Shown here: piece after piece, positions 1 through 64,000 of the stretch
How positions within the stretch are numbered: position 1 is the stretch's first letter
Layout of the letters: each line of letters opens with the position of its first letter
NCBI GenBank assembly: GCA_951406725.2
Contig: OX597819.1
Span: 110,608,001-110,672,000, forward strand
Reading direction: 5' to 3'
Length of the DNA: 64,000 nucleotides
From: Octopus vulgaris
Lineage: Eukaryota
Made by a program: the position numbers and the translations under genes
Notes under the pieces: generated by a model
Told to the model about the DNA's origin: nothing
The model's database searches: none
The model's input: the letters and a program-made list of their open reading frames with translations, nothing else

Positions 1-28
1 AGCAAGCTACTTACCACACAGCCACTCC
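1..28 (-). mobile_element. 5' head fragment of tRNA-derived SINE family A (continues outside window)
   Basis: Reverse complement ggagtggctgtgtggtaagtagcttgct matches the head of full copies at 55059 and 59934. Confidence 0.8.
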
Positions 29-542
29 ATACACACACACACACACATGCATATACTAATCAGAAATGGCTCCGATGTAAGTAGCATTAATTTTCTTAGG
101 TCTTTCAATTTTCCTAAATTGATCGATAGATCAATTGAATAAACCTATCAGTAATGTTTTTATAATGACTATTGGAAACAGCTGTTAGCTAAATTTGCCC
201 CAATAAAGGAAAATATGAAATGACTATTATTTTAAACTTGTTTCTTATATGTCACTCTGTGTAAAAAACAGTTTTTCTGGAACCCATCCACGGATTTACA
301 ATATAGAATTGTTAGGAACCATAACCTTGGACCATAATAAAAGGTAACCTGGAATTCTTCACTGATCTAAGTAATACTGTTAGCCAGGTGTGCCAACAGA
401 AAGCTTATAAAGTATTTTACCCGGATTGATAATCACTATTTGTATAGATATACACGTGTGTGATTGTGTGAGTCTGAGTTTCTCTGTGTGGCTATATGCG
501 TGTATATGTGTGTGTGCATTTGAATACAAAAGTTGGTAATGA

Positions 543-688
543 TTTCTTTTACTTGTTTCAGTCATTTGACTGTGTCCATGCTGGAGTACCGCCTTATTAG
601 TCGAGCAAACCGACCCCAGAACTCATTCTTTTAAAGCCTAGTACTTATTCTATCGGTCTCTTTTTGCCGAACCGCCAGGTGACGGGGA
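543..688 (-). mobile_element. SINE family A, 3' fragment
   Basis: Matches the 3' module of full copies (cggttcggcaaaa...gaataagtactaggc...atgactgaaacaagtaaaag on the minus strand). Confidence 0.85.
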
Positions 689-832
689 AAGAATGAAGGA
701 AAAGAAAAGTTGACACGTAGTAGTTCACTTTCCGTATTTATTCGGCCCAACTGGCTAATAGTAAGTACCAGCTAGATAGAGACAAAGCACGATTGATTCA
801 ATTGCACACACACATATATGTATACAACTACT

Positions 833-1010
833 GTGAGGGCGCATGGCCTAGTGTTTAAAGTGTTGTTCTTACGATCGTGGGATCGTAGTTGCAATTCTTG
901 GATCGGGTGGTACTTTGTATTCTTGAACAAAACACTTCATCTTTCGTTGCTTTGCGATCGCTTCGACACTTGACATCTGATGTGTGGTTCACCGTGCACT
1001 TGTTCAGGCA
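833..1010 (+). mobile_element. Diverged tRNA-headed SINE fragment (family C-like head)
   Basis: A-box-like tggcctagtgt, degenerate B-box gttgcaattc, and ttgtattcttgaacaaaacactt resembling ttgtgtccttgagcaagacactt near 46910. Confidence 0.5.
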
Positions 1011-1300
1011 ACTGGAATAATATTTGCCTCTCAAACCCTCTTTCACAGGGCCAAAGATATGATAGTCTTAAGGCGCTAAATCTGGTGACGAGGAAGTGAA
1101 AACTGTAGTGAAGAAGTGGCTCAAAGAACAGTCAACAGAATTCTAATTCGAAGGTGGAACATTGCTACTGAGAGAAACGGTGACTATGTTGAGAATTATG
1201 GATGTGATCCTCAGAGGACCAGCTTCATTTTGATGTATGATACATGTTACTGTGTTGGTAATTATACCTGTCCTAAATAAAATGGCATTACTTTTGACTC
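1011..1300. mobile_element. Rearranged mariner (Tc1/mariner) 3' remnant; TIR split by a LINE and resumed at 2416-2430
   Basis: Minus 1088->1011 reads SPDLAP*DYHIFGPVKEGLRGKYYSS; plus from 1084 reads GDEEVKTVVKKWLKEQSTEF and then IRRWNIATERNGDYVE, a mariner transposase C-terminus. It ends in ttacttttgactc|accc, resembling a mariner TIR. Confidence 0.8.
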
Positions 1301-2415
1301 GGTAAACTACCGCCTATTACTTGTCAAGCTTCAAGCATATAGTTTCCATCCGGATATTGTACGATGGGTTGGTGCCTTCCTCTCAGATCGCTCCTTCCAA
1401 GTCCAAGTAAATGGTTCGCGGTCCGACGTCTCCAGTGCGAGCAGTGGCGTGCCTCAAGGTTCAGTGCTTGGGCCCTTATTGTTCTTAGTCTTCATAAATG
1501 ACTTGGCCCGACGACCTCACGCAACACACCCTTCTATTTGCCGACGATATCAAACTGGTCGCTCCTCGCGGTGATATAGAGGATCTTCGTCGATGCCTCC
1601 ACCAAATTTGGAAGTGGTCTAACGAATGGGACCTGTGTCTGAACGTGTCAAAGTGCTGTCATCTGCCTGTTGGCTCTCCTCCTGCAACTCAACTTGATTT
1701 CGAGCCGGGTCGTCTGCTGCTGGAGAGGACCGATCAGGTAAAGGACCTGGGTATCTTGGTGGATTCCTCCTTTTCACCTTCGGCCCAGTGCGTCCATGCT
1801 GCCAACAAAGCACGCGGAATTCTGTTCTTGATTCGACGGTCATTCGGAATGCTCACAGCAGCCATATTCCTACCACTCTATGTCACGCTGGTGAGGCCCA
1901 TATTGGAGTACGGGATTCAAGCCTCTTCTCCTTATCTCCTCAAAGACATACAGCATCTCGAAAGAGTCCAGAAGCTGGCTACCCGCATGGTTCATGGTCT
2001 CAAAAATTTGTCCTACGAAGAAAGGCTGAGGACGCTCGACCTTTATTCTCTTGAAAAACGCCGCCGCCGTGGTGATCTCATTCTCGCCCACAACATCATA
2101 AGCGGAAAGTGTAACCTCTCGAAAGAGCTGTTCTTCACTCCTGCTCCAGAGCGTCGGCTGCGGGGTCATTCCGAAAAGCTCTACCTGCGACGATTTCATC
2201 TCAATCGAAGGAGAGGAGCTTTCTCCGTCCGGGTTGCGGATCCGTGGAACAAGCTGCCAGACGAGATGGTGAAGATGCCGACGACCGCTTTGTTCAAAGC
2301 CTCCCTTGACCTCAAGTGGCCTGAACTCTTTACATGAACACCACCCTGTACTTAACTCCATGTCCCCCTACATGGTCTTGCTATTTGCTTTTGAGCCAAA
2401 TTAACTAACTAACTA
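1301..2415 (+). mobile_element. 5'-truncated CR1/L2-group non-LTR retrotransposon with (AACT)n tail and 11-bp TSD
   Basis: RT motifs SGVPQGSVLGPLLF, FADD, KDLGI, LVRPILEY, LERVQK, RRRRGDLI, RGH; short 3' UTR; tail aactaactaact; acttttgactc at 1290-1300 and 2416-2426. Confidence 0.9.
1302..2337 (+). pseudogene. Reverse transcriptase (ORF2 C-terminal part) of CR1/L2-group LINE, one frameshift near 1505
   Basis: Upstream frame VNYRLLLVKLQAY...GVPQGSVLGPLLFLVFINDL shifts into ORF 1498..2337 (PDDLTQHTLLFADDIKL...). Confidence 0.85.
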
Positions 2416-2989
2416 ACTTTTGACTCACCCTTTTGGTTAATATATTTTATTTTAAAGTAAAGAGGGAAGAAAATGAAAATAAAATTAATTTATGAGATAT
2501 GAAAAATGTTACTATCTAAGATTTGATCAAATAATGATAATAATTCTTGATTCGTATATTGTTTTCCAGCATGAAAAAATAAATGAATAAATGAAACAAA
2601 ATCACTTTTAGAAGATGAATGAAAACTCGAAAAACAAAAACAAAAAAAAAATCATTAAAAAATCACTCTAATAAACATTGAAATACAAAACAAGAAAAAA
2701 AAAACATTGAAACATAGAAAAATATTTTAATCAACAAAAGCTTTATCAAAAACAGCAAAATTATTTTTTTGAAAATCAAACCAAAAATAATATTTTAAAA
2801 ATATAAACATCAGCTACAACAACAGCAATAGAACGACGAAATCACTAATAAATGAAATCAACAGCTATATAAAAAATACAGCTATAACAACAACAACAAC
2901 AATATCAATACGTAGAGGGACAGAAAAAAAACAACGAATACTAACAGTATCAACTATAACATGTAACTGTTACAACTATCAACGAAAGA

Positions 2990-3226
2990 AACATCGCTAT
3001 CATCAACATCATCATCATCATCATCATCATCACCACCACCACCACTTCCCCCGCCATCATCATCATCATCATCATCATCATCGTCGTCGTCGTTGTTGTC
3101 ATCATCATCGTCACCACCACCACCACCACCGTCGTAGTCGTCGAAATCATCATCATCATCATCTACATCATCATCACCGCCACCACCACCACCACCACGA
3201 CCATCATCATCATTATCATCATCATT

Positions 3227-3259
<33 letters not shown>

Positions 3260-3317
3260 GTCGTCGTCATCCTCATCATTGTCACCACCACCACCACCAC
3301 CACCACCGTCGTCGTAG

Positions 3318-3355
<38 letters not shown>

Positions 3356-3567
3356 TTCACCATCATCATCATCATCATCTGATTTACACACAAGGCCCGC
3401 AATTTGGAGAAGTACAGGCTTGATAGTTGATACCATCGCTCCAGTACACAGGCCACTTTATTTTATCGACCCCGGAGGGATGAAACGTAAAGTTAACCTT
3501 TGGAGAGATTTGAACTAAGTACATAAAGAACCAGAGCAAATACGGCAAAGCACCACCACCATCATTG

Positions 3568-3600
<33 letters not shown>

Positions 3601-4343
3601 GCTTCACAATCATCATCAGCATTATCATCATCATCGTCCTCTTCATCTCATCGTCATAATCATCCTCAATATTATCATCATCATCAGCACCATCATCCTC
3701 ATCTTCATCTTCATATTCGTCAACGTGATAATCATCATCATTTTCTTCGTCGCTGTTGTCACTACCACCACCACAACCGCCGCTACTTTCATAACCATTG
3801 ACAGCAGCAGCAACAGCAGCAATAGCAACAGCAGAAGTAGTAGCAGAAGCAGCAGCAGCAACAAGAATTACAAGAACAAGAAGAAGAAGAAGAAGAACAA
3901 CAACAACAACAACAACAATAACAACAACAACAACGTAATGATGAATGCTATGCAGCAAAAATAATAGTGGTATGAATAGGAAGAGGAGTACGAAGAGGAA
4001 GGAGGAAAATGGCATCCGAAAAAATTAATGAATATCGTAGTAATGGTAGCCATAGTGTAGCTGTAGTATTGCAGAAAAAAGGAGATATCTGAGGAATGAA
4101 GAAGGAGGTGTGGGAGGAGGAAGAGGAAGAGAAGGAGAAGATGACGAAGATGAAAGAAGGAAGAGAAGAAGAAGAAGAAGAAGAAGAAGAAGAAGAAGAA
4201 GAAGAAGAAGAAGAAGAAGATGGAGGCGGAGTAGAAAGAGGTTGAGTAGGAAGAGAGCAGAATAAGCGGAATAAATAAAAGAATGGAAGCGAAGAAGATG
4301 AAGAGGAAATAGTGGTAGAAGTTGCAGCAGCAGCAGTACCCGC

Positions 4344-4384
<41 letters not shown>

Positions 4385-4433
4385 CGGCGGTGGTGGTGGA
4401 GGTAGTAGTAGTAGTAGCAGCAGCAGCAGCAAC

Positions 4434-4484
<51 letters not shown>

Positions 4485-4620
4485 TGTAGTAGTGGTTGTA
4501 GGCAAGATAACGAAGAAGAAAACATAAAAACCGAAAACACCATCAACAACAACAACAAAAAGCAACAAAACAAAACAACAAAATAAAGATAATAATCATA
4601 ACAAGAGCAATATCGATATC
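2990..4620. repeat. Compound trinucleotide microsatellite / low-complexity block (CAT, CAC, CAA, GAA, GTA)
   Basis: Directly visible triplet runs; they explain the poly-D/M/L/T ORFs in all frames. Confidence 0.95.
3387..3552 (-). mobile_element. Diverged SINE family B fragment
   Basis: ttttatcgaccccggagggatgaaa is the reverse complement of the family B core tttcatcctttcggggtcgataaa. Confidence 0.7.
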
Positions 4621-4915
4621 AAATTCATGGATGAAAAATCTCTGGAAAAAGGAAAAAAGAAAGAAGAAAAAAAATGAAGAAAAACGACAACAACAACAAC
4701 AACAGCACTAATGACAACGATAAAAATACAACAATAACAAAAATATTGAAATAGAGAAACAAAACAATTAAAAAAACACACAATGAGATGTCGCAGCCAA
4801 GCCTTTTGTAAGAAATCCTCAACAAAAATGTCAACAAGGTGTTCCATAATTGACCGTCAAAATTGACAGCACACAGACAGACAATGAAATAAGCAGACAC
4901 ACACATGTACTTGGA

Positions 4916-4953
<38 letters not shown>

Positions 4954-5495
4954 CACATGTATGCAATGCGCAATCGTATGCAGAGAGACAAAGGTATTTG
5001 CACAGAGGCACTCTTCATGGAAAGTATGCAAATATCTTTCTCTACATCTTTGGCAAATATGGCTGTGATGCGGAAGAAATAATTGAAGACAGAGCGTGAA
5101 ATAACTCGAGATTTAGCTGCGACAAGACGAGAGCTATATTAGCAACAACAACAACAGCAACAACAACAACAATATGAGAAAGGAAAGCAACAACTAAAAC
5201 AACAACATAAAAAAAATAGCAGTGAGAAAAAAAAAACAACAGAAAGGAACAATTGTAAGCGGAAATAGGAGAGCAAAAGTTAGAGAGAGTGGGTGCGTGG
5301 GTAAGAGGGAAAAAAGAGGGGTTTTGGAAAGAGGAGGGGGCGGAGCAGGAAGAAGAGGTGGAGGAAGGGGAGGAGAAGGAAGAAGAGGTGGAGGACGAAA
5401 AGGAGGGAAGTAAAAAGGAAACAAATTAATAAAAGAAAGCGGGGCGATAGGGAAAAACATATACCGACAGATAAATATACATATCTACACATATC

Positions 5496-5603
<108 letters not shown>

Positions 5604-5636
5604 GGATACATATACGTGCATAGATATACATAATAA

Positions 5637-5700
<64 letters not shown>

Positions 5701-6375
5701 GTATATATGTATATATATGTTTTGTGCGTATTTGTGACATGAGAATTAAGGTAAAGAAATTATGATTATGATGATGATGATGATGATGATGATGATGGTG
5801 GTGGTGATGGTGGTGGTAGTGGTGGTAGTGGTGATGTTGGTTATTGTGGTGATGGTGGCGATAATGGTGATGAGGCTGCACAATATAATAATCAAAATAT
5901 TCACATCGATAATTATAATAAAAATAGCAATAATACAAAGAACAGGAAATTTTAATATTAGCAAGATCAACAGCAGCAGCAACAACAACACCACCAAGAA
6001 GAAGAAGAAGAAGAAGAAGAAGAACGACAACAACAACAACCACAACAACAGCAGCAACAACAACAACAGTAATAATAATAGCAGTAATAATACAGAAAAT
6101 AATGAATTATGATGAAAGCGGTATAGAAAATAGAGCAGAAAAACTGTTGTTTCCATTATAAATGACTTAAAAACTGCAATCAACTGATAAACATCATCAC
6201 CATCATCATCTTCACCACCACCGCCACCACTACCACCACCACCACCATCATTATCATCATCATCCTCATCATCATCATCAACCGCAACAATAACCTAATC
6301 TGCATATGGATTCATTAAAGAATGAGAAAAAAGTTGATACATTATGATTCATATTTTTCACACACATGTTCACAA

Positions 6376-6407
<32 letters not shown>

Positions 6408-7565
6408 TCATGTTCACATAGAAACACATACACACGCACACACACATACACAGACACACACAGAGGTAATCATTGATTGTATCGGCGGTAAATGCATGTG
6501 GTTATAGGAGTGTGTGTCTGTGCATGTTTATGTATATATATATGTTCATGTGTAAATATAATTACATACATATAATTGTATTATGTGTGTGCATGTGGGG
6601 GGGGGGGGAGTGTGCACGTATATATGTAAGGAAGGAAAATGTGTTTCACAGAAACAGGAAAAAATGTAAATCATATATTGGTGTCTTTGTCTGTGTCTTA
6701 CACGCGCATATGATATATGTGTAGACTTGTGCATGATATGTGTAGTTGTGCATTTGCATGTGTATGTACGTGTGTATGTATGTGCGTATTTCTATGTGTC
6801 TGTGTGTGTGCGTGCTTCTTAGCGATGATGTTATTAAGTCTCGGTAGGTTTGTGTTTGATATAAAATTTCTCTGCGTGACATAGTTAGCAGGAGTCTGTA
6901 CCATTCTTAAATACATCTGCCATATCTAATAGTACCCATGAAATCCTGGTAGTCCTCCCTTTGCCTTGGCATTTCCAGATAAGTTTTAAGTATTCTGCGC
7001 ATATCATTATTGAAGCAGCCGTTCGGAAATGTAGTTTTATGGGGGAGAGAAGCTGTTTCACAAAACTGATTCTTCATGTCAATTTTACATAAATGATGGT
7101 TTTAATATACATCACTTCTCTTTCTAGATTTTTCTTTTTTAGGATGGTTATAAGACAGCCTTCGCAAGAATTTATTATCTTATTGGTATTCGCATCATGA
7201 TAGAGTCTCATAGCAGTACTCTGAAAATATACTAAAGTTACATCGTCAGTTGATATCGCACATGCTTAATAACCTTTGATGAGCGACTGAATTAAATGTA
7301 TATGTAATGTTCTTCAGCTCCATGCGTGGCCAATACGACTGTCACTTAAGTTTTATGTTGTAAAGTTTTTCTCAAAATATTTCCGGAACAACTTCTACTA
7401 TCCATAATCTTGAAGCTATCATCTCCTAAGAGACCAAGAATTTTATAAGTGGAGATTTCCATTTCATTGAGTAAGAACCAGTCTAATAGATCACCGACAT
7501 GTATAGACTCAGACACACAGACAGGCACACACAAAAATACATAGAAATACACACGCATACATGCA

Positions 7566-7624
<59 letters not shown>

Positions 7625-7655
7625 GCACACACAACACAGACACACGTAGATAGAT

Positions 7656-7819
7656 AGACGTAGGCGTGGCTTTTGTGGTAATAAGCTTGTTTCTCATCCA
7701 CATCGTTCCGTGTTCAGCCCTACTGAGTGGCACCCTGGGCAAGTGACTTCTGCATTAATCTCAGACCGGCCAAAGTCTTGTGAGTGGAATTGGTAGACAG
7801 AAACTGAAAGAAGCTCGTC

Positions 7820-7874
<55 letters not shown>

Positions 7875-8063
7875 AGTGTGTATTTGTCACCCCCATCACC
7901 ACTTGACAACCGGTGCTGGTGTGATTACGACCCCGTAACTTAGCGGTTCGGCAAAAGAGACCGATAAAATAAGCACTAGGCTTTAAAAAATAAGTGATTC
8001 AAGCTGGTGTTCCTGCATGGCCGCATTCGAATAACTGAAACAAAGAAAGGAATAAAAAAGAAT
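7656..8063 (+). mobile_element. SINE family A, full length, with internal (TA)n(TG)n
   Basis: tRNA-like head, ccctgggcaagtg box, internal microsatellite, conserved 3' module and A-rich tail. Confidence 0.9.
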
Positions 8064-8076
8064 CTATATCTCCATA

Positions 8077-8229
8077 AGGCGGTGAGCTGGGCAAAATGCT
8101 TTGTGTCAGTTCGTCCGACCTGACGTTCTAGGTTCAACTCCCGCAGGAGTCGACTTTGCCTTTAATCCTATCCCATCATGAGATAACATAAGTACCAGGT
8201 GAACACTGGGGTTGATATAATCGATTTAC
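8077..8229 (+). mobile_element. SINE family B (Meta-domain-like core)
   Basis: aggcggtgagctgg head, ggttcaactcc B-box, gtcgactttgcctttaatcc...taagtaccag core. Confidence 0.8.
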
Positions 8230-8248
8230 ACATACATACATACAAACG

Positions 8249-8298
<50 letters not shown>

Positions 8299-8554
8299 AA
8301 AGGAACAAATATTCAGGAGTGAATATTCATATAGATATTATTATTGTTATTATTATCTGCAGTAATATAAATAGTTGATAATAACAACAATAGTATAAGT
8401 GGCGGCAGGCCTAAATAGCATTAGATAGCTATAAAATTAAAATTTATATCAACCATAAGGGCAAACAAAGGCGGCGACCTGCTAGAAAGAGGAGTTAAAA
8501 CCCTCATTGATGGTTTAAAAGAGGGTTTTAACTCCCCTTTCTAGCAGGTAGGCG

Positions 8555-8675
8555 CCTCTCTCCTTGTTTCTCTCCTTCTGTAGAAGAGCGTAGGCTCGAA
8601 ACGTAAAAAACTTTTTCTATTCCTGAGCGTTATACTAATACATCTTCGTCTTTTGTTTTTTTCGTAAACTCTCCC

Positions 8676-8676
<1 letters not shown>
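8555..8676 (+). mobile_element. Short hammerhead-like element, family H1 (other copies near 33340, 34055, 55960, 57690)
   Basis: ctgtaga-a-gagc-gtag-gctc-gaaac-gta followed by conserved cctgagcgttatactaatac...aactctccc and a (TA)n run. Confidence 0.7.
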
Positions 8677-8727
<51 letters not shown>

Positions 8728-8850
8728 TAAAATATATAAAATATATATAAAATATATATAAAATATATATATATATATATATACACGCGCACACACACAA
8801 GCACGTTCAATACACATCTATCTATCTATCTATCTATCTATCATCTATTA

Positions 8851-8914
<64 letters not shown>

Positions 8915-8940
8915 CTGTCTGTCTATCTATCATCTGTCTG

Positions 8941-8994
<54 letters not shown>

Positions 8995-8999
8995 AATCA

Positions 9000-9069
<70 letters not shown>

Positions 9070-9462
9070 CATATATATTGATTCACACATATTTGTTACC
9101 ACTAAAGTGTACAAATTTAAATGTGAAACAAAGAATGAATAAATTATCTTGTATTTCCGTGGTATTTGAGACCCTGTGCTAAATTTTTGAATATATAGTA
9201 CATTTGATATTTTATTTTTTGAAATGCGGAACTTTTATGATAACCGCTTTCCCCACTCATGCACTTTAAACAATTTCTTATCGACTTTTTGACAAAATAA
9301 GTAATGTTTCATATTTCGGTCCCAAACTGCTGAAGAAATTTCGGAAAACAGGAATCAAGTTCTAACTTTAACTATCGCTTATAATTCTTATATCTTTATA
9401 TCTGTAAATACATACATACACTCATACATTCATACATTCTCATATGCATATAAACTTACATT

Positions 9463-9518
<56 letters not shown>

Positions 9519-9653
9519 AAAATAGTAAAGTGGGAAAAAACGACAGAAGGCTTAAATGTTAAAAAATATATATATTTGTGTCAAAATGTCTGGAGAATAT
9601 TGGAAAATTTTTTTTTTCCCTTTCCTTAAAATGACATAATTTTAAAATTTTTA

Positions 9654-9693
9654 AAGAAATTACCGGTTTCGCGTGTAGCTTTTCAAATTTCTT
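9654..9693 (-). ncRNA. Minimal type I hammerhead ribozyme, U3-A8 variant (inverted pLTR copy)
   Basis: aagaaat-TTGAAAA-gc(tacac)gc-GAAAC-cg-GTA-atttctt: perfect 7-bp stem I, palindromic ACCGGT helix III. Confidence 0.7.
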
Positions 9694-10042
9694 GTGACGT
9701 TATGTTTATATTGCATGGAATTATCGTTGTTTTTATTTCCAGGAGATTTCTAAATAAGGAGGTAGTGAGTGATTTTTTCCGGTGTAGGGGAGATAATCGC
9801 TTAAAAATTTTTTCCCTTTTCCTTGTTAATTTCTCTGTGTCAGTATGTTCGGATGGTTGAGTCTGGGTTTGTACTTTTCAATGAAGAATGTTTCCCTGTT
9901 CAGTCTCATTTGTGTTGATGATCCGAAAGCACATTGGTAAAATGGGAAGATTAAAAATTGTGGCAGTAGTTGCTTTGCGCATTTCTCAATGTGCTCACTA
10001 AAAGGTATCATTCTATATTCTGGGAATGCAATCTGTTGTCGA

Positions 10043-11998
10043 AACAATACACAATGGAAAGAACTGATAGAACTCCAAAATGATGAAGATATAACCATTA
10101 AGGAAGCGGACAAGGGAAATGCAGTTGTAATAATGGATACATCATACTACAGAAATCTTGTAATTTCCTTGCTTGATGAAGACCTACATTATGAAAAAAT
10201 TACCAACTACACCCCACAAAAAATAATGAAAACTCTATCTTCACTAATTAAAACCCATGAAAAGGAACTGACAACCAAAGAGATTGATTTCCTAACAAAC
10301 TTTAAATGCAAATCTAGCCTTTTCTATGGTCTGCCAAAAATTCATAAAAGTCAAATTATAAATGAAACCATTAAAAAATCACCAAAGACATACATACACA
10401 CACCTAATCCGGGGGACCTAAAACTACGACCCATTGTAGCTGGCCCAACCTGTGAAACACACAGACTAAGTCTACTTATGGACATCCTCTTGAAACCCTT
10501 CCTTAAACATATCGATAGCCATATCAGAGATGACTTAGATATGTTAAACCACCTTCCAAAAAAAACCAAGGAAGAAACAATCCTGGTTTCATTTGATGTA
10601 GTCAACTTGTATACCAGTATACCTCATAATTATGGACTGGAGGCAATACAATTCTGGTTAGACCAATTTCCGGAAGAAATACCAAAAAGGATCAGTAAGG
10701 AATTCATTACTAAATCAATTGAATTCATCCTACACAATAACCACTTCATGTTTGACAATACATTTTACCGTCAAAAATCCGGAATTGCTATGGGTACAAG
10801 GGCAGCACCAGTCATTGCGAACTTAACAATGGGATACATGGAAATAATCATTTACCAGGAATCTCTATCAATCTTTGGAAACTCCCTCTCTCAATACATA
10901 AAAGAGAATTGGAAACGATTCCTAGACGATTGTTTCATTCTCTGGAATGAAAACATAGATAAACTCCTAAAATTTAAAAACCTATTGAACAGCATAAACC
11001 CAAATATACAGTTCACAATGGAATACAACCAAAAGGAGCTCCCGTTCTTGGATATACTAATTTAAAAAATTAACCTTAAAATAGAAACAGACATTTTTTA
11101 CAAAGCCACAGACGCCAAACAATACCTTCTTTTTAATTCATGCCACCGAAGACACACTAAAACAAACATCCCCTTCAACCTTGCAAGAAGGATATGCACA
11201 ATAGTGTCAGAACAAAATACCAGGAACTTTAGACTGCAAGAACTCAAAAACACCCTAATTGACAGACATTACCCAGCTCAACTCATAGAGGATGGGATCA
11301 GACGTGCAACAGAAATCAACATAGAAACTTTAAGAAAAGTTCAACACAACAACACACCTTCCCCGAAAATACTACCTTACATATCTACATACAACCCCAG
11401 AAACAAAGAAGCCTTCACCATCATCACCCAGAACTTACCAATACTTCATAAAAACCCAAAATTAAAGGAAATTCTAAACATACACCAAATCATTAAAAGC
11501 TACAAACAGCCTAAATCACTTAAAAAGATTCTCACAAAGGCAAAATTGTCTTCTAAAATTACGGATGCAAAAGTAAAAAAATGTGGTAGATCGAACTGTG
11601 CAACATGTCCTAACCTATTGGAAGGATCAGAATTCTTCTTTAAAGAGGGACAGAAATTTAAGATCAAATCTAACTTTACTTGTGCCTCTGAAAACATAAT
11701 TTATGTTATTAAATGCTCGGGCTGCCACCAAGACTACGTGGGTTCCACGGGACTATCACTCAGGCGCAGATGCACACTGCATCGACAACAGATTGCATTC
11801 CCAGAATATAGAATGATACCTTTTAGTGAGCACATTGAGAAATGCGCAAAGCAACTACTGCCACAATTTTTAATCTTCCCATTTTACCAATGTGCTTTCG
11901 GATCATCAACACAAATGAGACTGAACAAGGAAACATTCTTCATTGAAAAGTACAAACCCAGACTCAACCATCCGAACATACTGACACAGAGAAATTAA
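10043..11998 (+). pseudogene. PLE reverse transcriptase + GIY-YIG endonuclease with one in-frame stop at 11063-11065
   Basis: ADKGNAVV, YGLPKIHK, LRPIV, SFDVVNLYTSI, GIAMGT, RFLDD, LPFLD; same frame resumes with TDIFYKATD...SCH, Cys linker CGRSNCATC and IIYVIKCSGCHQDYVGST. ORFs 9989 and 11204 share a frame. Confidence 0.92.
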
Positions 11999-12134
11999 CA
12001 AGGAAAAGGGAAAAAAAATTTTTAAGCGATTATCTCCCCTACACCGGAAAAAATCACTCACTACCTCCCCTTATTTAGAAATCTCCTGGAAATAAAAACA
12101 ACGATAATTCCATGCAATATAAACATAACGTCAC

Positions 12135-12174
12135 AAGAAATTTGAAAAGCTACACGCGAAACCGGTAATCTCTT
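12135..12174 (+). ncRNA. Minimal type I hammerhead ribozyme, U3-A8 variant (PLE 3' pLTR)
   Basis: Same motif as 9654-9693 with one mismatch in stem I (atctctt). Confidence 0.68.
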
Positions 12175-12352
12175 TAAAAATTTTAAAATTATGTCATTTT
12201 AAGGAAAAGGAAAAAAAAAAATTTTCCAATATTCTCCAGACATTTTGACACAAATATATATATTTTTTAACATTTAAGCCTTCTGTCGTTTTTTCACACT
12301 TTACTATTTTCTTATATATTCACCCACGTGCTTTACCAAACAAACTTTCTTA

Positions 12353-12395
<43 letters not shown>

Positions 12396-12486
12396 ATAAA
12401 TATTAGGGAATAAATCCAAATTTACAGGGAAAAATCAGATTTAGGATTGAATCCAATTTTATAGTAAAATATTATATAATATTAAT

Positions 12487-12646
12487 TAGAGACAAAACCA
12501 CTATTATGCAAATCAAACAAAGAAAGACTTAATCCAATACATAAAAATTTTTATATAAATTAAATAAAATTTTATTTAATTTATATAAAATTTTTTATGT
12601 ATTGGATTAAGTCTTTCTTTGTTTGATTTGCATAATAGTGGTTTTG

Positions 12647-12652
<6 letters not shown>
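12487..12652. repeat. 166-bp spacerless palindrome (83-bp arms, 1 mismatch)
   Basis: tagagacaaaaccactattatgc...taaataaaa|ttttattta...gcataatagtggttttgtctcta, centre 12569/12570. Confidence 0.93.
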
Positions 12653-12711
<59 letters not shown>

Positions 12712-12789
12712 GGAAGATGTGTATGCATGTATGTATATAAATGTTTACGTACACATAGACATGCGCAAGCACACAAGCATATGTCATGA

Positions 12790-12932
12790 GCTTCTTACCA
12801 AATCTTCTCACAAGACTGGTTGGAGCGAACCTATCTATATTAGAAGACATCTGCTCAAGATACCATACAGTGGGATTGAACCCGGTACCATGTGGTTGAA
12901 GCAAACGTCTTACTATACAGCCACGCCTGCAC
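12790..12932 (-). mobile_element. SINE family A, diverged 5' half
   Basis: gtgggattgaacccggtaccatgtggtt...cagccacgcctgc is the reverse complement of the head. Confidence 0.75.
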
Positions 12933-13072
12933 ACACACACACACACATATATATATATGTATATATGTATATATGCATATATACGTACATATATACATGC
13001 ATATGCATATTTTTTATTATTTTTTTATTTTATCTAGTTTCAGCTCACGAGCTGTGGCCATGCTGGGGCACC

Positions 13073-13121
<49 letters not shown>

Positions 13122-13148
13122 GCATATATATATATGCATGTATACATA

Positions 13149-13213
<65 letters not shown>

Positions 13214-13524
13214 GTATATATGGTACATGATATATATATATATATATGCAGACATAGTTATATATATTTATATAGTATATATACTTATATATAGCACATG
13301 ATATATACGCAAACATACATATATAACATATGTGCGCATGCACGCGTGCATGTATCTGTGTGGGGAATGTGTGTGTGTGTGAGAGTGCCTCTGTGTGTGT
13401 GCGTGTAAGGTGGAGGGTCGTTGTCGTTTGATACTCAGGATTTAGTTGTTTCATCAACTGAATTTGCTGCTCCATATTGCGTACATACATATATACATAC
13501 ATACATATGTATATGTGTGTGTGT

Positions 13525-13788
13525 ACTTGCTTGACCTTTTTTGGTAATTTGACGGATATTTGTCCTCATCTTGTTTGTTGTTAACGTTTCGGCTGATATA
13601 CCCTCCAGCCTTCATCAGGTGTCGTGGGGAAATTTTGAACCTGGGTTCTCGTTCGTAAGGTATTTTTTGATGTTGTTACTATTATTATTAATAGTCACTG
13701 CCTGGAATCGAACTCGTAATCTTGGGGTTAGTAACCCGCGCTGTTAACCACTACACGATATGCCCGTGGGCATATGGCGTAGTGGTTA
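13525..13788 (-). mobile_element. tRNA-headed SINE-like element carrying a hammerhead motif, with inverted duplication of its 5' end
   Basis: Minus-strand tRNA-like head 13765->13693 with B-box GTTCGATTCC; consensus A-box TGGCGTAGTGG in the inverted copy (13775-13785); downstream CTGATGA-a-ggctg...cagcc-GAAAC-GTT at 13618->13583. Confidence 0.7.
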
Positions 13789-14114
13789 TATCCCTTCTGA
13801 TATTCGCAAAGGGATATCTAGGTTTTCGAGAGGGGATGACCTCCCTTTGCAAATATCAGAAGGGCACAGAAAGTGTGTCTAAAGCCAGATGATCTCCTGG
13901 GGCTATAAGCTTCAGTAACACCCACCCCCAGTGGCTAGCCACATTCAGATGGCTAGTACACTTTACGTCATATATATATATTTTCTTTTATAAAAGATAT
14001 ATATATATATATATATAAATATATCTGTATATGTATCTGTATCTGTATCTATATCTCTATCTCTATTTATATCTGTATATATATATGTATATATATACAG
14101 ATATATTTATATAT

Positions 14115-14215
<101 letters not shown>

Positions 14216-14466
14216 GTAAGAAAGGTACTGAGAACAATCTCACGTAGTTTCCCTATAATCAGAGTTTCGGTTGCAAAATTCGATCAGTGAACGAATACCG
14301 GAATCTCTTCACCATCGGTATTTTTAAACAAATATTTCACTTGATTTGTGTCAATAGGGAATTATTTCATTGAAACTATATCGATGAATCGATTTTACAA
14401 GACATGGCTGCATTGAATCTTTTTGTGATCGAAATGTCACTGTTGCTGCTGCTGCTGCCGCCGCCG

Positions 14467-14545
<79 letters not shown>

Positions 14546-14568
14546 CTTTATTTTTTGTACGAGTTCAT

Positions 14569-14599
<31 letters not shown>

Positions 14600-14669
14600 A
14601 TGCCTGCATTACTATTCTCATCGCATCATATACATATCACCATCATCGCCACCACCAACATATCTAGAT

Positions 14670-14998
14670 CATGGATTCTCAACCATTTTGTATCTATGGA
14701 CCCCTTTGATTACTATTTTATTCTGGTGGACCCCTATAGCCATTCGATGCTTAAACACTAGTTTTATAGAAATGTCTTTCAGAATTCCCTTTTTTGCTTT
14801 TCAAACATTAACTTGAGCAGGTTGAACTACGTAAAATGTTAGAGAAAGAAACCTAACTGTTTCTTGTAATACATACCAATAAATACATCAAAAGGAAAAT
14901 CTTTTCGGGACTCCTTGAAATACTAATGTGGATCCCCAGTTTACTATTTTGTTGAGTGGACCCTAAGCGGCCATATGGACCTCGATTGAGAACCAATT
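14670..14998. mobile_element. Non-autonomous hAT (Charlie/MER5-like) MITE
   Basis: Imperfect TIRs catggattctcaacc / gattgagaaccaatt; 8-bp TSD atctagat (14662-14669) / atctagac (14999-15006), fitting the NTCTAGAN target. Confidence 0.8.
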
Positions 14999-15845
14999 AT
15001 CTAGACCATCATTATCACGGCCATCATAATCATCATCATCATCTTCATAAACATCACAATCCTCCACCATTATTATCGTCCCTTTCACGAAGAGCCTCAT
15101 CACTTAACGTTGCTATCGTCATCGGCATATTTATTTGTCATCATCATAACTAGAAAAAAAACCCACAAAAAATTATATGCTCTTTAATGTTTCGGATAAT
15201 GATTAAACGATCAGCAATTCTACATTAATTACCAATTAATTAAGAACTATATTTCTTGACAGTTCAAATGGGTGAAAAAAATTCTAAGAAACCAAAAGAA
15301 ATATCTGAAAAAAAGAAAAGAAAAGAAAACATAATAATCTAGCTAAGATTTGTTATAATTTTTCTAAATTATAATTTTTTTGGTAAAAAGCGTTATGAAT
15401 TGTAAAAGGATTTTAGCGTTTTTTAAACCCCTTATTCCAATCTAATTTGCAATTTTCTCAACTTGTTAAGCGGAAGTCCCATTTAGGGATACCGTTCTTC
15501 ATTCATATATACTTGTTAGTTGTTTTTGTTCAATGTTATTTTTATTTTTTACTTTTATTTTATATCTTTATTATTCTTTAGTTTTTCTTACATTCATCTT
15601 CCACTGTCTTTATTTTTTCGTACAGAAATTATATCGAATATAAAAGCTGGTACATAAATCTCAGTCACTCTGCAAACACAGGCGCATGGACACACACGCA
15701 TATACATTTACAGACACACGCATTCATATACAAAATACAAAATATCTCACCTATTCGTCAGTATGTTCGTGTGTGTGTATGTATGTTCGTGTGTTTATCA
15801 GTGTGCACCTCACTATCTCTCTCAATCTCCTTTTTTGTCTATCTA

Positions 15846-15880
<35 letters not shown>

Positions 15881-15887
15881 GTCTGTC

Positions 15888-15927
<40 letters not shown>

Positions 15928-16105
15928 GTCTATCTATCTATTGATCGATCGATCTATTTGTCTGTCGGTTTCTATATATCCCTCTACATACGTATATAAG
16001 TGTATGTAAATATGTATATGATGTACGTACACATACATACTGACACACACATATGCGTATGCGTATCTATTTATCTATCTATGTATGTATCTATCTATCT
16101 ATCTA

Positions 16106-16156
<51 letters not shown>

Positions 16157-17599
16157 ATACACGCACACAAGCACACGCATACAACCACAACCACACACAA
16201 ACACGTATAAAGTATTTAGATTACAGTCTTTAAGACCTTGCATACACGCTTATGAATATAAATGCATCTGTCTGTCTATCTACTCTCCCTCTTTCTCTCT
16301 CCCACACTGTATATATACATGTACACACACACACTCACACACACACATACACACACACACACACACATATATATATACATATATCTATGCACGTATATAC
16401 ATGTATATAGATATATATATATATATACATATATACATATATGTGCATATATATGTACGTATATGTATATATATATATACATGTGTGTGTATATACATAT
16501 ATATATACGTACACACACACACATGTATATATACATGCATGCATATATATATTTATATGCATGCATACAGATATACGGTCACACACGCACACACACATGT
16601 ATGTGTGTATGTATGTATGAGTATACATACATATACATACATATACATACTTACACACACACACACACACATATTCTACAGCGCAGTGTTAACTTGCTTT
16701 TGAAACCCCTAAACTTTGCCAATGTCTCGCAACGTGCCCACCCTTCTCAGATGCCCTTCCACAACATCCACATTCCCAAACATTCACCTGTGACACCCAA
16801 CCCCACCCTCGTAGCGGCATCCACTTAGTCTTTACCAGCAACTACTTCCCCAGCTCCTCTCCATCGCCAACGCTCCATCATCTCAGCCAAACTCCCAAAT
16901 CGTTCCATAGCCAACATCTTTCTCATTAGAGAGCTTTTCCCAGCGTCACCGCTCTCCTCGTTCACTACTTCAACATCACACACCACAGCCACCACCCGCA
17001 CCAATAACTCGTACTCCACCACCACTGGTAATACTATCACCGCCACTACCACTGCCACCACCGCTACCACCACCACCACCACCAGTAGTACCATTACCTC
17101 TATTTTCTTGTTAACTGGAACCATTACAACCATACCCACGCCACCATATTTATGAAAGTCATCAAACCACCACCACCACCACCACCACCGCCACAACCAC
17201 CATCGTCTCACTGTTAACTCATCCCACATCAATACCACCACATCAACAGCAGCAGCAGTAGCAGCAGAAACAGCAGCAGCAGCAGCAACAACAACAACAT
17301 CCCAATCCTAACATGCCTTCACTACTGCCCTACTAAGTCCCTTACCAAACTACTACTGAATCAAACTATTAGTTATTCTTTCATTGTGAAGTTTTCTGCA
17401 ACCTCTCCTCCCCTCCACTCCCTTCCTTCTCCTCCTTCACCTCCTCCTTCACCTCCTCCCCATCCTTCCCCCTCCTCTTCCTACTACTACCGTTACTGCT
17501 ACTGCTACAACAACAACAGCAACGTTCCAGCCAACGCCAATTCAACACCCCCGTCTGAAGGAAGTCTTCACGAAGAAGCCGGATGAAAGAACCGAAGCA

Positions 17600-17900
17600 G
17601 CCCTCTCGAAGGCAGACTTCACAGACATGATACGCTTCCGTAGTGGTCATCATCCGGCACTCAGGCGGTGGCAAAATATGGAAGGACGCAGCGATGCAGA
17701 TCAACGCAGACTCTGTAAAGAGGAGGTGGAATCTGCAGAACATCTCTGGCTGAAATGTCCGGCCCTGATTGGTGGAACACTATATCCGCAAACTAGGGGC
17801 TACAATGGATGAGATGATTCGTCTCCCTACCGTGGCTCTAGCACTTCTGGGAGTTATCCTCAGGTGCTTGAGGTGACCAAGAAGAAGAAGAAGAAAAAGA
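17600..17900 (+). mobile_element. 3' end of an I-group (I/Ingi/Nimb-like) LINE
   Basis: IRFRSGHHPALRRWQ...RLCKEEVESAEHLWLKCPAL (RxGH plus decayed CCHC knuckle), followed by an (AAG)n run. Clade uncertain. Confidence 0.6.
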
Positions 17901-17927
17901 AGGAGGAGGAGGAGAAGAAGAAGAAGA

Positions 17928-17989
<62 letters not shown>

Positions 17990-18014
17990 CACCACCACCA
18001 CCACCACCACCACC

Positions 18015-18081
<67 letters not shown>

Positions 18082-18129
18082 AACCATGACCTCCATTTCC
18101 GCCATTGTCACACAAAGAATGTTGCTAGT

Positions 18130-19573
18130 ACCTAAGCATAGACGAAAATATATCATATGAAGGCACTGTTAAAAAGATAGAGCGATCCGAGAATATTACA
18201 CCAGACTTAGGAAAATATGGCAGTCAGAACTCTCCTCTTACAAAACAACATCCCACACTGCATTTGCAGTACCAGTGCTGATCCCAACATTTGGGATATT
18301 TGATTGGTCTGTAGAGGAAATCTACTCCATAGATATCAAACCCCGCAAAATTCTGACAACTAGCAACTTCCACAGAAACAGTGATGTTGACAGTCTCTAC
18401 CTAAGAAGAAATAAAGGTGGTAGAGGGCTGAGATCAGTGCAGACGGCCTTCGAATGCCGTATGGTATCACTCAGGCAGCACTTGCTAAACAACAGTAGCA
18501 AAAATATATATATAAATGCGGCGCTGAAAAATGAAGTGAGCAGCATTGTACGAGTTGGTAGTGAGTTCCTCAGGAAGCACTCTTTTCCTAATGATCTCTT
18601 ATACAGTTCCAAAACAGCTGGGCTCCCTTACTTTAGAAAAGGCCTTGATGGGAAGCACTCAGCATAAAAAAAAAATAGATTATGCATAGGTATGTTGCCT
18701 GGAAGCTTGAAGAAGACAGTAGAATTGACACGAAGCACAGCCTCTCTTGGACACAAGACCACTACATCGCACTTTGAAGGCTATGCGTTTGCAATCCAAG
18801 AACAGGAATGCCACAAAGTACCTGGTGAACAAGAGAGACAGTGACGCTCTTGTAATCCCAAGGTGCAACCGCATGTGTAGGTTATGTCATGCTTCTGTGG
18901 AAGACATCACGCATATGATTAGCAGCTGTCCTAAAATGTCGTCACAGTACTACGTCCCTATGCGGCACGATGTTGTTGCTTAAACAATTTACAATGCCAT
19001 CCACAAAAAAGACAGTCCTGAAATAAACTTAGAAAATCCCTGTTATGGAATACATACATAAACACCACTCAAGGAATACTGGTGGAATGTTCCCATCAAA
19101 ACTTCTGTCAAATGTAAACGTAAGAGACCAGATATTGTTGTTTGGGACAGAGGGGCAAAGTTATGTATCAACATAGAGGCCAGCTGCCCTGCAGATATGA
19201 ATATTTCGTTGAAAATCAAAGAAAAAGAGGATATCTATGGACATCTGCAACGAAACCTCCGGCTTCTATATCTAAACTATGAATTTTCATATTCATACCA
19301 ATAATAATTGGTATGAATAATAATACCAATAATAATTGGTTTTGTTAGTAAATGTTTAAAGAAAAATCTGGATAAACTGAGATTTTCAGAAAGAAAAATT
19401 GACAGGCTGATTCTTACATTACAAATCCAATCTGTGAGTGGAACAGTAAAAATATTCAAGACTTTTCTCAAGTTCCAAATGCGAATTTGTCTGTGATAAC
19501 TACATCCCAAAGTTGGAGCCTTGTATCCTTGTTGGAGACCGGCTCCCTCTTCAGTGGAAGATTTATAATAATA
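18130..19573 (+). mobile_element. Decayed 3' portion of an R4/Dong-like non-LTR retrotransposon (restriction-like endonuclease)
   Basis: IDIKPRKIL, LYLRRNKGGRGL, EGYAFAIQEQE, CRLC...ITHMISSC, RHDVVA, RPDIVVWD...IEASCP in shifting frames; ends in taataataa. Confidence 0.8.
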
Positions 19574-19614
19574 AAATATAGAAGACTATCACAAACACAC
19601 CCACCCACGCACAT

Positions 19615-19693
<79 letters not shown>

Positions 19694-20020
19694 TCTTTCA
19701 TTAGAAGTTGCATGGTTATGAAATTTCGCTGTACAGTGAAGTCATGGGCAAAAGTAGATATGCAGTTGTTTCATACGAGCGGAATGTTTTTCTCCTTTTC
19801 AGGTAAGCGACTAAGGGATCTCAGAAAAATGCCTAGTATTTTTTCATATTTGATTGCTGAGGACTTTGAGTGAAAGTCTGAGCAATCAGCAACTGTATAC
19901 CTACTTTTTCTGCAACCCTGTTTGACAAACATTCACAGATGTAGATTCAATTCCGTTAGCTAATGTGTGCCTGAAATTATCGTGCACTATCATACAGGGA
20001 ATTCTATTTCTCAAAAGCTA

Positions 20021-20580
20021 TTGGGTTGTCCGGAAAGTTCGTGCCGATTTATTGTAGCTTTTCTTTCGACTTATTTTAGAATATGGTTGAATTCATAAAA
20101 TAGGATTTGACTGCACCTCCATTTAAAGCACAGTTTAAGCTTCGTGGAAGAAGGTTTATGTTCCTATAACCTGTGTTAATTTTGTAACCCTTTAAAATGG
20201 AAGATAAGAAAGATCATTTTCGGCACTTGATGCTTTAGGAACCAGAAAAAAATTGCTGCAGCTCGGCTGGGATGTGTTACCCCACCCTCCATATTCACCA
20301 GATATTGCTCTTTCGGATTTCCACTTATTCAGATCTCTACAGAATAGTTTTAATGGTAAAAATTTCAATTCCTTGGATGACGTAAAAAGATAACTTGATG
20401 AATTCTTTGCCATGAAACCACCTCAATTCTGGGAAGGGGGTATTTTCATGTTAAAGGAAAGATGGAGACGCATTGTGCAACAAAATGGTTCATATTTGGT
20501 AGATTAAAAATGTAATGGCAAGTATTTATTGACCATTTTGTTTCCTTTAAAAATCGGCACGAACTTTCCGGACAATCCAA
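20021..20580 (+). mobile_element. Internally deleted mariner transposon (560 bp)
   Basis: 30-bp TIRs ttgggttgtccggaaagttcgtgccgattt (1 mismatch), TA on the left and TC on the right; N-terminus MEDKKDHFRHLML joined to KLLQLGWDVLPHPPYSPDIALSDFHLFRSLQN...RWRRIVQQNGSY. Confidence 0.92.
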
Positions 20581-20977
20581 TCTTTTGAGATTGTTTACAA
20601 TAATTTATATTTTAAGTTACGGCAGCCATACAAGTGTATCAATTTTTATCCCAAAAATCTTCCTTGTCCTGTTGAAGAAGTAGATATATGTGTTTGTGTT
20701 GTCTTACTTACGTGCTTTACTTAAACATAAATTCTACGCAAACGAACGACTAACTGATATTAATATGTATACCATGTTTTTTCTCGCATACACATATATA
20801 CACGCATGTGTTTAAGTATGAATCTATGTCCACGCGCGCGTATGTATATGTTTCTTGAGCATTTATTCAATAAATTATATTCATTTTTCAGCAAATTGAC
20901 TCTTATGCCGAGGAAATCCTACATTTGTCCACGTTCCCAGCATAGTTTGCACACACCGCAGATACACGCATGCACAC

Positions 20978-21016
<39 letters not shown>

Positions 21017-21130
21017 AAGTTACATATATAGATGTGTGTATATATATATGTATATACACACACACTCATATACATAAACTTATATATATATGCTTCTATA
21101 TAGAGATATACATAGAGATATACATGCATA

Positions 21131-21172
<42 letters not shown>

Positions 21173-21258
21173 TGTGTGTGTGTTGTGTGTTGTATGTATG
21201 TATTTATGTATGTATGCACATACGGATAGTTTGGTATATACACACATACATAAATACA

Positions 21259-21299
<41 letters not shown>

Positions 21300-21535
21300 C
21301 TATACACACACGTATATATATATATTCATACACACTTGTGTGTGTTTGAGCGTGTGTGCGTGTATGTAAGCATATATACATACATATACGCGTACAAATG
21401 TTAACCTACACTTATACAGTATGTGTGCATACATGCTTTTCGGACATTAAACTCAATTATTCTGATGCATTAAATGTTATGCATAGACATAGAGACGAAC
21501 ATCCCAACCGATAATTCCCTGTCTTCTAGAACTCA

Positions 21536-21571
<36 letters not shown>

Positions 21572-22262
21572 ACACACACGCGCACAAACACACACACATA
21601 TACACATATAGACACAGGTATACGTATGTAGTCTTTTTGCGCACAACAACGGCAGCGCCGCCGCCGACCGCTAATTGCCAAACGCTGTATTTAAATGTGT
21701 GTTGGAAGGAACTCAAAACATTAATCTTTTCCGTTTAAACCATTTTACCTGTTTGTTTGGCGGAACAGACGGTAGCGGATGGACGTCAGAAATGTGTGTA
21801 CATGTGGAGATTTATGTGTGTGTATATGGAGAGTTACGTGTGTGTATTTATATATATATATATACACATCTCTCTCTATATATATGTATATGCATATATT
21901 TATTTATATATGTATATATGTATCTATATCCCTTTATATATATATATATATGTACGCGGTCTCACACGCACCACCAATACATAGGTTATGAGGTTAGATG
22001 TGTGTGTACTTCCGCATCCGTGGACATTATATACTTGTGTATGTTTAAATGGCATATACATATATACATATAAATATATACATACATATACACATAATAC
22101 ATATCCACACGTATGTGTATATGTAAGTATATATATATGTGTATGTGCGTGTGTGTGTGTGTGTATATGCAAGTATAAATATGCATTTGTAAGTATAGAT
22201 ATCTTTATAAATTTATACAAATTATTTACACTTGTACATACATACGCATATACATGCAAAAG

Positions 22263-22294
<32 letters not shown>

Positions 22295-22310
22295 AATATA
22301 TATATTCATA

Positions 22311-22376
<66 letters not shown>

Positions 22377-22399
22377 TATACATATATATATACGTAATA

Positions 22400-22447
<48 letters not shown>

Positions 22448-22479
22448 AATATGTATGTGCGTAATTTTGTGTTTCTGTT

Positions 22480-23107
22480 TGTTCCCCACTACCTCTTGAC
22501 AACCGGTGTTAGTGTGTTTACGTCCCACTCACCTAGCTGTCGGGCCAGAGAAATCGTTAGAATAAGGACCACGCTTTAAGAAACGGGTGGTCTCGATTTG
22601 TTCAACTAAAAATTCCTCAAAGCTCTTTCTCCGGGATGGATGCCGTGTAATGACTAAAGCGAGGGAAATATAAAAGACTTATTATATATTACATACATAT
22701 ATGCAGGAGTGGCTGTGTGGCTTACTAACCAACCACATGGTTGCGGGTTCAGTCCCACTGCGTGGCATCTTGGGCAGGTGTCTTCTGCTGTGGCCCCGGG
22801 CCGACCGGTGCCTTGTGAGTGGATTTGGTGGACGGGGGCTGGGGGAGGCCTGTTGTGTGTATGTATATATATATATAAGTGTGTGTGTGTATATGTTTAT
22901 GTGTCTGTGTTTGTCCCCCTAGCATTGCTTGACAACCGATGCTGGTGTGTTTACGTCCCCGTCACTTAGCGGTTCGGCAAAAGAGACCGATAGAATAAGT
23001 ACTGGGCTTACAAAGAATAAGTCCCGGAGTCGATTTGCTCGACTAAAGGCGGTGCTCCAGCATGGCTGCAGTCAAATGACTGAAACAAGTAAAAGAAAGA
23101 AAGAAGA
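22480..23107 (+). mobile_element. Diverged SINE A 3' half (22480-22680) followed by a full SINE A (22703-23107)
   Basis: cttgacaaccg...gtgtgtttacgtccc module occurs twice; the second copy has head, internal microsatellite and tail. Confidence 0.85.
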
Positions 23108-23241
23108 AATATACATATGCATACACACATATATGTGTATGTACACACACACACACACACACACATATAAACACGTGCGCGCACATACTTTCACACACTC
23201 ACATATATATGCTTTAATATGTAATATGCTGTAATATACTA

Positions 23242-23290
23242 GTTGGACGGCTGTTTCTGAGACTTGCATTTAAGTCCTTTTCTTAACAAC
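23242..23290 (-). ncRNA. Degenerate hammerhead-like motif
   Basis: gttg-[ttaagaaaa]-gactt(aaatgc)aagtc-GAAAC-agcc-GTC-caac: stems I and II pair but the CUGANGA box is decayed. Confidence 0.4.
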
Positions 23291-25053
23291 CCTGCATGTG
23301 ACTCTCTTCTGTATGTTGATATGGGACATGATCAATCCATCGTCTTATAACTATACATGCATACATACATACATACATACATACATACATACATACATAC
23401 ATACATACATACACACATACATACATACATACACATACATACACAGGCACATACACAGAGACGTATGTATGTATGTAAGTATGTATGCGTTTATCTTAAT
23501 GTATTGTGTATATATGCAAATCTATCTATCGTATGTTCTGTCTGTATTTCTGTGTATATATTGGTAATTAGCATTTCCGTCATTTGTGAAATGATCTGGC
23601 GGGTGATGCTGTAAACGTTTGTGGCTTTTAGGTTGTGCGTTGTAATAGAGGGTAGATTTTTGGGCGTATCCGAAGAGCTTTGTTTTTCGTAATTCTTCAA
23701 CATTGCTTTGGCACGTTCTATTCCATTATGTATTAACACTTGTAGTTATTGTTTTTTAGTACTACTTATCTTAATTCCAGGAGTCTTTTAAATAGATAGA
23801 TTTCATAAATAATTCCATGACTGAGACATAACCAAAAAATAAAACAAGCACTCAAAATACACAAAATTATCAAAAGAAGGAATCCTCAAAAATCTACTCA
23901 CTATATGTAAATTTACCCTCCACAAATTCCAACCGAAGTCTGGTCGCTCTAACTGCGGGACTTACATCAACCTCATTGAAGACGAAACGTATAATTTAAA
24001 TAATGACAAATTTTAAAAATAAAATAACATTTTACCTGTTTGTCCCAAACTTTAACATATGCTGTTAAATGTAAAGTATGTAATAAATATTACATCAGTC
24101 AAACGAAACTTACTCTTAGAAATAGACTGACTATTTATGGTCAACAAATATGAGACCCCAGTACTAGAGAGACCCCTCCCTCCTCTACCATCACTGAGTA
24201 GGCACATAGACTTATGTGCAAAAAATAAATCCCCAAATTCCAAGTCTTTCCACTTCACGAATACACGAATAAACAGAGAAAATATATTCATATAAAAATA
24301 GGAACCACGAGAAAATAAACTTTAATGAGTACGTTCTCCAACATCTACTGACAAACAAACTCATTCTGCCACTTGACATGTTAAATGTACACAGTCAACA
24401 ACCTAAATTTGGGGCACAATCACAACTTTTTCTCTCGTAGCACTAACGTTCGAATTAAGTAGAGAACAAAATTTTATGCTAACGCATATACATACAAATC
24501 ATTCATTTAGCCATTGGATATACTAAATCTACAAAGCTTAACTTTAACTTTTTAATAACTTTTGCTGCCTAGATTTATGTACGTCGAATAAGTTCACAAA
24601 ATTCTAAGTCTGTTTATTTCACACTTATTCAAACAATACCGTAATTCAAACACGAGTAAATAAAGAAAAATACAAACCCCAACTCATATAACATCAAGCC
24701 ATATAAACACTAAGCCACGCATAACAAAATTTAATGTTAACTACATCCAAATAATTTCTGACCACTCTAGCATTTTACAGATTAAATTTAGAGAGCCTTG
24801 ATCATTTGGGACCGTCATTTGATACGTTTAGTCAACCGTGCCAGCCTTAACATTCAGCGCAAAGCATATTGTCACATGACATTAACATATAGACCTAGAG
24901 GGAAATTTACAAAAATTTCTAAGCCTAATCACGTGATCATCTTTTACCAGTCAAACTGTATCCTAAACATACTAAACTGAGCCATGTTCTCTCCATAAAT
25001 ACAAGAGAACTTTCGAACTTCAGTCAAGCTCCACGTATTTCTGTCTCGCTTAA

Positions 25054-25091
25054 CTTTAGAAAATCAGCAATAAACTGTGAAACCGGTTAAG
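25054..25091 (+). ncRNA. Degenerate U3-A8-type hammerhead motif
   Basis: ctt-TAGAAAA-tcag(caataaa)ctgt-GAAAC-cg-GTT-aag, same layout as 12135 and 29121. Confidence 0.45.
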
Positions 25092-25160
25092 CCTTTAAAA
25101 ATAAACCATCTAAAAGGATCCAAGTGCATTTTCAAGTTCTTTTTTCTCTATATAACATAG

Positions 25161-25240
<80 letters not shown>

Positions 25241-25732
25241 AGAGGCACACACGAGTCAGAAAATAATAACGAAACTATCGATGAGCACTTCAGATACCGG
25301 TCCGGCTATTAGGTGGCTGGGTGATTCAATTTAGCCTGCTATTTAACGTTACCATGTGTCTGAAAATCCAGGTAACAGTGAAGTGGATAAAAATAATCAC
25401 TTACACTCCAGAAGTGAGAAGCGAAAATATTTGGCACCGTATGTTTACAGCTGTTTCATGATTCGCATTCGGGTACATCATCGACACAAATTTGAAGGTG
25501 GATAACACATTGTGTGCACTTTATAAACACTTTATAAATGCATATTCATGCATATTTATTCACACACACACACAATTACATAATTATGTACTGAGGAAAA
25601 CCACTGTTCAGAAGATATTCGTATATTACAGATTCATCTCTAACGTACTAGACAAAAATTTACTTGTTTTGTATAAATTTGCAAATTAGGAAAAAAGGAG
25701 GAAGGAAAAATATGCACATATTTACATAGAAA

Positions 25733-25776
<44 letters not shown>

Positions 25777-26299
25777 TGTGTTTGTGTGTATATATGTGTG
25801 TATACATGCGCGCGCGCGTGTATGTGCGAGCGCGCGTGTGTGTATGTGAGTGCCCGCGTTTGTGTATGTGCGTGCGTGTGTGTGTGTGCGAATTGCTACG
25901 TATTTATCTTCACAGTAAGTGAAAAAATATATATATGTGCGTGTGTGTGTATGTGATAGCGTGCATGCGTTTGTGCGTAAGTGTGCTTGTGTGTATACAT
26001 GCGTGTGTGTGTGTGTCTGTGTGCGTGTGCGCGTGTGCGTGCGTGCGGATTGCCAAGCGTTTATCGTCACAGTCAGTGAAAATATGCTCAACGCATTAAT
26101 TTTGGTGGCTGAAATAGATATCAGAACGAAAAGTTCGGAGTCTCACTGCTCCGGTTGTCAAAACGATTTGTCAAAGGTATTGCTTGAAAGAAAATTCTGT
26201 AGTTTGAAGTGTAGCCAGTGATGAGCTAATAGTAGAAAATATGACCGGTTGCAAAAAAAAAAAGACCAAAAAAAAAAAAACAATAAAGGAAGGCAACGA

Positions 26300-27200
26300 A
26301 ACACTAATACTTTCAAATAACAATCTAAATATCAGAGTAGACACAACTTAAGCAGTTGATTTCCTTGAAGTATCATCAAACCTAGACAGTAACAGCCAGC
26401 CCACTTTATGAAACCTAATGATAGATCACTACAGAAGGGCGAAAGCTATTCCACATCAAGAACTGTGTTATAATATAAATCTATGCTCATCTAGCATATC
26501 TTCAGTTGCGGCTTCATTCAACAAATCATTACTATATTACGATATGCTGCACAATGTTAAGCATCTTAAATATAAAATGCAATACACAGCAAACACTATT
26601 TGCAACTTAAACTAATGGAAACAGCTAAAATGCATAATACTATTGCTTTTCGCTCGCTTTAATGTCCGAACACATCTTGTCAGCAATACAATATTGCAAA
26701 CCAAAAAAGTGTTAAAATTATTTAAAACTGCATACATAATCACGGTACAGAAGGCGTAATTATCAATACCAAAAGTCTATTGGACACCAACTCTATTCTC
26801 TTCACAATGACGTCACAAATTTATCGCTTCAATATATATGCTTAAAAATCTGTTGTGTACTGAGCAGAGATCCCCACGGAACACAGAAAATACTTTCAAA
26901 GCAAGTTTATTCAAACACATCCACTCCTTCCAAAGTGTAGATAAATGAATAGACACTACTTCGAGTAAGACCGTATATCTACTAAAATACTGAACACCAC
27001 ATATAACATCAAATCAATGATTATAAACAGTGCAAAGTCATTCAGTTAAAATGGAATCTGCAGCATGCATAACACGGAGGAGATAGATATATTCCATCCT
27101 GGGGCTACTTTGAGCTGAAAAATCTGAATTCTTCTATCATGCATAGCTCCGAGCACATACTTTAAAAAACTTCAACACAAGATTGCATTTGTATCATCTG
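26300..27200 (+). mobile_element. Highly decayed PLE (RT thumb / GIY-YIG C-terminus) of a different clade from the Neptune element
   Basis: Fragments FMKPND, KSVVY*AEI, TENTFKASLFKHIHSF, TTSSKTVYLLK, YNIKSMIINSAKSF, with multiple stops and frameshifts. Confidence 0.55.
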
Positions 27201-28236
27201 ACAGACCAGACTCTTGTTCTGTTTGGTCCATTGTCTAAAAATTATCTCCCTTACAGTATAAATAGCCACAAGGGTACGTGATATTTTTTAAAGTTCAGTA
27301 AAAAAAAAATGCAACCGAAATATCAAAGAGATTGCACCAATTTCCCTCTTGCTCTCATTTTCTTCTTCTTCTCGGAAAGGATCAGTAACGTTAAATTGTT
27401 TACTCCTCGTCACAAGTGAACTCATCGATCTGCTGACCAAGCGCTGCTGGTGTAGACCAATACCAGAATGTGGATGTTACCCAACTGTTATGTTACGAGT
27501 AGGTATTTTAGAGATCATTGGAAATAAAAAAAATAATAATGATGTCAAACTTAGGCACTAAGTCACGAATTCTAGGGATAAAGCCAGTCCATTAAATCGA
27601 CAGCGCTACATGTTTGTTTCATATCATATCTAGCTAAATACATGAAAGGCAAAATCAAACTTCGTCAGCAATGGATCTCAGAACGTAAAGAGACATAACT
27701 AAATGTATATCAGAAACACATGGTACCCTGCGATATAAATACTCTTCTAAACACCTATCTACTTAATGTTGATTACTGTGTTTTAAAATTACATTCGACT
27801 TACAAATTCCAAAGGATTCTACTTTGATGTTTATTTCTTCGGTGACGATAAAACCAATACAAAATCAGGTACTAAATTTAAATGCTATATCCTTCTTTAA
27901 TAGTTGACTCTTGGAAAGTTCAACATCAATAATGCTAATTTCTGCGAAATAGCAAGTCAAGCCACATCTTGGAACTATACATATCATTTCCACTTACGGA
28001 GCTGCAGAGATAAAATGTCAATATGACCTTGGTGGTATTCAAACACGCACAGCTTGACTAAGAATGGCACAAAACATATTTCTTGCATTTGTCCAATACA
28101 CTAACTTTTCTCTCAAATACCTACACCCGTGGTACCACTTTTAGTTAATTTGAATACAGTATATTCTGTACATCACGCTCTCCACAGCATTATACATACA
28201 TGCATACAAATATATTTATACATATGAGTGTACACA

Positions 28237-28270
<34 letters not shown>

Positions 28271-28865
28271 TTAAGGTATGTAGAAAAATACAACATGGAC
28301 AAGAACGTATAACTCTTAGAAGACGATACAATAAACACGGACAGGACATTCGAAACCCTCAGTCTTCAGTCAAGAACCGGATCATCGTAGTAATTTCGGC
28401 TGATTAATCTTGAGATTACTAGATCACGGCCAGCCCTCCAAGAAAAACTAAGCAACGAGCATTAGAAAAACTAAGCTGGAAGCGTAGATTTCCTGGAAGA
28501 AGGATCGAATGCATACGAACACCAAGACAGCAAAAGGGACAGATATAAAAAAACAATAATGGAATACAGAAACATGAAATACAGAAGCATTAACGGTGAA
28601 AACAACAAGTGTCTTACGACTGATAACAAGCAAACAAATTTTTTCTCTGGCGCATTGGAAGGAGCCTTTATAGCGGCGGACGAAAAACAACGATGTTAAC
28701 GTGACGATGGTCAGAAGCTGAAAGGCAGATTTCAGCCATCAGTCACGTGACAGAGAAGAGAGAAAAGAAAAGAAAGAGAAGCAAAGGAAGAGAGAGAGAG
28801 AGGAGAGAGAGAGAGGAGGGACAAACGCAACAAAGAGAGAGAAGAGAGAGAAAGAAGGAATCAGA

Positions 28866-28900
<35 letters not shown>

Positions 28901-28903
<3 letters not shown>

Positions 28904-29205
28904 GTGAAAAGGAACACACGAGTTGATATATATGAAAAAACAAGTCAAAAATAGAAAATGCTAAAATAATTTTATAGTGAACATTTCAGTACCGGTTTCG
29001 GTCATTTTGAGACCTTTTCAACTGTAACGATTAAATAATTAAATTTAGAAAAATTAGAAGAAATATTCCTTTAAAAAAACTTTTCTTCTAATTTTTCTAA
29101 ATTTAATTATTTAATCGTTACAGTTGAAAAGGTCTCAAAATGACCGAAACCGGTACTGAAATGTTCACTATAAAATTATTTTAGCATTTTCTATTTTTGA
29201 CTTGT

Positions 29206-29210
<5 letters not shown>
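28901..29210. mobile_element. Fold-back mini-element: perfect 129-bp inverted arms, each with a hammerhead, plus a one-sided tail, in (TA)n
   Basis: Arms 28935-29063 / 29082-29210, 18-nt spacer, unpaired extension at 28901-28925. Confidence 0.88.
29121..29158 (+). ncRNA. Minimal type I hammerhead ribozyme, U3-A8 variant (mirror copy 28987-29024 on minus)
   Basis: cag-TTGAAAA-ggtc(tcaaaat)gacc-GAAAC-cg-GTA-ctg. Confidence 0.72.
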
Positions 29211-29272
<62 letters not shown>

Positions 29273-29332
29273 TATATATATAAAATATATATATACATAC
29301 ATACATACATATATATATATAAATATATATAA

Positions 29333-29418
<86 letters not shown>

Positions 29419-29877
29419 ATGTAGTAATGAAGATAAACACAGACTTGATATAAATATATTTACACAGAGAACAAAAAGAATAGAAATATGGTAAGAAAAT
29501 ATGTAATATCGGATGTCGGCAGCTGTTTCAGGAAGCCTAAGGTTACGTGATAACTATAAGGTTTTACGCAATAATCGTGATAATCATTCTGATTATTACT
29601 TAAGTCGACTTCCTGAAACAGGTATTGAGTTAAGAAATTACTTATTTTCTTCATATTTATTATGTAATTTTTTGAGTTCCAAGTAAATATATTTATATCA
29701 AGTTGAGCTGTATTTATCTACATTATCCCATCTATATCATCGCGATTTGGATTTCCCTTATAGCCGCACTTAATGGTGCGGGCCTTGCCCTGGACAAAAA
29801 ATTCGGAGATTAAGTTCAATCCTTTTGAGTTCTATATATATTCTATACTGAGCATACCCCGCTTTCATTTATTGCAC

Positions 29878-29915
<38 letters not shown>

Positions 29916-29949
29916 TACTTCCAGTTTTCTCCTTTTGTCGCTACCATTC

Positions 29950-30154
29950 AATATGTGACAGCATGTGTATCTTTGGCGATTTTCTTTCTCCGTCTTCCCT
30001 TCCTTGGACCATTCCTTTTTGTATGTTTCTGACGAAGTGCTCCGCTCGAATCATTAAATCCTCCTTCTTTCTTTCCTTTCCTGAGCGTTCAATAACATTA
30101 TACTTGTTCTAAGTCCTCGCGTTGTTGTGTTTTCTCTTTGTTCATGTTTGGATG

Positions 30155-30158
<4 letters not shown>
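29950..30158 (+). mobile_element. Short element with decayed hammerhead, related to family H1
   Basis: CTGACGA-a-gtgc(tcc)gctc-GAAtC at 30029-30052, then the cctgagcgtt motif shared with H1; ends at (TA)n. Confidence 0.55.
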
Positions 30159-30233
<75 letters not shown>

Positions 30234-30311
30234 TGTGTGTATACATGTGTAAACACAGCACACACACTCACAGACGCACAAACACACACACACACACACA
30301 GAGTATAATAT

Positions 30312-30921
30312 TATTCTTTTCTACTCTAGGCACAAGGCCCGAAATTTTGGGGGAGGGGGCCAGTTAATTAGATCGACCTCAGTACGCAACTGGTACTTAA
30401 TTTATCGACACCGAAAGGATGAAAGTCAAAGTCGACCTCGGCGGAGTTTGAACTCACAACGTAAAGAAAGACGAAATAGCGCTAAGCATTCGCCCGGCAT
30501 GCTAACGTTTCTTATTTCCTTACTATTCACAAGGGGCTACACACAGAGGTGACAAACAAGGACAGACAAACGGATTAAGTCAATTATATCGACCCCACTG
30601 CGTAACTGGTACTTATTTAATCGACCCCAAATGGATGAAAGGCAAAGTCGACCTCGGCGGAATTTGAACTCAGAACATAGCGGCAGACGAAATATCTATT
30701 TCTTTACTACCCACGAGGGGCTAAACACGGAGGGGACAAATAAGGACAGACAAACGGATTAAGTCGATTATATCGACCCCAGTGCGTAACTGGTACTTAA
30801 TTTATCGACCCCGAAAGGATGAAAGGCAAAGTAGACCTCGGCGGAATTTGAACTCTGAACGTTACAGCAGACAAAACACCGCTAAGCATTTCGCCCGGCG
30901 TGCTATCGATTCTACCAGCTC
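30312..30921 (-). mobile_element. Trimeric SINE family B
   Basis: Three tandem Meta-like cores; junctions match those of the copy at 51443-52051. Confidence 0.88.
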
Positions 30922-31271
30922 ACACATTTACATGTCTTACATACATATGTATACATATAGAAACTCACGCATACACACACACATACACACACACACCCAC
31001 AAGCACACGCATAGTCTCCACTCTACACATGCAGTTCCCGACATAGTTCCACGTTCGTTAAGACGTAGTTTTGAATCTCATAGAAATCTGAAAACGGTTA
31101 AGTATGTAACTATTAATATAAACGGCCAACTTCAATTGCTCACAGCGATCATTTCTTATGTGCACAGACACACAGATTCACACAGATTCACACACATACA
31201 CAAACTCATACACATACGTCCGTATGCGTACATGTGTGTGCGTGTGTGTGTGTGTGTGTATGTGTGTGTGT

Positions 31272-31308
<37 letters not shown>

Positions 31309-31470
31309 CGCTAGATTAAAGAGAATAGCAGAAGAGTTATTGACATGCTGACTCAACTGCGTGTGAAATTTTACCATTGTAAAATCTAAATGCATAAGTA
31401 TATCAAATTTTTTCTAAGCTCAGAAACAATAATATCAAAACCCTTAAGCTGAGACGAGATTGCAGCCAAA

Positions 31471-31512
<42 letters not shown>

Positions 31513-31554
31513 GCATATATGCACATTAATTAATATCTATGTGTATGTATGTAA

Positions 31555-31591
<37 letters not shown>

Positions 31592-31594
<3 letters not shown>

Positions 31595-31887
31595 TATAAT
31601 TATAAACATAATTATAATTAGGGGTCAGCTAATTGCTTCACGAATTTAGAAATAGGAGTTAAGAATTCCTTTTCTACTACCGTAATAATCTCCCAAACAG
31701 TAACACACTTTTTTACGTAGGCAAAGAGAAAAATAATGAATCAACAGGACCCCGATTAGCCACAGACGCGTTTCAAAATTAAAGTGTTTAATTACTTACT
31801 TCTCATCATCAGTGTAGCATTTTCAAAGCTCTAGGGTTCAATATGAAACCCTAATTATAATTATGTTTATAATTTTACCTATAAATT

Positions 31888-31889
<2 letters not shown>
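31592..31889 (-). mobile_element. Hammerhead-bearing short element with 26-bp inverted ends, in (TA)n
   Basis: Inverted repeat 31598-31623 / 31849-31874; hammerhead at 31759-31818. Confidence 0.75.
31759..31818 (-). ncRNA. Type I hammerhead ribozyme, canonical core
   Basis: gctaca-CTGATGA-...aattaaa(cac)tttaatt...-GAAAC-gc-GTC-tgtggc; 6-bp stem I with one GU pair, palindromic ACGCGT, GUC site. Confidence 0.72.
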
Positions 31890-31930
<41 letters not shown>

Positions 31931-31942
31931 ACATATACATAT

Positions 31943-31973
<31 letters not shown>

Positions 31974-32086
31974 ATTTAGTACGTTAGTGCGTGTATACAT
32001 AAATATGTATATGCACGTATATATCTACATGTATATATATATATATAAATATATATTTATAACCTATATATACATTGTTTATAAGC

Positions 32087-32137
<51 letters not shown>

Positions 32138-32552
32138 CACATATATATTTATGTGCATGTGCATACATCAATATACGAGTGCAAGCATATATCTAGGCAA
32201 AGAAATACACACAAACACATATATACATTAATGTACAAAGGAACTTCCCTGCCTGTATGGTTTATTATTTCTTATAAATATATATTAATTATTATAAATT
32301 GAATTATAAACGTTTACGCAATCCGATAAGTTTATGAATATGCATGCACGTTGAATTATACTGACACAAACACAAACATCACATTCGTATATATATATTA
32401 ATATATATTTATATGTATATACATATAGACATATGTATGTGTGTCTATACACATGCGTGTATGTAAATATATATATTTGCCTGCATATATATATATATAT
32501 TTATATTTATATTTAAATTTATATCTATATATAATATATATGGTTATATGGT

Positions 32553-32602
<50 letters not shown>

Positions 32603-32812
32603 TATTCTGTTCACCTAAGTTGGAATCTGCACCTCGGAAATACTGTGGAAAGTACTTGTATAAGAAGTACCAAAGGCTGGGTTGCGTTGTCTAAACATAC
32701 AACGTGAATATTGAGTACAAATACTCCTACACAGAATCATTGTTGAGTTGTGCTGATTATACCGAATCAGCAAGGTGTCACAATTTAAGTACCTAATTAA
32801 GCTGAATCTTAA

Positions 32813-32860
<48 letters not shown>

Positions 32861-32865
<5 letters not shown>

Positions 32866-33199
32866 ATTGTATTGTATTGTCATCCTTTCTGTCTCGGGAG
32901 ACAATGGAGTTGCGCATGAAGTAGTCTAGTCCGGCTTTTATATTTCATGTCCTGATACATTTCCTGCTGTGGCTGTGTAGTCCTATCCTGGACAAACACT
33001 CCCTCTGGCAGGTACCGCAAATGTAGCGAAGACTGTTCCTGGCTGGTTGTAATGCCATAGTCTCTTGTTTACGTCTCTTCCTTTCTTTCCATTTCTCCTC
33101 TCTCTCTCTGTCACTCCTTTGTATTCCTTCTTTTACGGTACGTCGCCATTCTCCACGGTTGCCGGCAACTGCCTCCCAACCGCTAATATTGATGTTGCA
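32861..33199 (-). mobile_element. 3' fragment of an RTE-clade LINE with (CAATA)n tail
   Basis: Open minus frame CNINISGWEAVAGNRGEWRRTVKEG...RKRRK...YICGTCQRECLSRIGLHSHSRKCIRT* (stop at 32945-32947), short 3' UTR, tail caatacaatacaat. Not in the ORF track. Confidence 0.85.
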
Positions 33200-33339
33200 T
33201 AAATCTAAAACCGTAGTAAATAAATATATACAAGCTTATGTTAATTTATATACCCATGCATACATACATGTATACACACTTACATACGTACGTTCGATTG
33301 TATGTGTACATATATGTATGTTTTTATGTACATATAGCC

Positions 33340-33510
33340 ACTTAACACATTTTTTCTCTCCTTGTTACTCTCCTTGTTTTTTTTCTGTGTACCTTTCTGT
33401 AGAAGAGCGTAAGCTCGATACGTAAAAGACTTTTTCTATTCCTGAGCGTTATACTAATACATCTGTTTGTTTTGTCTTCGTCTTTTGTTTTTTTTTTCGT
33501 GAACTCTCCC
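33340..33510 (+). mobile_element. Family H1 hammerhead-like element
   Basis: cttt-CTGTAGA-a-gagc(gtaa)gctc-GATAC-GTA-aaag plus the conserved 3' part. Confidence 0.7.
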
Positions 33511-33546
<36 letters not shown>

Positions 33547-33550
33547 GATA

Positions 33551-33593
<43 letters not shown>

Positions 33594-34054
33594 AATACCT
33601 CCACTCATAAGCACAGATACATCTGTACGCATGTATATGTATATACACATAAAGATATATATATGTAGGTCCCTACATATCTATATATATATGTATACAT
33701 TAATATATGCATATAATTAACGTATATGTGCACATGTATGTATTTTTGCGTGCGTGTGCGTCTGGGATAAGGATGTGTTACCTTCGCAGTTGATGTGTTA
33801 TCGAATTAATATACGGAAAATAAATATATAGAAAACATTACACAATATTGAATCAATTTTTGTTAAAGACTTTTATTTGTATTATTCTTTTTATTGGATT
33901 ATATAATCGTCACGAAAACCATTTTACAGTGTAATCGTCGTGAAACTCGGATACTTTACCCCTGAGGAATTCCGGCTTTGACCTCGAAGACGACAGTGTT
34001 GATACCCCAGAATTTGGGCCGATTGATTTTCTGGAAATATCCTAACTACACACA

Positions 34055-34187
34055 CTGTGTTCCCTTCTGTAGAGGAGCGTAGGCTCGAAACGTAAAAGGT
34101 TTTTCTATTCCTGAGCGTTATACTAATACATCTGTTAGTTTTGTACACCACCTGTGTTCGTCTTTTGTTTTTTTCGTAAACTCTCCC
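34055..34187 (+). mobile_element. Family H1 hammerhead-like element
   Basis: CTGTAGA-g-gagc(gtag)gctc-GAAAC-GTA plus the conserved 3' part ending aactctccc(TA)n. Confidence 0.7.
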
Positions 34188-34206
34188 TATATATATATAT
34201 TTATAT

Positions 34207-34445
34207 TCTTTTTTTATTTGTTTCAGTCGTTTGACTATGGCCATGCTAGAGTACGAACTTTAGTCGAACAAATCGACCCCAGGACATATACGTTGTAAAC
34301 CTAGTACTTATTCTATCAGTTTCTTCTGCCGAACCGCCAAGTTACGGGGACGTAAATACACCAACATCGTTTGTCAAGGGGTGGTGGGGGACACACAGAT
34401 ACACAAATATATATATATATATATATATATAAAAAGAAGTCCGTC

Positions 34446-34481
<36 letters not shown>

Positions 34482-34642
34482 GACGGCCTTCTTTTAGTTT
34501 CCATCTACCAAGTCCACTCACAAGGCTTTGGTCAGCTCGAAGCTATAGTAGAAGACACTTGGCCAGCGTGCCACTCAGCGGGACTGAACCCGGAACCATA
34601 TGGTTGAGAAGCAATCTTCTGACCACACAGACATCTCCTGCA

Positions 34643-34645
<3 letters not shown>
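34207..34645 (-). mobile_element. SINE family A, full length
   Basis: Head, internal (TA)n with a short duplicated segment, and 3' module. Confidence 0.88.
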
Positions 34646-34705
<60 letters not shown>

Positions 34706-35327
34706 ATATATGAGTATATATATAGTGTATATATCAAACAACTCTATGTCAGACAACGCAGAGAATGTAAACGATAAACTTTAAACAGTTGAATTGTAAG
34801 TGGCTATATACCCTGAAGAAAATGCATCGGTATGATAGTACATCTGTAATTGTAACGTTTACTTATCGGTGCAGTTGAAACTGATGAAAAAAAAAATTAC
34901 TACGACACCACAGACCGAATATTAACTGTCGGACCTATGTCCCTCATTCTGAACAGCCATTTCAAAACCGTCCGTCCCCCCTCTGCCCCACACTATATGT
35001 AAATATACACGAAGACATATATCGTAAATCCCGCATTGGATAAAGGCCTGATGTATGCTTTCTTCAACACGCTATAAGATCTTTCTATGCTTACTTTGAG
35101 ACTGCAGCTCAAACAATTATATGGAGTATTAAACTTGGGTTACATAAACTTTCAAGTTTTTAGCCTCGACTTATGCACATACACACATATATATCTATAT
35201 GTATATTCAGATACATATTTGTGTATATATGTATGTATATATGTGTATATATGTATGTATATATAAATACATATATGTGCGTACATATTTATATAGGCAT
35301 ACAAACATACATACATACATATCTATG

Positions 35328-35366
<39 letters not shown>

Positions 35367-36046
35367 TTATACACATATAAATATATATGCATATACACAG
35401 CTATATATACATATATATATTTATATCACTATACACACAGATATATATAAGTATGTATATATGTAATGTATATACATATATACATATTAATATTAGTATA
35501 TATTTATGTGTGTAGACACACATACATGCACACACATATATGTATACATATGTGTGTGTATATATATATATATATACACAAATAGATAAAATCATATACA
35601 AATATATAAACGTATATGCAAAGACATACACACATACTAATATACATACATATATATACATGAATGATATATAATATAATACGTTGATACGCACATATAC
35701 AATGACAAACACGCACAGAGATGTACACACACACACACATAACCGTGTGAATGTATGCACGTGTGTTTCGATGCTTTTATTATGTTGTTAGTGTATCTAT
35801 GTATACAAATGCACATTATATATTGATACATGTATATGTGTGCATGTATACATACATGTCTATCTGAAACACACACACACATAAACATATATAGACACAC
35901 ACGCACAAACACATATGCAAACACGGGTATGCATACATATACCCCTGCGTGTGCGTCCGTGCAATGGTAAATATGTGTTTAGCGTATGTACATTTCAGCA
36001 GATATATGAGAGAATATATGTAATAAAGTCCCAGTTTAAGAACGAA

Positions 36047-36134
<88 letters not shown>

Positions 36135-36153
36135 CAAAAACACATATACGAGT

Positions 36154-36538
36154 GTGTGGAGGTGCAATAGGGCAGTGGTTAGGGCGCAGCGAACTCGCGG
36201 TCGTAGAATCGCGGTTTCCATTACCAGACCGGGCGCTGTGAGTGTTTATTGAGCAAAACCACCTAAAGCTCCACGAGGCTTCGGAAGGGGTGATGGCGAA
36301 ACATCCTGTACCCTTTTACCACAACTTTCTCTTACTCTTTCTTCCTATTCCTGTTGTACTAGTATTTCAAAGGCCCAGCATTGTCACACTCTGTGTCACT
36401 CTGAATCTCCCTGAGATATACGTTAAGGGTACACATGTCTGTAGAGTGCTCAGCCACTTGCACGTTAATTTCATGAGCAGGCCGTTCCGTTGATCTGATC
36501 AACAGGAGCCCTCGTCGGCGCAACGGACTGAGTGCCAA
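36154..36538 (+). mobile_element. SINE family C (tRNA-like head, distinct 3' module)
   Basis: A-box-like tagggcagtggttag; 3' ~180 bp aligns with 46980-47155. Confidence 0.7.
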
Positions 36539-36549
36539 ATATATATATA

Positions 36550-36742
<193 letters not shown>

Positions 36743-36801
36743 GTATATATGTATGTATATATGTCAGTATATATATATATGTATATGTATATATATATGT
36801 A

Positions 36802-36843
<42 letters not shown>

Positions 36844-36844
36844 G

Positions 36845-36914
<70 letters not shown>

Positions 36915-36948
36915 TAGCTAGCTAGCTAGCTAGCTAGATAGATAGATG

Positions 36949-36991
<43 letters not shown>

Positions 36992-36992
36992 G

Positions 36993-37024
<32 letters not shown>

Positions 37025-37200
37025 CTCATATATAATTATATATATAATCATTTATGCTTTTATAAATGTATAGAAATGACTTAAGGCAAACAACAAGATA
37101 CCCATCATTCACATGTATGACATTTTCACGAGTAATTTTAATAATAAGAAAAGTAATAATAATAATGATGATGATAATGATGATAATGATAATAATAATG

Positions 37201-37276
<76 letters not shown>

Positions 37277-37477
37277 GATCAATAATAATGAACTAATAAT
37301 GAATATTAATAATAATGACAAAATCCCCGATAACACGTATACCCAGTCTGAATCCATGCATACAAACATATATTCAGAAACTCAACACCCACTCCTATAT
37401 ATATATGCATAAACGCACACACACGCATACACATACACTCTGAGTGATAGACTGTTATAAGATATATATGATACATA

Positions 37478-37543
<66 letters not shown>

Positions 37544-37720
37544 GATGTATGTGTATGTGTATGTGAATGTGTGTAAGTGTAAGTGTGCCCATACAACCAG
37601 ATAAACAGGCATACATGCGCATAACACAGAGGTAGTGCACAAACACAGTGCTGAATCACACACAAAGCAACATGCTTACACACACACATACACACACGCA
37701 CACACGCACACACACACACA

Positions 37721-37790
<70 letters not shown>

Positions 37791-38039
37791 TAAACATATG
37801 TATATACATGTCTATCTTTATATATGCATACATATATATATATATATATATACATACACATATACACAAACACATATGTATATCTTTATGTATGTTTGTA
37901 TATGTGTATATGTCACTGGAGTGAAATTATGGTTATATCTATATACTCATCAGTGTAAGTATGCGAGTATTCACGTGTGTGTAGGGTGTGCGCATGGATA
38001 CATGAACACGCAAACATACACATATATACATACACATGC

Positions 38040-38078
<39 letters not shown>

Positions 38079-38586
38079 TGTATTTATATATATAAACACA
38101 CACACACACACACACATATACATATATGAATACACATTTACTCGTATACACTTTATCTTATTGATTGCGATGTTTATTCAACATCAAATGCTGCCTCATT
38201 ACTAAGACTGTTGAAAACTCATACATACATACATATATATATACATTTATATATATATATATATGTATATATATGCATGTATATGTACTATGTATTTTGA
38301 TACACATATGTATATTTATGCACATATATATGTATATACATACATACGTATATAAGTACATGTTTGTGCAAAGATATATATATATATATATGTATGTATA
38401 TGCATATATATAAAATCTTATATTTATATATATAAATATTTGGCTATCAATTTATCTCTCCTGGCGTGTGTGTGTATTTGTGTACGCTTGTGTCAGTTTG
38501 TGTGTTTGTAGCTGTAGGCATTACAAAAATTTCTACCATATACGTGCTCATATTTAAGACCATCTAAATGCTTTTCGTGTGTGCTC

Positions 38587-38643
<57 letters not shown>

Positions 38644-38716
38644 GTACAGAAGCATCTAGACACAGATATATGTATATATATATATATACATACGTATATA
38701 TATATATATATATACA

Positions 38717-38754
<38 letters not shown>

Positions 38755-38840
38755 TATATACATATATATATACATAGATATATACATATATAAACTTGAT
38801 GAAACATCTACAGACAGGTTTATATCTATTTATCTATCTA

Positions 38841-38925
<85 letters not shown>

Positions 38926-38942
38926 GTATTAATATGTATATA

Positions 38943-38994
<52 letters not shown>

Positions 38995-39600
38995 CATATA
39001 TGATTATACGTACATAACTTCGTCTCTGTATGCATATAACAGTGAGTGTGTGTGTGCGTGTGTGTGTATGTATTTGTGTGTGTGTGTGTGCGCGTGTTTA
39101 TGTGTGAGTGTTCGTTTGTTTATTTGTTTGTTTGTACGTTTGTCTGCAGGCAAAGATGTTATAGGCTTCCATCATTAAAGATACACAAAACAGTCAGCAA
39201 ACCGAAAGCTGCGTTTTCATATAAATCACTCTTTAGCTGGGTTTGTTGTCCAATTTTAAATGGTCCATCACTCAAACAGTTTCTTCCTCCCACTCTCTCC
39301 CTCTGTCTATCTTACTTTCTCCGTCATTCTCTTTTAATTTTCTTACTCTTTCTCACATACTCGAGCTTTATATCTCTCTTGTACTCTCACTCACGCTCTT
39401 TCCTTTTCACTCGCTTCTTCTCTCTTATTTTCTTCTCCTCTTTGTACCTCTCTTTATATAATTCCTACGCTTTCTTCCACGCCTTTCCCGCTCATAAGCG
39501 CATATACACAGAGACGCATAAAAATCAAACACGAAGCACATAAAATACAGCTATATACAAATGTGTGTGTGTGCGTATATATATATATATATATATATAT

Positions 39601-39637
<37 letters not shown>

Positions 39638-39733
39638 TACACGCACACACGCACATAAACATACACATAAATATATATGCATGTAGTATAGATATATATG
39701 TATGTGCGTTTGCATATACGCATATATACATAT

Positions 39734-39797
<64 letters not shown>

Positions 39798-39890
39798 GTG
39801 TATATATATAGATATATGTATTTGTGTGTGTATGTACATATACGAATGTATATATACATATCTACATCTATATATACATACATATATATG

Positions 39891-39938
<48 letters not shown>

Positions 39939-40075
39939 ATATATGATTATACACACACATATATATATACACACAAACACGCACCCACACACAGAAACAC
40001 ACACACATCTATATATACCCGTATATATTTATACATACACGTCACAAAATATATATATATATATATATATATATT

Positions 40076-40133
<58 letters not shown>

Positions 40134-40239
40134 ATATTTTTATGTATGTATATTTTTGCGTGTATGTAATGTGTGTATATGTTTACATCATTTATTCTCG
40201 TCGCTCTCTTGATCATCAACCATTATTATCACCGACATA

Positions 40240-46800
<6,561 letters not shown>

Positions 46801-46834
46801 TTGCTTTAAGGGTGATGATTGTAGCGGTATTAGT

Positions 46835-47157
46835 GAAGGCACATGGCTTGGTGATAAGGGTATTCGGCTAACGGTCGTAAGGTAGTGAGTTCAATTCCCG
46901 GCGATGCATTGTGTCCTTGAGCAAGACACTTTATTTCACAGTGCGCCAGTCCTTTCAGCTGGCAAAAATTAATTGTACCTGCATTTCAAAAGGCCAGACT
47001 TGACACACTCTATGTCGCGATAAATCTCCGTGAGAACTACGTTAAGGGGACACATTTCTGTGGACTAATTGATCACTTGCACGCTAATCCCCAAAGCAGA
47101 CTGTTCTGTTGATCGAATCAACTTGAACCCTCGTCCTCGTAACTGACGGAGTGCTAG
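46835..47157 (+). mobile_element. SINE family C variant
   Basis: Head tggcttggtgataagg...gagttcaattcc, gtgtccttgagcaagacact box, 3' module shared with the 36154 copy. Confidence 0.72.
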
Positions 47158-47502
47158 TTTTATTTTTGTTGTTGCGGTATTTGTGAAATGTTTGATGATG
47201 ATAAAGAATAAAGAATAAGGAGTAGAATTTTCTATGAGATATTCTATTGTTCGGGATTTCCAGAGATGATATTGATGATCACTGCCGATACTTACGTAAA
47301 ACAGGAAACTAGTCAATTCTGATCTCATTTCCCGCTATTGAAAGTTCCTGTGCCTTATATATGCATGAAGCTAAATCCATTTTAAAGATGGCATCAACAA
47401 TGACAAAAGCTGAGAAACTGGTTAATTGTGAGTTCTTCATTTTAGTTTTACAGGAATTTCGAGACTCATATATACACACACACACAAACACACACACACA
47501 TG

Positions 47503-47580
<78 letters not shown>

Positions 47581-48498
47581 CATGTTCATAGTAACATGTA
47601 TGTTTGTTTATACATATGTACATATGCTAATATCATCGCTATATTAGTGGATAAATATTCTTTACTTTTGGGTTAACAAGGCTACCAATGGTTTCATGCA
47701 GTTCAGATCTTCCCAGTTGTCCAAACATGCCACGTGAAATTGCGACCCCGAAAGGATGAAAGGCAAAGACGACCTCGGCGGAATTTGAACTCAGAACATA
47801 AAGACAGACGAAATACTATTAAACCCGGTGTGCTAACATTTCTGCCTGCTCACCACCTTGTGAACACCGTCTATATTGATACACAGAAGCATACGCATAT
47901 ACATTCAAACACATTCATACATTGTACGCAAATGTACAACGAGACTCATGAACAGTTACATAGATACACACACACATACACACACACATACACACATACA
48001 CACATACACACACACACACACGAATACATTTATAACAGAGAATACATATCTATATATATGATATTTAGAAATCAATAACCAGAATTTTTTACTCAAAATA
48101 CACATATATATGTATTTGCATTTATACGCAAACACAGATGTATACACAGAACACATAAACGCACACATGTACATGTATAGGTACATACTTATATACATAC
48201 ATACATATGCGCATAAATACAGTCATACATACATACACATATACATACATACATACATACATACATGCATATATACATATACATATGTATTTGTGCATGC
48301 CTGCATATGTACACAAGTATATGTGTTTCTATATACGCATACATGTATATATACACGCTCATGCATAAATATATATACATATAAACATACATTCATCTCT
48401 AACACATGTATACACACTTTCATGGATAGATTTACAAATATATACAAACAACTAATTTTTTCTGCTCATAAACGCATACTACATATACAACGAAAAAT

Positions 48499-48555
<57 letters not shown>

Positions 48556-49255
48556 TGCACACACACTCACAAAATATGAATATATAAATATGTTCATACA
48601 TTCACATGTACGTACATATGTTTGTATCTATCTTCATATTGCATGCAAATATACGTATGATCACACCATTCCATACGCACATGCGCACACACAACCAATC
48701 ACCTACAATTAAGTAAGCATCGCACATATATCAAGCTAAACAGGAAAATATTTCTCTTCCTCGATACAAAAATGGCGGAAAATTGTATGGCTTAATATTC
48801 TCTCTCTTCGATTTCTCTGTTTGTTTTCCTGTCTGTGTGTTCGTATATTTATTTATTTATTTGTCTATTTGTTTGTCTATTGATGCCAATATTTTAGACT
48901 CTTTGTATATCTCTCTACACACACACAAACACACACACATGTGGTGTGTGTATGTGTATATATATGTATGTATGTATGTATGTATGAACACACTAATTTT
49001 TTTCGTGTCAGCAGTATGGTTCGAATAATCAATAAAATTCATATAATGATCAATCGTTTTATCGTTGTTGTTAATATTAACTTCATCATCATCATAATCA
49101 TCATCGTCGCCACTATTATTATTATTATTATTATTATTATTGGTGTTGTTGTTGTTGTTATTGCTATTATTGCTATCATTTTTCTCTCATTATTCATTTC
49201 TGTTTGTTTTTCTCAAAAAATCTTATATATATATATACATATACATACACACACG

Positions 49256-49342
<87 letters not shown>

Positions 49343-50471
49343 CATATATATATAGACTGTTTTGCGATATTAATGTATGAATAATCACCAAATATTGACT
49401 GGCTTTGAATGAGCCGCTATATCATGTGACCATCAAGCAATCGATATTCCATCGAAGCCTGTAAACAAAATGGCGCTTTTTCTCCAACAAACATCGTCAC
49501 CCATTTTTCATTTCGCTCCATTCCTATATTCTTTTTTCTGTTTTGTTTTTACCGCCCCTCTTCCTTCCACCTTTTCTATTTCTCGTTTACTGTCGTTCAC
49601 AAACACATATTTATTTACCGCTTCTCCCCCCTCTCTCTCTCTCTCATACGCACGTTTTCTGTCACACACACACACACGTATACACTCAAATAAACACACG
49701 CATACGCATATATATATTCACATCTTTTTCTCTCTAGTACAATCGTTCTCTCTTTCTTTTCTACTCTCACCTTCACTCAAATATATACAGTTTCTCTTGC
49801 TCTTTCCTAGGCTCTTACACACACACACACATACACATGCACACACACACAAACACATACACACATACACCCACACATACACACAGAGAAACAAACATAC
49901 TTTCTTTCAAACACTCGCTTCACACACCCTCTCATTTCTCTCTCGCACACATACATTCGCTTTCTCTCTTTCTCTCTCTCTCTCTGCTTTCCATCATACT
50001 TCCGTCTCTCTCTATATTTCACTCCCACCATCTTCTCTCTCCCCTTCTCCCCTCCTTCTCGCTTCTCTTCTTCCCCTCTTTCACTCTCCCCCTCTCTTTC
50101 CCCCCTCTCTCTCACACCATTTCTTTCATTCATATTTTTAAAAAATTATTTTCAATAATTGTTCTTTTGAATCTTCATCCTTAAATGCTGATATCGTTGT
50201 TGTTCCTGCTCTTATTGCCCCTCCTCTTATTATTGTTATTGTTGTTGTTGTAATTAATGAGGTTGACAATATGGAAGTTTTGTTTCTTGTTGTTGCTCTT
50301 ACTGTCGATATTTTGCTGTTGTTGTTTTGGTTAGTGCTGTTGTTGTTGTTGTTACTGCTGTTGTTTAGCTCGCGCAATAAATCCTCTTTTCTCTCCTGTT
50401 TTCTCTCTGATTTTTTCCTTGGTTCTTGTCTTTCACATTGTTGCTGTTGTTAAATATTCTGATATTTATTC

Positions 50472-50514
<43 letters not shown>

Positions 50515-50784
50515 TATTCTATTATTCTAATATGCTTCTACTTTGCTGTTGTTGCTGTTGCTATTGTTGATGGTGGTGGTGCTGCTGTTGCAGAATGATT
50601 ATCATCATTTCTGTTGGTGTATTAATGGCTACGTTCTGATTTCAAATCCCGCTGACGTCAAATTTGACTTCCATACATCCGGTGTTTGCTAAAGTAGAAT
50701 GCTTGACATATAATGAAGTCGATGTCGTCTTCTTCTTCTTCTACTTCTTCTTCTTCTCATCATCATCACCATCTTTATTACTAT

Positions 50785-51228
50785 TGGTTTCAAATTTTGG
50801 CACCAGGCCAGAAATTTCGAAGAGGCTATAAGTCCCTTACATCAACCTCAATTCTCAACAAGTATTCATTTCATTGACTCCGAAAGGGCAAAATGCAAAG
50901 TTGGCCTCGGCGGAATTTGAACTCCGCTAGGCATTTTGCCCGACGTGTTAACGATTCTGCCAGCTCGCCGCCTTTATCGTTATAATTATTATTATTATTA
51001 TTTAAGTTATTGAAGGCAGGGAGCTGGCAGAATCGTTAGCATGCTGGACGAAATTCTTACCGGTATTTCGCCTGTCACTGCGTTCTGAGTTCAAATTCTG
51101 CCGCGGTCGACTTTGTCTTTCATCCTTTCGGGGTCAATTAAATAAGTACCAGGTACTGACTGGGGTCGATGTAATCGACCTAATCCGTTCTCCCAAACTG
51201 CAGACCTTGTGCTTACCGTAGAAAGTAT
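50785..51228. mobile_element. Two head-to-head SINE B monomers (50785-50973 minus; 51013-51228 plus)
   Basis: Both carry the gagctggcagaatcgtta head and Meta-like core; separated by (ATT)n. Confidence 0.85.
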
Positions 51229-51442
51229 TACTGTTGTTTTGTTTTATAAATGCTTTTCCAGGTTTCACTCAGAAACTACACGCAGATGTACAACGAGACA
51301 CATGAACAGTTACACACACACATACACACGTCTGTCACTTTAGTATGGGCGTTATTAATGATTAGCAATGATACAGCGTATGACAAAACGGTTATAATCT
51401 GAAAATCAAGTTTCATTTAACTCTGTAATATTTCAGTTTTGA

Positions 51443-52051
51443 AGGCGGCAAGCTGGCAGAAACGCTAGCGCGCCGGGCGAAATGCTTAGCGGTATGTCGT
51501 TAAGTTCTGAGTTCAAATTCCACCGAGGTCAACTTTGCCTTTCATCCTTTCGGTGACGATTAAATAAGTATTAGTTACGCATTGGGGTCGATATAATTGA
51601 CTTAATCCGTTTGTTTGTGCTTGTTTGTCCTCTCTATGTTTAGCTCCTCGTGAGTAGTTAAGAAATAGGCATTTCGTCTGCCGCTACGTTTCGAGTTCAG
51701 ATTCCGCCGAGGTCGACTTTGCCTTTCATCCTTTCGGAGTCGATTAAATAAGTACCAGTTACGCACTGGGGTCGATATAATCGACTTAATCCCTTTGTCT
51801 GTCCTTGTTTGTCCCCTCTATGTTTAGCCCCTTGTGGGCAATAAAGAAATAAGAAACGTTAGCGCGCCGGGCGAAGTGCTTAGCGCTATTTCGTCTGTCT
51901 TTGTGTTCTGAACTCAAATTTCGCCGAGATCGGCTTTGCCTTTCATCCTCTCGGGGTCGATAAATTAAGTACCAGTTGCGTACTGGGTTCGATCTAATCG
52001 ACTGCTCCCCTCCTCCAAAATTTAGGGCCTTATGCCAAGAGTAGAAAATAA
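51443..52051 (+). mobile_element. Trimeric SINE family B with 12-bp TSD
   Basis: Three cores; tttcagttttga at 51431-51442 and 52054-52065. Confidence 0.9.
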
Positions 52052-52355
52052 TTTTTCAGTTTTGATAGAATTTTAAGAGAATAAGGTGTTTTCAAGCTGA
52101 CAATGTCTTCTTAGGATGTGGACAATACCTATGTGAAACATTTTCTGTAGTTTTATTGCGTTAGTATTTCCTGGTTTTTGGCCACAGCGTTTAAGAGTAC
52201 ATTTTGGTATTATCCACCAAAGCTCCGAAAATTACTGGTAGAGTTATTCTAAGAAGTCCCATTCTTTGAGACCTTTATTTCAAGGTCCTTACATCTCTTT
52301 ACTCAAAGACAGACACACAAAAAAAAAAAAAATAGAACAGAAGACATTTCATGAA

Positions 52356-52757
52356 TTTACTCTTTTACTTGTTTGAGTCATTTGACAGCGGCCATGCTGG
52401 AGCACCGCCTTTAGTCGAGCAAATCGACCCCAGGACTTATTCTTTGTAAGCCTAGTACTTATTCTATCGGTCTCTTTTGCCGAACCGCTACGTCACGGGG
52501 ACGCAAACACACCAGCATCGGTTGTCAAGCGAGGTTGGGTGACAAACACAGACACACAAACACACACAAGCAAATATATACATATAAATATATACGACGT
52601 GCTTCTTTCAGTTTCCGTCTACCAAATCCACTCACAAGGCCTTGGTCGTCCGAAGGCTATAATAGAAAACACTTGCCCAAAGTGTCACGCAGTGGGACTG
52701 AACCCGGAACCATGTGGTTGTTAAGCAAGCTACTTACCACAGCCACTCCTGCGCCTA
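52356..52757 (-). mobile_element. SINE family A, full length
   Basis: Complete head, core and tail, highly similar to 59934-60339. Confidence 0.92.
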
Positions 52758-52799
52758 GTTAGTTTTCCAAATAATTTTAGAGAAGTGTTGCAGCAGAAA

Positions 52800-53590
<791 letters not shown>

Positions 53591-53956
53591 GCTGTTATTA
53601 CTTTCTTGTTTTTTTTTTTATAGTTATTTCTGCTACTGTTGTTATTAGTGAAAATATTGCGATGATTGTTCTTCTTATTAACGTTGCTGTTATTATTGTA
53701 GTTGTACTTGATGTAGTAGTAGTTGTATTTGTTTTTGTTTGTTTGTGTAGTTGTTGTTATTGCTGTTGTTGTTGTATTAGCTGTAGGTATTGCAATTTTT
53801 GTTTTAGTATTCCTTCCCTTTGATGTCTTTGATGTTGCTGTCGCTGTTATTATTGTTTTCGCTGTCACTGCTACAGTGGTTGTTGTTGTAGTTGTTGTTG
53901 TTCATAATATTGTTCGTTTGTTGTTACTCACATTACTGCCGGGACTCTCTATCTCT

Positions 53957-54443
<487 letters not shown>

Positions 54444-55058
54444 AATTTACCCCTATTTTTCGGTAATTCTGTTGGTGTTGTGGTCATTATTGTCCACGTC
54501 GTTGTCATCGTTGTAGATATTTTCATTGTTGGTGCTGTTATTGTTGGCGTAGCTTCTGCTGCTTTCGGTTTCACACTTCTTTGTCATTAGTGATCATTGC
54601 TGTTGTCGATATTCTTGATATTGTAGGTATCATAGCTTTCCTTATTGCTGTTTCTACGTCACATATTACAGACTTTTTTGTTGAATAATGATGTTGTTTG
54701 TTCTTGTTATCGTTTCTGTTGTATGTTGTTTATCATTTGTTATTACTGGAGTTGATTTGCCCCAGACCAGCCATAACTAAGCATACACATGATCAAAGTC
54801 ATTCAAAGAATGAACACCTAATCGATTTTGGGGCGATGTTGTGTGATATGAGGGAAATTTGGTTGGTATTTCTAGCAGGTATAAAGAACAAACATAGACG
54901 CTTTCTTTGTGCCCTACATGTCGTTCTTGTGATGTCGTGGGGGTCGCTGCATTTTTGTATATATGATCTTGCATGTGTATGTGTGAGAGGATTGAAAGTC
55001 ATTCTAGTTGCTCATTCACATTTAACATACACTTAACATTCACATACACTTAACTTAC

Positions 55059-55468
55059 ATAGGCGCAGGAGTGACTGTGTGGTAAGTAGCTTGCTTACCA
55101 ACCACATAGTTCCGGGTTCAGTCCCACTGCGTGGCACCTTGGGCAAGTGTCTACTACCATAGCCTCGAGCCGCCCAAAACCTTGTGAGTGGATTTGGTAG
55201 ATGGAAACTGAAAAAAGCCCGTCGTATATATGTATATATATATATATCTGTGTGTATTTGTGTTTGTCACCCCAATATCGCTTGACAAGAGATGCTGGTG
55301 TGTTTACGTCCCCATAACTTAGCGTTTGGCAAAAGAGACCGAAAAATAAGTACTAGGCTTTCAAAGAATAAGTTCTAGGGTCGATTTGCTCGACTAAAGG
55401 CGGTGCTCCAGCATGGCCGCAGTCAAATGAGTGAAACAACTAAAAGAGAGTAAAAAAGTAAAGAGAGT
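55059..55468 (+). mobile_element. SINE family A, full length
   Basis: A-box-like tgactgtgtgg, B-box ggttcagtcc, ccttgggcaagtg box, (GAGTAAAA)-like tail. Confidence 0.92.
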
Positions 55469-55820
55469 ATACAGCACACACAAATGTGTGTACGTGCGTG
55501 CGTGTATGTGCGTGTGTGTGTCTGTGCCTGTGTATGTGCGCGCGCGTGTTTACACATATGTATCGATGTTACGAACGTTTCTTAAAACAAACGTCGATTA
55601 TTGCATATCACTTATAAAGTTACGCACTACATACAATATATGCGACAAAGCACGCACGCACACACATATACACACACATACACACACACACGTACATGTA
55701 TATAAGAAAACAAAAGTCTTTCTCGAATCTTAGGCTCATAGTCTGTTTTCCCGGACTCTGGTGTATATATTCTCCGGTGTATATATTCCCCACATGCCGG
55801 TCCGTAGAAGTAGACACACG

Positions 55821-55898
<78 letters not shown>

Positions 55899-55959
55899 AC
55901 CACCACCACCACCACAAACACACCGCCATGCAGGACCGCTGAAATCTACATGTCTTTTT

Positions 55960-56090
55960 CATTCTCTGTTTACTTTTCTGTTGAAGAGCATAGGTTCGAA
56001 ATGTAAAAGACTCATTGATTTTTCACGAGTGTCAAACTAATAAATTTGTTTGTTTTTCATACACCTGTCTTTTGTTTTTCTATGAATTTA
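55960..56090 (+). mobile_element. Family H1 hammerhead-like element, diverged
   Basis: tttt-CTGTTGA-a-gagc(atag)gttc-GAAAT-GTA-aaag. Confidence 0.6.
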
Positions 56091-56275
56091 TATATATATA
56101 TATAATACATATAAGATAAATGAGCACTAGGTGGATTCTTAATATGCTAAATGTAGATCCCATATGGTCTGATACGTATTCTATTGAGGTCTTTAGCCGA
56201 ACCGCTAACACAAATACCAGCACAAACACGTACACACACACACATACACACACAGTCACACACACAGTACACACA

Positions 56276-56338
<63 letters not shown>

Positions 56339-56350
56339 AATTACACGGCT

Positions 56351-56890
56351 ATAGGCGCAGGAGTGGCTGTCTGGTAAGCAGCTTGCTTACCAATTACATG
56401 GTTCCGGGCTCAGTCCCACTGCGTGGCAGCTTGGGCAAGTATATTCTATTATTGCTCCGAGTTGATCAAAGCTGAGTGGATGAGGTAGATGGAAACTGAA
56501 AGAAGCCCGTCGTATATATATATATGTTTGTGTGTCTGTGTTTATAGCCCCACCGTTGCTTGGCCAGTGTTGTTATGTTTACGTCCCCGTACCTTAGCGG
56601 TTCGGAAAAAGTGACCGATAGAATAAGTACTAGGCTTACAAAGAAAGTCCTGAGGTCCATTTGTTCGACTAAAGACGGTGCTCTAGTATGGCCGCAGTCA
56701 AATAACTTAAGCAAATGAAAGAATAAAAGAACATATACGAGGGATTTCTTACAGTTTCCCTTAACCAAATCCGCCCAGGAAGTTTTTATCAACCTCAGGT
56801 TGTAGTAGAAGAGACTTGTTCAAGACCGCATGCTGTAGGACGAAACTGGAACCATGTGGTTCGGGAGCGGATTTCTTACTACAGCCACGT
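56351..56890. mobile_element. SINE A (56351-56730 plus) abutting an old SINE A 5' half (56736-56890 minus)
   Basis: Alignment by eye to other family A copies. Confidence 0.8.
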
Positions 56891-57325
56891 CTATCCTTAT
56901 ATATACATATATATACATTTGCACTCGAGATACATCTAGCTTTTACATGCATGCATATATACCTACGTAATTCATACGCACATACATGTATACTTACATA
57001 CATACACATATGCGTATATACATACATAACTACATTTATAACGTGACTGTATATACACGAGTATGTATATACAATGCGCATAGGTGAATGTGTGTAGAAA
57101 TATATATGTATAGTCATGTCCAAATTATAGATTAAATATGTGTTCATAGCTACACATACATAGACACATTCACACATATACATAATACATAAACATATAC
57201 TATATACATGTGCCTATGCATGTATTCTGCATATGTAACGGTAAATATGAGACAGAAATACTCCAATGTGTGTGTGTGTGTGTATGTATATGTATATATG
57301 TATATATATATATGTGTGTGTGTAC

Positions 57326-57356
<31 letters not shown>

Positions 57357-57521
57357 TGCATGTATGTATGTATGTATGTATATATACTATCTTAATGTAT
57401 ATATACTATCTTAATTTAGATAAGATACGAAGTAGAGCTTGAGGTGGAGGAATGTAAAATAGATGTGAGATATGCAGGGATATTGTATTTGTACAATATC
57501 CCTGCATATATATATATATAA

Positions 57522-57560
<39 letters not shown>

Positions 57561-57576
57561 TAGATAGATAGATAGA

Positions 57577-57610
<34 letters not shown>

Positions 57611-57689
57611 CACATATTATGTATGTATGTATATATGCATGCACATTCGCCATGCTTGACCGCTGATATCTGAAAGTTGTTTTCGTACC

Positions 57690-57836
57690 CTCTCTGTTTA
57701 TTTTCTCTTATTCCTTTCTGTTGAAGAGCGTAGGCTCGGAACGTAAAAGAGTTTCTCACTAACCCGAACGTCAAACTAATACGCCTTCTTGTTGTTCATA
57801 TACCTGCCTTCATCTTTCATTTTTCTATAAATTTCA

Positions 57837-57840
<4 letters not shown>
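57690..57840 (+). mobile_element. Family H1 hammerhead-like element, diverged
   Basis: cttt-CTGTTGA-a-gagc(gtag)gctc-GGAAC-GTA-aaag, then (TA)n. Confidence 0.62.
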
Positions 57841-57888
<48 letters not shown>

Positions 57889-57896
57889 AATATAAT

Positions 57897-58100
57897 ATGT
57901 GACAATTATTCGGTAGTCATGAGAAAACTCCGAGTTTCGGATGTCGGGGCAGAAGCCCACGGCGGCATCTCTTCAGTTTCTGCCCCGACACCTGAAACTC
58001 AGAGTTTTATCATGGCTACATATATTTACAGATAAATTTCTCTATTTACATACTATCGAGGTCTCTTTCATTCTTTCGTTGTCTTGCCATTCTATCAATA
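57897..58100. mobile_element. Fold-back short element with hammerhead-like motif, in (TA)n
   Basis: Imperfect ~42-bp arms 57913-57954 / 57978-58019; minus strand reads CTGAAGA-gatgccg...cgacatc-c-GAAAC-tcgga-GTT; end motif gtgacaattattcggt recurs near 58149. Confidence 0.65.
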
Positions 58101-58161
58101 TAATATAATATAATATAGTATAATATATATATATATATATATATATATGTGACAATTATTC

Positions 58162-58204
<43 letters not shown>

Positions 58205-58274
58205 ATATATATATATGCATATATGTGTATATATATTCGTATATATATGTATTTATTGATATATATTCATACGC

Positions 58275-58318
<44 letters not shown>

Positions 58319-58714
58319 TTACACACTATATAGATAGATAGATAGATAGACACATAGAGGTAGCTAGCTAGATAGACAGACAGATATAATAGCTATATAG
58401 ATAGGCAGCTAGCTAGATAGAGAGATACGTTAACGTACTCTGTTCTATGTTGCAATAAACAGCTATAACCTTCCACATAACAATCCACAAAAACGCCTCC
58501 TTTCCCACTGACACTATCGCTGTCACCAGAACTACCATCGTCACCACCAACACAACCAATACCCCCACTACCATCATTTTCACCCCCACCCCCCACGCAG
58601 CATGTTTTCTTAATTCTGACGTTATTGGTAATAAAACAGTCAAGAAATCGATTTATTGCTATTGAGACTCATCCATTTAAACATACATATTTATATATAT
58701 GTACATACGTATAG

Positions 58715-58745
<31 letters not shown>

Positions 58746-58932
58746 TTTGTGTGTATGTCTATCCATATATGTATAGATACATATATACACATATTATTTA
58801 GCTAGTTATTTATGTAGCTGATAGAAAGATAAATAGATAGATGATTTTATATATATATATATATGAATTTTTTTCCTTACTGAGATAAAAAAAAAACCAA
58901 GGCTGTGTAGATTTTAGAACATTTATAAATAG

Positions 58933-58978
58933 GTCTTACAGCTGTTTCTAGGATATTTTTTATCCCTTCATCGGAGAC
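58933..58978 (-). ncRNA. Type I hammerhead motif (U4 replaced by C) within a short element ~58865-59105
   Basis: gtct-CCGATGA-ag-ggata(aaaaa)tatcc-ta-GAAAC-agct-GTA-agac; palindromic ACAGCTGT helix III. Confidence 0.62.
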
Positions 58979-59111
58979 GGTGTGAGAAGATGGTTAAGCA
59001 ATAGTTAATTTAGATAAGATACGAAGTAGAGCGTAAGGTGGAGGAATGTAAAATAGATGTGAGATATGCAGGGATATTGTATTTGTACAATATCCTGCAT
59101 ATACATATATA

Positions 59112-59233
<122 letters not shown>

Positions 59234-59254
59234 CACACAGACGGACAGAGTATG

Positions 59255-59286
<32 letters not shown>

Positions 59287-59290
59287 TATG

Positions 59291-59378
<88 letters not shown>

Positions 59379-59933
59379 TGGAGATGGATGGATGGATGGA
59401 TTACAAGCATAATACTTTGCAATTATGACGAAAATTTCCGTTTTGTGCAAATCAATTGGCTGATATTCCAATGTAAGCGAAAAGAATTAGGTTCAGTGCA
59501 ATAATATAACACTATACTGTTACAGTTACGGCAGAGAACTACATATTGAAATAGATAATGTATTATATACGTCTTTGGACATGATTATCAGCCTACCAAT
59601 CAAAAAGTCATAAAAATATACGGACACGTGATACCTCATCAACAGAGCGCCAAGGAAGTCATGTGAAACATACTGTTTATAAGCAAATGTGATGGAGAAA
59701 TCGGTGCTGCTTGGAAGCAGCTGTAGCACGGTGATCAAAAATTCAAAATACGCTCGATCTCGCAAGAATTTTTGAATTTCCAAAATTCTTATAAAAACTG
59801 GAATTTAAAATCTACTTAGATAAACGAGATGATGTTGTAAGTATATGAATATATACTCCGCAGGTCCGACTATTAAATACGAATATATTTCAATTCTGCA
59901 TATCGATCAGCGAAGAATTCAAAAGAAATATAT

Positions 59934-60339
59934 ATAGGCACAGGAGTGGCTGTGTGGTAAGTAGCTTGCTAACGAACCACATGGTTCCGGGTTCAGTCCC
60001 ACTGCGTGGCATCTTGGGCAAGTGTCTTCTGCTATAGCCCCGGGCCGACCAATGCCTTGTGAGTGAATTTGGTAGACGGAAACTGAAAGAAGCCTGTCGT
60101 ATATATGTATATATATATATGTATGTGTGTGTGTTTGTGTGTCAGTGTTTGTTCCCCTAGCATTGCTTGACAACCGATGGTGGTGTGTTTACGTCCCCGT
60201 CACTTAGCGGTTCGGCAAAAAGAGACCGATAGAATAAGTACTAGGCTTACACAAAGAATAAGTCCCGGGGTCGAGTTGCTCGACTAAAGGCGGTGCTCCA
60301 GCATGGCCGCAGTCAAATGACTGAAACAAGTAAAAGAGT
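59934..60339 (+). mobile_element. SINE family A, full length, little diverged
   Basis: Complete head (tggctgtgtgg / ggttcagtcc), core, internal microsatellite and tail. Confidence 0.93.
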
Positions 60340-60546
60340 GCCACCGGTTTGTGTAAGAGTAAAGACTGCCATATATATATATATATATATATATAAATAT
60401 CAATTTATTAAGCATTGTATATTGGCATAATGATATATAAATATAGCTAAAACAAAGGAGTACTTGCTAGGAAGTTCAAACTTTATATAGAGTCAGGCGC
60501 AATTTTTAGATAATTCAAACTTTCTATTAAGCCAGGCATAATTTTT

Positions 60547-60992
60547 CTACTCTTTTACTCTTTTGCTCTTTTACTTGTTTCTGTCATTTGACTGTAGCCA
60601 TGAAGGAGTACCGCCTTTAGTCGAGCAAATCGACCCCAGGACATATTCTTTGTAAGCCTAGTACTTATTCTATCGGTCTCTTTTGCCTAACCACTAAGTT
60701 ACGGGGACGTAAACACACCAGCATCGGTTGTCAAGTGATGTTGGGGGGACAAACACAGACACACAAACACACACATACACACACACATCACACACACACA
60801 CATACATACACACACATATATATATATACACGAGTTTCTTTCAGTTTCCATCTACCAAATCCACTCACAAAGCTTTGGTCGGCCCAAGGCTATAGCAGAA
60901 GACACTTGCCCAAGGTGTTACTCAGTAGGACTGAACTCGGAACCATGTAGTTGGTAAGCAAGCTACTTACCACACAGCCACTCCTACGCCTA
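60547..60992 (-). mobile_element. SINE family A, full length
   Basis: Reverse complement of the family structure with (GAGTAAAA)n tail. Confidence 0.92.
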
Positions 60993-61540
60993 TTTGTTCT
61001 TGTTGTTATTATTGACCATCAATAAAAAATTATAGCTTTATAAAATGATGAGGATTTCTAAGAAGAATGAAATAGATCTAAACATAAGTTCATTGACTTG
61101 ATATTTCAAGAATATCATGAAATATGTTATGATCATATTTCAACTAGTAAAGGATTTTCACTGCCGTTTACCAGTCATTTCACTGCGGCCACGCTGGGGC
61201 ATCATAATCAAGAACTTAAGTCGACGCCAGTGCTTATTTGTTTGTTTTTTTTTTTGTTTTTTCTTTCAAGCCTGGTACTTATTCTCTCGGTCTCTTTTGA
61301 CGAAACTCTAAGGAACAGGAGCCATAGATACACCAACACCAGTTGCAAGTGATAATGGGAGACAAACACAGACACACACACATACTGGCACACAGACACA
61401 CATACACACATATATAATGTACATTATATTAGAAACCATTTGATGAAGTACCAATATACGATACTCACGCGCCTAGGGCGACAGTTGACTTCAGCCGCTT
61501 AAAGAATGTGTGTGTGTGTGTGTGTATGTGTGTGTGTGTG

Positions 61541-61731
61541 TAATTATAACAAAAGATTGGTAATAAGCCTCTCCACTTGCTGTAAAAAAGACGCCAAATG
61601 ATGCCAAAACCACCTTTAAAATTCCGAAAAGACAAACTGTGTTTTTGGGATTTTTAAGGTGATTATAAGTGTCATTTGGCGTCAATTTTCAAATCGTAGA
61701 CAGGCTTATTACCAATACCTTGTTATAATTA
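61541..61731. repeat. Diverged ~190-bp fold-back inverted repeat
   Basis: taattataacaa / ttgttataatta, attggtaataagcct / aggcttattaccaat and gacgccaaatga / tcatttggcgtc pair symmetrically. Confidence 0.75.
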
Positions 61732-61791
61732 TATATATAATTATCAGTATAATATTTAGAAAATTTACTTAAGTCGACGCCAGTGCTTATT

Positions 61792-61937
61792 TGTGGTAAT
61801 TAGCTTGCTTACCAACCACATGGTTCCAAGTTCAGTCCCACTGCTTGGCACCGTGGGCGAGTGTCTTCTACTATAGCGTTGGGCCGACCGAAGCCTTGTG
61901 AGTGGATTTGGTAGACGGAAACTGAAATAACCAAGTC

Positions 61938-62001
<64 letters not shown>

Positions 62002-62196
62002 ATGTTTGTGTGTCTGTGTTTGTCCCCGCAACATCGCTTGACAGCCGACGGTGGTGTGTTTGCGGGCCCGTAACTGAGCGGTTCGGCAAAAGAGGCGGAT
62101 AGAATAAGTACTAGGCTTTTGCTCGATTAAAGGCGGTGCTCCAGCATGGCCGCAGCCAAATGACTGAAACATGTAAAAGAGTAAAAGAGTAAAGAG
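61792..62196 (+). mobile_element. SINE family A lacking its first ~18 nt
   Basis: Begins at tgtggtaattagcttgc; otherwise near complete with tail. Confidence 0.88.
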
Positions 62197-62354
62197 ATAT
62201 GGTTTTTATTTTCGTGCTGACCACCTCATAAAATCATGTATGATTTTATCCGTTGTCATATATGTGTATATATATATATACATACATATAAATATATATA
62301 TATATATATATATACATATATACACACACATATATATATATGAATGTATAACTA

Positions 62355-62415
<61 letters not shown>

Positions 62416-62474
62416 ATATATATATATAATATACAGACAGACATACATACATACACACACAAACACACACATGC

Positions 62475-62516
<42 letters not shown>

Positions 62517-62733
62517 TCAGGTTCTGACCTCTAATTTCCTGTTCCGGTTGCATTTGAATATTTTTCCACTACAAAGCATAATAGTAATATGTAGACGAAA
62601 AGATTCTATCAAATGTTTATGTGAGGTGTGTGTGTGTGTGTGTACATGTGCCTATATGACATATATTTGTGTATATATACGCACGCGCACACGCACATAC
62701 ACGCACCCATTCATACATACTCTCATACATACA

Positions 62734-62772
<39 letters not shown>

Positions 62773-62834
62773 GCTGTAGTGTGTACACATAAATCCGCAT
62801 GCGCAAATATGCCTGATTATAGACATATAAATAC

Positions 62835-62891
<57 letters not shown>

Positions 62892-62894
62892 TAG

Positions 62895-62925
<31 letters not shown>

Positions 62926-63038
62926 GATAGACGGAAAAGGTTAGAAAGAAAGAAAGAAAGAAGACAAGGGAGAAAGATAGAGAAATATACATATAAAGAA
63001 ACCTACCAACCCGCACATACACACATAAACAGATACAC

Positions 63039-63084
<46 letters not shown>

Positions 63085-63254
63085 CTACACTCACATACAC
63101 ACACATACACACATATGCAAGCATTAATGCCGCAACTAAATGGCTAAACTCGGAATAATTTTTAGAGAGTGTATAAGTCTTTGTACAACTATACGTCTAT
63201 GTACGTCTGTTTTTCTATATGTACGTGTGTATAGGAAAATATAGCACGGACTGC

Positions 63255-63291
<37 letters not shown>

Positions 63292-63467
63292 GTCTGTATG
63301 TGGATGTCTGTAAGTAAGCAAATTAGCCGATAGCTATATCTGGACTGCTTATTTATCCACTTGTTTGTGAAGATATAAACCAAATCGGTTGCAAAATCCG
63401 ATATATTTGTACAATAGAGCGCTCATAAAAACAACAGCCGACAGGGTAGATATACTGTCTACACACA

Positions 63468-63550
<83 letters not shown>

Positions 63551-64000
63551 AAACTCACATACACACACATACACACACACACACATTCTCCCACATATAT
63601 ATATGTATGTATGTATGTAAGTATGTATGTATGTATGCTAGACTGATGAAAGTGTGTATAAAGATATATGTGCTTATTTACATGCCTCTGCATATAATTA
63701 GTATGTGTGTATATATATACATATATGTATATGTATATATATATATGTGTAGTATATATATATGTATGTCTATACATACATTGTATATATATGTACATAT
63801 ATATACATATGTATATATATTATATATGTATATATATTGTATATATATAAATATATAGATATATAGACTACATATAGAAATAGCATGTAAACATATATCA
63901 ATAATTACTGTAAATATCCGTGCGGTTATATACACGTCTGAATGTATGTATACCTACCAACATACATGTATACATACATACATACATACATACATACATA

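Follow-up and report, generated by a model that had tools for sequence, protein, structure and literature searches.

A Penelope-like element and the motif in its terminal repeat

The window, that is, the whole 64,000-nucleotide stretch of the Octopus vulgaris genome that was analysed, harbours a broken, Neptune-like Penelope-like element (PLE) on the forward strand. A 5'-truncated reverse transcriptase (RT) frame (10043..11065) matching Pfam RVT_1 (E 6.6e-8) is closed by a premature stop at 11063-11065, and the rest of the RT-endonuclease (RT-EN) frame (11066..11998) encodes the thumb, a C-x4-C-x2-C linker and a GIY-YIG domain with CCHH. Next comes the 3' pLTR (11999..12358), which carries a hammerhead motif ca. 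140 nt past the stop of the RT-GIY-YIG frame and ends in a 42-nt tail (12317-12358) followed by (TA)n. RVT_1 scored above the Pfam cut-off and GIY-YIG below it, with E values of 0.012 in the window and 1.5e-4 in the relative P0002; the Cys and His residues of CCHH were read from the translation. On the other side of the RT frame lies an inverted, 5'-truncated copy of the element's own 3' end (9512..10042, reverse strand), which ends in (TA)n without the tail and whose left end was placed by the +149 boundary described below. Such an inverted copy is a usual feature of PLE layouts.

The organization of a complete unit is provided by locus L141, whose direct hammerhead copies lie 3,996 nt apart, on either side of ORF1 and RT-EN, so that the motif is found in both pLTRs. 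A separate upstream ORF of ca. 450 aa (P0001; L141 4644-6128, reverse strand) precedes the RT-EN frame; it has an Asn/His/Thr-rich C-terminal part and no Pfam match. Locus L136 has this two-frame layout as well. With the predicted cut as the reference point, 13 of 53 distinct 3' ends fall at +149 and 21 at +191, and insertion occurs into (TA)n, with TA-rich sequence in 37 of 38 distinct 3' flanks. The CX2-5CxxC linker is common to Neptune and Nematis (PMC8557442), and the frame at 11066-11998 carries a matching one. Together with the two 3' ends, which match the two-site tail signature of PLEs (PMC11167929), and the TA-rich flanks, this linker makes the label "Neptune-like" a fair one, set by motifs, the tree described below being built from this genome's copies only. 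The name Neptune given by the first-pass annotation thus fits by motifs but is not separated from Nematis.

With its 5' truncation, a stop within the ORF and a mismatch in stem I, the window copy is likely inert; in addition, a read-through transcript would trap both pLTRs in an inverted duplex of ca. 530 bp. In contigs of run X2, guessed to be RNA, A>G and T>C letters occur across the pLTR (window 12117-12184), including A7, A8 and A9, and the changes at 12139, 12140 and 12148 are absent from X16, a run of great depth that carries the label of another organism. These letter changes look like A-to-I editing of the inverted-repeat duplex, a tentative reading that depends on the guessed kind of run. 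Elsewhere in the window, two further open frames on the forward strand (1498-2337 and 18173-18667) resemble what we take to be 3' remnants of non-LTR retrotransposon ORFs. In addition, a pair of 384-nt inverted repeats (30489-30872 and 51492-51875), 88% complementary and 20.6 kb apart, likely represents two copies of one dispersed repeat.

The motif at 12135..12174 (forward strand) reads as the layout of a type I hammerhead whose core is UUGAAAA, and the parse proposed in the first-pass annotation was confirmed on the sequence. The two strands of stem I (12135-12141 and 12168-12174) enclose the core U3-U4-G5-A6-A7-A8-A9 (12142..12148, with U3 at 12142 and A8 at 12147), a stem II of 2 bp (G10.1-C11.1 and C10.2-G11.2; GC/GC) with a 5-nt loop (12149..12157), and G12-A13-A14-A15.1 at 12158-12161, followed by CCGG, U16.1 at 12166 and A17 at 12167. 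Positions 12161-12166 form a 6-nt palindrome, ACCGGU, that is predicted to build stem III in a dimer, the predicted cut lying after 12167. The boxes expected of the core (Y3-UGAN-R8-A, GAAA and UH) and a Watson-Crick pair between positions 3 and 8 are all found in 12135-12174, as is a 15.1-to-16.1 palindrome permitting a dimer. Stem II has the G10.1-C11.1 pair and is only 2 bp long, its second pair changing from C-G to U-A in one subfamily. The strict min-HHR subtype lacks loop 3 and has an additional base ahead of 10.1 as well as a long helix II; the present sequence, in which loop 3 has 2 nt, positions 9 and 10.1 are adjacent and stem II has 2 bp, is not assigned to it.

A C at 12170 disrupts the third stem I pair (12139:12170) of the flagged copy. 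This base is private to the window copy among 31 motif matches, which came from 29 of the 30 best family loci; TTGAAAA occurs in all 31 and the intact 40-mer in 29. Stem I has 7 bp in the window's inverted copy (9654-9693) and in 30 of the 31 family matches, and one mismatch in the flagged copy. Single copies fold no better than shuffles (z 0.43 and -0.04), so the case for a hammerhead rests on comparison between families and not on folding energy. As the first-pass annotation had anticipated, searches for CUGANGA are blind to the motif, which this pattern cannot match. Rfam likewise returned no hammerhead match on 12060-12260 at E<=10, and none among the best 150 of 740 matches for the 64-kb window.

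Recurrence and variation of the U3 core

Hammerhead motifs occur elsewhere in the window as well. The inverted pLTR copy carries an intact hammerhead with a 7-bp stem I (9654..9693, reverse strand). The TTGAAAA layout that the first-pass annotation had noticed at 29121 with other stems is real: it spans 29121..29158 (forward strand), has a 3-bp stem I and a 4-bp stem II with no ORF at the site, belongs to a second U3-A8 PLE family (F2), and has an inverted twin (28987..29024, reverse strand) that was missing from that annotation's list. A DNA search with 29083-29210 found nothing, and the family was located by pattern instead. The decayed version reported at 25054 (25054..25091, forward strand) belongs to an older U3-A8 family and has A at position 4; it reads TAGAAAA here and TTGAAAA in 16 of 24 aligned relatives (hand count). 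About 800 nt upstream of it, a GIY-YIG remnant (23995..24261, forward strand) shares 39% identity with the window's endonuclease.

Pattern counts were made on the genome contigs (G000) with a reversed-pattern control; they include no stem test and miss forms without C15.2-G16.2. The U3-A8 pattern TTGANAA-N8-24-GAAACCGGTA gave 6,745 matches against 35 for its control, and the pattern specific to the window's family 2,119 against 0, so the motif recurs far above chance. With the anchor GAAACCGGTA, U3-G8 gave 224 matches (control 13) and C3-A8 109 (control 15), the latter being ca. 1.4% of the U3-A8 count; with GAAACCGGTH as anchor, C3-G8 gave 310 (control 41). No dominant sequence was seen among the 100 C3-A8 matches listed, which, like their low share, is what would be expected of stray mutants. 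The apparent twenty-fold excess of U3-A8 over C3-G8 was rejected as an effect of the anchor, which favours U3 families, since broader patterns reverse the order. The first-pass annotation had suggested counting the two cores in PLE pLTRs; here, patterns based on GAAAC-N0-2-GTH gave 34,726 matches for C3-G8 (control 3,427) and 28,387 for U3-A8 (control 9,507), that is, ca. 31,000 and ca. 19,000 above control. The U3-A8 core thus accounts for ca. 38% of the motifs counted with these broader patterns, and the view that it is rare is not supported for this genome.

Comparison between families was based on 21 representatives hand-picked from fetched loci, which are related and therefore do not count as independent events. 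Stems I and II vary in sequence and keep their pairing, the 2.1-1.1 pair occurring as U-A, G-C, A-U and C-G. A perfect palindrome lies between A15.1 and U16.1 in all 21, in six kinds; N7 varies, as a hammerhead allows, and N17 is A, C or U, G being excluded by the search pattern. The combination at 3 and 8 is U-A in 14 representatives, C-G in six and U-G in one. A joint change of the two positions is illustrated by two tandem repeats: L195 (G000:C1:8132500-8137000) is a tandem 361-bp retrozyme-like repeat with U3-A8 hammerheads, and L069 (from loci L065-L071) a tandem 359-bp repeat with a C3-G8 hammerhead. Both are homologous outside the ribozyme (z 6.4, a score reached by 0 of 500 shuffles), which makes this a direct case of positions 3 and 8 having switched jointly. 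Rfam gave no hammerhead match on L195 2500-3050.

These comparisons bear on the simplest alternative, in which an A/T-rich pLTR sequence fell into this arrangement by chance and was amplified with the element. A single copy that folds no better than shuffles and lacks an Rfam match would suit it; however, at least six families of PLEs and two of tandem repeats share the architecture with different stems, it matches a published class, and the compensatory changes between families contradict a chance origin, which we regard as scarcely credible.

The distribution of the core among elements was examined with 24 of this genome's thumb-endonuclease pieces in a tree rooted at the midpoint, from which no order of events is claimed. 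One clade of 17 rows (support 100/99) holds every sampled ORF-linked U3 family, L226 having been labelled after the tree was built. Seven rows lie outside it. Of these, L217 and L220 represent a family with a C3-G8 core, and the five others yielded no credible hammerhead call; only one outside family is therefore labelled in the tree, the families without assignment including L216, L223 and L229-L232. In line with the PLE lineage proposed by the first-pass annotation, the U3 core marks a single, well-supported clade among the elements of this genome. Assignment of a C3-G8 family (L140) to a close RT relative was rejected, since the ORF of that relative is followed by a U3-A8 pLTR of its own.

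Two families call for separate mention. The outside PLE family of L217 and L220, to which L215, L224 and L227 also belong, has amplified although core position 4 is C (CCGAAGA); relatives such as L219 have CUGAAGA. In the other, an abundant C3-G8 family (L127, L128, L139), the stem III region is not palindromic, GAAA is preceded by a long gap, and copies are often arranged as close inverted pairs; it misfits a simple type I parse.

Variation within the U3 clade is not limited to compensated changes. One identical sequence makes up 57 of the first 100 U3-G8 matches listed (hand count); it represents a young U3-G8 sister subfamily, ca. 96% identical in protein and with one stem I base missing, which has a full tandem unit in L136 and a 775-aa open frame in L137, with cores at -6259 and -2282 in L136 and at +6438 and -1612 in L137. 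Hand counts on the first 100 of the 2,119 matches of the window's clade revealed that base 1.1 is missing in 46, leaving an extra U before the core, and that G8 occurs in nine, all of them among these 46; position 3 is U in 99, and N17 is always A or C, although the pattern left it free. The amplified U3-G8 subfamilies imply that position 8 changed alone in lineages that later spread. An origin of U3-G8 by reverse transcription of A-to-I-edited RNA was rejected for want of genomic support, sense-strand A>G changes amounting to 29 per 1000 sites against 53 for T>C. The covariation of positions 3 and 8 put forward by the first-pass annotation is therefore upheld by the joint U-A/C-G switch (L195 vs. 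L069) and the scarcity of C3-A8, but not by the U3-G8 subfamilies, in which the independent variation that it had named as contrary evidence is partly seen.

Predicted folding and cleavage

We consider it probable that 12135-12174 is a type I U3-A8 hammerhead motif in a PLE terminal repeat, and that in intact elements cutting of the RNA after GUA would be slow and would require a dimer or the assistance of the element's protein. This reading draws on the layout, the pLTR location, the spread and the clade marked by U3 cores as they are seen here, and it takes from published work that U3-A8 can substitute for the C3-G8 core pair. The ACCGGU palindromes of two copies would pair to give a double hammerhead, and two intact 40-mers co-fold in this form at a predicted -15.5 kcal/mol, against -4.0 per monomer. 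The lowest co-fold form also closes U3-A17 (open form, -14.1), a pair given a probability of 0.73 by RNAfold. A C3-G17 pair was reported to be inhibitory (PMC3884650), and U3-A17 would by analogy be its counterpart. Slow cutting is predicted because this pair and a stem II of only 2 bp would damp the rate; occasional cutting after GUA would then trim or circularise tandem transcripts.

A more active molecule, working efficiently as a monomer in its natural context, might be suggested by the 7-bp stem I, which forms with a probability of 0.93 in the intact copy. Yet stem III would consist of 2 bp around a 2-nt loop and is absent from the monomer fold, and published PLE monomers were inactive (PMC4209133), making this option very unlikely.

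The 5' ends of genomic copies are not piled at the predicted cut: none of 30 ORF1-bearing copies starts there, and 20 read through. Only one of 120 distinct 5' ends lies within -5..+6, vs. ca. one expected from the local density (37 ends in -400..-6 and 15 in +7..+140). Templates that were never cut and templates that were re-ligated would both yield this pattern, which offers no hint of cutting. Four of the 30 ORF1-bearing copies (L244, L250, L260 and L262) start at +193..+199, just beyond the +191 tail end. These starts were rejected as proof of a circular template, being non-discriminating: two of the four have unit lengths that point to a 3' end at +149, so that a pause site or a transcription start would account for them equally well.

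The flat 5' ends are also what would be seen if the motif descends from a hammerhead whose cutting no longer matters in the clade, being kept as a folded or protein-bound pLTR element or simply carried along. This possibility, which we hold to be clearly the less probable one, gains from the amplification of the U3-G8 and shifted-stem-I subfamilies and of the outside family with C at position 4, and from catalytic mutants of an Anolis element that were unimpaired for insertion in vitro (PMC11167929). On the other hand, U4, G5, A6, A9, G12-A14, U16.1 and the palindrome are fixed across families, in part because the patterns required them, while the proteins of those families are only 52-57% identical over the thumb-endonuclease part. 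The restriction of N17 to A or C at a position free in the pattern and the joint switch in the tandem repeats equally speak for constraint. The slowly cutting dimeric or protein-assisted hammerhead is retained as the best explanation, counting against it the U3-G8 and 1.1-lacking subfamilies, the U3-A17 closure, the 2-bp stem II, the flat 5' ends and the dispensability of cleavage for insertion of the Anolis element in vitro.

A bolder proposal holds that U3-G8 wobble cores and extra-U cores are working natural ribozyme variants driving recent PLE bursts, with A-to-I editing of core adenosines in inverted-repeat RNA tuning or silencing them. We consider it doubtful and offer it as speculation.

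Relation to known hammerheads and significance

The U3-A8 core is already in print for PLE hammerheads, and the window provides a further example; the novelty implied by the first-pass annotation does not hold. The C3-G8 core pair has a natural U3-A8 version that is active in vitro (Perreault et al. 2011, PMC3088659), and Cervera and de la Peña (2014, PMC4209133) described Schistosoma mansoni PLE hammerheads with "U3-A8 instead of C3-G8", ca. 1,300 hits that had been missed by their first descriptor; the supplement includes a PLE-linked UUGAAAA example. In that study, monomeric PLE hammerheads were inactive and multimeric ones had low activity. For the Anolis PLE hammerhead, cleavage depends on the element's protein and is dispensable for insertion in vitro (PMC11167929).

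The closest systems share part of the features found here. The S. mansoni Cercyon PLEs have U3-A8 in the pLTR, a type I layout, a 15-16 palindrome and more than 1,000 mostly solitary copies (PMC4209133). In contrast, stem III of the octopus motif retains a loop of 2 nt (6-nt palindrome), no base is inserted between 9 and 10.1, stem II has 2 bp in the window's family, and both host and PLE clade differ. The small palindromic helix III and the dimer model are shared with the PLE hammerheads of Drosophila, rotifer, shrimp and mosquito, a subtype for which the accessible part of PMC4209133 does not list U3-A8. The hammerheads of Perreault et al. have the same compensatory pair but are not tied to PLEs in the corresponding part of that paper (PMC3088659). 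The Anolis Poseidon element PAc likewise has a pLTR hammerhead, two 3' ends defining a tail (+149/+191 here) and no ends at the cut; it differs in its C3-G8 core, its Poseidon clade and its protein-assisted cleavage, which was tested in vitro (PMC11167929). Finally, the tandem repeats L195 and L069 recall metazoan non-LTR retrozymes, with their tandem type I hammerhead repeats of ca. 360 bp (PMC7229834; bioRxiv 10.64898/2026.07.22.740005), although L195 carries U3-A8, a core that goes unmentioned for retrozymes in the accessible text of these two sources.

A literature search on Penelope hammerhead ribozymes in octopus gave a single paper, which deals with Naiads, and searches for U3-G8 or UUGANAA gave no title of relevance. 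No U3-G8 PLE families and no U3-A8 retrozymes were found in these searches of incomplete coverage, by which their absence from print is not established.

The value of these observations is mainly practical and stems from how large the blind spot is here. Descriptors limited to CUGANGA, as well as Rfam, would miss about one third of the hammerhead-like motifs counted here, including those of a whole, recently active PLE clade. Near-identical sister subfamilies that differ in U3-A8 or U3-G8, in A17 or C17 and in the presence or absence of base 1.1 also constitute a ready panel for asking whether cleavage matters for PLE transposition.
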